This document shows positions 1-64,000 of a DNA stretch of 64,000 nucleotides, one piece after another. The notes under the pieces are model-generated. The model did no database searches. It saw only the letters and a list, made by a program, of their open reading frames with translations, and had not been told where the DNA came from. The DNA lies in the UHGV virus genome UHGV-0124283, one strand, 5' to 3'. How positions within the stretch are numbered: the first letter of the stretch is position 1; every line of letters begins with the position of its first letter. The DNA comes from a virus. A program made the position numbers and the translations under genes.

Positions 1-49
1 TGATTTCTCCACACCGGCTAAAGCGACCGCAGAGTCGGGAGCGTAACCG

Positions 50-793
50 ATGACGAGTCCCGCACAGCGCCACATGATGCGGGTCTCGGCAGCGATGACC
101 GCGCAGCGGGAAGCCGCCCCGCTGCGACATGCAACTGTCTATGAGCAGATGCTGGTTAAGCTCGCCGCAGACCAGCGCACACTGAAAGCGATTTATTCAA
201 AAGAGCTGAAGGCCGCGAAAAAGCGCGAACTGCTGCCGTTCTGGTTGCCGTGGGTGAACGGCGTGCTGGAGCAGGGCAAAGGTGCACAGGATGACATTCT
301 GATGACGGTCATGCTGTGGCGTCTGGATACCGGCGATATTGCCGGTGCGCTGGAGATTGCCCGTTATGCCCTGAAGTACGGTCTGACCATGCCGGGTAAA
401 CACCGCCGCACCCCGCCGTACATGTTCACCGAGGAGGTGGCGCTTGCGGCCATGCGTGCCCACGCTGCCGGTGAGTCTGTGGATACGCGCCTGCTGACGG
501 ACACCCTTGAACTGACCGCCACGGCTGACATGCCTGATGAAGTGCGCGCAAAGCTGCACAAAATCACCGGTCTGTTTCTGCGTGACGGTGGTGATGCCGC
601 AGGTGCGCTGGCGCACCTGCAACGTGCGACACAGCTCGACTGTCAGGCAGGCGTCAAAAAAGAGATTGAACGACTGGAGCGGGAGCTGAAACCGAAGCCG
701 GAGCCACAGCCAAAAGCGGCCACCCGCGCCCCGCGTAAGACCCGGAGTGCGACACCGGCAAAACGTGGACGCCCGAAAAAGAAAGCCAGTTAA
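50..793 (+). CDS. M: P2-like terminase endonuclease (small) subunit
   Basis: 247 aa translation MTSPAQRHMMRVSAAMTAQ... recognised as P2 gpM-like; ATG at 50; basic C-terminal tail. Confidence 0.85.
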   Translation: MTSPAQRHMMRVSAAMTAQREAAPLRHATVYEQMLVKLAADQRTLKAIYSKELKAAKKRELLPFWLPWVNGVLEQGKGAQDDILMTVMLWRLDTGDIAGALEIARYALKYGLTMPGKHRRTPPYMFTEEVALAAMRAHAAGESVDTRLLTDTLELTATADMPDEVRAKLHKITGLFLRDGGDAAGALAHLQRATQLDCQAGVKKEIERLERELKPKPEPQPKAATRAPRKTRSATPAKRGRPKKKAS

Positions 794-892
794 CAACCGA
801 ATGCGCCCCGCGCCAGGGCGGCACGCCGGTCAGTGAGGGTGAATCACCTGATACTGCACCGGCGTCCACCGCCCGACTTTTCAGAGGTAGTC

Positions 893-1402
893 ATGATGAC
901 GCTGATTATTCCGCGAAAGGAGGCTCCCGTGTCCGGTGAGGGTACGGTGGTCATCCCGCAACCGGCAGGCGACGAGCCGGTGATTAAAAACACGTTCTTT
1001 TTTCCCGATATCGACCCGAAGCGCGTCCGGGAACGTATGCGCCTTGAGCAGACCGTCGCCCCCGCCCGTCTGCGTGAGGCCATCAAGTCAGGCATGGCGG
1101 AGACAAATGCGGAGCTGTACGAGTACCGCGAACAGAAAATTGCCGCCGGTTTTACGCGTCTGGCTGACGTCCCGGCGGACGACATCGACGGTGAAAGCAT
1201 CAGGGTTTTTTACTACGAGCGCGCCGTGTGCGCGATGGCGACCGCGTCGCTTTATGAGCGTTATCGCGGCGTAGATGCCAGTGCGAAAGGCGACAAGAAG
1301 GCTGACAGCATTGACAGCACCATTGATGAGCTGTGGCGGGATATGCGCTGGGCGGTGGCGCGCATCCAGGGCAAGCCGCGCTGCATCGTGAGTCAAATCT
1401 GA
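893..1402 (+). CDS. L: P2-like head completion protein
   Basis: MMTLIIPRKEAPVSGEGTVVIPQ... gpL-like; start moved to ATG 893 after GAGG; stop overlaps next start (ATGA). Confidence 0.8.
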   Translation: MMTLIIPRKEAPVSGEGTVVIPQPAGDEPVIKNTFFFPDIDPKRVRERMRLEQTVAPARLREAIKSGMAETNAELYEYREQKIAAGFTRLADVPADDIDGESIRVFYYERAVCAMATASLYERYRGVDASAKGDKKADSIDSTIDELWRDMRWAVARIQGKPRCIVSQI

Positions 1403-1605
1403 TGAAGACCTTTGCGCTACAGGGCGACACGCTCGACGCCATTTGTGTCCGGTATTACGGGCGCACTGAGGGCGTGGTCGAAGCCGTGCTCGCCGCAAAT
1501 CCGGGACTGGCTGAACTGGGCGCGGTGCTGCCGCACGGCACCGCCGTCGAGCTGCCCGACGTTCAGACCGCGCCCGTGGCTGAAACTGTCAATCTGTGGG
1601 AGTAA
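1402..1605 (+). CDS. X: P2-like tail protein X
   Basis: 67 aa MKTFALQGDTLDAICVRYYGRTEGVVEAVLAANPGLAELG... gpX-like; ATG 1402. Confidence 0.75.
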   Translation: MKTFALQGDTLDAICVRYYGRTEGVVEAVLAANPGLAELGAVLPHGTAVELPDVQTAPVAETVNLWE

Positions 1606-1608
1606 CGC

Positions 1609-1890
1609 ATGACAGCAGAAGAAAAAAGCGTCCTGTCGCTTTTCATGATTGGGGTGCTGATTGTTGTCGGCAAGGTGCTTGCCGGTGGTGAACCCATCAC
1701 CCCGCGTCTGTTTATCGGGCGCATGTTGCTCGGTGGCTTTGTCTCGATGGTTGCCGGTGTTGTTCTGGTGCAGTTTCCTGACCTGTCACTGCCTGCGGTG
1801 TGCGGCATTGGCTCCATGCTGGGTATCGCCGGTTATCAGGTGATTGAGATTGCCATTCAGCGCCGCTTTAAGGGCAGGGGGAAACAGTAA
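1609..1890 (+). CDS. Y: holin
   Basis: 93 aa with two hydrophobic helices and charged C-terminus (RRFKGRGKQ); P2 gpY position. Confidence 0.75.
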   Translation: MTAEEKSVLSLFMIGVLIVVGKVLAGGEPITPRLFIGRMLLGGFVSMVAGVVLVQFPDLSLPAVCGIGSMLGIAGYQVIEIAIQRRFKGRGKQ

Positions 1891-2387
1891 TGCCGGTAAT
1901 GAACACGCATCAGAATATCGCCGCCTTTCTCGACATGCTGGCCGTGTCCGAAGGGACGGCGAACCATCCGCTGACGAAAAACCGGGGCTATGACGTGATA
2001 GTCACCGGACTGGACGGGAAGCCGGAAATTTTCACCGACTACAGTGACCACCCGTTCGCGCATGGCCGACCGGCGAAGGTGTTTAACCGTCGCGGTGAAA
2101 AATCCACGGCCTCCGGTCGCTATCAGCAGCTTTACCTGTTCTGGCCGCATTACCGCAAACAGCTTGCCCTGCCGGATTTCAGTCCGTTGTCACAGGACAG
2201 ACTCGCCATTCAGTTGATCCGCGAACGCGGTGCGCTGGATGACATCCGGGCGGGACGCATTGAGCGCGCCATTTCACGCTGTCGCAGTATCTGGGCGTCC
2301 CTGCCGGGTGCCGGTTACGGTCAGCGTGAGCATTCACTGGAAAAACTGGTCACCGTCTGGCGTACCGCCGGCGGCGTACCGGCTTAA
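1890..2387 (+). CDS. K: endolysin (lysozyme-like)
   Basis: 165 aa, P2 gpK-like; start overlaps holin stop. Confidence 0.8.
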   Translation: MPVMNTHQNIAAFLDMLAVSEGTANHPLTKNRGYDVIVTGLDGKPEIFTDYSDHPFAHGRPAKVFNRRGEKSTASGRYQQLYLFWPHYRKQLALPDFSPLSQDRLAIQLIRERGALDDIRAGRIERAISRCRSIWASLPGAGYGQREHSLEKLVTVWRTAGGVPA

Positions 2388-2401
2388 ACGGAGTAAACAC
2401 C

Positions 2402-2827
2402 ATGAAGAAATTATCCCTTTCACTGATGCTGAACGTGTCGCTGGCGCTGATGCTGGCACTGTCCCTGATTTACCCGCAGAGCGTGGCCGTCAATTTTGTT
2501 GCTGCCTGGGCGATTCTGGCGACGGTTATCTGTGTGGTTGCCGGTGGTGTCGGCGTGTATGCCACTGAGTATGTGCTGGAACGCTACGGGCGGGAGCTGC
2601 CGCCGGAATCGCTGGCCGTGAAGATTGTCACGTCGCTGTTTTTGCAGCCGGTGCCGTGGCGCAGGCGGGCAGCGGCTCTGGTGGTGATGGTGGCGACGTT
2701 TATCTCGCTGGTCGCTGCCGGGTGGATTTTTACTGCGCTGATTTACCTCGTGGCGTCGGTGTTCTTCCGGCTGATACGTACGGCCTGCCGTCAGCGTTTT
2801 GAGGGGCGGGAACCATGTCAAAGCTGA
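2402..2827 (+). CDS. lysA: lysis-timing membrane protein LysA
   Basis: 141 aa polytopic membrane protein at P2 lysA position. Confidence 0.65.
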   Translation: MKKLSLSLMLNVSLALMLALSLIYPQSVAVNFVAAWAILATVICVVAGGVGVYATEYVLERYGRELPPESLAVKIVTSLFLQPVPWRRRAAALVVMVATFISLVAAGWIFTALIYLVASVFFRLIRTACRQRFEGREPCQS

Positions 2828-3240
2828 TGATTGTGCTGGTCGTGTTGTTATCACTGGCGGTGCCGGGGCTGTTTCTGGTGAAGCATGAAAATGCCAGCCT
2901 GCGCACCTCACTGGACAGGGCGAACAGCGTCGCCAGCGGGCAGCAGACGACCATCACCATGCTGAAAAATCAGCTTCATGTTGCACTCACCAGGGCAGAC
3001 AAAAACGAGCTGGCGCAGGTGGCACTGCGTCAGGAACTGGAGAACGCGGCGAAGCGTGAAGCACAGCGCGAGAAAACCATCACGAGGTTACTGAATGAAA
3101 ACGAAGATTTTCGCCGCTGGTATGGTGCTGACCTGCCTGATGCTGTGCGCCGGTTGCACCAGCGCCCCGCCTGCACCGACGCCAGTGATTGTCGCCAACG
3201 CCTGCCCGAAAGTGAGCCTTTGCCCGATGCCGGGCAGTGA
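2815..3240 (+). CDS. lysB: i-spanin-like LysB
   Basis: N-terminal TM helix then coiled-coil periplasmic domain; P2 lysB position. Confidence 0.65.
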   Translation: MSKLMIVLVVLLSLAVPGLFLVKHENASLRTSLDRANSVASGQQTTITMLKNQLHVALTRADKNELAQVALRQELENAAKREAQREKTITRLLNENEDFRRWYGADLPDAVRRLHQRPACTDASDCRQRLPESEPLPDAGQ

Positions 3241-3385
3241 CCCGGAGACGAACGGCGATTTAAGTGCTGATATCCGGCAGCTTGAGAACGCGCTGGCACG
3301 CTGTGCCAGCCAGGTAAAAATGATTAAACACTGTCAGGACGAAAACGATGCTCAAACCCGACAGCCTGCGCAGGGCGCTGACTGA
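3095..3385 (+). CDS. lysC: o-spanin lipoprotein LysC (overlaps lysB out of frame)
   Basis: Signal peptide with lipobox LCAGC, proline-rich mature part; ATG 3095 embedded in lysB. Confidence 0.5.
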   Translation: MKTKIFAAGMVLTCLMLCAGCTSAPPAPTPVIVANACPKVSLCPMPGSDPETNGDLSADIRQLENALARCASQVKMIKHCQDENDAQTRQPAQGAD

Positions 3386-3815
3386 TGCCGTCACGGTGCT
3401 GAAAACTAACCCCGATATGCTGCGGATATTCGTGGATAACGGGAGTATTGCCTCCACACTGGCGGCGTCGTTGTCATTCGAAAAGCGTTACACGCTCAAT
3501 GTCATTGTGACCGACTTTACCGGTGATTTTGACCTGCTCATCGTGCCGGTGCTGGCGTGGCTGCGGGAAAATCAGCCCGACATCATGACCACCGACGAAG
3601 GCCAGAAAAAGGGCTTCACGTTTTATGCAGACATCAACAATGACAGCAGCTTTGATATCAGCATCAGCCTGATGCTGACCGAGCGCACGCTGGTCAGTGA
3701 GGTGGACGGCGCGCTGCATGTGAAGAATATCCCGGAACCTCCGCCGCCGGAGCCGGTCACCCGCCCGATGGAGCTTTATATCAATGGCGAACTGGTGAGT
3801 AAGTGGGATGAATGA
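3348..3815 (+). CDS. R: tail completion protein R
   Basis: 155 aa, P2 gpR-like translation and position. Confidence 0.8.
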   Translation: MLKPDSLRRALTDAVTVLKTNPDMLRIFVDNGSIASTLAASLSFEKRYTLNVIVTDFTGDFDLLIVPVLAWLRENQPDIMTTDEGQKKGFTFYADINNDSSFDISISLMLTERTLVSEVDGALHVKNIPEPPPPEPVTRPMELYINGELVSKWDE

Positions 3816-4260
3816 GTTTAAGCGTTTTGAAGACCGGCTGACCGGACTGATTGAGTCGCTGTCACCGTCAGGGCGTCGGCGACTGAGTGCCGAACTGGCG
3901 AAACGTCTGCGGCAGAGTCAGCAGCGTCGGGTGATGGCTCAGAAAGCCCCGGACGGCACACCCTACGCGCCACGCCAGCAGCAGAGCGCCAGAAAAAAGA
4001 CTGGTCGTGTTAAGCGAAAAATGTTTGCGAAACTTATCACCAGTCGTTTTTTGCATATCCGCGCCAGCCCGGAACAGGCATCAATGGAGTTTTACGGCGG
4101 GAAGTCACCGAAAATCGCCAGTGTGCATCAGTTCGGTCTGTCGGAAGAAACCCGGAAAGACGGTAAGAAAATTGATTATCCGGCGCGTCCTCTGCTCGGT
4201 TTTACCGGTGAGGATGTGCAGATGATTGAAGAGATTATCCTGGCTCACCTTGAGCGTTAG
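3808..4260 (+). CDS. S: tail completion protein S
   Basis: 150 aa, P2 gpS-like translation and position. Confidence 0.8.
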   Translation: MNEFKRFEDRLTGLIESLSPSGRRRLSAELAKRLRQSQQRRVMAQKAPDGTPYAPRQQQSARKKTGRVKRKMFAKLITSRFLHIRASPEQASMEFYGGKSPKIASVHQFGLSEETRKDGKKIDYPARPLLGFTGEDVQMIEEIILAHLER

Positions 4261-4284
4261 TTGTGTCATTCCCGACACCTCATT

Positions 4285-4320
4285 GCTGCTGCCGGTGCTT
4301 ACCGGCAGCAGTCTTCTGTT
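4285..4320 (+). terminator. rho-independent-type hairpin after gene S
   Basis: Stem ctgctgccggt / accggcagcag (4286-4311), U-rich tail tcttctgtt. Confidence 0.45.
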
Positions 4321-4340
4321 AGAATACGTTAAAACTAAAG

Positions 4341-5441
4341 CTAAGGTTGTGTGCTTATGTTTTCTCTTATATTCGAGAAAAAATCGGAGATATCTCTGTT
4401 TTTCAGATTTAAACCTGCTTTGTTATTAAATTCAGATTCTAACGAAGGTGAGTTTTGAAACGCAACGATAATTTGACATAAATAACTCAAAAGAGCTTCT
4501 TTTGGCATGGTGGTTTCTCTGTAATAATTAATAAATGGTTCTCCGAAGCAGAATATTCTATCTACTATCTGCTTTTTCATTTGTGAGAGTTTTTGATTGA
4601 GTTGTTCTATTGTAGTTATGTTGGCTAGGTTTAAACCATTTAGTAGGTATCCCAAATCTTTATCCTTGTATCGGCCATGTACTGTGATTCCTGTTTTTTC
4701 TTTTATCTCTTCTGAAAGTTCACTCATAACTCGACTTGTGTTTAAGAATTCATCCAAAGTGAAAATATCTAAAACTGAATCACTAGTTCCTTGCTCTAGT
4801 TCTTTTGCAACCTCTTTCTGCCGTTCAGAAATCTTTTTTCTGATTTTAATAAATTCATCATCGGCCATTTCTAAAAGACCAGCTAAGCGTGAAAAGTATC
4901 TTCTTATTTCATTAGGCAGTCCTGTGGCCGACTTATAACCAATGTCGTGTTCAATCTCCGCCCAGGCATGCTGAAGGATTGATCGTATTTGTAATTCGGC
5001 TTTGATGTTTTTATATACTTCATATTCTTTTAAGTTTGTTCTGGTTGAGTTTAAAGTTACTATATAATGAAGTGATAGGTAACCAAATTTATCAGGCGCA
5101 ATTGAGGTTCTTTTATCAATAGAGTTCTCTTGGTCAATGGTGAACTCCTTTTCAACTATAGCAGCTATCTTATCAACATCATCAGCATAATGTGTGATGA
5201 TCCTGATACCAACGATATCAGTAATATCATCTATAGACTTGTATTTTCCCTTTTTATTAATCTTACCTTCAAGGCTTTTTTTTGTTTTAACTCTTGATTC
5301 AAGTGAGTGAATTGAAATTTTTTCATTGCGAATTAACGTGGTTAATAACGATTTAAGAGTAAGGGCATAGGACTCAAATTTATCTTTCCGTTCATCATAA
5401 GTAATTAGAATGTCTGACATGCGTGTATCCATTGGCTCCAA
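4341..5441 (-). CDS. RelA/SpoT-domain nucleotide pyrophosphokinase; candidate fused toxSAS toxin-antitoxin (CapRel-like)
   Basis: 366 aa; motifs RVKTKKSLEGK, DIVGIRIITHY, FGYLSLHYIV, ELQIRSILQHAWAEIEHD typical of RelA/SpoT synthetase fold; ~170 aa C-terminal extension; AT-rich island between P2-like S and V. Confidence 0.6.
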   Translation of the reverse strand: MEPMDTRMSDILITYDERKDKFESYALTLKSLLTTLIRNEKISIHSLESRVKTKKSLEGKINKKGKYKSIDDITDIVGIRIITHYADDVDKIAAIVEKEFTIDQENSIDKRTSIAPDKFGYLSLHYIVTLNSTRTNLKEYEVYKNIKAELQIRSILQHAWAEIEHDIGYKSATGLPNEIRRYFSRLAGLLEMADDEFIKIRKKISERQKEVAKELEQGTSDSVLDIFTLDEFLNTSRVMSELSEEIKEKTGITVHGRYKDKDLGYLLNGLNLANITTIEQLNQKLSQMKKQIVDRIFCFGEPFINYYRETTMPKEALLSYLCQIIVAFQNSPSLESEFNNKAGLNLKNRDISDFFSNIRENISTQP

Positions 5442-5565
5442 TTAGTGAGGATGTTTTTTTGCCAGTTAAGTAATCATTATATTCACTTCAAATGGAGTGT
5501 TGTGTCAACCTTAGAAAAACACTCTTTTATTGTTCTCATCAGTTCTCAGCAGCATGCTAGATCTT

Positions 5566-6201
5566 ATGAAAACACTCGCAAATATCCAGGAACTCGCGCG
5601 CGCACTGCGCAACATGATCCGCACCGGCATTATCGTCGAAACCGACCTTAACGCCGGTCGCTGCCGTGTGCAGACCGGCGGCATGTGCACCGACTGGCTT
5701 CAGTGGCTGACACATCGTGCCGGGCGTTCGCGCACATGGTGGGCACCTTCCGTGGGGGAACAGGTGCTGATTCTGGCCGTGGGCGGTGAACTCGACACGG
5801 CGTTCGTTCTGCCGGGGATTTATTCCGGCGATAACCCCGCGCCGTCTGCGTCGGCGGATGCCCTGCATATCCGTTTCCCTGACGGGGCGGTGATTGAGTA
5901 TGAACCCGAAACCAGTGCACTCACGGTAAGCGGAATTAAAACGGCCAGCGTGACGGCTTCTGATTCTGTTACTGCCACGGTGCCGGTGGTCATGGTGAAA
6001 GCGTCAACCCGCATCACCCTGGACACACCGGAGGTGGTCTGCACCAACAGGCTGATTACCGGCACGCTGGAAGTGCAGAAGGGCGGGACGATGCGCGGCA
6101 ACATTGAACACACCGGCGGTGAGCTCTCATCAAACGGTAAGGTACTGCATACCCATAAACACCCCGGCGACAGCGGCGGCACAACCGGGAGTCCTCTATG
6201 A
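5566..6201 (+). CDS. V: baseplate spike/assembly protein V
   Basis: MKTLANIQELARALRNMIRTG... gpV-like; ATG 5566 chosen over upstream TTG 5530. Confidence 0.8.
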   Translation: MKTLANIQELARALRNMIRTGIIVETDLNAGRCRVQTGGMCTDWLQWLTHRAGRSRTWWAPSVGEQVLILAVGGELDTAFVLPGIYSGDNPAPSASADALHIRFPDGAVIEYEPETSALTVSGIKTASVTASDSVTATVPVVMVKASTRITLDTPEVVCTNRLITGTLEVQKGGTMRGNIEHTGGELSSNGKVLHTHKHPGDSGGTTGSPL

Positions 6202-6545
6202 CAGCGCGTTATCTCGGAATGAATCGCAGTGATGGCCAGACTGTCACTGACCTTGAGCATATCAGCCAGAGTATCGGCGATATCCTGCGCACACCGGTCG
6301 GCTCACGGGTGATGCGTCGTGATTACGGCTCGTTGCTGGCATCAATGATTGACCAGCCGCAGACCCCGGCGCTTGAGCTGCAGATTAAGGTCGCCTGTTA
6401 CATGGCGGTACTGAAATGGGAACCCCGCGTCACCCTGTCATCCGTCACCACGGCGCGCAGTTTTGACGGGCGAATGACGGTCACGTTAACCGGTCAGCAC
6501 AACGACACCGGCCAGCCACTTTCGTTAACCATCCCTGTGAGTTGA
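6198..6545 (+). CDS. W: baseplate wedge protein W
   Basis: 115 aa gpW-like; overlaps V stop. Confidence 0.8.
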   Translation: MTARYLGMNRSDGQTVTDLEHISQSIGDILRTPVGSRVMRRDYGSLLASMIDQPQTPALELQIKVACYMAVLKWEPRVTLSSVTTARSFDGRMTVTLTGQHNDTGQPLSLTIPVS

Positions 6546-6549
6546 AACC

Positions 6550-7458
6550 ATGCCGATTATCGACCTGAACCAGCTACCCGCACCGGATGTGGTCGAGGAG
6601 CTGGACTTTGAAACCATTCTTGCCGAACGCAAGGCGACACTGATTTCCCTTTACCCGGAAGACCAGCAGGAGGCGGTCGCCCGTACCCTGACGCTGGAAT
6701 CCGAGCCTCTCGTCAAACTGCTGGAGGAAAACGCTTATCGTGAGCTTATCTGGCGTCAGCGTGTGAATGAGGCCGCACGGGCGGTGATGCTGGCCTGTGC
6801 CGCCGGTAATGACCTTGATGTGATTGGTGCCAATTACAACACCACGCGCCTGATTATCACCCCGGCAGATGATTCGACCCTCCCGCCGACACCGGCAGTG
6901 ATGGAATCTGACACCGATTATCGTCTGCGTATTCAGCAGGCGTTTGAGGGCTTAAGCGTCGCCGGGTCGGTGGGAGCCTATCAGTATCATGGCCGCAGTG
7001 CCGACGGGCGTGTCGCGGATATCTCTGTCACCAGTCCGTCTCCGGCCTGCGTCACCATCTCCGTGCTGTCACGTGAAAATAACGGCGTCGCATCCGAAGA
7101 CCTGCTGGCCGTGGTGCGTAACGCCCTTAATGGCGAGGACGTCAGGCCGGTGGCCGACCGCGTGACCGTGCAGTCTGCCGCCATTGTTGAATATCAGATA
7201 AACGCCACGCTTTACCTTTACCCAGGTCCCGAAAGCGAACCCATCCGCGCTGCTGCCGTGAAAAAACTGGAAGCGTACATCACGGCACAGCACCGGCTTG
7301 GGCGCGACATCCGTCTGTCTGCCATTTATGCCGCTTTGCATGTGGAAGGCGTGCAGCGTGTCGAACTGACTGCACCTCTGGCTGACATTGTGCTCAACAG
7401 TACGCAGGCGTCTTTCTGCACCGAATACAGCGTCGTGACCGGAGGCTCGGATGAGTGA
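6550..7458 (+). CDS. J: baseplate protein J
   Basis: 302 aa gpJ-like. Confidence 0.8.
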   Translation: MPIIDLNQLPAPDVVEELDFETILAERKATLISLYPEDQQEAVARTLTLESEPLVKLLEENAYRELIWRQRVNEAARAVMLACAAGNDLDVIGANYNTTRLIITPADDSTLPPTPAVMESDTDYRLRIQQAFEGLSVAGSVGAYQYHGRSADGRVADISVTSPSPACVTISVLSRENNGVASEDLLAVVRNALNGEDVRPVADRVTVQSAAIVEYQINATLYLYPGPESEPIRAAAVKKLEAYITAQHRLGRDIRLSAIYAALHVEGVQRVELTAPLADIVLNSTQASFCTEYSVVTGGSDE

Positions 7459-8062
7459 TTCGCGCCTGCTGCCGACCGGCTCATCACCGCTTGAAGTCGC
7501 CGCCGCAAGAGCCTGTGCGGAAATTGAAAAAACGCCGGTCAGTATTCGTGAGCTGTGGAACCCGGATACCTGTCCGGCAAATCTGCTGCCGTGGCTGGCG
7601 TGGTCATTTTCGGTTGACCGCTGGGATGATAAGTGGCCGGAAGCGACAAAACGCGCTGTTATCCGCGATGCGTATTTCATTCACTGCCATAAGGGCACTA
7701 TTGGTGCGATTCGCCGTGTGGTGGAGCCGCTCGGCTATCTGATTGAGGTGAGGGAGTGGTGGCAGCTCAACGAGGAGCCGGGGACGTTCCGCATCGTTGT
7801 TGGCGTGCTTGAGCAGGGTATTACCGAGGAAATGTATCAGGAGCTGGAGCGTCTCGTTGCTGATGCAAAACCTGCAAGCCGCCATCTGACGGGACTGGCT
7901 ATCAGTTTAAGTACAACCGGCAACATTTTTGCCGGTGCGGGATGCTATCACGGCGACGCCCTGACGGTTTATCCCTACACCCCGGAGGCCATTATTGTCG
8001 GAGGGGATTATTTCCCGGCCTCGGCCATTCATTTAATTGATAACCTGAGAGTAAACGCATGA
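7451..8062 (+). CDS. I: baseplate/tail protein I
   Basis: 203 aa at P2 gpI position; overlapping starts and stops. Confidence 0.7.
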   Translation: MSDSRLLPTGSSPLEVAAARACAEIEKTPVSIRELWNPDTCPANLLPWLAWSFSVDRWDDKWPEATKRAVIRDAYFIHCHKGTIGAIRRVVEPLGYLIEVREWWQLNEEPGTFRIVVGVLEQGITEEMYQELERLVADAKPASRHLTGLAISLSTTGNIFAGAGCYHGDALTVYPYTPEAIIVGGDYFPASAIHLIDNLRVNA

Positions 8063-9387
8063 CAGTGAAATACTACGCCATTCTGACTAATCAGGGCGCA
8101 GCACGGCTGGCTAACGCGACGATGCTCGGCAGTAAGCTGAATCTGACGCAAATGGCCGTTGGTGATGCAAATGGTGTCTTGCCGACACCAGACCCGGCAC
8201 AGACAAAACTTATTAACCAGAAACGCATCGCGCCGCTGAATCTTCTGAGTGTTGACCCGAACAACCAGAGCCAGATTATTGCGGAGCAAATCATCCCTGA
8301 GAACGAGGGCGGATTCTGGATCCGTGAGATTGGGCTTTATGATGATGAAGGCGTACTCATTGCGGTGGCGAACTGCCCGGAAACGTACAAACCGCAGTTG
8401 CAAGAAGGAAGTGGTCGTACCCAGACTATCCGCATGATTCTGGTTGTCACGAATACCGAAGCTATTACGCTAAAAATCGACCCGTCGGTGGTACTGGCGA
8501 CCCGTAAATACGTGGATGATGAAGTCCTGGAATTAAGGCTGTATGTGGATGACCAGATGAGAAACCACATTGCCGCACAGGATCCTCATACCCAGTATGC
8601 ACAGAAACATAATCCGACATTTACCGGAGAACCAAAAGCGCCGACGCCTGCCGCAGGAAATAACACCACGCGGATTGCGACCACTGCGTTTGTTCAGGCC
8701 GCTATTACCGCTCTGATTAACGGTGCGCCAGCCACGCTGGACACACTGAAAGAAATTGCCGCAGCCATTAACAATGACCCGAAATTCAGCACCACCATTA
8801 ACAATGCGCTGTCAGGTAAGCAGCCACTGGATGAGACGCTGACTCATTTGAGCGGAAAGGATGTTGCCGGCCTTCTCGCATACCTTGGTTTGGGAGAAGG
8901 CTCTGCATTACCTGTTGGTGTGCCTGTTCCATGGCCTTCAGCCACACCGCCAACAGGCTGGCTGAAATGCAACGGTGCGGCTTTTTCTGCTGAAGAATAC
9001 CCGGAACTGGCAAAGGCTTACCCGACAAATAAATTGCCTGATTTACGTGGTGAGTTCATTCGTGGCTGGGATGACGGGCGCGGGATTGATCCAGGTCGCT
9101 CTATTTTAAGCGAGCAAGGATATGCAACGGAGGATCATGCTCACGGATTACCGTCAAAATCAACCGTAGCAACTGACAGCTCAATTAATTTCTACTTTGA
9201 CGAGGCATGGGCTACTAGTGGTAATACGGGAGTTATCAGATGGGGGAACACAAGCGATGCAGGATTGCCAGCCCCTAATTATGGAACTTTTAAAACATAT
9301 AAACAGTCCGTAGCTAATTTAGGTACTGCTGGCTTAGAAACCCGCCCTCGTAATATTGCATTTAATTATATTGTGAGGGCGGATTAA
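8059..9387 (+). CDS. H: tail fibre protein: P2 H-like N-terminus joined to a P1 Sv-type variable C-terminus
   Basis: N-terminus MTVKYYAILTNQGAARLANATMLG...GLYDDEGVLIAVAN resembles P2 gpH; from ~aa 275 (LGLGEGSALPVGVPVPWP...RPRNIAFNYIVRAD) it shares the junction and terminal motif of the minus-strand cassettes. Confidence 0.7.
   Translation: MTVKYYAILTNQGAARLANATMLGSKLNLTQMAVGDANGVLPTPDPAQTKLINQKRIAPLNLLSVDPNNQSQIIAEQIIPENEGGFWIREIGLYDDEGVLIAVANCPETYKPQLQEGSGRTQTIRMILVVTNTEAITLKIDPSVVLATRKYVDDEVLELRLYVDDQMRNHIAAQDPHTQYAQKHNPTFTGEPKAPTPAAGNNTTRIATTAFVQAAITALINGAPATLDTLKEIAAAINNDPKFSTTINNALSGKQPLDETLTHLSGKDVAGLLAYLGLGEGSALPVGVPVPWPSATPPTGWLKCNGAAFSAEEYPELAKAYPTNKLPDLRGEFIRGWDDGRGIDPGRSILSEQGYATEDHAHGLPSKSTVATDSSINFYFDEAWATSGNTGVIRWGNTSDAGLPAPNYGTFKTYKQSVANLGTAGLETRPRNIAFNYIVRAD
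8873..8900 (+). other. candidate serine-invertase crossover site (cix/gix-like) at constant/variable junction
   Basis: TTCTCGCATACCTTGGTTTGGGAGAAGG; the half ACCTTGGTTTGGGAGAA recurs inverted at 10451-10477, 10924-10950 and 11364-11391. Confidence 0.4.
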
Positions 9388-9392
9388 TTATA

Positions 9393-10004
9393 TCAACTGG
9401 CTGTAGAAAGTTGTTTTTCAGGCCAGTTGAGATCTGGTGCCGTGGTTAAATCCATCGCGTTCAGCTCGTCTATATAATCTAGCACGGAGTTAAGCTGCGT
9501 GGTTTCTGCCTGCGTCAACTTCCGTCCAGCCCGTAATTTCAACTGAATCAGACTAATGGAATCCATCGCAGTATCAATCAATGACTGACGTTTTGTTTCT
9601 GCTGCCTCTACAGCTGCACTATGTTGAGCCTCAGTATCAACCACCCATTTCTCTCCATCCCATTTGTCGTATGGTGTTAGCGGGGCGATAGTGGTTGTAT
9701 TTTCCGGATAGTCACCCAACACCGTGATTTCTTCGGGATTCCCAGTGTCAATGCTATAGACAGTTTCGCCACGATGATCTGGCACATACTCCCATGAACT
9801 TAAATCCTCTGAACGGAGAATCGCATAACCTGCTTTATGTGAGCCTGGAGCATCCAAACAAGAATGTGCCGGAATACCAACGCCAACAGCAAGATATTCA
9901 GTTGATGCAGAAATATATTCCCGATTACCACCATCATAGTTATAAACGATAATGTTTCCTGCCTGTATGGCTATAAGTTCGCTATTTAATATCGCATTAT
10001 CCAT
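9393..10004 (-). CDS. tail fibre assembly protein (P1 U / Tfa-like)
   Basis: 203 aa; follows a variable cassette with ATGA overlap; converges on H stop. Confidence 0.65.
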   Translation of the reverse strand: MDNAILNSELIAIQAGNIIVYNYDGGNREYISASTEYLAVGVGIPAHSCLDAPGSHKAGYAILRSEDLSSWEYVPDHRGETVYSIDTGNPEEITVLGDYPENTTTIAPLTPYDKWDGEKWVVDTEAQHSAAVEAAETKRQSLIDTAMDSISLIQLKLRAGRKLTQAETTQLNSVLDYIDELNAMDLTTAPDLNWPEKQLSTAS

Positions 10005-10462
10005 TATGCTGCTCTCACAATATAATTGAAGGCAATGTTACGTGGGCGGGTTTCATTCCCCCCAGATAACTCCGTTCTGTATTGACTGGTAAATTTACCA
10101 TTAATCGCTCCTTCTTGGACGGCGTTATCTGTCGACAACAGACTATCCCCCCCTCTGTCATTTGGCACCAATACCGTGTTATCCCACGCGTCCCATGACC
10201 GAATATTATGATAATGACTTCCTGTTAACCACCCCTGTATGCTTAAGATGACCCTTCCCGCATCCACACCTCGCCCATCATCCCAACCACGGATAAACTC
10301 ACCGCGTAAATCAGGTAATTTTAACGTTGGGTAAACCTTTGCCAGATTTGGGTACTTTTCAGAAGAAAATGCTGCACCATTGCATTTCAGCCACCCCGTT
10401 GGTGGTGTGGCTGAGGGCCATGGAACAGGGACACCAACAGGTAATGCAGAGCCTTCTCCCAA
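10004..10462 (-). other. promoterless tail-fibre variable C-terminal cassette (Sv-like)
   Basis: Opens at the conserved junction (L)GEGSALPVGVPVPWPSATPPTGWLKCNGAAF and ends ...RPRNIAFNYIVRAA; no N-terminal constant region; preceded by cix-like site. Confidence 0.5.
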
Positions 10463-10472
10463 ACCAACGTTT

Positions 10473-10933
10473 TTATGCCGCCCTTACGATATAATTAAAG
10501 GCAATATTACGAGGACGGTTTTCATTAGCTGTTGGCACGACACGAGAGGCGTCGAATCCAAGGTCATCGGTTTTGCCTATATCAGTTGTGTTATTCGGCA
10601 TTCTCGCAGATCGTGTTCCTGCATCATAAAAAGCCCCTCTGATTGCATCAAAAGACATGCCAATCCCGCCATCTGCGAACCCCTCAATATTTCTTATTGC
10701 ATCCCCCTGTGAAGATAATAATTGTCGCCCGGCATCCACACCACGTCCGTCATCCCAGCCACGAATAAATTCACCGCGTAAATCCGGCAATTTATTAGTA
10801 GGGTAAGCCTTTGCCAGATTTGGGTACTTTTCAGAAGAAAATGCTGCTCCGTTACATTTCAGCCACCCCGTTGGTGGTGTGGCTGAGGGCCATGGAACAG
10901 GTACACCAACGGGCAGCGCCGAGCCTTCCCCTA
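10473..10933 (-). other. second promoterless tail-fibre variable cassette
   Basis: Open frame from conserved junction (GLGEGSALPVGVPVPWPSATPPTGWLKCNGAAFSSEKYPNLAKAYPTNKLPDLRGEF...) to ...NIAFNYIVRAA; first in-frame start only at TTG 10790. Confidence 0.45.
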
Positions 10934-10944
10934 AACCAACGTTT

Positions 10945-12594
10945 TCATGCCGCCCTTACGATATAATTAAACGCAATGTTACGAGGACGAATGGTTACAT
11001 AATTAACCCCATCACCTCGTGAAGGCCCTGCAAATGAAAAACGGGAAAATCCTGGTTGGTTAGAAACAATTTGGTCATAGTTATTGATTGAATGACCAGA
11101 CCCAATGTCGAAATTACCTCCGTAATGAGAAAAACTTGTACCATCCTGCCCTGAAAGCAGGGTACGTCCCGCATCAATCCCGCGCCCATCATCCCAGCCA
11201 CGGATAAATTCACCGCGTAAATCCGGTAATTTATTGGTGGGGTAGGCTTTTGCCAGTTTGGGATACATTTCAGAAGAAAATGCTGCTCCGTTACATTTTA
11301 GCCAGCCCGTTGGTGGTGTTTCTAAGGGCCACGGAACGGGCACACCAACAGGCAGTGCAGAGCCTTCCCCCAAACCAAGGTAATTAAGAACGCTCTGAAT
11401 ACTGGGCTTACTAAGAATTGCACGTCCAACACTTGTCAGTGCAGTTAACGCGGCACGATCAACCCCTGTGAAATAAGGGAGTTTATCTGCTGCGGTAGCT
11501 AGTGCCGCTAGAGCAGTGAGCGTAGCGTCTGCCGCTTGCTTTCCATTAGCCAAATCATATGCAGCCTTGACAGCTTTCGGTGTAGCGGCCAGCACTTCAG
11601 ACGTGCTGTTAGTGGCACTACTGAGCTGAGTGATGCCTTTCGCTGTCAATGAAGCTGTTGGCACACCAGTGATCTGATTCCATGGATGTGTATGACTGGA
11701 TGGTGCCTTTCCGGCTGCTAGATCGTATGCAGCTTTAACCGCTTTTGGCGTTGCAGCTAATGTTTCAGAAGTGCTGTTGGTGTCGCTACTGAGCTGAACT
11801 ATCCCTTTTTGTGTCGTGGTTGCATCCTGGGCTGTATACTTCCCGTTAGCCAGGTCATATGCAGCCTTGACAGCTTTCGGTGTGGCGGCCAGCACTTCGG
11901 ACGTACTGTTAGTGGCACTACTGAGCTGAACTAATCCCTTTTGCGTTGTGCTTGCATCCTGCGCCGTATACTTGCTTTTCGCCAGATCGTAGGCTTTTTT
12001 AACTGCCAGCGAACTCGCAGCAACATCACTTCTGGTACTGGTTACAGAGTCTGAAATATCAATGCCGATCGTGCGGTTGATACGCTCGGATGTATCAATC
12101 ATCTCTTGAGTAATGGTAGATACGCCAGCAGGGATATTCACCGTACAAACCAGCAGTTCCCCATCACCTAACTGATATGAATCGGTATAGGTTCTGGCAA
12201 CAAATTCAGCTGCATGAATATGTGACGCGGTATTCACCTGATAGGTATCTTCTCCAAGAAGGTATCTTCCCTTCAGCACAATTGCATATTTCTTGCCTGC
12301 GTTAAGTGCAAGAGAGATATCCTTACGATGCTGAATAGTTACCTGGTAGAATTCACCAATATCCACTGACGCCGCGCCAGCGGTTTTATCTCCATCCACT
12401 GAGGTGATTAACAGGTTCATCCCACCGCCAGGCTTAGGCAAGAAACCAGCATAAAATCCCGGGTCAACAATTCCCCTGAATTTTCGGTTTAGAGCGGCTG
12501 ACAGATATGGTTCGTGGTATTGCACATCAGCCACCAGAGCCAACGACTCGGGTGATGGGTAAGTAACCGATGTAACAACTGTAACGTCATTCAT
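10945..12594 (-). CDS. tail fibre protein (P1 S-like; constant plus variable part)
   Basis: Start ATG 12594 (MNDVTVVTSV...) with AAGGA RBS; repeated TAQDA..TQKG.VQLSS.TNSTSE.LAATPKAVKAAYDLA motifs; same C-terminal module. Confidence 0.7.
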   Translation of the reverse strand: MNDVTVVTSVTYPSPESLALVADVQYHEPYLSAALNRKFRGIVDPGFYAGFLPKPGGGMNLLITSVDGDKTAGAASVDIGEFYQVTIQHRKDISLALNAGKKYAIVLKGRYLLGEDTYQVNTASHIHAAEFVARTYTDSYQLGDGELLVCTVNIPAGVSTITQEMIDTSERINRTIGIDISDSVTSTRSDVAASSLAVKKAYDLAKSKYTAQDASTTQKGLVQLSSATNSTSEVLAATPKAVKAAYDLANGKYTAQDATTTQKGIVQLSSDTNSTSETLAATPKAVKAAYDLAAGKAPSSHTHPWNQITGVPTASLTAKGITQLSSATNSTSEVLAATPKAVKAAYDLANGKQAADATLTALAALATAADKLPYFTGVDRAALTALTSVGRAILSKPSIQSVLNYLGLGEGSALPVGVPVPWPLETPPTGWLKCNGAAFSSEMYPKLAKAYPTNKLPDLRGEFIRGWDDGRGIDAGRTLLSGQDGTSFSHYGGNFDIGSGHSINNYDQIVSNQPGFSRFSFAGPSRGDGVNYVTIRPRNIAFNYIVRAA

Positions 12595-12605
12595 CAAGCA
12601 TATCC

Positions 12606-13040
12606 TTATGCTGTAGTCGAGTTTATGGCCATAACTGCGGTATATGTTTTGCCCACATACAGCGAGTCTTCCTGGACACAAATAATGGCGATTGGCTTAT
12701 TCTCGTTATCCAGAACAACCAGAGTGTTGAATGGGTAGTTTTTCCCTTCCTGCAGCTGACTTTGATCAAGGTCCATTCGGACAGTAATTATCCCGCCTGA
12801 GTAGGTTGGGACGAGGTTGATGGTGCAAAATTGACTGGTCAGTTCTGCCAGATCGAAAGCCTTTGGCAGTTCTCCAATCTCATAAGTGCCATCTCCTTTC
12901 TTAGTAACCAGTGAACTGGTACCGAAAACGGCCTTGCTGATTAAAAATCGAGAGCCTTTGTTAATGGACGATTCAGCGCGCCGCTGATAGTAATAGTCCA
13001 ACAACTGACTCTTATAGAGGTTTGTTGAGACGTCAGACAT
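12606..13040 (-). CDS. tail-fibre-associated structural protein (P1 R position)
   Basis: 144 aa ORF immediately upstream of tail fibre gene, same strand. Confidence 0.45.
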   Translation of the reverse strand: MSDVSTNLYKSQLLDYYYQRRAESSINKGSRFLISKAVFGTSSLVTKKGDGTYEIGELPKAFDLAELTSQFCTINLVPTYSGGIITVRMDLDQSQLQEGKNYPFNTLVVLDNENKPIAIICVQEDSLYVGKTYTAVMAINSTTA

Positions 13041-13118
13041 GATTTTCCCTAATCAATGTTGTGAAGCCTCATTGTAAGATAAGTAACTTGTCACCCCGCC
13101 CTGCGGACGGGGTGATTG

Positions 13119-13958
13119 TCACGCATCGCTATCCAACAGCAAATCATCTGCGCGGGTGCGATCAAACGTAGGCGTTGCTTTCACAATAGTGCCGCCCGGC
13201 GTTGCAGTGATCGGGGCGTTAATCGACGTAACTTCAGTAAGCGAAGTTGTATCCGAAGTTTCAAACCAGCAGAATGCTTTTTCGGTATCAGAAATCTCAT
13301 TCAAAGTGATCATGTCGGCCTGTTCATTTACAACAACCGACAAATAGAGCGTAAGCCCATCAAACACTATATGCAGTGGCAGTAGAGGCTTTACGAACTG
13401 ATTAAACTTTCTGAGAATTTCTTCTGTAATTGCGGACTGATCTATCGTTCCAGTAATACCCATTGTCCGGGCCAGGTCGTTTATGGGAATACTGATCATT
13501 CCTCTGGAAGTCAGAAACATCTCGCCGAATGTGCCGCCGGTGGTTTCCAGTGTGCTTTCTGGAATCAGGACCGTGCCATAGGGATGACGTTCAAAGTCCA
13601 CCGGAGCATATATTGGATCCCATAAAACCGATATACCGTTAAATTCGCGATAAATTGTCTGGTTTATAGGGCGTTCAGTACCCTTAAAATGGATCTCATC
13701 AAACCGCTGTTGTAACAACATCGGAACGGAAGATGAATTCGACGTTCTGATAGTAAAAAACTGGCCAAGTTCATTTGTCCTAGTCTCCAGATCCTCCTTG
13801 CTCATGGAGAAAATAGACTTCCGGTTGGTAATTCGCTCCAACCATGGGTCAACAAAGGTGTCCATCATTGACTGAACCAAATCAGCCAATGATTTATAAA
13901 GTAATGACTTTTGCTTAGCTGATGTAAGCCGGTTATTAAACCAGGAACGCTGCATCAC
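13119..13958 (-). CDS. phage tail/baseplate protein
   Basis: 279 aa ORF in tail gene block; overlaps next gene. Confidence 0.4.
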   Translation of the reverse strand: MMQRSWFNNRLTSAKQKSLLYKSLADLVQSMMDTFVDPWLERITNRKSIFSMSKEDLETRTNELGQFFTIRTSNSSSVPMLLQQRFDEIHFKGTERPINQTIYREFNGISVLWDPIYAPVDFERHPYGTVLIPESTLETTGGTFGEMFLTSRGMISIPINDLARTMGITGTIDQSAITEEILRKFNQFVKPLLPLHIVFDGLTLYLSVVVNEQADMITLNEISDTEKAFCWFETSDTTSLTEVTSINAPITATPGGTIVKATPTFDRTRADDLLLDSDA

Positions 13959-15388
13959 TCCTCCTCATACGAAATATTAAAGGTGGAGTTTTCTGTATCC
14001 AGATAAACGAAATCGTAAAAGCCGTTGGACTCATTCCACTCGACAAATTCCAGATAAAAGTCGCGGAAATAACCCAGCGTTTCGATAAATGCCCAAACGT
14101 CTTTTTTCTTGATTAGGATGTACTTGCCGACACGGTTCGGATCAAAGAAAGTTGAGTCACGCCCAAATTTTGTTTCCAGTGCCGACTTCAGCTCATCAGT
14201 CACGTTCTCAATGGTCAGGCTTGCCGATATCCGCCCAGTGATAGTGATCTTAAAGGGGAGTTTTCTGACCTCTTTATACGAGAATTTCTTGTTCAACTCA
14301 TTCGGCACCTTCTTAAAGGCAGCCAGGATCACTTCTTCAAGCTCTGACTGGCTTTTGTTTGGATGCCATCCTGAAATAAATATCTTATTGATATTCCGAA
14401 CATTATAAGCACCATCTAATTTCTCTTGCTGGCCTTCGCCCCATGCCTTTACCCAGGACAGTCCCGGGATGTTACGCACCAAAAAATACGTATAGTCCCC
14501 GCCCCATACGACCTGATCATCATAGGCAAGGTAATATTGTGCACGATTACGTGTGATCTCCGTTGTTTCGGCATCGGTACCTGCGGTTATGGGTGTCGTT
14601 GTCTTAACTGAAATCAAATTAGCTAAATTAGCCGCAGAATCGACAGGCGTCAGGTTTTGGCCAGCAACCAGGGTTATATCTCCGTTGGTGCACCATACCT
14701 TAAGTGTAATGGTCGAGCCTTCTGGCGGTATTTGCCCAATTAGCCCATCACCGAATCGAACCCCCAACTGCTCGGATGGCTTATAAAACTCAACGTAGAC
14801 CTGGCTTTTACTACCGGCTAACCGGAACATAGTGCTGGAAGACCACTGCGTGGTCTTACCATCGGTCGTCACGAATACTTCCAGCTTATAGCAGACAGCA
14901 GTGAGAGCCTTTGATAACACGACTTCCAGAAATTCTTTGGCTGCCGTAACGGTATATGTCACCTCCTGGATTTCCAACTGTGCCACTTCTACCGTACCGG
15001 TGCCGTCAACCAACCTGCATACATCCATAGTCATGTAAGGGTACTGGTCGTCAGATATTAAAGGCATATTTTTGGGGATTACCGCTGGGGCATCTTCACT
15101 TGTGGCGGTGATCTCAATCATCCCCGATGACGGTGTTGGCTTGGTACCAACGTAACTATTCGTTTCTGCCGCTGCCAGGATAGAGGAACGCCGCGTCGCG
15201 GTCGATATAAAGCCTTCAGCCAGCGCCGCATCGGCATACTGAAAGCACCTGTAGACAATCTGGGTAATAAACAATGTCAGCATCGAGACAAATTGAGAGC
15301 CGACAAACTTCGACCAGAATGAATCTTTCTCGACAAGCTCTTCAAACTCTGCACGAATACTGTCTTTAGTCGGTGTTGTTTTACTCAT
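13955..15388 (-). CDS. phage baseplate protein
   Basis: 477 aa ORF, translationally coupled to neighbours. Confidence 0.4.
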   Translation of the reverse strand: MSKTTPTKDSIRAEFEELVEKDSFWSKFVGSQFVSMLTLFITQIVYRCFQYADAALAEGFISTATRRSSILAAAETNSYVGTKPTPSSGMIEITATSEDAPAVIPKNMPLISDDQYPYMTMDVCRLVDGTGTVEVAQLEIQEVTYTVTAAKEFLEVVLSKALTAVCYKLEVFVTTDGKTTQWSSSTMFRLAGSKSQVYVEFYKPSEQLGVRFGDGLIGQIPPEGSTITLKVWCTNGDITLVAGQNLTPVDSAANLANLISVKTTTPITAGTDAETTEITRNRAQYYLAYDDQVVWGGDYTYFLVRNIPGLSWVKAWGEGQQEKLDGAYNVRNINKIFISGWHPNKSQSELEEVILAAFKKVPNELNKKFSYKEVRKLPFKITITGRISASLTIENVTDELKSALETKFGRDSTFFDPNRVGKYILIKKKDVWAFIETLGYFRDFYLEFVEWNESNGFYDFVYLDTENSTFNISYEEE

Positions 15389-15744
15389 AGCACCACGTCC
15401 TGTGTGATAGTTATATCCCTGATACGAATGGATATTTTCAACTTATCAAAAGCATCTCCCTCGGCTACTGACAAGCCAGAAATCGGTATGTCAGGTAAAT
15501 CTACCGTCAGTTTTTGCAACAGCATTGCCTCAACCGCAATTTGAACATGCGACAAGTTGGTCGGTTCGTGTTTAAACTGCGGTAAAACATTGCCCCATGA
15601 CGGATCTCCGTATACCTCACCCTGATAAGTGTTTAGCCACTCATATAAACGAGCGCCCCAGGCCTCCTCCTGGGACTCATACGTTTTTACGCCGGATAAC
15701 TCCAGCGTCAGCAAAGGATCAATTTCGTTATTGTTGGCCATCAA
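15385..15744 (-). CDS. phage structural protein
   Basis: 119 aa ORF with overlapping stop/start on both sides. Confidence 0.35.
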   Translation of the reverse strand: MMANNNEIDPLLTLELSGVKTYESQEEAWGARLYEWLNTYQGEVYGDPSWGNVLPQFKHEPTNLSHVQIAVEAMLLQKLTVDLPDIPISGLSVAEGDAFDKLKISIRIRDITITQDVVL

Positions 15745-18700
15745 TCAACTCTCGCGTAGTCATTCATCAACGGATCATCAATTGACAGTGGTACCGTGCG
15801 CATAACGCCCGGCTGAGGCGTGCTGACCTTTACGACAGTTCCCTGGCCTTTCGCCGAGTCTTTGGTGTGCTCTTCAATCCTGGCAAGCAATGAGGTCATC
15901 TGCGCAAACAGCCGCTTCGTTTCACCATCAAGTGAAACGGTATTATCAGCCAACTGCATTGTCGGCTTGGCACCGGAGCCGCCAAGGTCACTAATAACCT
16001 GTCCGTCTATCTGCATACGACCGGTTGGTTGCTGCAAATCGTTGGCGGCAGTCGTCACCTGGAACGTGGATGCTGGTTGAGGAGAATTATTTGAGCGCAT
16101 TCCCCGGGCATTAATGAGTTTGTCATACAGTCCATCAATCCCCATTTGTGCGCCGAGCTGGTCAAAGTAACTTGAGTTGCTGGCCACTGGACGCGCCTCT
16201 TCAACTGGCGTCGGAGTATCAACATACACATTGCCAGCTGCTGTTGCGGTCCCATTTCCTCGTGCACGTTCTTCGAGGGTTCCCTGGACGACTTCTCGAC
16301 GCATCCCCCGACCATTCATGAATTTGTTGACCAGATCGTTAACGCCAACAGCATTACCGATTTTGTCTACCAGACCGCCCTTCTCAAACGGGCTATCACC
16401 AGGGGTAAACGCCAGGCCAGTAGACTGATCGATAACGGCGTTATCAGGCAGTGGTCCCCTCACTCCATATTGCGCCCCCCCCTGTGCTCCTGCCCCTGGT
16501 GTATAGATTTCACCACCTAAATAGCGAGCACGATGAGTATTGACCTTGATCGCGTACTCACGGTTTTCTTTCGATAAGTCACCTGTGCCTTTTTTCCACC
16601 TATTAATAGTGCCAAACCCAGCGTTATATGCAGTGATGGCCTCGTTTAAGTCTCCATTGGCTTGCTTCAGATACTTGCTCATGAGAAGAGCCGCAGCTTC
16701 TGCCGATTTCACAGGATCAAATGCATCCGGTTCCGATATCCCTGTCTCTTTACGAGCAATACTCGTGAACTGGAACATCCCGAGTGCGCCACCACTTAAC
16801 TTTCCATCTGGTGATCTTGTAAGCGGAGACTTTGCGTTAGGATCCCCTCCTGATTCAGTTGCAGCAATCGCGTAAAGAGTGCCTTCAGGAAGACCATATT
16901 TATTCTCTAGTTCAGCAAAATACGGAGCTAACTTATCGAGATTTGCCTTACCTTCAGCGCCAAGGCTTCCGACTTTTACATCTAAGTTGCCATTATTGTA
17001 GGTATCAGCAGCTTTCTGAATGTCATTCCCAGTGCCGGTGGTATTACGCGACGATGATGACGAGCTATTTTGTCCAATAGCTGAATCAATTTTCCGCACC
17101 GCGCTATTGCCCATTTCTACGGCATTTGCATTGATAATCTGATTGGCAGTTTCTTTAACTGTTTTATTGCTATCTTTCGCCGTGTCCAGTGCCGCATTTA
17201 TCACGCGGGTAGCAATATTAGTCTGTTTAGCATCGGATTCAGTTTTAGAATCAGATGTCTCCTGGTGGCTATTAACCGGAGCTTTTAACTCTGGAGTGAT
17301 TTCTTTTGCATTAGCCTCGCCGATCGGATTGGGTATTTTTGATACAATCATTGCCGCAGGGGTATTTTTAACGGCATCAACCGCTGCATCTAATGCTTTA
17401 CCGGGTAAATTTTTAACCCCATCCCAAATATTACCAGCCGCCTCTTTAATGTGTTTCCCTGGGTTCTTAATGAAATCAATTGCACTATCAATTGCATCAC
17501 TGAAAACCTGTTTCAGGTTATCAACAGTAAAGAAGTCTTTGATGGCATCCAGCTTTTCAAGCAGCTTATTAGATGTATCGCTAAACCATGCTGAAACAGC
17601 ATCACCAATCTTTGCTGTGTAATCTTCGAACTTGGTAGAAATGGTGTCGCCAAGGTTAGAAATATATGTTTCTAAGTTGGTAATCCCACTATCAATGGCC
17701 TGGGCAATACTTTCCGTCGAAAATGATTGCAACATATTGCCGATATCCTCAAATCCAAGTGATTTGAGAACCTCACCAATGGCGCTGCTAATACCAGATA
17801 CCAGTCCCCCCATATCAAGAACATTGGCTAACGTATAAGCGGCTTTTTGCTGGAATGATGGCTCTTGTCCTGATTTAAGCCCAAACGCTCGACGTTGCGC
17901 TTCTGTATCATTCCAACCGGTTACCGCATCATAAATACCTCCAGCCACTGTGCCGACTAAGGGAATTGCGCGTAACGCCCCTTTACCAACTGCCTTTAAT
18001 CCAAATTTACCTGCTGCCCGGGCAGCCAAATCTCCACCTTCATGGGCGATAGTCTTCTTGCCACCACCGCGTAGCATTCCTACAAGTTTCTTTGCCCCCA
18101 GAGCGCCAAAAGCGAGTGCTCCAGCTTTTTTCAGCATGCCACGCCCCATTAACAACGACGCGACGCCACCGGCCCCCTTCCCTAACAGGCTAAATAGTTT
18201 GGACAGCAAGCCGCCCTTCTTTTTCCCGGTGTTTTTGGCTATCTGATCAAGGGCGCTGAGAATCTTGTCATTGCCCTCTTTAATTTCGCTGGTCTGCTCC
18301 TGAAGTTCCTGAACCGTCCGTTTTTGGGTGTTAACCTGAACGACATCGGCACTATTTTGCGATTTACGCCTAAAAAAACCTTTTCTACGGCTGTTATCGT
18401 CATTGCCACGAATCACATCGGCAATAGACTTTCTGGCACCATTAAGCGATCCACCAACTTCTTTTGATATCCCGCCAAGCTCCTTCCCTGCTGCCCACAA
18501 TGGACCAGCAACGGCATAACCTAACGCATCGACGGCACGAGTCTCTGAAGGGTTACCTATGCCTTCAGCTACTTTTGACAGTTTTTTTAATAAACCTGAT
18601 TCAGCATTTAGACGCTCATCATCCTCTTTGCGCCTGGCCTTTTCAGCACGTTCAGCACGGGCATCTTCCGCTGCGGCCTTACTCCCTGACTTTCCAATAA

Positions 18701-19460
18701 AACGACCACGCGCATCGCGTTGGTTTTGGCTTTTTTGCGCACCGCCTTTTTGATCGAACATTTCGCGAGCGTGTTCGGCTGCTTCGGTCCGTTGTGCCTT
18801 TATATCCTCTGATATAGCCTTCCTGCGTCTTTTTTTACCCTTTGGTGTAGTTGATTTGGCCTGCTGTTCCTCTTGAGCAATGCCCTCCTGAACTACACGA
18901 GAAACGTCCCCTAAATTAAGCCGTTTCATTGCGTCAACAATAGGGTCTACTGATGGCGCATTGGCCACAAAGTCTGGCCGGGAATTTTCGATTGTTCGAT
19001 TTAATGCCGACACACTGCGAGATACTGGGTCAACCGTTGCAACGCGTTCCCCTTTCAAATCACGAGCGAGTTTGACCGTTTCTAACCGCTGTGCTTTAAC
19101 ATCCTCTGTTATTGCCTCTCTTCGTCTATTTGGGGGATTGTGCGCTGTTGGTGCAGCCTGCTGTTCACGGTTAGTGACTTTGTCCTCCCGTATACGAGAA
19201 ACGTCCCCTAAATTAAGCCGTTTCATTGCGTCAACAATAGAGTCCACTGATGGCACATTGGTCACAAAGTCAGGACGTGAATTTTCGATTGTGCGATTTA
19301 ATGCCGACACACTGCGAGAGACAGGATCAACAGTTGCAACTCGTTCCCCTTTCAAATCTTCAACAGCTTCCCGAATACCTGCAAGCTCTTCCAGCTCTTT
19401 CGCGCTGGCGGTTTCAACTGTCCTTATAACATCGTCAATATTGGCGTTTTTTCTTTCCAT
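15741..19460 (-). CDS. sit: tape-measure/injection protein with lytic transglycosylase domain (P1 Sit-like)
   Basis: 1239 aa; SLT-type motif ...GMFQFTSIARKETG...AITAYNAGFGTINRWKK; Gly-rich and helical regions. Confidence 0.7.
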   Translation of the reverse strand: MERKNANIDDVIRTVETASAKELEELAGIREAVEDLKGERVATVDPVSRSVSALNRTIENSRPDFVTNVPSVDSIVDAMKRLNLGDVSRIREDKVTNREQQAAPTAHNPPNRRREAITEDVKAQRLETVKLARDLKGERVATVDPVSRSVSALNRTIENSRPDFVANAPSVDPIVDAMKRLNLGDVSRVVQEGIAQEEQQAKSTTPKGKKRRRKAISEDIKAQRTEAAEHAREMFDQKGGAQKSQNQRDARGRFIGKSGSKAAAEDARAERAEKARRKEDDERLNAESGLLKKLSKVAEGIGNPSETRAVDALGYAVAGPLWAAGKELGGISKEVGGSLNGARKSIADVIRGNDDNSRRKGFFRRKSQNSADVVQVNTQKRTVQELQEQTSEIKEGNDKILSALDQIAKNTGKKKGGLLSKLFSLLGKGAGGVASLLMGRGMLKKAGALAFGALGAKKLVGMLRGGGKKTIAHEGGDLAARAAGKFGLKAVGKGALRAIPLVGTVAGGIYDAVTGWNDTEAQRRAFGLKSGQEPSFQQKAAYTLANVLDMGGLVSGISSAIGEVLKSLGFEDIGNMLQSFSTESIAQAIDSGITNLETYISNLGDTISTKFEDYTAKIGDAVSAWFSDTSNKLLEKLDAIKDFFTVDNLKQVFSDAIDSAIDFIKNPGKHIKEAAGNIWDGVKNLPGKALDAAVDAVKNTPAAMIVSKIPNPIGEANAKEITPELKAPVNSHQETSDSKTESDAKQTNIATRVINAALDTAKDSNKTVKETANQIINANAVEMGNSAVRKIDSAIGQNSSSSSSRNTTGTGNDIQKAADTYNNGNLDVKVGSLGAEGKANLDKLAPYFAELENKYGLPEGTLYAIAATESGGDPNAKSPLTRSPDGKLSGGALGMFQFTSIARKETGISEPDAFDPVKSAEAAALLMSKYLKQANGDLNEAITAYNAGFGTINRWKKGTGDLSKENREYAIKVNTHRARYLGGEIYTPGAGAQGGAQYGVRGPLPDNAVIDQSTGLAFTPGDSPFEKGGLVDKIGNAVGVNDLVNKFMNGRGMRREVVQGTLEERARGNGTATAAGNVYVDTPTPVEEARPVASNSSYFDQLGAQMGIDGLYDKLINARGMRSNNSPQPASTFQVTTAANDLQQPTGRMQIDGQVISDLGGSGAKPTMQLADNTVSLDGETKRLFAQMTSLLARIEEHTKDSAKGQGTVVKVSTPQPGVMRTVPLSIDDPLMNDYARVD
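18897..19358. repeat. tandem duplication (two ~165-bp near-identical segments, 297-bp period) inside sit 5' region
   Basis: 18897-19061 and 19194-19358 nearly identical; protein repeats ERVATVDPVSRSVSALNRTIENSRPDF...MKRLNLGDVSR twice. Confidence 0.7.
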
Positions 19461-19541
19461 GATCTTATCGCCTACCGTTTCGGTTTAAGTTTTTCTTCCA
19501 GTTTCTCCAACAGGAAAAACGCATAGGATTCAGTAAGCCTT

Positions 19542-20423
19542 TCAGCGTCCTGAATCGGTATACCCCCATACAAAACCAGGTTGGACACTAAGGTCTGATA
19601 GCTTTTCAATCCCCACCTGTGGAATGAAGTCGGTAGCCCGAAAGGGCACCCACAGACGGGTATACGCACCCTCTGTGGACTCCTTTGTATCCTGGTTTGG
19701 GCATTTGTGCGGCGGGAGACGAAGACGCATTTCGCCTTTATCGATGTAGCACGGTAAACCATGTTCGAGCTTTTCATGAGCCAGCCGGATGTGTGCCGCC
19801 AGCTTCATAAATTCAGTATCAATGGCCATCCGTTTGATCGTTTCATAACGACGCTCAGCCTGCTCTTCACGAGTACCGCTAACATCGTTATAAAGTTCAC
19901 ACTGATAAGCGAATTCCCAAAAACGCAAATCAACGATCGCTTCTTTGAATTCCGCGTCGTCTTCAGGTGGCAATGCTGCTCGGCGCATCTCCAGCATTTC
20001 CATTGCCCAACCATCAAGCGGCACGATACGCCATTGATAAGGCACGCCCTCTACAGACACCTCAATATCGTCAATGAACGGTTCCACTTCCAGGACCTGG
20101 ATATCTTCAGCCAGAGCATTCATATCGCAATCGTAATAATGCTCTTTACCGCAATGTTTACAGGTGTAGGTAAATGTCTCGATCGGTGTTTCGCGGGAGC
20201 CAGTAAATATCCACCATAACGCGGTAATCCGGTCCTGCGCCGTCCATGTCAGGGGATCATATTTCGCGGGTTCAGCCAGCAAGGCTTTTAAATACGCCGT
20301 TGTCTGTTGTTCTTGTTCCTCCGGTGTTATCGAGTTGAAACGCATCGCATCAGCAATATTTGGCTGACGGAACTGGATCAATTCAGTTGGCCGCGATGGT
20401 AGCGGGAAAAGAGGTAAAAGCAT
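19542..20423 (-). CDS. hypothetical phage protein
   Basis: 293 aa ORF upstream of sit. Confidence 0.35.
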   Translation of the reverse strand: MLLPLFPLPSRPTELIQFRQPNIADAMRFNSITPEEQEQQTTAYLKALLAEPAKYDPLTWTAQDRITALWWIFTGSRETPIETFTYTCKHCGKEHYYDCDMNALAEDIQVLEVEPFIDDIEVSVEGVPYQWRIVPLDGWAMEMLEMRRAALPPEDDAEFKEAIVDLRFWEFAYQCELYNDVSGTREEQAERRYETIKRMAIDTEFMKLAAHIRLAHEKLEHGLPCYIDKGEMRLRLPPHKCPNQDTKESTEGAYTRLWVPFRATDFIPQVGIEKLSDLSVQPGFVWGYTDSGR

Positions 20424-20437
20424 CCTTGCTCCTTAAT

Positions 20438-21049
20438 TTAAAGCGAAAAACTAAAGCCCAGAAGGGAAGCTAAAGAACTTGAGGATTGGTTAAACGTGCT
20501 GTGCAATGCGAAGGTCATTGGGAATGACTTAAATTCCGTAACCTGATCCCGCGCATAGGTGACATCGCCGGTAGTGACCGGGAATACCGTCATCTCATTT
20601 TCCAGTTTGGTTAAACCGGAGGACAGCAACCGATAAATACGCACATTGAGCAAATATTTAGACGGTATATTCCCGGTACCGTCCGGATTGATCACCCGAC
20701 TTTTTGCCGTCTTAAACCAGTCCAAAACGAGGCCATCAACGGTATCCCTGACCATCATTGTTATCTGCCCAGGCGAACGCTCCGTTGGCTGAAGGATATT
20801 CCCTCCGCCGATTTTAATCGTTTCATATTCGATGCTGTAATCGTGGTAGGTAATGTCTTTAGCAAAGAAGTCTGCCCCCTCCAGACCATCAACTTCGACA
20901 GAGAACTGCCATCCTTGCGCGAACAGCATTTTGTTCATGATGATTGACGTCAGCTTACCAACTTCCCGCTCACCAACGCCGGAGCCAAATAATGTCGTCG
21001 TTAATGCCGAAGATACATAAGACTTTACTGAAGCAACATTAAGCCCCAT
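20438..21049 (-). CDS. hypothetical phage structural protein (possible tail tube)
   Basis: 203 aa ORF, tight spacing with neighbours. Confidence 0.35.
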   Translation of the reverse strand: MGLNVASVKSYVSSALTTTLFGSGVGEREVGKLTSIIMNKMLFAQGWQFSVEVDGLEGADFFAKDITYHDYSIEYETIKIGGGNILQPTERSPGQITMMVRDTVDGLVLDWFKTAKSRVINPDGTGNIPSKYLLNVRIYRLLSSGLTKLENEMTVFPVTTGDVTYARDQVTEFKSFPMTFALHSTFNQSSSSLASLLGFSFSL

Positions 21050-21059
21050 ATCAGCCCCC

Positions 21060-21650
<591 letters not shown>

Positions 21651-21779
21651 TTACCCGATTCTACGAGTTGTCATTTGTTACCGGTCAGTCTACACATTTC
21701 AGATGCTGCGTTAAAAAACCCAAGTACTTCAAGTAGCACATCGTCATCAACACCCAGCCCCAAGATACGGTGATAAAAT

Positions 21780-22814
21780 TCAAGCCTTAAGAGGCTTTGT
21801 GTATGTTCGTGTAATCCATCCAGTAATAAACTCGTCCCCTGATTTAACCTGCACGAAAAGCCATTGGCGATCTTTTTTATCTAAAACAGCCACTATAGTA
21901 TTTTTGCCAATGCATTCAATCACCTCACTATTTATAGAAGGACTGACGTGTAATCTTACGTTCTCACCAGTTATAAAACGAAAACCATTGAGATCTTCCC
22001 AACTAATTTCTTTGTTTTCTTTAATTAATTGTTGTTTTGATATTGGTTTATCCTCAAACAGAGATATAAAATATGATTCTGCCTTGTGTATTCCCAGCAA
22101 GGTTTTCTCTTTTCCGTAATCAATAAAAGCACCAAACACAACTTGAGAAAATATAACCATTAGTAACCATTGCAGTGGATAAGGAAGCTCTTTAAATGAA
22201 TCAACAAACTTTGAGCTAGGTTTATTTAATCCTTTATTTTGAACATTACTTTTGGTGTGTGATGTTTCAGTAGCACCTTCAGCATAAGCCTGCGCAATAG
22301 ATGAAATCCCCTGCTCTATTATTTGATGTAATGAAGCATTTCTTGTTCTAGCATAGTGATCTAGTACTTTCTTTATGTCTTGGCTTACATCTATTTTATA
22401 ACTTGCACTTTGTTGTAATTCTTTAAGTATCGCTTGCATGTTATTTAAACCAGCTTGCTTATTAAGCACCTCAAGCTGTTTTCGTAATGGCATAGCTATT
22501 TCGGCCTGTTTCCTTAGCATTTGAATATATCTATTTGCATCATGAGGGAAAAGAGCCTGAGTCTGTTTCTGTAAAATCGCGATATGTTCACGATACTTGC
22601 TGCCTATTCCAGCCAAGTTCGGTATACTAGCCAATTGTTTTCGAAGAGAGTTACTAATTACAGCTTGTCTATTCAATCTTGGCATATTTTGAAAAGAATG
22701 TTTTTCTATTCCTAATTGTTTTTGCAAGATCGCTACGTGATCTTTGTATGATGGAATGAGCACTGACTGTTTATACAGCAACTTCAACTCATTAGAATTA
22801 GTAATTTTTGTCAT
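21780..22814 (-). CDS. AT-rich accessory protein: N-terminal helical repeats, one TM helix, C-terminal SH3b-like domain
   Basis: 344 aa; three ~30-aa repeats with ILQKQ / LRKQL cores; hydrophobic LQWLLMVIFSQVVFGAFIDYG; C-terminal ...EFITGWITRTYTKPL; strongly AT-rich codons. Confidence 0.5.
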   Translation of the reverse strand: MTKITNSNELKLLYKQSVLIPSYKDHVAILQKQLGIEKHSFQNMPRLNRQAVISNSLRKQLASIPNLAGIGSKYREHIAILQKQTQALFPHDANRYIQMLRKQAEIAMPLRKQLEVLNKQAGLNNMQAILKELQQSASYKIDVSQDIKKVLDHYARTRNASLHQIIEQGISSIAQAYAEGATETSHTKSNVQNKGLNKPSSKFVDSFKELPYPLQWLLMVIFSQVVFGAFIDYGKEKTLLGIHKAESYFISLFEDKPISKQQLIKENKEISWEDLNGFRFITGENVRLHVSPSINSEVIECIGKNTIVAVLDKKDRQWLFVQVKSGDEFITGWITRTYTKPLKA

Positions 22815-22888
22815 ATTATTCCATTTCTATAATAGAATATTACGCAACCAATGTTTTATTGATTGCGTTAATCTTTAACACAGAAAGA

Positions 22889-23365
22889 TCATTTGCCTCG
22901 TTTAATACATCCATCCATTTTGGCTTGTTGATACAACTTACTTAGCCCAGAAAGAGGGAATGTAGCAATTTTTTCATTATCAACATAAGCATCAATCATA
23001 TTAGCATTTGAATCTGCTGCATCTTGCCAAAAGGCATACCACCAAGAATCTCCAACCATTGATCCAAGATTGCTAAAAGGATATTGATCACCATCTATAG
23101 TTAATACTATTTTATTCTTGTCAGCATTATACTCTTTTTTATTATTCGACGAACTTAGCAACAAGCCTAAACTACCTGCACTATCTGGTGAACCATACAT
23201 GAATCCCATATCACATAAAAAACTTATCTTATCACCATTATGATTATGGATTGTATATTCTCTCCCCCCTCTCTCTTCAATTACATTCCATTGTAGAGGA
23301 TCAATTTTTGCAAATGTTCCTGCTGAAACTAACGATACAAATAATAAAAACCATCTCATATTCAT
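22889..23365 (-). CDS. secreted/periplasmic protein
   Basis: 158 aa; signal peptide MNMRWFLLFVSLVSAGTFA; two Cys; AT-rich. Confidence 0.5.
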   Translation of the reverse strand: MNMRWFLLFVSLVSAGTFAKIDPLQWNVIEERGGREYTIHNHNGDKISFLCDMGFMYGSPDSAGSLGLLLSSSNNKKEYNADKNKIVLTIDGDQYPFSNLGSMVGDSWWYAFWQDAADSNANMIDAYVDNEKIATFPLSGLSKLYQQAKMDGCIKRGK

Positions 23366-23387
23366 TCTTTTCGCTTCTTATCTGTAA

Positions 23388-23738
23388 TTATTCTGCAATA
23401 TCATTTGCCCATTGCACGGCAGCAAAATGAGTACCCAAACCACTCAGGAAAGCAATTACCCCCAAAACAATACTTGCTGCTGTTGATTCAAACAAAGTAC
23501 CAATACTATAGCCAATAGCTCCCCATACTAAGCTAAATACAATCATCAATGGTATTGCTAGAAATTTTATTCTTAAACTAAAAATCAGTCCAAGAAAAGA
23601 ACCGCCAAAGGCCCACCATGATTTAGACATTAAACCTATCAGTATTGACAGAATTCCTATTTCAATAAAGAGAATATTAGATTGCTCTTCATTGAATTTC
23701 GCATTTGTTACACCTTTACGAACATGTTCAGATGACAT
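23388..23738 (-). CDS. small polytopic inner-membrane protein
   Basis: 116 aa with three to four hydrophobic helices; AGGAG RBS 9 nt upstream; first gene of minus-strand operon. Confidence 0.5.
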   Translation of the reverse strand: MSSEHVRKGVTNAKFNEEQSNILFIEIGILSILIGLMSKSWWAFGGSFLGLIFSLRIKFLAIPLMIVFSLVWGAIGYSIGTLFESTAASIVLGVIAFLSGLGTHFAAVQWANDIAE

Positions 23739-23787
23739 GATTAACTATCTCCTGCCACAGATAAAACGCCTTAAAATAACATTTTGT

Positions 23788-23827
23788 AGCATAAAGTTTC
23801 ACCATGCAATGGTCAAAATCTTTGACC
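23788..23827 (-). promoter_or_regulatory. sigma70-like promoter for the AT-rich operon with inverted repeat over the -35
   Basis: Minus strand TTGACC-N17-TATGCT (plus coords 23811-23816 and 23788-23793); inverted repeat GGTCAAA-atc-TTTGACC at 23811-23827. Confidence 0.4.
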
Positions 23828-23884
23828 CATATCAATTAAACTCATACATTTTAGTTACCAGAGAAATAATTTACATGGTTGCAA

Positions 23885-23901
23885 GTTGCTCTAATTATTT
23901 T
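23885..23901 (+). promoter_or_regulatory. C1-operator-like site (immI Op51 position)
   Basis: GTTGCTCTAATTATTTT versus consensus ATTGCTCTAATAAATTT. Confidence 0.45.
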
Positions 23902-24099
23902 ATTTTTTTAGCTTCATATGCTACATTAACTTGCTTGCGTGCTAATGCATTTTCGGTTTATCCTAAACAGGCATCTTAGTAACACGGATGCCGGGATTGG
24001 AACCCCGGATAATGCAAAAGGCGACATAGACGCCAAAAGCGTCTTTTTTTGTGTCATGCCATCGCACAACCATACGTAGCACATAGCTCCGAGATCAAT

Positions 24100-24175
24100 G
24101 GTAGTGCTGGCTGGGCTGCCGAAAGGCAGGCCGGTTCCCTTTTGCGCCGGTAGTTCCAACCCAGTCAGTGCTACC
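24100..24175 (+). ncRNA. c4: structured RNA upstream of icd-ant; candidate c4-type antisense repressor RNA or its precursor
   Basis: 16-bp helix (24100-24115 with 24160-24175) containing three G-U pairs that pair only in the plus-strand transcript; internal hairpin ctgcc-gaaag-gcagg. Confidence 0.35.
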
Positions 24176-24235
24176 GCCATTGAGATTGGAACCTCACGCG
24201 GTAGCTCCTTAAATTAGCAAAAGGAGGCTGCCATT

Positions 24236-24457
24236 GTGGCTACTATCCCTACCCCTACTCATCCTGAATTTATCTGGCGCTTTTACTCCTGCCAAAAACA
24301 CCACTATCACTTCGTTATCGCAGCAACAGAAGACGAAGCACGCTCTCAATTGCCTGATGGCCCCTGCATTTTTACTGCCCGTTTTTCAACTAACTCGCGC
24401 AATTCACTTAGTTACTGGAGCCTCCCCTTCTCTGCCGACGTTCAGGGGGGTTTATGA
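24236..24457 (+). CDS. icd: Icd-like small protein (cell division inhibitor of immI region)
   Basis: 73 aa; GTG start 8 nt after AAGGAGG; stop overlaps ant start. Confidence 0.55.
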   Translation: MATIPTPTHPEFIWRFYSCQKHHYHFVIAATEDEARSQLPDGPCIFTARFSTNSRNSLSYWSLPFSADVQGGL

Positions 24458-25863
24458 AAACACCTCTCGTCACCCGTAATGAAATAGCCGAAGCGATCGC
24501 CTTGCATACTGCCTGTATGCCGACACGGGAGATCCCCGGCGCAATTGCTAACTATTTCATGATAACCAGACGTTTTTATACCCGAACAGATAAGGCTGTG
24601 ATCAACAGGCTACTGATAGCCGAGATCAGGGATTATTTGATTGAACAAGGACGTCTACGTTACGCAACAGTGGCAGCAGAAATGAGAAAGGAGGCACATA
24701 GAATGACCGGTAATAATTTAAATGTTGAAAAAACAGCACCTGTTGCTTCAGCTACGCCATCACCAGCTGTGAATGTTATCTCCAACACTGGAGACACAAT
24801 CGACAGCCAGACACTGTTAAAGATGGTCAATGAAGCGCGTAAGTTATGTGGGGAACCAGAGGTTCGGAACAACAAATTCATCGAAAAAATACTCGACGAA
24901 TTAGAAGGTGAGGACGGTTACACAAAAAGTGCAACCGTGCCGCCAGGTGGCGGTACGCCTATGGTTGTCATAACCATGACCTACAAACAAGCCCTGCGAG
25001 TTGCCGCGCGCGAGTCAAAAGCGGTCCGCCGTTCGCTACATACCATGATTCAGGCATTGGAACCTATAAATGTTGAAAATCATCCTGATGAAATTCCCGT
25101 TCTGGAATGGCAGGGAGTACGCGTCGTGACAACCGAGACTCTTGCTAGAGGGTATGGCACTACACCTACTCGTATTCAGCAGAACTACAATCGCAATGAA
25201 GAACGATTTGTAGAGGGTAAACACTTCTTTAAAATCAAAGGAGATGAGATAAAAAGTTTGCGACTATCTTTTAGCGAGTTGCAAATTTCCCCCAAGACCA
25301 GATCCTTAATACTCTGGACCGAACGCGGAGCGGCACGCATGTCTAAGATCGTAGACACAGAGCAAGCGTGGGCATTCTTTGAAAAACTGGAAGACAGCTA
25401 CTTCCGGCAAAAAGAACAGCAACCGGTCGCAATCCCCCAGACGCTTCCCGAAGCTCTGCGCCTGGCTGCCGAGCTGGCTGAACAAAAGCAGCTACTGGAA
25501 CAGAAAACCCACCAGCTAAATCAACAGCTGGTGGCCGCAGCCCCTAAAGTCGATTTTGCCGACCGGGTATCAGCGGCTAATGGAATCCTGATCGGGAACT
25601 TTGCAAAGGTCGTTGGACTTAAGCAAAACGCCCTTTTCTCATGGTTGCGCCAGAACGGCATTCTCATGGCTTTTGGTGCGCGCAAAAACGTACCGCGCCA
25701 GCAGTACATTAACGCCGGGTATTTCACGGTGAAAGAAGTGGTGCTGGATGATGAAAATGGCTACCAGATACGGCTGACGCCCCAATTAACGGGTAAAGGC
25801 CAGCAGTGGTTAACTCGCAAGCTACTTGATGCTGGTTTGTTAAAACCAGTAGCAATAGGTTAA
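24454..25863 (+). CDS. ant: antirepressor (ORF6N/Bro-N-like and KilA-C domains)
   Basis: 469 aa; C-terminal ...AAPKVDFADRVSAANGILIGNFAKVVGL...LTGKGQQWLTRKLLDAGLL antirepressor signature. Confidence 0.8.
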   Translation: MKTPLVTRNEIAEAIALHTACMPTREIPGAIANYFMITRRFYTRTDKAVINRLLIAEIRDYLIEQGRLRYATVAAEMRKEAHRMTGNNLNVEKTAPVASATPSPAVNVISNTGDTIDSQTLLKMVNEARKLCGEPEVRNNKFIEKILDELEGEDGYTKSATVPPGGGTPMVVITMTYKQALRVAARESKAVRRSLHTMIQALEPINVENHPDEIPVLEWQGVRVVTTETLARGYGTTPTRIQQNYNRNEERFVEGKHFFKIKGDEIKSLRLSFSELQISPKTRSLILWTERGAARMSKIVDTEQAWAFFEKLEDSYFRQKEQQPVAIPQTLPEALRLAAELAEQKQLLEQKTHQLNQQLVAAAPKVDFADRVSAANGILIGNFAKVVGLKQNALFSWLRQNGILMAFGARKNVPRQQYINAGYFTVKEVVLDDENGYQIRLTPQLTGKGQQWLTRKLLDAGLLKPVAIG

Positions 25864-25874
25864 CAAAAGAAAAA

Positions 25875-25902
25875 AACCTGCCAGCAAACTGGCAGGTTTC
25901 TG
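25875..25902 (+). terminator. rho-independent terminator after ant
   Basis: aacctgccag-caaa-ctggcaggtt followed by tctg. Confidence 0.55.
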
Positions 25903-25940
25903 AGCAGATCGTCCAACCCGATCTGGATCGAGCCAGAAAA

Positions 25941-25958
25941 ATTTGCTCTAATAAATTT
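25941..25958 (+). promoter_or_regulatory. C1 operator upstream of kilA-repL (Op53 position)
   Basis: ATTTGCTCTAATAAATTT. Confidence 0.6.
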
Positions 25959-26027
25959 CGTTTTCTAAGTGCAAAGAATCACCATTTCGAGCTGGTGATT
26001 GAAGGTTGATGCAAATTTGGAGAAAAA

Positions 26028-26828
26028 ATGCAACAAACATTCAATGCGGATATGAATATATCAAACCTTCATCAAAATGTCGATCCTTCAACCACTCTGC
26101 CCGTTATTTGTGGTGTTGAAATTACGACCGACCGCGCTGGCCGTTACAACCTTAATGCTCTACACAGAGCGAGCGGACTCGGTGCCCATAAAGCGCCAGC
26201 TCAATGGCTAAGAACGCTGTCAGCTAAACAGCTCATCGAAGAGCTTGAAAAAGAAACTATGCAGAATTGCATAGTTTCGTTCGAAGGCCGTGGCGGCGGC
26301 ACTTTTGCCCATGAATTGCTCGCTGTGGAGTACGCAGGCTGGATTTCTCCCGCGTTTCGGCTGAAGGTAAACCAGACATTTATCGACTATCGAACCGGAA
26401 GATTACAACCTGCTATTCCGCAGAGTCTCCCTGAAGCTCTCCGTTTGGCTGCCGACCTGGCAGAGCAAAAGCAACGGCTGGAGCAAAAAATGCTTATGGA
26501 TGCACCTAAAGTCGAATTCGCTGAACGCGTTGCTACCGCCAGCGGGGTTCTAATCGGCAACTATGCCAAAGTGCTCGGCCTGGGCCAAAACTATCTCTTC
26601 ACCTGGTTGCGTGATAACGGAATTCTGATCGCAACCGGTGAACGCAGGAACGTCCCCAAACAAGAATACATATCCCGTGGGTATTTCACCCTTAAAGAAA
26701 CCGTGATCGATACAAGCAATGGAAGCAGGATTTCTTTCACGACTCGTATAACCGGCAAAGGTCAGCAGTGGCTGATGAAGCGATTGCTTGATGCTGGTGT
26801 GCTGGTACCTGTCGCGGCAACGCGCTAA
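26028..26828 (+). CDS. kilA: KilA (KilA-N plus KilA-C domain protein)
   Basis: 266 aa; C-terminus paralogous to Ant C-terminus (DAPKVEFAERVATASGVLIGNYAKVLGL...TGKGQQWLMKRLLDAGVL). Confidence 0.75.
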   Translation: MQQTFNADMNISNLHQNVDPSTTLPVICGVEITTDRAGRYNLNALHRASGLGAHKAPAQWLRTLSAKQLIEELEKETMQNCIVSFEGRGGGTFAHELLAVEYAGWISPAFRLKVNQTFIDYRTGRLQPAIPQSLPEALRLAADLAEQKQRLEQKMLMDAPKVEFAERVATASGVLIGNYAKVLGLGQNYLFTWLRDNGILIATGERRNVPKQEYISRGYFTLKETVIDTSNGSRISFTTRITGKGQQWLMKRLLDAGVLVPVAATR

Positions 26829-26857
26829 CAGACGTAGTAAGAACCACCAGCATTGTA

Positions 26858-27703
26858 ATGCTGGCTAAAGTCACTTTCCTGAGCTGTATAACGATGAGCG
26901 ATTTTACTTTTTCTGGCTATGAATTGGCCTGCTTTGTAACACACTCCGGTCTATCCCGTAGCGCCGGGCATATCCTGTCGCAATGTGCAAATCTCGCGGC
27001 AACAACCAGTGAATACTTCATTCACAAGCCTCACCGCCTGATCGCGGCAGAAACTGGTTATAGCCAATCAACCGTCGTTCGTGCATTCCGTGAAGCTGTA
27101 AACAAAGGAATCCTGTCTGTAGAGATTGTTATCGGCGATCACCGTGAACGTCGCGCTAACCTGTACCGGTTTACACCATCCTTTTTGGCCTTCGCACAAC
27201 AAGCCAAAAATGCGCTGATTGAAAGCAAATTAAAGATCTCTTCAGCGGCAACCAAGGTTAAAGCTGTTCTCGCTAAGACATTGGCTTTATTTAATTTTTT
27301 ATCCACACCCCCATGTCAAAATGATACCCCCTCCCCCTGTCAGGATGACGTGGCAATAAAGAATAAGAAGTCACAAGTTAAAAAAACAAAAAGATCAGTT
27401 TCCGGCGGTGCCGGAACGAGCAGACTCAAAAAATTGACTTCATGGATCGCTGAGACAAAAGCAAAGGCTGACAATCTGCGGTTATCCAAAAAACGCGCAC
27501 AAAAACATGAGTTCAAGCAGAAAGTAGAGGCGGCAGCGCGGAAATATGCTTACCTGAAGAACAAGCGTTCTCCTGATATTGGCGGGGTATCAAACTTCGA
27601 TAATTTGCCGCATTGCATGACGGTAAACGAAGCTCTTAATGCGGTTTTAGCCAAAAATAAAGATAACGAAAAATGGGGTATACCGGCAGGATTCAGAGGG
27701 TGA
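26858..27703 (+). CDS. repL: lytic replication initiator RepL
   Basis: 281 aa, RepL-type HTH protein directly downstream of kilA. Confidence 0.7.
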   Translation: MLAKVTFLSCITMSDFTFSGYELACFVTHSGLSRSAGHILSQCANLAATTSEYFIHKPHRLIAAETGYSQSTVVRAFREAVNKGILSVEIVIGDHRERRANLYRFTPSFLAFAQQAKNALIESKLKISSAATKVKAVLAKTLALFNFLSTPPCQNDTPSPCQDDVAIKNKKSQVKKTKRSVSGGAGTSRLKKLTSWIAETKAKADNLRLSKKRAQKHEFKQKVEAAARKYAYLKNKRSPDIGGVSNFDNLPHCMTVNEALNAVLAKNKDNEKWGIPAGFRG

Positions 27704-27753
27704 TAGATTGCTCTAATCTGGAGTCACCTGGCGTTTTCAGTTTGAGGTCGGAG

Positions 27754-27999
27754 ATGCAATCTGATTTTTTACAGTTAGCGATCGCTTTTGCAGGATATGT
27801 TTGTATTGGCTTCTGTGTATACATGATCAGCCGAAAAATGCTTGTCGATATCGACCGCAAAGAACAAGCAGAGGAGATCTTAGAATGGATTTTCTTTGGC
27901 GCGGTCTGGCCATTAGGGATCATGTTTGCTGCAACATTTCTTCTGATGTGGATATTCACCCTTCCAGGTGATTTCTATAGAAAAAAAGCCAGACATTGA
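27754..27999 (+). CDS. small membrane protein
   Basis: ATG 27754 after GAGG; two hydrophobic helices. Confidence 0.3.
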   Translation: MQSDFLQLAIAFAGYVCIGFCVYMISRKMLVDIDRKEQAEEILEWIFFGAVWPLGIMFAATFLLMWIFTLPGDFYRKKARH

Positions 28000-28181
28000 T
28001 ACAATCGTTGCGGGTGCTTGAGGCTATCTGCTTCAGGCATTACCCGAAAAGCAGATAGAAGAAAGCCCCAGATAACATTACGCGTCCTGCAAGACGCTTA
28101 ACATTAATCTGAGGCCATATCTATGCTTAGCATACGTAGATTAACCCTCTCCCCTTTTAAGGAGCAAGGAATTTTTTACTG

Positions 28182-28778
28182 CTATGCCGCATTTCCAATT
28201 ATGGATTCAGCGACCAGAACAACCCCATGCTTACTTCGATCTGGGTGTTCACTCCATATCTCGGATTCAGGAATACTTACCCCGTCATAGCAAACACGTT
28301 CGCCGTCAAACGGGTAATACTGAGCGGCATCGGTGTCAAGGATAAACACTTTTAGCTCGGAAGAGCGACGGGCGATGTGTTGCCAAAGAGCTTTTCCACC
28401 TTCGTATTGCTCATTATCACTGAGCAAAACAACACCAGCTTTTGAGGCTACGGTTTCGTAAACAAAAGTAGCTAAACCGACATCCCGGACGGTTCCATCA
28501 ACCACGATACCTTCAATCTGGGCAACATCGCTATCCTCCCAGAACTTCCTTACCAGTACGCCTTCAAGCTGCGGGCGACGTTGAAGTTCAAGAGTAGCGA
28601 CAACCTTATGGCGCATATCACCATCGATAACAGAAGGCGCAGCCTCTATTACAGCTGCAAATGGGGTTTTGGAATCCCATATAACCTGGTAAAGCACACC
28701 CTGGATGGTAACTCCGTCCAGGATCGAAAATCGACGAGCGACAGTACCCGGGGAGTACGACATTGGAATCACAGCCAT
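28182..28778 (-). CDS. hypothetical phage protein
   Basis: Start set at ATG 28778 (MAVIPMSYSPG...) with AAGGGGGA RBS. Confidence 0.4.
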   Translation of the reverse strand: MAVIPMSYSPGTVARRFSILDGVTIQGVLYQVIWDSKTPFAAVIEAAPSVIDGDMRHKVVATLELQRRPQLEGVLVRKFWEDSDVAQIEGIVVDGTVRDVGLATFVYETVASKAGVVLLSDNEQYEGGKALWQHIARRSSELKVFILDTDAAQYYPFDGERVCYDGVSIPESEIWSEHPDRSKHGVVLVAESIIGNAA

Positions 28779-28904
28779 TTTAGAGTCCCCCTTTAACAGT
28801 ACAGGCACAAACATCTACCTCAATAATTGTAGTTTATTAGAACATTAATAATCTAACATAAAACTCAAGACAATGTTATCGATGCATTCTTATATAAAAT
28901 AGTT

Positions 28905-28930
28905 ATAAAAAAAGCTCCCGAAGGAGCTTT
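28905..28930 (-). terminator. bidirectional hairpin terminator
   Basis: agctcc-cgaa-ggagct flanked by A-run and T-run. Confidence 0.5.
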
Positions 28931-28949
28931 AAAATACAAGGGATGACTC

Positions 28950-29459
28950 TTAATCCCACTCAATCCAGTTGTAGACGATACGAAGTGACGGGCGCACAGC
29001 GGCAGTCACATCTTCGGTACTAAAGTCGATTGCATCACTGTAGATTTTGCAGTCCAACATTTCAATTGTTGTAGCAGCTTTTGTCACAGCGTTAACCCCG
29101 GAAGATTTGGATTCAGGGGTAGCAGCCATCGTGATATCAACATAGTCCTTCGCCGCAATGCGATCCTTGATGAACTGAAGAATATCGCCTTCGATAGTCT
29201 CCACGCACTGGACCTGGATTTCCCCAGAGTTTCGAATTGGTCCGTGCTGGTTGAACTTCACACCATTCGGACCATAGTCCTCCACATCCTCGCGTGTCAT
29301 TTCAGGGATTTGCGACGTGCGAACCAGTACGCTGATATCTTCATGGCCTGCAAAAGTGAGCTGGAATTCAGAAGATACCAGTCGTTCGCCTTTGGCCGCG
29401 TTGGCAGTATAGCGGCCCTTAATAAATTTACGGTTTCCCTTAGTGTTATTGTGCCCCAT
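28950..29459 (-). CDS. hypothetical phage structural protein
   Basis: 169 aa ORF in late structural block. Confidence 0.4.
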   Translation of the reverse strand: MGHNNTKGNRKFIKGRYTANAAKGERLVSSEFQLTFAGHEDISVLVRTSQIPEMTREDVEDYGPNGVKFNQHGPIRNSGEIQVQCVETIEGDILQFIKDRIAAKDYVDITMAATPESKSSGVNAVTKAATTIEMLDCKIYSDAIDFSTEDVTAAVRPSLRIVYNWIEWD

Positions 29460-29470
29460 ATAAAATCCTT

Positions 29471-30052
29471 TTACTGGAACGCCCGAACAATATCGGAGCT
29501 GTTATATATCGAAGAACCGGTCAACTGGAGGTTGACGGTGTTTTTCAGGAAATATCCATTACTGTCCCTTGGCGCATCGAGATCAAAACTTAAGTCCTGG
29601 ATGGCGACATCGGTGATGTTGATCCGGCGACCAATGTTTAGCGTCACGCGCTCCGGGATTCGACCACCAACATTGGCCGCTTTTAGTTCCGGGCTAATCA
29701 TGGCTGTCAACGCGGCGATAGCGCCTGAAACTTCAATGAATGGATTGTTCAAAGCAATGAAAGTTACAGGCAGCGTGAACGTCGGCGGAGTCCCCCCTTC
29801 CCAAACCATTAAGCTATTCCAACGGGCAACCGACGTTGTTTCAGTACCTACTTGCACAAAACCACCCAGAGCACCAGAAACAGATCCCATGGACATACCG
29901 GTAAATGGCGCTTCCCAATTCTGGGCCATGTTCATTGCCGCTCCCTGGCTGATATATCCGGTAACCTGGTACTGAGAGTTCGTTAAAGTAACTTTCAGAT
30001 ATGGCGATACACCGTCAGCCTGGCTGTAAACCCCATAAGCTATAGGAGCCAT
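29471..30052 (-). CDS. hypothetical phage structural protein
   Basis: 193 aa ORF. Confidence 0.4.
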   Translation of the reverse strand: MAPIAYGVYSQADGVSPYLKVTLTNSQYQVTGYISQGAAMNMAQNWEAPFTGMSMGSVSGALGGFVQVGTETTSVARWNSLMVWEGGTPPTFTLPVTFIALNNPFIEVSGAIAALTAMISPELKAANVGGRIPERVTLNIGRRINITDVAIQDLSFDLDAPRDSNGYFLKNTVNLQLTGSSIYNSSDIVRAFQ

Positions 30053-30087
30053 TCAAGTTAAAGGCCGGAGTTCTCCGGCCCCCTCCT

Positions 30088-30903
30088 TTAGCCAAGGCGC
30101 TTACGGCGCAGTTTCATTGACTTTTTGCGGGCAAGTTTTGCCGCGCCGGTCTGGGCTTTTCGACGCGCTTTTTTCAGCGCCGATTTTTGAGCCGCAGTCA
30201 GACGTTTTTTACGCAGGCGTTTACGGATGAGTTTGATCTCACCGTTACGAACAACCTTCTTAAATGCTTCAGTCAGCATTTCATCAGAAGTGCCAGCAAC
30301 AACAAACGCCGCTTCCAGTTCGTCACGGTCGTCGCTATCTAAACCAGCGATAGAGGCACCAACATCAGCAGCAGCGTCGTCGTCTTCATCGTCAGCCAGT
30401 GCTTCGATCAGGTCATCATCTACACCGCATGCTGCGAGGAAGTCAGCAACATTTGCCCATGCTTCGTTATAGGCATCGTCCTGTTCTTCTGTAACTTCGG
30501 AGTCGTCGTCATCAGAGATACCAGCGATAGCCTGAACGAAACCATCAAGGGAGTCGAAAGTCAGATCACCGCTATCAGCCCAGGAGAAAACGGCGTCGGC
30601 CGCATCACTCAACGCATTCTGCATAGCACTTCGATTTGCAGCTTCCAGAATCATCTGGTGCGCCTGTTCGACGGTCCATTCTTTACCGTCTTTCCCTTCC
30701 AGGATTTGCTCTGGAGCCGGGGCAGATGGAACGTTATCGTTAGTCTGTGCCGCCGGTTCCGGATTATTATTAATAACCGGATCTGTTGGCGGTTCGGCGC
30801 TTGCTCGGGCAGACTCCATCAGCTGCACAGGATCAGAGTTCAAAGCGAAACGGGACAGTCCATTCCCCAAAAATGCCCCGGATTGAAAAAAGTTTTTGCT
30901 CAT
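30088..30903 (-). CDS. acidic phage protein with poly-basic C-terminal tail
   Basis: 271 aa; Asp/Glu-rich core (DDEDDDAAAD) then RKRLRKKRLTAAQKSALKKARRK... Confidence 0.4.
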   Translation of the reverse strand: MSKNFFQSGAFLGNGLSRFALNSDPVQLMESARASAEPPTDPVINNNPEPAAQTNDNVPSAPAPEQILEGKDGKEWTVEQAHQMILEAANRSAMQNALSDAADAVFSWADSGDLTFDSLDGFVQAIAGISDDDDSEVTEEQDDAYNEAWANVADFLAACGVDDDLIEALADDEDDDAAADVGASIAGLDSDDRDELEAAFVVAGTSDEMLTEAFKKVVRNGEIKLIRKRLRKKRLTAAQKSALKKARRKAQTGAAKLARKKSMKLRRKRLG

Positions 30904-30912
30904 TGTATTCCC

Positions 30913-32502
30913 TTACTTAATAAGCAGCGGTACGCCCTGGATACGACGGGCTACGCCAGTCGGGCAGCAGGCCCAGACTACTTCCCATTTATCGAATTCC
31001 GCCTGCGTAACTTTCAGCACATACGGTTCTGTACCGTCAGCATCAGGATCACGAGGAGCCACCAGAGCGCCGGAGGCGACAAAGCGATCTAAAAGTTTGG
31101 TCATCCCTTTAGTCAGGCCAGCCGCAGTAATACCGTCCGGGCTATGCTTCATCTGTCGGGCTAACTGGACAAAGAAACGGCTGATTGCATTCATCAGGGA
31201 TGGGACGTGCTGGAAGTGCAGATAGTTATCCTGCGTGCAGCAAGTTAAAGCATCGTCGATGATCATCTGGCCAGAGGTGCCAACAGATACTTTATTGAGA
31301 CGGCCCTTGACCATTGCTTCTTCGTCCGGGGTATCTTCCGGATACAGCGGTTGAATTGACGCACGAGCAATGACGGCACGTTCTTCACCAGCCGGTGAGT
31401 AATGCCAACCGCCGACATCAGAGTTTTTCTTGACGCCACGAGCTTTCGCCGCATACGCCGCGCCAGACAGACCGAAGACCACACGGGATTGGGTCCATTT
31501 GTCTTTGCAGGAGAACGGGAAGTGATAGACAGCACAGCTTACATAATCGGTACCAAGTAAACCGGTATCTTCAACAGCAGAGAGCGCTTCCGTATACGTC
31601 AATGTCGGTTTGACATCAAAGAAGCCATCAATCAGGCGATCAGAACAGATATTACCTAACGCGGTGATCGCCGCATTGTCATAGCAACCCAGGCCGAGAA
31701 CAGCGGTGTACATGTACGGCGCATTATTCAGCACTTTAACCGCACGCAGGTACGCAGCGGTTGAGATTTTCGACTGATCGCCGTTGGTACCGCCAGTGAA
31801 CGCCAACGATTTTTTGTTTGTTACTTTCGCTGTCGAAATCAGCTCTTCATTAACAACCGCGCGCAGATATTTAGAACGGGCTTCCAGAGCCGTAGGCAGA
31901 TAACACAAGCGGCCCATGTCATCTTTCGCTTCTTCCGCCAAAGACACAGTGTGTGTCTCCAGGGTCGTTACCACGCCGAGCGAAGTCGTCTGGGTCAGTT
32001 TTAAGAGGAAGCGTTCATTACCCGCGCTGTCCGCTGTTGCCGTTTCGATGGTTAACTCACGGGTAGGTGAAATACACGGATCACCATCATCAACGTAGAT
32101 AGCAAAGGCTTCGCCACTATCAAGTTCAATTTCAGAACCGTATGGCAACGCACTGTAAGCCGGTTCGCCTGATTCATCGAACATAATAATCGGGAACTTC
32201 GCATCATCCGGAACAGCGCGAACAACATAACCAGACGTTTGCTGAATAGCTTCGTATACATGGCGAATTGGTTCGAACTGTGAGCCGGAAGACGGCTTCA
32301 GCGGTTCGCCGAGAACATCTTCGTAATTGGACTCAGTAACCGCAAGAACAGTAAACGGCTTGCCACGCGCAAATACGCCAATACCAGCCCATAAGCTGCT
32401 ATTTAATGCAACACCGGTAGATAACGTCGCATCGGCATTGATCGGGCTAACCGCGACGCCGGATGCATTACCTAATGACTGTTGAATTGAATATTGAGAC
32501 AT
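30913..32502 (-). CDS. putative tail sheath protein (P1 gene 22 position)
   Basis: 529 aa ORF adjacent to head-region gene; assignment by size and synteny only. Confidence 0.45.
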   Translation of the reverse strand: MSQYSIQQSLGNASGVAVSPINADATLSTGVALNSSLWAGIGVFARGKPFTVLAVTESNYEDVLGEPLKPSSGSQFEPIRHVYEAIQQTSGYVVRAVPDDAKFPIIMFDESGEPAYSALPYGSEIELDSGEAFAIYVDDGDPCISPTRELTIETATADSAGNERFLLKLTQTTSLGVVTTLETHTVSLAEEAKDDMGRLCYLPTALEARSKYLRAVVNEELISTAKVTNKKSLAFTGGTNGDQSKISTAAYLRAVKVLNNAPYMYTAVLGLGCYDNAAITALGNICSDRLIDGFFDVKPTLTYTEALSAVEDTGLLGTDYVSCAVYHFPFSCKDKWTQSRVVFGLSGAAYAAKARGVKKNSDVGGWHYSPAGEERAVIARASIQPLYPEDTPDEEAMVKGRLNKVSVGTSGQMIIDDALTCCTQDNYLHFQHVPSLMNAISRFFVQLARQMKHSPDGITAAGLTKGMTKLLDRFVASGALVAPRDPDADGTEPYVLKVTQAEFDKWEVVWACCPTGVARRIQGVPLLIK

Positions 32503-32562
32503 AACTTTCCCTGTTATGCGCCCCGCACGGGGGCGCTATGTTAAACGGAGAACTTCCCCTGA

Positions 32563-34290
32563 TTACTCAGAGTCACCGGCATCAATCGTGTCGCCGCTAA
32601 TGAAGTTAAGCCCGCCTTTTTTGGCCATTGTCAGCGTTACACGAGTGAAGTAATCAGCGCCGTTGCGTGGGTGCATATCGTTGATAGCCGAACCCCACAG
32701 CGTGGTACGGTTGACCAGCGCCGGAGTGGTCGGATGCTGGAACGGGATGGCCGGGACAGCATCACCAGTCACGAAGCCTGCTTTACCCGGATTTTCATCA
32801 CGGACGTAGCACAGCACATCCATCGAGCTGAACTGAATGTTCTCTGTCGTTAAGTTCTTACAAATACCAGCAGGTACTTCGTACACTTTCACGTTACCGA
32901 ACAGGGTACCGATGTAGTGAACATACGGAGTCTGGATATAGTCTTCGGCTGGCTGGAAGAAATCCTTCGGCAACTGTTTGAAGAAAGATGCTGCATCAGC
33001 ACCAGCAAACATCCCCATCGCACCAGAAGATTTAACGCGCTCAATAATGTCGCGATATACAGTCTGGAATTTGCCACGAATGATGGTTGCCCATACATCA
33101 AAGGACTGGTTAACCGGCAGAGCGATGTCAAAGGTGTCGTTCGCAAGAGTACGCCAGATCATGATGCGAAGACGCAGCATATCCTGTTCATGAGACAGGT
33201 ATTCCTTCAGGGTGCGGAACTGTAGGGAACCCAGGTCCAGACCAAATTCACGCTGTGCTTCATACGCCGCCTGTACCGTGTGCTCAGCCGCGATAACGAA
33301 CTGGCTTGGGAACAGGGTGTATTTCTTCATTTCGTGGTTGATCAGCGGGATCAGCTCAGGAGCGGCTTCAATATTGATTTCCGTCTCAATTGCGATCTCA
33401 GTGCCTTTATCCGGCGCTTTGGAGAACGACAGGGCAATCTGACCAATGTTGTAGTTCAGAGAGCAGGTAACAGTGATTTGCTCACCAGCAGCATTAGTAA
33501 ACGAGTGAAGTAGGCTGCCGGAACCGTTATCAACAACAGACTTAATACGGTTAACGTAGATATTAGTGCGACCTTTTCGGATTGGTACATTCTGGCCTTC
33601 GAAGTCTTCCATCTTGAAGGTTGCGGTTTTGCTGGTGCCATCGGAGCTTGCCACCAGCACATAGCGGCGGCGTAACTGGCTGTACACACCGACGGATTGC
33701 ATGTCCAGAACATCACCAGCAGCATAAGAACCAAAAGAGGAACCTGCCACGTTAAAGACTTCATAGATGTCGGACTGGTCACGCGTAACCGGAATGAAGG
33801 TACACGCATCAGCGGTAGCTGCCCCCAACTGAACAGGCAGGATCATCGCGAGGAATAAAGGCAGACGCATAACACCGTCAGAAACGCTCATCATCTCTGC
33901 TGCGACGGATTCCAGCATCGCTTTATTAGTGGCATCCATGCTATTGCGGGTGGACTCAATCAGGCAGTTTTCCAGCGTCTGGTGGCAGGAGGCCAGAATT
34001 TCCGGACGCGGCATAGATTTATGTGCTGCGGCGTAGTCAGCCAGTGCACTTGCCCACGCTGTAGCGATTTGAGCGGTGGCATTATCAGAGATACCCGCAA
34101 AAACCGGGTCTTTACGTGCAGCTTCAAGGATAGATGCGGCACGCGCGGCATCATCTTTAATGAATTGGTTATCAGTACCGAACTGCGCAGTGCTTGCCCA
34201 GCCAAGCACAGCTTTAGAGCGTTTTGCGATATCTGCAATACGATTCTGGTATTCGCGTAAGTTACTCAATTTACTCTTCCTTAAACACAA
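32563..34290 (-). CDS. putative major head-region protein (P1 gene 23 position)
   Basis: 575 aa ORF immediately before parS-parB-parA; TTG start, true start uncertain. Confidence 0.45.
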   Translation of the reverse strand: MCLRKSKLSNLREYQNRIADIAKRSKAVLGWASTAQFGTDNQFIKDDAARAASILEAARKDPVFAGISDNATAQIATAWASALADYAAAHKSMPRPEILASCHQTLENCLIESTRNSMDATNKAMLESVAAEMMSVSDGVMRLPLFLAMILPVQLGAATADACTFIPVTRDQSDIYEVFNVAGSSFGSYAAGDVLDMQSVGVYSQLRRRYVLVASSDGTSKTATFKMEDFEGQNVPIRKGRTNIYVNRIKSVVDNGSGSLLHSFTNAAGEQITVTCSLNYNIGQIALSFSKAPDKGTEIAIETEINIEAAPELIPLINHEMKKYTLFPSQFVIAAEHTVQAAYEAQREFGLDLGSLQFRTLKEYLSHEQDMLRLRIMIWRTLANDTFDIALPVNQSFDVWATIIRGKFQTVYRDIIERVKSSGAMGMFAGADAASFFKQLPKDFFQPAEDYIQTPYVHYIGTLFGNVKVYEVPAGICKNLTTENIQFSSMDVLCYVRDENPGKAGFVTGDAVPAIPFQHPTTPALVNRTTLWGSAINDMHPRNGADYFTRVTLTMAKKGGLNFISGDTIDAGDSE

Positions 34291-34404
34291 GGCACTTGTG
34301 TGAATCCCTTTTCGGAAGAGATTTTATTGAAAGTCACTTGTTGACTTTCTCGTGACAAGCAATTTTTTTATTTTTTTCGGGAGTAGGGGAGGAAGGTAAA
34401 ATCC

Positions 34405-34493
34405 AAGGTGAAATCGTGGCGATTTCACCTTGAAATTTTAGATAGATTTACTTTAAAAACAGTTGGTTAATAGTGAAATTTGAATGGCGAAAG
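34405..34493. promoter_or_regulatory. parS: parS centromere
   Basis: Heptamer ATTTCAC and hexamer TCGCCA boxes (ggtgaaatcgtggcgatttcacc ... tagtgaaatttgaatggcga) around an AT-rich bend, immediately downstream of parB. Confidence 0.6.
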
Positions 34494-34494
34494 T

Positions 34495-35496
34495 TTAAGG
34501 CTTCGGCTTTTTATCGAGGCTCTTTCTAAGGATATGCCCAATCATCCTGTCGAGTTCTTCCTGTAGCTCTTTTGAAAGTCGATTAAACTCATAAGAAAAT
34601 GCACGGCCTTTCACGCGCTTCCTTGCAAAGCGATCCTTGTCCTCAAATTTCCATAATTCAGTAACTACGGATTTATCTTTAGAACCTTTATCCGTGAGTA
34701 GTGAGGCTTCCTTTGTTATCAAGCGCAGGATTTTATTTTTAACTTCATCTTCGGCCATTTCTTCAATGGATAAGATGTCGTTTATTTCCGGGGATATGTT
34801 TTGAATAAGCTGATCAAACTCTAAATTCTTGTTCCCCATTTCGTCGCCAACAGCACAAAGCGTTTTGTAGTCCGAAAAGGTTAATTCCGACTGAACAGGG
34901 AAAAGGGCGACTAATTCTTCCGGAGCACTCGCTGCCTGGAGAGCACGCGTGACCTTCGCCTGAGACAGCCCTTCTTTGGCTGCAATATCCTTCTGACTCA
35001 TCCCATCATTTTTCATTCGCATCAAACGCAGACCTATTTCTCGAATGCTGTGCTGCAATGCTGTCTGAACGTCTTTCGCTAAATTCTGCGCTTCCTGAAC
35101 GCTGATCTCCTGGTCCGTGACTAAAACCCGCAACCCTACGTTCTCTAAGATGGCAGAAGCTCGACGCCGGGAACCATCCAAAATTTCAATTTTCCCTGTA
35201 GCCCGTCTAACACCTATTGCAGGGTAAAATTGCTGATGCTTAATAGTGCTTCGGATACTTTTTAATGATTTTGGCGTAAGAGATGCCTGGTCACGCCCGT
35301 TGTTATGCTGATCAACAAAGGTATCGCTTTCTACCTGGTTCGGAGGTATTACCTCTTCAATAAATGTGGCCTGGCGACCAGTTGATAACTTGAATACCTG
35401 CTCGACTCGATCGCCAGAGGCTGAAGAACTATCAAATCCGCTTAATATTGAAGGATTAAGGGTTCGCCCAATTGTTGGTCTGTTTTTCTTTGACAT
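34495..35496 (-). CDS. parB: partition protein ParB
   Basis: 333 aa; translation MSKKNRPTIGRTLNPSILSGF... recognised as P1 ParB. Confidence 0.85.
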   Translation of the reverse strand: MSKKNRPTIGRTLNPSILSGFDSSSASGDRVEQVFKLSTGRQATFIEEVIPPNQVESDTFVDQHNNGRDQASLTPKSLKSIRSTIKHQQFYPAIGVRRATGKIEILDGSRRRASAILENVGLRVLVTDQEISVQEAQNLAKDVQTALQHSIREIGLRLMRMKNDGMSQKDIAAKEGLSQAKVTRALQAASAPEELVALFPVQSELTFSDYKTLCAVGDEMGNKNLEFDQLIQNISPEINDILSIEEMAEDEVKNKILRLITKEASLLTDKGSKDKSVVTELWKFEDKDRFARKRVKGRAFSYEFNRLSKELQEELDRMIGHILRKSLDKKPKP

Positions 35497-35512
35497 GGGG
35501 GTTTCTTACTCC

Positions 35513-36709
35513 TCAGTTAGATCTGATAAATTCAATACGGTCAAAAACTGCTTTAGCAAAATCTTCCGCGGCAATTCGCGCGTTCTTCAATGCATCAGCA
35601 CTACCAACATACGTTGCCGGGTTAGCTGAAATAACAGTGTCAAAAGACTCGCCGCAGCGTTCAAAACCGTCAAGGCGAGGGAGGACGACATCAAGCATAT
35701 CCCCACCGAACACTTCTTTAGCCAGGCTATGGCAATACTTATGATCTGCCTTGTTACTCAACTTGGACATAAAACCAATGTTAGTCGCAAGCTGGCACTC
35801 GCAGCCTTCATCCGAAATGAGTTTTACCAACTCAGGAAGGCGGGCAACGTATTTAAGCGATGAGTGGAAATCGACAGTTGCTGGCGGCAGAGGTGTAAAC
35901 AGTATATTGGCCGAGGCCAAAGCATTTTTCAGGAAGGCGTCAAGGTGAGGACCACTATCAACGAGGATAAAGTCATAATCGCTCTTCAGCTTATCAATCA
36001 CATTTTCTTTCAGGACAGCATGGATGTTCTGACCCGGTAGATGCTCATTGCACAGCTCTCTCCAATCGGATGCAATAAAGGCATCGTCAATCGACGCAGG
36101 CATAACGTCAACCCCAGGTACAACAGAAGGAACAATAAACTCCTCTAACAGCTCTTCACGGCTTACATTCTGCAACATAGCCTGTGCAGATGTTGCGTTT
36201 ACGATACCAATAGAGTGTTTATGGCTTAAAAACATCGTTGCTGAAGATTGCGGATCAAGGTCAATAACCAGAATCCTTAAATCTTCCATCAGAAGATGAG
36301 GGTGGGCACGCATTGCATGCGCCAGAGAAACCGTCGATACAGTTTTTGACACACCGCCTTTAAGATTGGAGATGAAAATCACATACGCTTCGCTGTAGCG
36401 ATCCCGGTATTTTGGCACTCCGCGATGTTCATATATGTCAATGATGTTCTGAATTGACATCGCATATTTCATTGAAGAGCCAGCAGGGCGTTTATCGAAA
36501 ACATAACCCTTTTCTTCCATTTCACTTACGGCATAGTCAACGTTCGCTCGAGTCAGTAGAGGCAATTTTGCCAGTGCCGCTTTCGCATAGACCTGGTAAA
36601 ACTCGTTCGCGTGTAGCTCATCCTTTTGCAACTGTACTTGTTCAGTCAGAACATTGAGCATTCTGTTTGCTCTTTGAGCAACCTTGTGAAGCTGGCTGGA
36701 ATCACTCAT
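35513..36709 (-). CDS. parA: partition ATPase ParA
   Basis: 398 aa; deviant Walker A KGGVSKT; N-terminal DNA-binding extension. Confidence 0.85.
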   Translation of the reverse strand: MSDSSQLHKVAQRANRMLNVLTEQVQLQKDELHANEFYQVYAKAALAKLPLLTRANVDYAVSEMEEKGYVFDKRPAGSSMKYAMSIQNIIDIYEHRGVPKYRDRYSEAYVIFISNLKGGVSKTVSTVSLAHAMRAHPHLLMEDLRILVIDLDPQSSATMFLSHKHSIGIVNATSAQAMLQNVSREELLEEFIVPSVVPGVDVMPASIDDAFIASDWRELCNEHLPGQNIHAVLKENVIDKLKSDYDFILVDSGPHLDAFLKNALASANILFTPLPPATVDFHSSLKYVARLPELVKLISDEGCECQLATNIGFMSKLSNKADHKYCHSLAKEVFGGDMLDVVLPRLDGFERCGESFDTVISANPATYVGSADALKNARIAAEDFAKAVFDRIEFIRSN

Positions 36710-36844
36710 CGAAAGTCATCCTTTATGCTGTATTTTTGAATTTAATTAAAAATGCTGCATAAAATAATAATGTATGCGTAGATGCTTGTACATAGCATTC
36801 TCTGCATGTTTGGTTCATTTTGCACGATTGAGAGTTACAAGGAG

Positions 36845-36872
36845 GGCACAAAAAAGCCCCGTTCAGGGGCAT
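36845..36872 (-). terminator. rho-independent terminator of the inserted T5orf172-like gene
   Basis: Minus strand gcccc-tgaac-ggggc followed by TTTTTT. Confidence 0.55.
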
Positions 36873-36877
36873 CAGTG

Positions 36878-37687
36878 TTATTTGCTAAGAGCAGCGAATA
36901 ATCGTTCGAAATCGATAGTATCTATAGCACGCGTAAGCGCCGGAAGTTCAGCCTCAAAGTACCCGTGTCGATCGTAAAAGAAGGGACCGAAGAGCGAGGC
37001 ATGTTGGATTCTACTTCGCCCCAGCCCGGACACACAGTTAAGCCCATTACCGGCTAAAAGGCTAAAAAACTTCTCTGGATTATCGTGGTAAAGCTGGGAA
37101 TCAATGGTGGCGGTTAACTCTTCCATAGGGAAGCACACCCGCCCTGTATCCCAGGGATATTTAGTCCGAAGCATAAACATTGCTTTCAGCAATTCACATT
37201 GAGCGCGGATCGCGTCCGGTTCATAGCCAGATATGGAGACATAAGCCACGTCCCTCATTCCTGCGTCATCTTTGAAAGTCACGATAGAAGTAACATCCAG
37301 CTCTTTTTCGAAAGAGCAAGCAGCATCTACTGGACGCTGAAGTAAATCATTCGACTTAATGCGCTCGAGAATCCCTCCCCACATATCATTTAGATATTCG
37401 ATATGAGCCAAAACCTTATCAAGACACTCTCGTGTAAACCATTCAGTATGCCCGCCACCGACGCTTTTCTCCCACGGCGCATTCCAGGGGAAAAAGGTTG
37501 CGTGTAAAGCCCGCTCAAGATTAACCATTACCAAACGCGTACCACGATAGACCCGTGAAAGCGCAAAATCGGGACTCACTTGTAGCCCTTTAAACCGTGC
37601 CAATGGACCACATGAAATGCCGATTTTAAAAGTATCTCCGTTCTCTGGCACCAGAACGTAGAGGTAGTGTTGTTTCTCTTCTTGCAT
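36878..37687 (-). CDS. GIY-YIG/T5orf172-like domain protein with unknown C-terminal domain
   Basis: 269 aa; N-terminal YLYVLVPENGDTFKIGIS...R...HTEWF pattern; sits between incA iterons and parA promoter. Confidence 0.5.
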   Translation of the reverse strand: MQEEKQHYLYVLVPENGDTFKIGISCGPLARFKGLQVSPDFALSRVYRGTRLVMVNLERALHATFFPWNAPWEKSVGGGHTEWFTRECLDKVLAHIEYLNDMWGGILERIKSNDLLQRPVDAACSFEKELDVTSIVTFKDDAGMRDVAYVSISGYEPDAIRAQCELLKAMFMLRTKYPWDTGRVCFPMEELTATIDSQLYHDNPEKFFSLLAGNGLNCVSGLGRSRIQHASLFGPFFYDRHGYFEAELPALTRAIDTIDFERLFAALSK

Positions 37688-37704
37688 ATCAATACCACTG
37701 CTTG

Positions 37705-37975
37705 ATGAGAACCGCGCAAATGTTGACTATGCGCGAAGGTTAATGTGAATAGTTGACTATGCGCGATGTGACTACAGTCAAAAGTTGACTGTAGTCGATT
37801 TAACTCCACCAAAGATCGACTATGTAAGATATTGTCGGGAGAAACGTTGACTATACGCGATGAAATGCCCCTAAAAGCCATCTCAATAGCGACTTGCAGA
37901 ATATTGACGCCAGCAAAAATCCACCAGCGTCAACGAATGTCGCCTATAGTCAACTTCTCGCTATCGCATATAGTC
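37705..37975. repeat. incA-type iteron array downstream of repA
   Basis: About eight copies of tTGACTATgCGCGA-like iterons in both orientations. Confidence 0.65.
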
Positions 37976-37979
37976 AATA

Positions 37980-38864
37980 TTATGGATTGCGCTTATGGAT
38001 CTGGAAGCCGATTTTCCTGCCGTTTTTTATCTCTGAAAATTTAAGATATTCAATAGCTTCCAAATCTTTCATGGCTTTTCTGATAACGCTATTTTGCACG
38101 CTAACGGATGATTTGAGATTAAGCCTCGCTCTAAGGCGCTCAATGCTGACAGGTGCCGGGTTGGCGGGTAGAGCCTCAAAGAATGTATACAGTACCTTGG
38201 CCGTCTCTTTGCGCCCTAGTTTATCCAGCATCTTCAGCTTCAGGATTCGCTTATAGTCAACATAGTAAAGTTCAGATAGCTGTTTCTGCGGCTGGATCTC
38301 GATAACATCAAGCTCGGTATTCAGGCTGCTATATGCCAACAAGTTGACGTTAATGTTATTGAGATGACCTTTTGCCGCCGGGAAGCGGAATTTGACAACT
38401 GTCTGCTGAATGCGTGTCAGAGAGTCATCAATACTTTTACGGAACGCCTTTGAAAGGCGCTTACGTGGATAGCCGCATCGATCGGCAAACTCGGAGAATG
38501 GCAGGGTGATTATGCCGTCATCATCAGGTGCGTAGTCAAACAACGCGGAGGTTATGCCCACCCACACCTTAAAATCAGTATCCATATCCAGGCGTGGACC
38601 ATGAATTTCAATTCCCTCATAGCCTTCCTGCTCAACAATTTTGAGGCTTGATAGTTCTTCAGTTGCGTTCGTTGTGTTTGTTGTAACTGACGATCCGCGA
38701 CGTAGCGCCACATTGGTAGATTTTAAGGTTGGCACAAACACACCTAAGCGCAACAAAGCGATGGGTTGTATAGTGCTGTTGTTATTGGGCTTCAGGCTGT
38801 GGATTTCTCCTGTATTTCCTGCAACTTCTTCAACGCTAAGGAAGCCTTTACTTTCTTCCGGCAT
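37980..38864 (-). CDS. repA: iteron-binding replication initiator RepA
   Basis: ATG 38864 after GGAGAAA RBS; flanked by iteron arrays on both sides. Confidence 0.8.
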   Translation of the reverse strand: MPEESKGFLSVEEVAGNTGEIHSLKPNNNSTIQPIALLRLGVFVPTLKSTNVALRRGSSVTTNTTNATEELSSLKIVEQEGYEGIEIHGPRLDMDTDFKVWVGITSALFDYAPDDDGIITLPFSEFADRCGYPRKRLSKAFRKSIDDSLTRIQQTVVKFRFPAAKGHLNNINVNLLAYSSLNTELDVIEIQPQKQLSELYYVDYKRILKLKMLDKLGRKETAKVLYTFFEALPANPAPVSIERLRARLNLKSSVSVQNSVIRKAMKDLEAIEYLKFSEIKNGRKIGFQIHKRNP

Positions 38865-38944
38865 CACGGTTTCTCCATGTGTGGCGCGGCCTGACGTCAA
38901 TTTGGATGGCTGTTATCAACAGCTGTGAATATTCAGACTCTAAA

Positions 38945-39150
38945 ATCGCTTACAGTCAATGTTTCTGTCGCGTATAGTCAACAATAAATCGCGTGCAGTC
39001 AACAATAAATCGTGCACAGTCAACATAAAATCGCGTATAGTCAATGTTGATCCCATTTCAGGCCAGTAATGACGCGGCTTACAGCGATCCGGGATCTTCT
39101 TTGGATCTTCCTAGGTTCTCTTTAGGATCTGTTTATTGGATCTATGCTGT
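38945..39150. repeat. plasmid origin oriR: five iterons, GATC cluster and DnaA box
   Basis: Five direct repeats TCGCGTATAGTCAACAAT-like (38945-39048), then five or more GATC sites and tgtggataa. Confidence 0.65.
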
Positions 39151-39199
39151 GGATAAGTTGAATAAACCGGCCAACAAAGCCGGTTGGAAGGAAGTCATA

Positions 39200-39592
39200 T
39201 TATTCTACGCTTTCGATAAGAAGACCATGTTCATAACATTTAAGCTCATCGCCTTCGTACAGGAATTGGTATCCAATACCACCATTTTCATGGACATTAG
39301 GGAATAACTCATAACTCACTGAAGAGCAAATCACACCAATGCAACGATCAACGCCTTCTCGTTCTTCAGTGCTGAAAAAATCCTCTTCGGTAAGAACATG
39401 AGTACATTGCTCATCAGCATAGGTCGGAAATACATGCTCGATGCAATCCGGGTGTTTTAAACCAAGCTGATCGGCAAGCTCGAAAGCATGACGGTATTGT
39501 TCAGATCCTGGCTTGCCAACAGTGATGTGCTCAATTTTGTAGATTGAAGTCGCTTTGTTGATAGTTTGCTTTACTGTTACTTTATCAGACAT
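39200..39592 (-). CDS. hypothetical protein
   Basis: 130 aa ORF. Confidence 0.35.
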   Translation of the reverse strand: MSDKVTVKQTINKATSIYKIEHITVGKPGSEQYRHAFELADQLGLKHPDCIEHVFPTYADEQCTHVLTEEDFFSTEEREGVDRCIGVICSSVSYELFPNVHENGGIGYQFLYEGDELKCYEHGLLIESVE

Positions 39593-39603
39593 AAAAATCC
39601 CTT

Positions 39604-39855
39604 TTAGTTACCGCTGATAGCGCGGTTGTAATCATTAACGTTGCGATTCTTCCTGTTAATCCCCATCAGCATCGTTTCTGTATCGAGGATATACGCTGGC
39701 AGATCATCAAAATATTCACTGCTAAACTCTGGCATCCTGCACATAAATGCACTTTTTGGGGCAGGGTGGTTAACCTTTGTCGGCGTCGGCGTTAAATTCG
39801 CTGATCGACTCCCGGAGCAACCGCTGAGTGTCAGCAGGAATACGCTGGCGAACAT
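39604..39855 (-). CDS. o-spanin-like lipoprotein embedded in upstream gene
   Basis: From ATG 39855: MFASVFLLTLSGCSG with lipobox LSGC; Pro-rich mature region; overlaps 3' end of i-spanin out of frame. Confidence 0.5.
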   Translation of the reverse strand: MFASVFLLTLSGCSGSRSANLTPTPTKVNHPAPKSAFMCRMPEFSSEYFDDLPAYILDTETMLMGINRKNRNVNDYNRAISGN

Positions 39856-40192
39856 TACCCGCCGCAACCAGTTGTTTCTGAACTTCAGCTTTTCGTTCCA
39901 TTTGCCTGTCAGCATATTTGGCTTGTTCTGATTCATTTTTCACTTCCTGGCTGTGAAAATGTTGCTCTGCTTTGTTCATCGTCTCAATGGTCTGGTTAAG
40001 ATCCATTATTGACTTATCACGTTCCTTAACAGCCTGATCAAGACTGCCAATTTTCTCGATGGCTTGCTTTAGCTGATGACGTTCCCATGCAAACCCAGCA
40101 CCAACAAGTGCGCAAATCAGAACAAGAACACCAGTAGCAGCAAGTTTCTCCTTCAAAGACAAAGCTGTTTTTAACGTAGAAAAGAATGACAT
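39770..40192 (-). CDS. i-spanin-like protein (N-terminal TM plus coiled coil)
   Basis: ATG 40192 with AGGAGG RBS; TM GVLVLICALVGAGFAW then helical region. Confidence 0.5.
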   Translation of the reverse strand: MSFFSTLKTALSLKEKLAATGVLVLICALVGAGFAWERHQLKQAIEKIGSLDQAVKERDKSIMDLNQTIETMNKAEQHFHSQEVKNESEQAKYADRQMERKAEVQKQLVAAGNVRQRIPADTQRLLRESISEFNADADKG

Positions 40193-40231
40193 GTCTTCCT
40201 CCTGAAGAAAAATTATCAATGAAGTCCTTTG

Positions 40232-41020
40232 TTACTGTGCCGCTTTGTTTAATTCATCAAGAACAGAATCAGGAACCAAAGCGGCAACTGCGCTGGCTGT
40301 GCTGGCCTTATTTGCTGATGCTTCCGCAAGCGCGGTACCGATAGCATGGTTATAAGCAGTTATGGCTACGTTGGCGCTTTCATTCGCTCGTTCATACTGC
40401 TGTTGTAACGCAGTTGTGGGCGCTGTTGTCTGGTTGAAAACAACCCCAAACTGTTCAGTTGCTACTTTCAGAGATTCAATTTGCTCTTCTGTTAGTGCTG
40501 GTGGGGGAGTGGCAGTGCCGCCGCCTGAACCAGAGCCTGACGAGCTTCCTGAGCCAGTGTTAAGGGTCTGGTTAATCTCCCCCATAGCAGCAACTAAACT
40601 TGATGTATTAAGCGCGTTTACAGCGTCCTCAAGCGATTTAGTAATAGTCACATCACCAATGGCAATAGAGATCGGCAGTTCTGAAACTTCTCGCTCATTA
40701 GCACGGCAGTAAACATCCCAACCAATATCGAGTTGAAGCAGCATTGACAGATCTGCATAACCAGCCAACAGGTCCGCGTGCTTAGTTGCCAGTTCGACAA
40801 TGTTCGTTAAGCCTGTTGTGGTTGTTCTGATCGTTGAAACATAACTGGTAATAGTGTCGGGATAGACAATTGTATCCAAAATTAATCCGATCAATTCTTC
40901 TGCAAGCTGTTTTGCCGTGTTAGCACTGTTTCGTGCCGATGTTATGGCACCAAGTGTTTTCATCCCACCGGCTGCGGCCAATTTTTTATATGCGGATAAC
41001 TGGTAGTCTTTTTCCAGCAT
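40232..41020 (-). CDS. hypothetical protein with Gly/Ser-rich linker
   Basis: ATG 41020 with AGGAG RBS; TGSGSSSGSGSGGGTATPPP linker. Confidence 0.4.
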   Translation of the reverse strand: MLEKDYQLSAYKKLAAAGGMKTLGAITSARNSANTAKQLAEELIGLILDTIVYPDTITSYVSTIRTTTTGLTNIVELATKHADLLAGYADLSMLLQLDIGWDVYCRANEREVSELPISIAIGDVTITKSLEDAVNALNTSSLVAAMGEINQTLNTGSGSSSGSGSGGGTATPPPALTEEQIESLKVATEQFGVVFNQTTAPTTALQQQYERANESANVAITAYNHAIGTALAEASANKASTASAVAALVPDSVLDELNKAAQ

Positions 41021-41028
41021 GATATCTC

Positions 41029-41313
41029 CTAACTTACCTGAACTAGGCCGTCTCCGGACGCTACGGTAGATCCGCATGAAACAGGGTCACCAACGCATAC
41101 GATCCCTTTACCATTGACGGTAAACCATGCCCTGGTTGATATAGCTTGCCCACCGTGCGTACTGTTTCCATCGGTATGCTGTGCATATTGCTTACCATCA
41201 ACTAATACTTCGACTCCGTTGACTTTAAGTAGTGGTTCACTCTCTACAGGAGGCCTGGATGGGAATCCTCCGTGCCCCGAACAAATGCTGTCTTTTGTTG
41301 CAATACTTGCCAC
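41029..41313 (-). CDS. PAAR-like small protein
   Basis: 94 aa; Cys/Gly pattern CSGHGG ... VNGKGIVCVGDPVSCGS. Confidence 0.45.
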   Translation of the reverse strand: MASIATKDSICSGHGGFPSRPPVESEPLLKVNGVEVLVDGKQYAQHTDGNSTHGGQAISTRAWFTVNGKGIVCVGDPVSCGSTVASGDGLVQVS

Positions 41314-41394
41314 GTCATCACCAATTATTTGCTCTGATTTTCGTTATTTTAACTCAGGTTATTTGTGGTCTACATGGAGTTCAACTATTGCAAA

Positions 41395-41411
41395 ATTGCT
41401 CTAATAAATAT
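41395..41411 (+). promoter_or_regulatory. C1 operator upstream of hrdC operon
   Basis: ATTGCTCTAATAAATAT. Confidence 0.6.
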
Positions 41412-41482
41412 TGTTTTTTATGTCGTATTTTCGGTACCATTCAGCCATCGCCCTTCAATGGGCATTTGTTTGGAGTCGTCAG

Positions 41483-41767
41483 ATGCAGATGGAGCTAATA
41501 AGCCGCAAAGAGTTCGATAGCCGTGTAACCAGCGGTGAACTCGACAACTTGCAGGCTATCAAGGTGAAAGAAGGCTTTTGCCTCATTGGGAATCAGAGCG
41601 GAACAAATCGCGTTTTTATGCTTCGCCGTACGGATTTGAAGCCATTTGTCTGGAAGAACGAAATTGGTCCCAGCTCATACGCTCAAACGAGGGGGTGCCA
41701 CAACTTGGCCTTTTTCTACAAAGACGAGCTTTCTGTGGTTGATATTCAAGGGTTACAACATGTTTAA
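41483..41767 (+). CDS. small protein upstream of hrdC
   Basis: ATG 41483 seven nt after GGAG; overlaps hrdC start. Confidence 0.4.
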
Positions 41768-42665
41768 GCACTGGAAAAATATTACTATTTATAAACTTTC
41801 TCGTGAGGCGGATCTGACCGACTTAGAAGATAAAAAGAAAATGATCCTTTTCACGCCATGCGGTAGTCAGGATATGGCCAAGTTCGGTTTTGTATCGCCA
41901 TTTGGTGATAATTCCGAAGTTATCGCTATGCATGGAAATGGTTTTATCCTTGTTGAAGCAAAGCGCGAAACAAAAATTCTTCCCCCGCCGGTTATCCAGC
42001 GAGCTATTCAAGAAAAAATTGAAAAACTTGAGCAAGAACAAGCGCGTAAACTGAAGAAAACAGAGAAGGACTCCCTGAAAGACGAAGTTCTGCATTCTCT
42101 TCTGCCACGGGCTTTTTCAAAGTTTTCTGTTATCCAGGCGATCTACGACGGTTCAACTAAACGTATCTATATCAATGCCAGCGCGCGGCAGGCAGAGGAT
42201 ATGCTCGCGCTTATGCGTAAGTCTCTGGGTTCTCTTCCTGTTGTGCCACTAAGTGTTGAAAATCCCATTGAGTTAACGCTGACCGACTGGGTACGTGATG
42301 CTAGTGCTCCACAGGGATTTCAAATGGGGGATGCGGCAGAACTTAAGGCAGTGCTTGAGGATGGCGGTATCGCCCGAGTGAAAAAGCAGGATTTGGGAAG
42401 CGATGAAATTTCCACACACCTGGAAGCTGGCAAGCTCGTCACTAAGTTGGCACTCGACTGGCAGAACCGCATTAAATTTACACTGGACCATAACTTCAGC
42501 ATTACCAGCGTCAATTTTGCGGATGAATTGCTTGAGCAGAACTCTGATATTGATAGTGAAGATGTTGCGCAGCGACTGGACGCAGATTTCTTCCTATTGA
42601 CCAGTGAAATTTCGTGCCTGGTTGATGCTCTGGTAAATGCCCTTGGTGGAGAGGCTAAGCAGTGA
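41760..42665 (+). CDS. hrdC: RdgC-like recombination-associated protein
   Basis: 302 aa from ATG 41760 ([13 protein letters not shown]...); RdgC family resemblance. Confidence 0.65.
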
Positions 42666-45600
42666 AAGAGCTGTGCTATGGATCTGTTTGCAGTGGAATT
42701 GAAGCCGCGAGTATTGCCTGGGAACCGTTGGGTATGCGTCCGGTTTGGTTTGCTGAAATCGAGCCTTTTCCATCGGCCGTTCTTGCGCTCCGCTGGCCCC
42801 ATGTCGCCAACCTTGGCGACATGACAAAACTTGCCAAAAAAGTCTTGGCTGGGGAAATCGAATCCCCTGACGTGCTCGTCGGGGGAACACCATGTTTTAC
42901 CGCGGGGCATATGGTTCTTTGTAAAAATGGTTATAAACCAATAGAAGATGTTTGCCCTGGCGATTACGTAGTCAGTCATCTCGGGCGGTTACAACAAGTA
43001 AAAAGAGTTGGTTCAAAAATAGCTAATACGGGGTTACTTAATGCCGTTGGGCAGCCTTTAGGTATAAGAACAACCAATGACCATCCCTTCCTGGCTGTTC
43101 GGTGGAAAGCCCAAAACACCCGGAAAAATGGCACATATTTTAAGAGAGAGTTGTTGTCTGAACCGGAATGGCGAGCAGCATGTGATATGCCGGGATATCA
43201 ATGGTGCGCTCTAACTAATTTCAATATTGCATCTCCAGATATTTGTTCTCGGTTCTTGTCTGAAGAACAGGCTATGTATCTTGCGGGCGCTTATGTTGGC
43301 GATGGATATATTAGGAGATGGAGAGGTAAATCTAAGAAGGCGGTTGTTTTTGGCATAAATTGCCAGAAATTGAGAAAGTTTCATTGCCGCATACCAGAAA
43401 ACATATTTTCCGTGGCAAGCGAAATCCGAGGGAGCATCAAAGTAACCTTGAATGATACGTGTTATGCCAATTGGCTTAATGAACATTTTGGCGAGTTAAG
43501 CCATGCTAAGCGTATCCCTGCATGGGTGATGTCGCATCCATTGCGTCATGTGTTTTTACAAGGCTATCTTGATACTGATGGGACACCAAGTGGTAAAGCG
43601 GGATTTAGAATTAATAGTGTTAGTCCTGCGCTTGCTTGGGGCGTTGCGGGGTTGTCACAGACTTGTGGTTATGTTTCTTCGGTCAGCTTTATTGAAGTTG
43701 AGCCCAAAAAAGTGATCGAGGATCGCGTGGTAAATCAACGGAATTATTATCAGGTAACAATCTGCCCGCAGAAATTGTCACGTAAATCAAGATTGGCTCA
43801 TGGAATGCTTTTACGAACAGTCAAAGAGTTTAAATCGGTAGGCCTAGATACTGTATACAACATAGAAGTCGAAGGTGATCATTCCTATATCCTCAATGGT
43901 GCGGTGGTCCATAACTGTCAGGCATTCAGTATCGCGGGATTACGTGGTGGGCTTGATGATGAGCGTGGCGCGCTAACTTTAAAGTATGTGGAGCTTGCAA
44001 ATGCAATTGACGACAAACGGGCTGAGTCATTTCTCAAACCAGCCGTTATTGTCTGGGAAAATGTCCCAGGAGTCTTGTCATCGGCAGATAACGCCTTCGG
44101 ATGTTTCCTTGCCGGATTGGCTGGAGAAGATGCGCCATTTGAACCAGGTGATCGACCTGAATCAGGAAAAAGTAACGCGTTCTGGCGGTGGGATGGCAAA
44201 ACCGGTTGCCATGCTCCAAAGTGGCAGCAGTGTGGTTGTATTTATGGGCCGCAGCGAAAGGTGGCCTGGAGAATCCTTGATGCCCAATACTTCGGAGTGG
44301 CACAACGACGCCGACGCGTGTTTGTTGTCGCAAGTGCTCGAACAGACCTCGATCCCGCAACGGTACTTTTTGAGTTCGAAGGCGTGCGCCGGGATATTGC
44401 GCCGAGCAGAGGCGAGGGGAAGGAAACTACCAGATATACTTCAAACATCGCTATCAGATCTTGCGATGATACAAACATAGTTGCCATGGCACATGGGCAA
44501 GGAGGGGCTGAGATAAAAACCGATAATTCGGCACCAACTTTAACATGTAACCATGAAGCACCAATTGTATTGCTCGGCGACGGTAGAATACGCCGTCTTA
44601 CCCCTGTCGAATGTGAAAGGCTGCAAGGTTTTCCTGATGGGCATACGTTGATCCCTACGGAAAAGCGTAAAAAAGTTTCTTCAGATGAACTGGCATACCT
44701 TCGCAATAACTATCCTGATTTAAGCGAAGAAGAGGCCGCGATGCTTGCAGCTGACGGACCGCGTTACAAAGCGATCGGCAATAGTATGGCAATACCAGTA
44801 ATGCGCTGGATTGGCGATCGGATTACTAAGGCCGTATGTCGGCAGAAAGAAGGAAGTGAAACAAAAGAGCGAAAAGTTAAACCAGCGGCAGAATTCGAAC
44901 GGTCCATATTCAAATGGGCTGGTGGAAAATTTGGTGTTCTGGAACAAATCTTTCGCTATTTGCCAGAAGGGAAGCGCCTGATTGAACCTTTCGTTGGTGG
45001 CGGAGCTGTCTTCATGAATGCCGGATACCAGGAAAATCTGCTAAATGATGTGAATGCTGACCTGATTAACTTTTACAAGACTCTGCAACGCGAGGCGCAT
45101 TCACTTATCACTCTGGCACATCGTTTCTTCCAGGACTACAACACACAGGAAGGATACCTGGCAGTACGGAATGCGTTTAACAAACAAGTCTATGATGATT
45201 TACATCGCGCAGCGGCGTTTTTGTTCCTGAACCGACATTGTTTTAACGGATTGACGCGTTACAACCAGGCCGGTGAGTTCAATGTCGGTTATGGGAAGTA
45301 TAAAACTCCGTATTTCCCATTACAGGAGATGGAAGCCTTCCTCGGTGCGGAAGGGCGGTCTGAGTTTGTATGCGGTGATTTTGCAGCGGTGATTGAAGCT
45401 GCCGGAGAAGGAGATGTCATCTTTTGCGATCCGCCGTATGAACCGCTTCCAAATACAGAGGGATTCACGAACTATTCCGGTCATGACTTTAAGTTTGAAG
45501 AGCAAAAACGCCTGGTGTCTCTGTTGACGGATGCTCATCGTCGAGGTGCAAAGGTTCTCATTACTAACAGTGGCGCGCCAAACATCAGAGAGCTTTATCA

Positions 45601-45703
45601 TGACAGTGGCTTCAGAGTGGAACCTCTTTTTGCCAGACGTTCTGTGTCTTGTAAGGGGGACACTCGAGGTGTAGCTCATGACGTTTTGGGTATATTGCTC
45701 TAA
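42662..45703 (+). CDS. dmt: bifunctional DNA methyltransferase (N-terminal C5-cytosine, C-terminal Dam-like N6-adenine) interrupted by an intein
   Basis: GTG start overlapping hrdC stop; C5 motifs GGTP-[intein]-[22 protein letters not shown]; Dam-like C-terminus with DPPY. Confidence 0.8.
42893..43915 (+). mobile_element. intein (341 aa) with LAGLIDADG homing-endonuclease domain at the PCQ catalytic motif
   Basis: N-terminal Cys ([13 protein letters not shown]), TxxH block (TNDHPF), two LAGLIDADG motifs ([21 protein letters not shown]), C-terminal ...[21 protein letters not shown] then Cys+1; removal restores [12 protein letters not shown]. Confidence 0.75.
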
Positions 45704-45710
45704 TAAATTT
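45694..45710 (+). promoter_or_regulatory. C1 operator overlapping dmt stop codon
   Basis: ATTGCTCTAATAAATTT, exact consensus. Confidence 0.6.
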
Positions 45711-45883
45711 ATTAGTGTAATATCGCCTCGATGAATCGTGATTTATAGAGCGATTTAGCTGTTAGCCGCGACAGGCGCGGCGGTAAGCATGGCTGGGCCT
45801 AGTCCTCCCAGACAAACCACCGAGTTGCCAGGTTGACCATGCGCCTAAGTGGCAACGCCGAAGTGCGTTACGAGCTTCCAGTT

Positions 45884-45910
45884 TGCCCATCTTCGGGTGG
45901 GCGTTTTTTT
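45884..45910 (+). terminator. rho-independent terminator
   Basis: gccca-tcttcgg-gtgggc then GTTTTTTT. Confidence 0.55.
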
Positions 45911-46375
45911 CAGGGTTTTCGTCATGGTTAGCGACTTTGCGGCGGTTTAGAAACTGACCATTAAAGTAAATGCAAACGATGATCTGATGATGGTAGCGGC
46001 CTAAGAAGCCAGATGCCACGGGGTATGAGTCGTCCCCCGTCAAAAAATCGACCGCAGAGTGTCCCCGTCTGTGTATTAGGGAACGGGGAGGCACAACAGG
46101 TAAGGGCGCTGGTGTGATTAACCAGATGAACGAGAAGGGGCCATCTGTTGGTCAGCGTCCTTTCCTGTTGCGTTTTCTTTTCAGCGTAACAGCGGTGCTT
46201 AACAGCACTTTGGGTACAGTTCCACGAATTTACGGGTATATCCCGTCATGCTGAAGGCGCTAATCACGCTGGAAGCCAGGGTTGTGCATCCCCTGTTACC
46301 GAATTGCAGCTAGGGCGAGGTGCGCCGAAAAGCATACGGAGGTGGAAGCCCTCGCCGGAGACGTACCCGGCAAGT

Positions 46376-46451
46376 GATGGTGTAGCTCAGCGGTTAGAGC
46401 GGTTGACTGTTAATCAACGGGTCGATGGTTCAAATCCATTCACCATCGCCA
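46376..46451 (+). tRNA. tRNA-Asn (anticodon GTT)
   Basis: Hand-folded cloverleaf: acceptor gatggtg/caccatc, D arm gctc..gagc, anticodon stem gttga/tcaac with loop CTGTTAA, T loop TTCAAAT, CCA encoded. Confidence 0.85.
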
Positions 46452-46453
46452 AT

Positions 46454-46529
46454 GCCGGTTTAGCTCAGTTGGTAGAGCGCCTGCCTTGTAAGCAGGATGT
46501 CAGCGGTTCGAGTCCGTTAATCGGCACCA
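46454..46529 (+). tRNA. tRNA-Thr (anticodon TGT)
   Basis: Hand-folded: acceptor gccggtt/aatcggc, anticodon stem cctgc/gcagg with loop CTTGTAA, T loop TTCGAGT, CCA encoded. Confidence 0.85.
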
Positions 46530-47335
46530 GCACAACAGGTAAGGGTATTTTGCGACGTCGGAGATCGCCGAGCTTGGCAGAGGGTTCGAATCCCTACGAA
46601 GTACCCTTACCGTTGTGATGAATGCGCAGGCTGATGCGCGAAAGACATTGCAGCTATTGCGGAAAAGAGCTGTTCGGCGGGGCAATTAAACGCCCGTGAG
46701 AGTCTGAAATAACCGCAAGCCGGAGATCAGCACCGGTCATCACAACACAACAGGTAAGGGCATTCTCCCTTATGGAGCTTGGCTTAAATGCATCGAGTGC
46801 TCTTACCGTTGTGATGAAGTGCAGCTCTTTGAAGCAACCAGAAGATAAGCATCTGGCTTCACAACATAAACCGCAGGAACGACCAATAAACGGTAGTCCG
46901 TATGGAGAACACCCCGTTGAGGAAGAGGCCTGGCCGGAACCGTAACCGGCACTACAACGTTGAGAACACTGGCGTAACGGGGTCATATCCCAATCTACGA
47001 ATAAATGTTGCGTTGCAGCGTGACAACCAGTGTTCTCAACATTGTGGTGAATGCACAGGCTGATGTGCCGCAACTACAGTAGTGCGCGCTTTGCGGGGCT
47101 TGCTACAACCCTGTGTCGGAGTTCAGCACCGACCATCACAGTTTGATTCTCTGGCATGAGCATAACGCTGAAATAAGTCCAGTCTGGTGCGGCCCGATCA
47201 CCCGCCGTTAGCTCCACGAAACGGAGCACGTAACAGGTAAGAGCATTCTCCTGTAACGGGTTCATATCCCAATCTACAGGTCCACCAAGAATGCTCTTTC
47301 CGTTGCGGTGAATGCGGCTAAGCGCACGCGGGGAA
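46530..47335 (+). repeat. array of four ~100-110-bp tRNA-like hairpin repeat units
   Basis: Units at ~46530-46640, 46745-46826, 46957-47072, 47228-47333 share ACAACAGGTAAGRGCA...CTTACCGTTG long stem with internal T-arm-like hairpin, followed by GTGATGAATGC-CAGGCTGATG-GC hairpin; no anticodon arm. Confidence 0.45.
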
Positions 47336-47421
47336 ATGGTTATATCAGTCCATTCATTTCTCCTTGTTTCCCCGTCCACGGTGGATAACCAGCCAAAGGA
47401 CACCGGGAGGAACCCGGCACC

Positions 47422-47438
47422 GCAATCTAATAAATATG
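47422..47438 (+). promoter_or_regulatory. degenerate C1-operator-like site upstream of tciA-ban operon
   Basis: GCAATCTAATAAATATG, partial match. Confidence 0.3.
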
Positions 47439-47461
47439 TCACTTTTATTGAGGGATAACCA

Positions 47462-47896
47462 ATGTTCGGTAAATTGTTCGGCAAGAAAGTCGCTTCTGCA
47501 AAAGTAGAGCTGAAAAAAGTTGAGAATCGCGATCTGATGGAGGCCATTATCGGTGGCTGTTTGTTGGTGTCTGCCGCTGATGGTGAAATCGAAAAAGAAG
47601 AAACAGCGAAACTTGATCAGCTTGTCCGCTCTAATCCGCGTCTTAGTCATTTTGGTAACGAAATTACTGCAACAATTACCCGCTTTACCGAGCAACTGGA
47701 AGCTGGCTTCCGTGTTGGTCGCATGAATATCCTTCGCGAAATTGAAGATATCAAAAACGATCCAAAAGAAGCGGAAGAAGTATTCGTTAACATGCTGACA
47801 ATTGCAGAAGCGGACGGTGAAATCGAGCCAGCAGAACACAAAGTACTGGAAGAAGTAGGCCGTCGTTTAGGTCTTCGTGTGGAAGATTATCTGTAA
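47462..47896 (+). CDS. tciA: TerB-like protein
   Basis: 144 aa with duplicated AADGEIE / EADGEIE acidic motifs. Confidence 0.6.
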   Translation: MFGKLFGKKVASAKVELKKVENRDLMEAIIGGCLLVSAADGEIEKEETAKLDQLVRSNPRLSHFGNEITATITRFTEQLEAGFRVGRMNILREIEDIKNDPKEAEEVFVNMLTIAEADGEIEPAEHKVLEEVGRRLGLRVEDYL

Positions 47897-48060
47897 TGGC
47901 AAGCAAGGCACGTATCGCAATCGCCATTGGTTTTCTCTTGCTGTCCGTGCTGGTGGATTTCACCAGCACAATCCTGTCAGTTTTATCGGACGGGGCGTTG
48001 GTGGCAGTAGCTGTAACATTGGTATGGCCGATATTTAAAACAGCTTCGAAGGATCAGTGA
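47896..48060 (+). CDS. small membrane protein
   Basis: 54 aa, ATG overlaps tciA stop; hydrophobic IAIAIGFLLLSVLVDF (below ORF-track cutoff). Confidence 0.35.
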   Translation: MASKARIAIAIGFLLLSVLVDFTSTILSVLSDGALVAVAVTLVWPIFKTASKDQ

Positions 48061-48167
48061 TGGGCTTCTGGGATTTTGCTGACAAGTATCCAATTGTTCT
48101 CATTATTATTGTTGCCATAGTTGTAGGCGGCATTGTTAGCGCCATTGAAGCACTTAGTAAACAGTAA
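48060..48167 (+). CDS. small membrane protein
   Basis: 35 aa MGFWDFADKYPIVLIIIVAIVVGGIVSAIEALSKQ; ATG overlaps previous stop. Confidence 0.35.
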   Translation: MGFWDFADKYPIVLIIIVAIVVGGIVSAIEALSKQ

Positions 48168-48170
48168 TCC

Positions 48171-48246
48171 GGCCCCTTAGCTCAGTGGTTAGAGCTGGCG
48201 ACTCATAATCGCACGGTCACCGGTTCAAGTCCGGTAGGGGCCACCA
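48171..48246 (+). tRNA. tRNA with CAT anticodon (Met or lysidine-type Ile)
   Basis: Hand-folded: acceptor ggcccct/aggggcc, D arm gctc..gagc, anticodon loop CTCATAA, T loop TTCAAGT, CCA encoded. Confidence 0.8.
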
Positions 48247-48526
48247 TATTTGGTTGTAACACGGCGTCTGGCACATGCGTCGTTAGCGGTCTGGTGACGT
48301 TAAAGGGGTAACCTTTCCCCTAGCTCAGGCAACAAACCAGGTAGCCGGAATGTGCAAGCCCCGTTCATAGCGTCGGACTGCGGATTCACCATCTTGGCGA
48401 TTCGGTGTGACAGCCGGGAAGAGTCCGGCGAATTAATCCTGATTTTCTGGTGATGACTCATATCGTTAGGAGTGATTTGAGTATGCCGATTATATCTGAC
48501 ATTCAGCACGCCTGGGTGGAGTGCTA

Positions 48527-49891
48527 ATGTCTGCATCCCCTCTTGAATCCATGCCAAATTCCCTTAGTGCAGAACAAGCTGTACTTGGTGGCTTAATGCT
48601 TGATAACTGCCGCTGGGATGAAGTGGCAGATCGTATAGTTGCTGATGATTTTTATACCAATGCTCATCGTGAAATTTTCAGTGAGATGGAGAGGTTATTA
48701 AGTCATGGCAAACCGATTGATTTGATAACACTTGCTGAAGCACTTGAACAGAACGGTAAATTAGAACGCGCCGGTGGTTTTGCGTACCTTGCGGAGATGT
48801 CAAAGAACACGCCCAGCGCGGCAAATATTTGTGCTTATGCGGATATCGTTCGTGAACGCGCGGTTGTTCGTGAAATGATTTCCGTCGCAAATGAAATAGC
48901 TGAAGCTGGATATGCGCAGGATGGCCGGGGCAGCAATGAATTGCTGGATATGGCCGAGCGCCGCGTTTTTGAAATAGCTGAAAAACGACAAAAGAGCGGT
49001 AGTGGTCCAAAAGATATCGCCAGCATTCTCGATGCAACGGTATCTCGCATAGAAGAGTTGTTTCAGCGACCGCATGATGGTGTAACGGGGCTTGATACCG
49101 GATTTAACGATCTCAATAAGAAGACGGCAGGGCTTCAGTCGTCCGATCTCATCATTGTCGCCGCTCGCCCATCTATGGGGAAGACCACGTTTGCGATGAA
49201 TCTCGTCGAAAATGCCGCAGTTCGTAACGATAAGCCCGTATTGGTTTTTAGCCTTGAGATGCCGAGCCACCAGCTGATGATGCGCTCACTGGCTTCTCTT
49301 GCACGCGTTGATCAGACTCGTATTCGAACAGGGCAACTTAACGACGAGGATTGGGCGCGGGTTTCTGGCGCAATGGGGATTCTGTTGGACAAGCAGAATA
49401 TTTTTATTGATGACTCAAGCGCCCTGACACCTACAGAGCTTCGTTCCCGCGCTCGTCGTGTTTATAAAGAAAATGGTGGTTTGAGCATGATTATGATCGA
49501 CTACCTGCAACTTATGCGCGTCCCCGAGCTGCAAGATAACCGAACGCTGGAAATTGCCGAGATTTCTCGCTCACTGAAGGCTTTGGCGAAGGAATTACAA
49601 GTACCGGTGGTGGCATTGTCACAACTTAATCGATCGCTTGAACAGCGTGCGGACAAACGACCGGTAAATTCAGATTTACGTGAATCAGGAGCAATTGAGC
49701 AGGACGCAGACCTGATCATGTTTCTGTATCGCGACGAAGTTTATCACCCGGATAGCGAAATGAAGGGCATTGCCGAGGTAATTATCGGAAAGCAACGAAA
49801 TGGCCCAATTGGCACGGTGAGATTGGCTTTTAACGGCCAATACTCACGGTTTGATAACTATGCTGGTGCTGACTGGCAAGAGGATTATTAA
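48527..49891 (+). CDS. ban: DnaB-family replicative helicase (P1 Ban-like)
   Basis: ATG 48527 after GGAG; DnaB hallmarks AEQAVLGGLMLDN, Walker A ARPSMGKTTFA, IGKQRNGPIG. Confidence 0.85.
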   Translation: MSASPLESMPNSLSAEQAVLGGLMLDNCRWDEVADRIVADDFYTNAHREIFSEMERLLSHGKPIDLITLAEALEQNGKLERAGGFAYLAEMSKNTPSAANICAYADIVRERAVVREMISVANEIAEAGYAQDGRGSNELLDMAERRVFEIAEKRQKSGSGPKDIASILDATVSRIEELFQRPHDGVTGLDTGFNDLNKKTAGLQSSDLIIVAARPSMGKTTFAMNLVENAAVRNDKPVLVFSLEMPSHQLMMRSLASLARVDQTRIRTGQLNDEDWARVSGAMGILLDKQNIFIDDSSALTPTELRSRARRVYKENGGLSMIMIDYLQLMRVPELQDNRTLEIAEISRSLKALAKELQVPVVALSQLNRSLEQRADKRPVNSDLRESGAIEQDADLIMFLYRDEVYHPDSEMKGIAEVIIGKQRNGPIGTVRLAFNGQYSRFDNYAGADWQEDY

Positions 49892-63689: not shown

Positions 63690-63985
63690 GTGTATATCTT
63701 ATTGATAAACGTCGACGTGGGCAACAAATACCACCTGTAGGAATTCCGAATCACACATGGTTTTGCGTACTTGATATCGATGGTATGGATGCGTTGGTTG
63801 ACACTCGTCATTACTGCGATACCGCAACAGCTACTCCGGCGAAAGCAAAGAAAATGGCTGCTCTGATAGAAAACTGGACTCCACCTGATGGTTGGTGCAA
63901 TGGGAATGATCGAGATTGGCATGAAAAAATGAAGGGCTATATCTGCGATTTCTTACGTAAATGCAACGGATTCAGGGTGATGTGA
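63686..63985 (+). CDS. hypothetical protein
   Basis: GTG 63686 six nt after AAAGGAGG, overlapping upstream stop. Confidence 0.35.
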   Translation: MSVYLIDKRRRGQQIPPVGIPNHTWFCVLDIDGMDALVDTRHYCDTATATPAKAKKMAALIENWTPPDGWCNGNDRDWHEKMKGYICDFLRKCNGFRVM

Positions 63986-64000
63986 CATGAACAAGATTGA

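What the first reader, a model, noticed from the sequence alone, without database searches (positions are those of the whole stretch)
46090..47340. Array of tRNA-like hairpin repeats downstream of tRNA-Asn and tRNA-Thr
After the two canonical tRNAs there is no convincing ORF for ~900 bp. Instead there are at least four imperfect ~100-110-bp repeat units, each with a long 15-19-bp stem (ACAACAGGTAAGRGCA... paired with ...CTTACCGTTG) enclosing a T-arm-like hairpin (agggttcgaatccct in unit 1), and each followed by a short hairpin GTGATGAATGC-CAGGCTGATG-GC. The first unit folds like a tRNA lacking an anticodon arm. These could be degenerate tRNA genes, RNase P-processed small RNAs (P1-type phages use RNase P for c4 maturation), or structured spacers. 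Only short spurious minus-strand ORFs overlap them.
Basis: seen in the sequence. Interest (0 to 1): 0.5.

Follow-up and report, generated by a model that had tools for sequence, protein, structure and literature searches.

The report
Phage P1 RNA-processing hairpin family
The stretch after two tRNA genes of phage P1 is not protein-coding: it holds five copies of a long RNA hairpin, widespread but unannotated in temperate phages of enteric bacteria, that most likely marks where RNase III cuts a long transcript into tRNAs, small RNAs and mRNA.

Summary
The window is phage P1, and the finding lies in the untranslated leader of the C1-controlled ban operon (promoter, dicF-like RNA, tRNA-Asn, tRNA-Thr, hairpins, tciA). 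There are five + strand hairpin units (U0-U4), not four. Each has a 19-23 bp stem with a fixed geometry: 6-7 bp, a 1-nt bulge, 2 bp, a 1x1 mismatch, then at least 10 bp.

They belong to a large family with about 100 distinct copies in the phage contigs fetched. It matches 207 phage records and occurs in 27 species genomes, nearly all Enterobacterales. Stem bases are conserved, upper stems covary and the caps are hypervariable. Every tRNA found within 600 nt is on the same strand (120 of 120). No Rfam family and no paper searched covers it.

A model built only from phage copies also finds a member in E. coli K-12 prophage Qin. That member sits where the published RNase III cut that makes the 190-nt DicF precursor maps by my arithmetic. 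So the best reading is RNase III processing hairpins (confidence 0.55).

About one cap in five carries a tRNA-arm mimic. U1 has a T arm. U3 and U4 have an initiator-tRNA-like anticodon arm. The annotated P1 genes plp and upl over this region are probably not real.

The parts
45694..45723 (+). C1 operator Oban (Op72) and promoters P1ban/P2ban. This is the start of the transcript that carries everything below.
   Evidence: Transferred from the annotation of NC_005856.1 (L001 1279-1324; offset 44399). The sequence ctaataaatttattag is seen.
45818..45919 (+). The 'dicF-like region' of the P1 annotation. It is homologous to the segment just upstream of dicF in prophage Qin and ends in an intrinsic terminator (stem 45884-45903 plus a T run).
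   Evidence: No Rfam DicF match at E up to 10.
46092..46172 (+). Unit U0, a diverged long hairpin. The usual bulged A is paired to an inserted U, and no conserved hairpin follows it.
   Evidence: CM R1 20.8 bits, E 3.4e-4. Fold z -4.4.
46354..46371 (+). Small hairpin GCCGG-AGACGUAC-CCGGC, 4 nt before tRNA-Asn. It is one copy of the H1-type hairpin that precedes tRNAs, units and tciA.
   Evidence: Direct repeats D2 and D9; read.
46376..46451 (+). tRNA-Asn (GTT)
   Evidence: 72.7 bits.
46454..46529 (+). tRNA-Thr (TGT). Its encoded CCA end is 1 nt from the stem of U1.
   Evidence: 72.9 bits.
46531..46617 (+). Unit U1. Long stem CACAAC-A-GGUAAGGGUA / UACCCUUACC-GUUGUG. The cap has an acceptor-like 7-bp stem and a canonical T arm (46581-46595, AGGG-UUCGAAU-CCCU).
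   Evidence: CM 41.8 bits, E 2.6e-9. Fold -50.2 kcal/mol, z -5.1. nhmmer 3.8e-12.
46612..46746 (+). Inter-unit domain S1. Closing stem GUUGUGAUGA/UCAUCACAAC; hairpin H2 at 46624-46639 (loop GGCUGA); hairpin H1 at 46719-46737 (loop AGAUCAGCA). The two loops are complementary (GCUGA/UCAGC). The domain is 98% identical to lambdoid and Stx phages and absent from the P1 reference genome.
46746..46813 (+). Unit U2, with a short 26-nt cap and no tRNA-like motif.
   Evidence: CM 53.4 bits, E 3.8e-12. Fold z -3.3.
46838..46865 (+). H1-like hairpin CCAGAAGAUAAGCAUCUGG followed by CUUCACAAC.
   Evidence: Direct repeat family D2.
46933..46950 (+). Hairpin GCCGG-AACCGUAA-CCGGC that abuts U3. The same hairpin type precedes units in phage IME207 and in other contigs.
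46950..47049 (+). Unit U3. 23-nt arms that have covaried away from the consensus (GUUGAGAACACUGG/CCAGUGUUCUCAAC). The cap is a three-way junction whose first hairpin (46973-46999) is GGG-GUCAUAU-CCC, an initiator-tRNA-like anticodon arm.
   Evidence: Inverted repeat I1, 91% over 23 nt. Fold -55.6 kcal/mol, z -6.7. CM 33.7 bits. Motif.
47053..47133 (+). Domain S3. H2 at 47053-47068 (GCACA-GGCUGA-UGUGC, stem compensated relative to S1) and H1 at 47115-47133 (loop AGUUCAGCA).
47211..47227 (+). Hairpin GCUCC-ACGAAAC-GGAGC just before U4. It recurs before many units in other phages.
47229..47307 (+). Unit U4. Stem with a bulged A and a U.U mismatch. The cap hairpin at 47251-47279 is GGG-UUCAUAU-CCC (anticodon-arm-like).
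   Evidence: CM 54 bits, E 2.6e-12. Fold z -4.4. Motif.
47304..47424 (+). STnc100-like structured leader of tciA. Outer stem UGCGGUG/CACCGCA encloses two inner hairpins (GCGGCUAAGCGC-type and CCGGGAGGAACCCGG). It is below the Rfam cut-off.
   Evidence: RF02076 33.9 bits against a gathering score of 47. Fold z -2.6.
47462..47896 (+). tciA (TerB family), the first protein gene of the transcript.
   Evidence: Pfam TerB 2e-14; annotation.

Best explanation
The units are RNase III-type processing hairpins in the long untranslated leader of the P1 ban operon. Transcription from the C1-repressed Pban promoter makes one RNA that carries a dicF-like RNA, two tRNAs, several structured domains, tciABC, a third tRNA and ban. 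Each unit folds as it is made into a helix of about 22 bp with a fixed geometry. Host RNase III cuts the upper helix. This cuts the transcript into separate pieces: the tRNA block (tRNA-Thr ends 1 nt before U1), the inter-unit domains, and the STnc100-like tciA leader with its mRNA. It also releases the hairpin cap.

All units share the same lower-stem sequence. So the 5' end left by one cut (..CC-GUUGUGRUG) is complementary to the 3' end left by the next (CAYCACAAC-A-GG..). Each released piece could therefore close on itself.

Shown here: the structure, its strand, its conservation and covariation, its link to tRNAs, and its family membership with the Qin hairpin.

Taken from the literature: the rnc-dependent cut in Qin.

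Inferred: that this cut lies in the Qin hairpin (by size arithmetic), cleavage of the P1 copies, re-closure of the pieces, and any role for the caps.
For: 1. Helix size suits the enzyme. The stems are 19-23 bp, and RNase III accommodates about 22 bp of dsRNA (PMC6212723).

2. Selection acts on pairing. In 91 distinct copies, 91.6% of cells pair, against 33-60% with slid partners. 15 of 24 pairs change on both sides (124 cells), and 0 of 500 shuffles reach the observed values.

3. The RNA is read from the + strand. There are 145 G.U cells against 28 A.C cells. CM scores are 21-54 bits on + against 12-20 bits on -. All 120 tRNAs within 600 nt are co-oriented.

4. Geometry is conserved: a 1-nt bulge (A in 70 of 91) and a 1x1 mismatch (unpaired in 61 of 91) at fixed positions.

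5. There is an experimental anchor. The CM built only from phage copies finds E. coli K-12 Qin at L128 4168-4270 (22.9 bits, E 7e-5; - strand 2.7 bits) with the same geometry. The 190-nt DicF precursor disappears without RNase III, and primer extension maps its 5' end to an RNase III cut (10.1101/2023.04.14.536235, citing Faubladier 1990). Counting 190 nt back from the DicF 3' end (L128 4435) gives 4246, inside the 3' strand of that helix (4239-4258).

6. The contexts are leaders of long polycistronic transcripts: after the CI-like repressor gene and PL, after Q genes and the tR' terminator, in tRNA clusters, and in the P1 ban leader.
Against: - No cleavage data exist for P1 or for any phage copy.
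- The Qin cut is placed by arithmetic from a gel-sized 190-nt species, so it is good to only a few nucleotides.
- A plain RNase III site would not need such a conserved stem base, a conserved 3' tail (GUGAAU in 79 of 91) or a conserved following hairpin.
- It would not explain why caps are enriched for tRNA-arm mimics. Processing may therefore be only part of the function.
- U0 and the Qin copy lack the conserved 3' tail.
Confidence: 0.55

Rival explanations
1. The units are display scaffolds. The long stem presents a variable cap that acts as a decoy or sponge for host factors that recognise tRNA arms. Candidates are tRNA-cleaving toxins or defence nucleases, modification enzymes and initiation factors. 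This could coexist with RNase III release of the cap.
For: - 9 of 87 distinct caps hold a 4-bp stem with a UUCRANN loop (0.16 expected). 10 of 87 hold GGG-NUCAUAN-CCC (0 in 500 shuffles).
- The lambdoid version CGGGCUCAUAACCC is identical over 14 nt to the E. coli tRNAfMet anticodon arm, including the three G-C pairs that are the hallmark of initiator tRNA (the hallmark is from established knowledge).
- The closing stem of that hairpin covaries: CGUA/UACG, CUGUA/UACAG, CCGGA/UCCGG, GCGUG/CACGC, CCUGAUG/CAUCAGG.
- T arms sit directly against the 3' strand of the long stem, as a T arm sits on an acceptor stem in a tRNA.
- The units sit in tRNA clusters.
Against: - About 78% of caps have no tRNA-like motif, and caps range from about 20 to 170 nt with no shared sequence.
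- U2, which scores 53.4 bits, has a 26-nt cap with no such motif.
- No partner protein is identified.
- The motifs could be relics of tRNA genes recombined into the units.
Confidence: 0.15
2. The units protect the long untranslated transcript from premature termination. They would act either like rrn or lambda boxA elements that load NusB and S10, or like the HK022 put RNAs that act on RNA polymerase.
For: - The consensus 3' strand reads UGCUCUUU, identical to the core of rrn boxA as I recall it, and is followed by GU-rich GUUGUGGUG.
- The units lie in 0.7-1.7 kb untranslated leaders, where Rho would be expected to act.
- In mEp460 and Stx2a WGPS2 they sit where nutL or putL would be. The first downstream ORF has no Pfam match, so no N-like protein was recognised.
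Against: - The boxA-like bases are buried in a helix of about 20 bp.
- They are replaced, with compensation, in several copies (CAAAGCGAUCCCC, CCAGUAAUCUUUCC, GAUUUGGCUUUCC).
- HK022, the reference phage for put, has no unit.
- Many units lie just after tR' in late leaders, where Q already makes polymerase termination-resistant.
- In P1 the only strong terminator (45884-45910) lies upstream of all the units.
Confidence: 0.08
3. The units act at the DNA level, as miniature inverted-repeat elements or as conserved linker sequences that promote mosaic recombination. They would have no RNA function.
For: - P1 isolates differ by whole modules whose junctions lie inside the conserved arms. The P1 reference lacks U2 and S1. 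P7 lacks U1. P7 and D6 carry another cap and an extra tRNA.
- Arms are nearly identical among unrelated phages, and S1 is 98% identical between P1 and lambdoid phages.
Against: - Strand asymmetry: 145 G.U against 28 A.C.
- Strict co-orientation with tRNAs, 120 of 120.
- The conserved tail and hairpin lie on the 3' side only.
- Compensatory changes preserve pairing rather than sequence.
- The bulge and mismatch are conserved.
- No target-site duplications were seen by eye. Recombination at the arms is expected for any repeat.
Confidence: 0.07
4. The units are decaying tRNA pseudogenes with no present function.
For: - U1 has an acceptor-like stem and a T arm but lacks the D and anticodon arms.
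- Relatives carry real tRNAs at neighbouring positions: Tyr in Ro157c2YLVW, and a Ser-like tRNA in P7 and D6.
Against: - About 100 distinct copies keep the same stem geometry through compensatory change, across phages of at least three families of Enterobacterales.
- The most conserved parts (stem base, tail, H2) are not tRNA parts.
- No intact tRNA was seen inside a unit.
Confidence: 0.05
5. The region encodes the minus-strand proteins Plp and Upl, as annotated in the P1 reference genome.
For: The ORFs exist in NC_005856.1 and were given predicted promoters there.
Against: - The Plp frame is split over two or three frames in this window, P7 and Ro157c2YLVW.
- Upl has no match in P7 or D6.
- Neither protein has a Pfam match.
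- Plp even matches its own opposite strand, an artefact of palindromic DNA.
Confidence: 0.02

Closest known systems
The RNase III site upstream of DicF in the dicBF operon of E. coli K-12 prophage Qin (Faubladier, Cam and Bouche 1990; Ragunathan et al., bioRxiv 10.1101/2023.04.14.536235)
   Same: The hairpin has the same geometry (7 bp, 1-nt bulge, 2 bp, 1x1 mismatch, 10 bp) and is found by the family model at 22.9 bits. It is also a repressor-controlled early operon with a long non-coding stretch. The P1 dicF-like region and the P7/D6 tciA leader are homologous to its flanks.
   Different: The published work treats it as a single processing site, not as one member of a family. The Qin copy lacks the GUGAAU tail and the H2 hairpin. 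Cleavage has been shown only there.
RNase III processing hairpins of phage polycistronic transcripts (T7 early sites R1-R5, the lambda N leader) and the rRNA processing stalks
   Same: These are long imperfect helices between functional RNAs in one transcript. Internal loops or bulges shape the cut. As in the rRNA stalks, conserved strands flank a variable payload. This comparison rests on established knowledge and was not tested here.
   Different: No sequence relation. Here the stem base, tail and partner hairpin are conserved across unrelated phages, and the payload is a small, hypervariable cap that is often tRNA-arm-like.
STnc100 / PasD prophage small RNAs (Rfam RF02076; Zhu, Shabalina and Storz, bioRxiv 10.64898/2026.05.13.724894)
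   Same: The segment right after U4 (47304-47424) aligns to STnc100 model positions 31-147, including its outer stem and two inner hairpins. It precedes a TerB gene, and that preprint notes TerB genes as neighbours of the Pas sRNAs.
   Different: The score is below the gathering cut-off (33.9 against 47). That model does not cover the long hairpin units. In P1 the segment has no terminator and serves as the tciA leader.
Stable RNAs (species 1 and 2) in the tRNA gene cluster of phage T4
   Same: They are non-tRNA structured RNAs encoded among phage tRNA genes, with partial tRNA likeness and unknown function. This is recalled from the literature and was not tested here.
   Different: No sequence relation. 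The T4 RNAs are processed like tRNAs. They are not long RNase III-type helices and are not a repeated scaffold.
Bacterial Y RNA-like RNAs (YrlA, RF02553)
   Same: The concept is similar: a long stem formed by the two ends, plus a tRNA-like module that lacks an anticodon arm.
   Different: The only Rfam YrlA match in the region (23.4 bits against a cut-off of 69) overlaps the two real tRNAs, not the units. From my own knowledge, most of these hosts lack the Ro (Rsr) partner protein.

Membership tests
tRNA genes (Rfam RF00005 / ARAGORN) | Cloverleaf with a 7-bp acceptor stem and D, anticodon and T arms; score at or above 29 bits | tested here: not met
   Only the three real tRNAs are called. No unit appears even at E up to 10.
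RNase III processing hairpins | Intramolecular helix of about two turns (about 20-22 bp) that the enzyme can hold | tested here: met
   19-23 bp stems in U0-U4. 19 modelled pairs conserved in 91 copies. Size requirement from PMC6212723.
RNase III processing hairpins | rnc-dependent cleavage of both strands, leaving 2-nt 3' overhangs | not testable with these tools
   The evidence is indirect. The Qin family member coincides with a published rnc-dependent 5' end. The position was derived by arithmetic.
The hairpin family defined here (model R1) | Match to the covariance model on the transcribed strand, with the bulge and mismatch geometry | tested here: met
   U4 54 bits, U2 53.4, U1 41.8, U3 33.7, U0 20.8. 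The minus strand scores lower at all five loci. The model contains close P1-like copies, so the scores for U1-U4 are not independent. The Qin hit is independent.
STnc100 (RF02076) | Bit score at or above the gathering score of 47 | tested here: not met
   33.9 bits for 47304-47424, a partial match to model positions 31-147.
DicF sRNA (Rfam) | Match to the DicF model in the annotated dicF-like region | tested here: not met
   No DicF match at E up to 10 in 45000-48500. The region is homologous to the sequence upstream of dicF, not to DicF itself.
HK022-type put antiterminator RNAs | Sequence or structure relation to the put sites of HK022 | tested here: not met
   The 3'-module HMM finds nothing in HK022 20000-40751 (best E 1.6). 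The put sites were not located explicitly.
boxA / nut sites | Accessible single-stranded boxA consensus that stays conserved | tested here: not met
   UGCUCUUU is present in the consensus but lies in the helix and is replaced with compensation in several copies.
MITE / REP-like DNA palindromes | Occurrence in either orientation; symmetry of the two arms at the DNA level | tested here: not met
   120 of 120 neighbouring tRNAs are co-oriented. 145 G.U against 28 A.C. The conserved tail is one-sided.
Y RNA-like (YrlA, RF02553) | Score at or above 69 bits | tested here: not met
   23.4 bits, and that match lies over the real tRNAs.

The most novel reading that the evidence does not exclude
The hairpins are a modular display-and-release system. 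RNase III frees the caps, and many of these are mimics of tRNA arms, notably the initiator-tRNA anticodon arm in U3 and U4 and in lambdoid phages. The freed caps would titrate host tRNA-directed nucleases or defence toxins, or components of translation initiation. The pieces between the units would re-close through their shared sticky ends into stable small RNAs, held by a kissing-loop pair.
Probability: 0.12. Interest if true: 0.85.

Novelty: new variant of a known kind. Interest (0 to 1): 0.55.

Why it matters
- P1 is a textbook phage, yet about 1 kb of its ban operon is annotated as two minus-strand genes (plp, upl) that are probably not genes.
- The same unannotated RNA element sits in the early and late leaders of lambdoid and Shiga-toxin phages. 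Part of it, the S1 domain, occurs in 896 of 5,426 complete E. coli genomes.
- It ties a 35-year-old single observation, the RNase III cut that makes the DicF precursor, to a family with a defined geometry.
- That gives a testable rule for how temperate phages split long transcripts into tRNAs, small RNAs and mRNAs.
- The tRNA-arm mimics in the caps and the covarying loop-loop pair are concrete handles for experiments on phage-host RNA biology.
- A curated covariance model would improve phage and prophage annotation.

Tried and rejected
- **Tandem repeat:** TRF finds none. The copies are dispersed.
- **Known RNA family:** Rfam at E up to 10 on the region, and at gathering score on 16 related loci (122 kb), gives only tRNAs, a sub-threshold STnc100 match, and unrelated C4, isrK and isrJ.
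- **Literature by sequence string:** no paper holds the conserved strings. Searches on the P1 ban operon and on the P1 transcriptome with noncoding RNA, and on mimics of the initiator-tRNA anticodon stem in prophages, found nothing that describes these hairpins.
- **Protein-coding plp/upl:** rejected.
- **A complete unit in K-12 DLP12 or the rest of Qin**, so that published RNase III maps could be used: none with the 3'-module HMM. The Qin copy was then found by eye and confirmed with the CM.
- **Exact RNase III coordinates:** the supplements of PMC6212723 are not held, and PMC5371410 has no detail on dicF.
- **put-like antiterminator:** HK022 has no copy.
- **boxA idea:** weakened by covariation.
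- **My first regular-expression scan for units** was too strict and found only U4. It was replaced by an nhmmer profile plus duplex folding.
- **My crude ORF calls** around the units include spurious antisense ORFs. The strand counts for flanking genes (83 same, 36 opposite downstream) are only rough.
- **Not used:** protein-homology and structure-prediction tools, because the finding is non-coding.
Full report
**Where this is**

The window is phage P1. Bases 45900-47500 are 99.9% identical to OP279344.1 and 99% identical to the reference genome, apart from one indel. Transferring the reference annotation places the finding in the leader of the ban operon, in this order:
- the C1 operator and Pban promoters, about 45694-45723;
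- a 'dicF-like region', 45818-45919, ending in a strong intrinsic terminator;
- tRNA-Asn and tRNA-Thr;
- the interval in question;
- tciA (47462), tciB, tciC, a third tRNA, and ban.

Everything is on the + strand. The reference annotates two minus-strand genes, plp and upl, over the interval.

**Checking the observation**

ARAGORN and Rfam confirm the two tRNAs. No + strand ORF of any weight lies between 46530 and 47461.

Repeat and fold analysis confirm four long hairpins after the tRNAs:

| Unit | Coordinates |
|---|---|
| U1 | 46531-46617 |
| U2 | 46746-46813 |
| U3 | 46950-47049 |
| U4 | 47229-47307 |

A fifth unit, U0 (46092-46172), lies before the tRNAs.

Each of the five folds well below its shuffles (z -3.3 to -6.7). 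U1-U4, which were also folded on the - strand, are each more stable on the + strand.

They are not tandem. Other structured modules lie between them.

**A large family**

Blastn finds parts of the interval in 207 phage records, from Klebsiella, Escherichia, Salmonella, Citrobacter, Cronobacter and Shigella. The spacer between U1 and U2 occurs in 896 of 5,426 complete E. coli genomes. It is annotated only rarely, and never as an RNA, in the records listed.

An exact-pattern scan of viral contigs, followed by an nhmmer profile of the 3' module and duplex folding, gave 163 hits. Nearly all have a complementary 5' arm. They reduce to about 100 distinct units.

The consensus, from 5' to 3', is:
1. 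an upstream small hairpin or a terminator;
2. CACAAC-A-GG-U-AAGAGCAUUG;
3. a cap of about 20-170 nt with no common sequence;
4. CAGUGCUCUU-U-CC-GUUGUG;
5. GUGAAU;
6. GCGCA-GGCUGA-UGCGC.

A scan of one genome per species found the motif in 27 species. These are Enterobacteriaceae, Erwiniaceae and Yersiniaceae, plus four odd records that may be contaminants.

**Structure is under selection, on the + strand**

I cut out the caps and aligned 91 distinct copies (A1).

| Measure | Result |
|---|---|
| Cells that pair, named structure | 91.6% |
| Cells that pair, partner slid by 1-3 columns | 33-60% |
| Pairs changed on both sides | 15 of 24 (124 cells) |
| Shuffles reaching any measure | 0 of 500 |
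| G.U cells against A.C cells | 145 against 28 |

The opposite strand would therefore pair much worse.

A 1-nt bulge (A in 70 of 91 copies) and a 1x1 mismatch (unpaired in 61 of 91, mostly U.U) sit at fixed positions.

A covariance model built from A1 finds exactly five + strand copies in 12 kb of the window. They score 54, 53.4, 41.8, 33.7 and 20.8 bits, against 12-20 bits on the minus strand.

**Context**

Of 139 distinct contexts, 56 have a tRNA within 600 nt. All 120 such tRNAs are on the unit's strand. In P1, tRNA-Thr ends 1 nt before U1. In P7 and D6 an extra Ser-like tRNA ends right at a unit.

In lambdoid phages the units occupy several kinds of place:
- the leader of about 700 nt between the CI-like repressor gene (with the PL operators) and the first PL gene, as in mEp460 and Stx2a WGPS2;
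- the late leader. Several clusters of upstream neighbours look like Q antiterminators by eye, though I did not run them against Pfam. Many units start within about 10 nt of a terminator that matches tR' of HK022;
- positions just before tRNA clusters.

P1 relatives differ by whole modules whose junctions fall in the conserved arms.

**Not protein-coding**

The Plp frame is split between frames in this window, in P7 and in Ro157c2YLVW. Upl has no match in P7 or D6. Neither has a Pfam domain.

**The link to RNase III**

Downstream of dicF in E. coli K-12 there is a remnant of the unit's 3' tail. It continues into a leader homologous to the P7/D6 tciA leader.

Upstream of dicF I found a hairpin at L128 4172-4258: CCAUAAC-G-CG-A-AAGCGCAUGG ... 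CCGUGCGCUU-C-CG-GUUGUGG. This is the family's geometry. The model built only from phage copies detects it at 22.9 bits (E 7e-5), against 2.7 bits on the other strand.

The published evidence is as follows (10.1101/2023.04.14.536235, citing Faubladier et al. 1990):
- the 190-nt DicF precursor disappears in a strain lacking RNase III;
- primer extension maps its 5' end to an RNase III cut.

Counting 190 nt back from the DicF 3' end (L128 4435) gives 4246. That lies inside the 3' strand of this helix, about 3 nt above the mismatch. The position is my arithmetic from a gel-sized species, not a read-off of their figure.

RNase III holds about 22 bp of dsRNA (PMC6212723), which is the length of these stems.

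I therefore take the units to be RNase III processing hairpins. Cleavage of the P1 copies is inferred, not shown.

**What lies between the units**

The 137-nt piece after U1 (46611-46747; domain S1, 46612-46746 in the parts list) is 98% identical in lambdoid and Stx phages. In isolation it folds with a closing stem, GUUGUGAUGA/UCAUCACAAC, around hairpins H2 and H1.

The H2 loop (GCUGA) is complementary to the H1 loop (UCAGC):
- UCAGC occurs within 160 nt downstream of H2 in 75 of 92 contexts, against 6-25 for seven control pentamers.
- 62 contexts have it in a CCGG...CCGG hairpin loop.
- Two contexts carry GUCGA with UCGAC.
- P7 carries ACUGA with UCAGU.

This suggests a kissing-loop pair.

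The strand GUUGUG can pair either back into its own unit or forward to the next CACAAC. Because all units share this lower stem, pieces released by two cuts would have complementary ends. That is an inference.

The segment after U4 aligns to Rfam STnc100 below its threshold, with the same logic of an outer stem and inner hairpins. A 2026 preprint links STnc100 and PasD RNAs to TerB genes in prophages.

**The caps**

Most caps share nothing. However, 9 of 87 distinct caps hold a T-arm-like hairpin (0.16 expected), and 10 of 87 hold GGG-NUCAUAN-CCC (none in 500 shuffles).

The second motif is what U3 and U4 carry. In lambdoid copies it reads CGGGCUCAUAACCC, identical over 14 nt to the anticodon arm of E. 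coli initiator tRNA. Its closing stem covaries.

So tRNA likeness is real but not universal. It may reflect origin from tRNA fragments or a decoy role. I cannot tell which.

**Rivals considered**

| Rival | Confidence | Main reason it ranks low |
|---|---|---|
| Decoy scaffold | 0.15 | May coexist with processing; most caps lack a tRNA-like motif |
| Antitermination or anti-Rho | 0.08 | UGCUCUUU matches the rrn boxA core, but it is buried in the helix and covaries away; HK022 has no copy |
| DNA-level palindromes or recombination linkers | 0.07 | Contradicted by strand asymmetry and strict orientation |
| tRNA pseudogenes | 0.05 | Contradicted by selection on parts that are not tRNA parts |
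| plp/upl coding | 0.02 | Frames broken or absent in relatives; no Pfam match |

**Novelty and score**

RNase III hairpins in phage transcripts are a known kind, and one member (Qin) has been studied as a single site. What is new:
- the family itself, with its fixed geometry and hypervariable, often tRNA-arm-like caps;
- its partner domains, with a covarying loop-loop pair;
- its presence in P1 under two doubtful gene annotations.

No Rfam model covers it, and no paper in the library holds its sequence. I rate it a new variant of a known kind, with interest 0.55.

Noticed in passing
window 42662-45703 (+): The Dmt methyltransferase ORF is 1013 aa here against 754 aa in the P1 reference. The extra part carries Hint and LAGLIDADG domains (aa 77-126 and 298-361), starts CFTAGH and ends VVHNC. 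It looks like an intein with a homing endonuclease, inserted in the C5-methylase half.
   Followed up: partly
window 46624-46639 with 46719-46737; 47053-47068 with 47115-47133: The loop of the hairpin after a unit (GGCUGA) is complementary to the loop of the hairpin before the next unit (AGAUCAGCA). Across phages the pair covaries (GUCGA with UCGAC; ACUGA with UCAGU in P7). UCAGC lies downstream in 75 of 92 contexts. This suggests a kissing-loop tertiary contact.
   Followed up: partly
window 46973-46999 and 47251-47279; L005 about 2713-2745: The cap hairpins of U3 and U4 carry GGG-NUCAUAU-CCC. The lambdoid version CGGGCUCAUAACCC equals the E. coli tRNAfMet anticodon arm over 14 nt, including the three G-C pairs typical of initiator tRNA.
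   Followed up: partly
window 45818-45919: A strong intrinsic terminator (45884-45910) sits about 190 nt after Pban, ahead of the tRNAs, tciABC and ban. Expression of the whole operon therefore needs readthrough. The annotated 'dicF-like region' is homologous to the sequence upstream of dicF in Qin, not to DicF itself.
   Followed up: partly
window 47304-47424: The tciA leader gives a sub-threshold match to the prophage sRNA family STnc100 (33.9 bits against 47). Its outer stem is formed by the tail of U4 and the sequence after the last small hairpin.
   Followed up: partly
window 46611-46811 compared with L001, L004, L003, L002: P1-like phages are polymorphic for whole modules. The P1 reference lacks U2 and the 137-nt domain. 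P7 lacks U1. P7 and D6 have a different last cap and an extra 87-nt Ser-like tRNA. Ro157c2YLVW has an extra tRNA-Tyr and a 129-nt ORF insertion. Junctions lie in the conserved arms.
   Followed up: partly
L128 4446-4598 (E. coli K-12, dicB leader): UGAAUUUUGUGAUG just after the DicF terminator pairs with CAUCACAAAAUUCA just before the dicB ribosome-binding site (14 bp). The stem encloses a domain homologous to the P7/D6 tciA leader. Fold -52.6 kcal/mol, z -4.1.
   Followed up: partly
window 48171-48246: ARAGORN calls tRNA-Met (CAT). The P1 annotation names it tRNA-Ile2 (trnI, ileX-like), which would need lysidine modification.
   Followed up: no
L127 1415-1603; L005 82-158: The lambdoid phages that carry the units also have C4-antisense-like and isrK RNAs, in or next to the gene annotated as a putative antirepressor. 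This is a P1/P7-type immunity module inside lambdoid phages.
   Followed up: no
L136, L137, L139, L143: The unit motif also occurs in contigs labelled Martelella, Geobacteraceae, Acidobacteriota and Marinobacterium. These may be contaminating enterobacterial phage DNA in those assemblies, but this was not checked.
   Followed up: no
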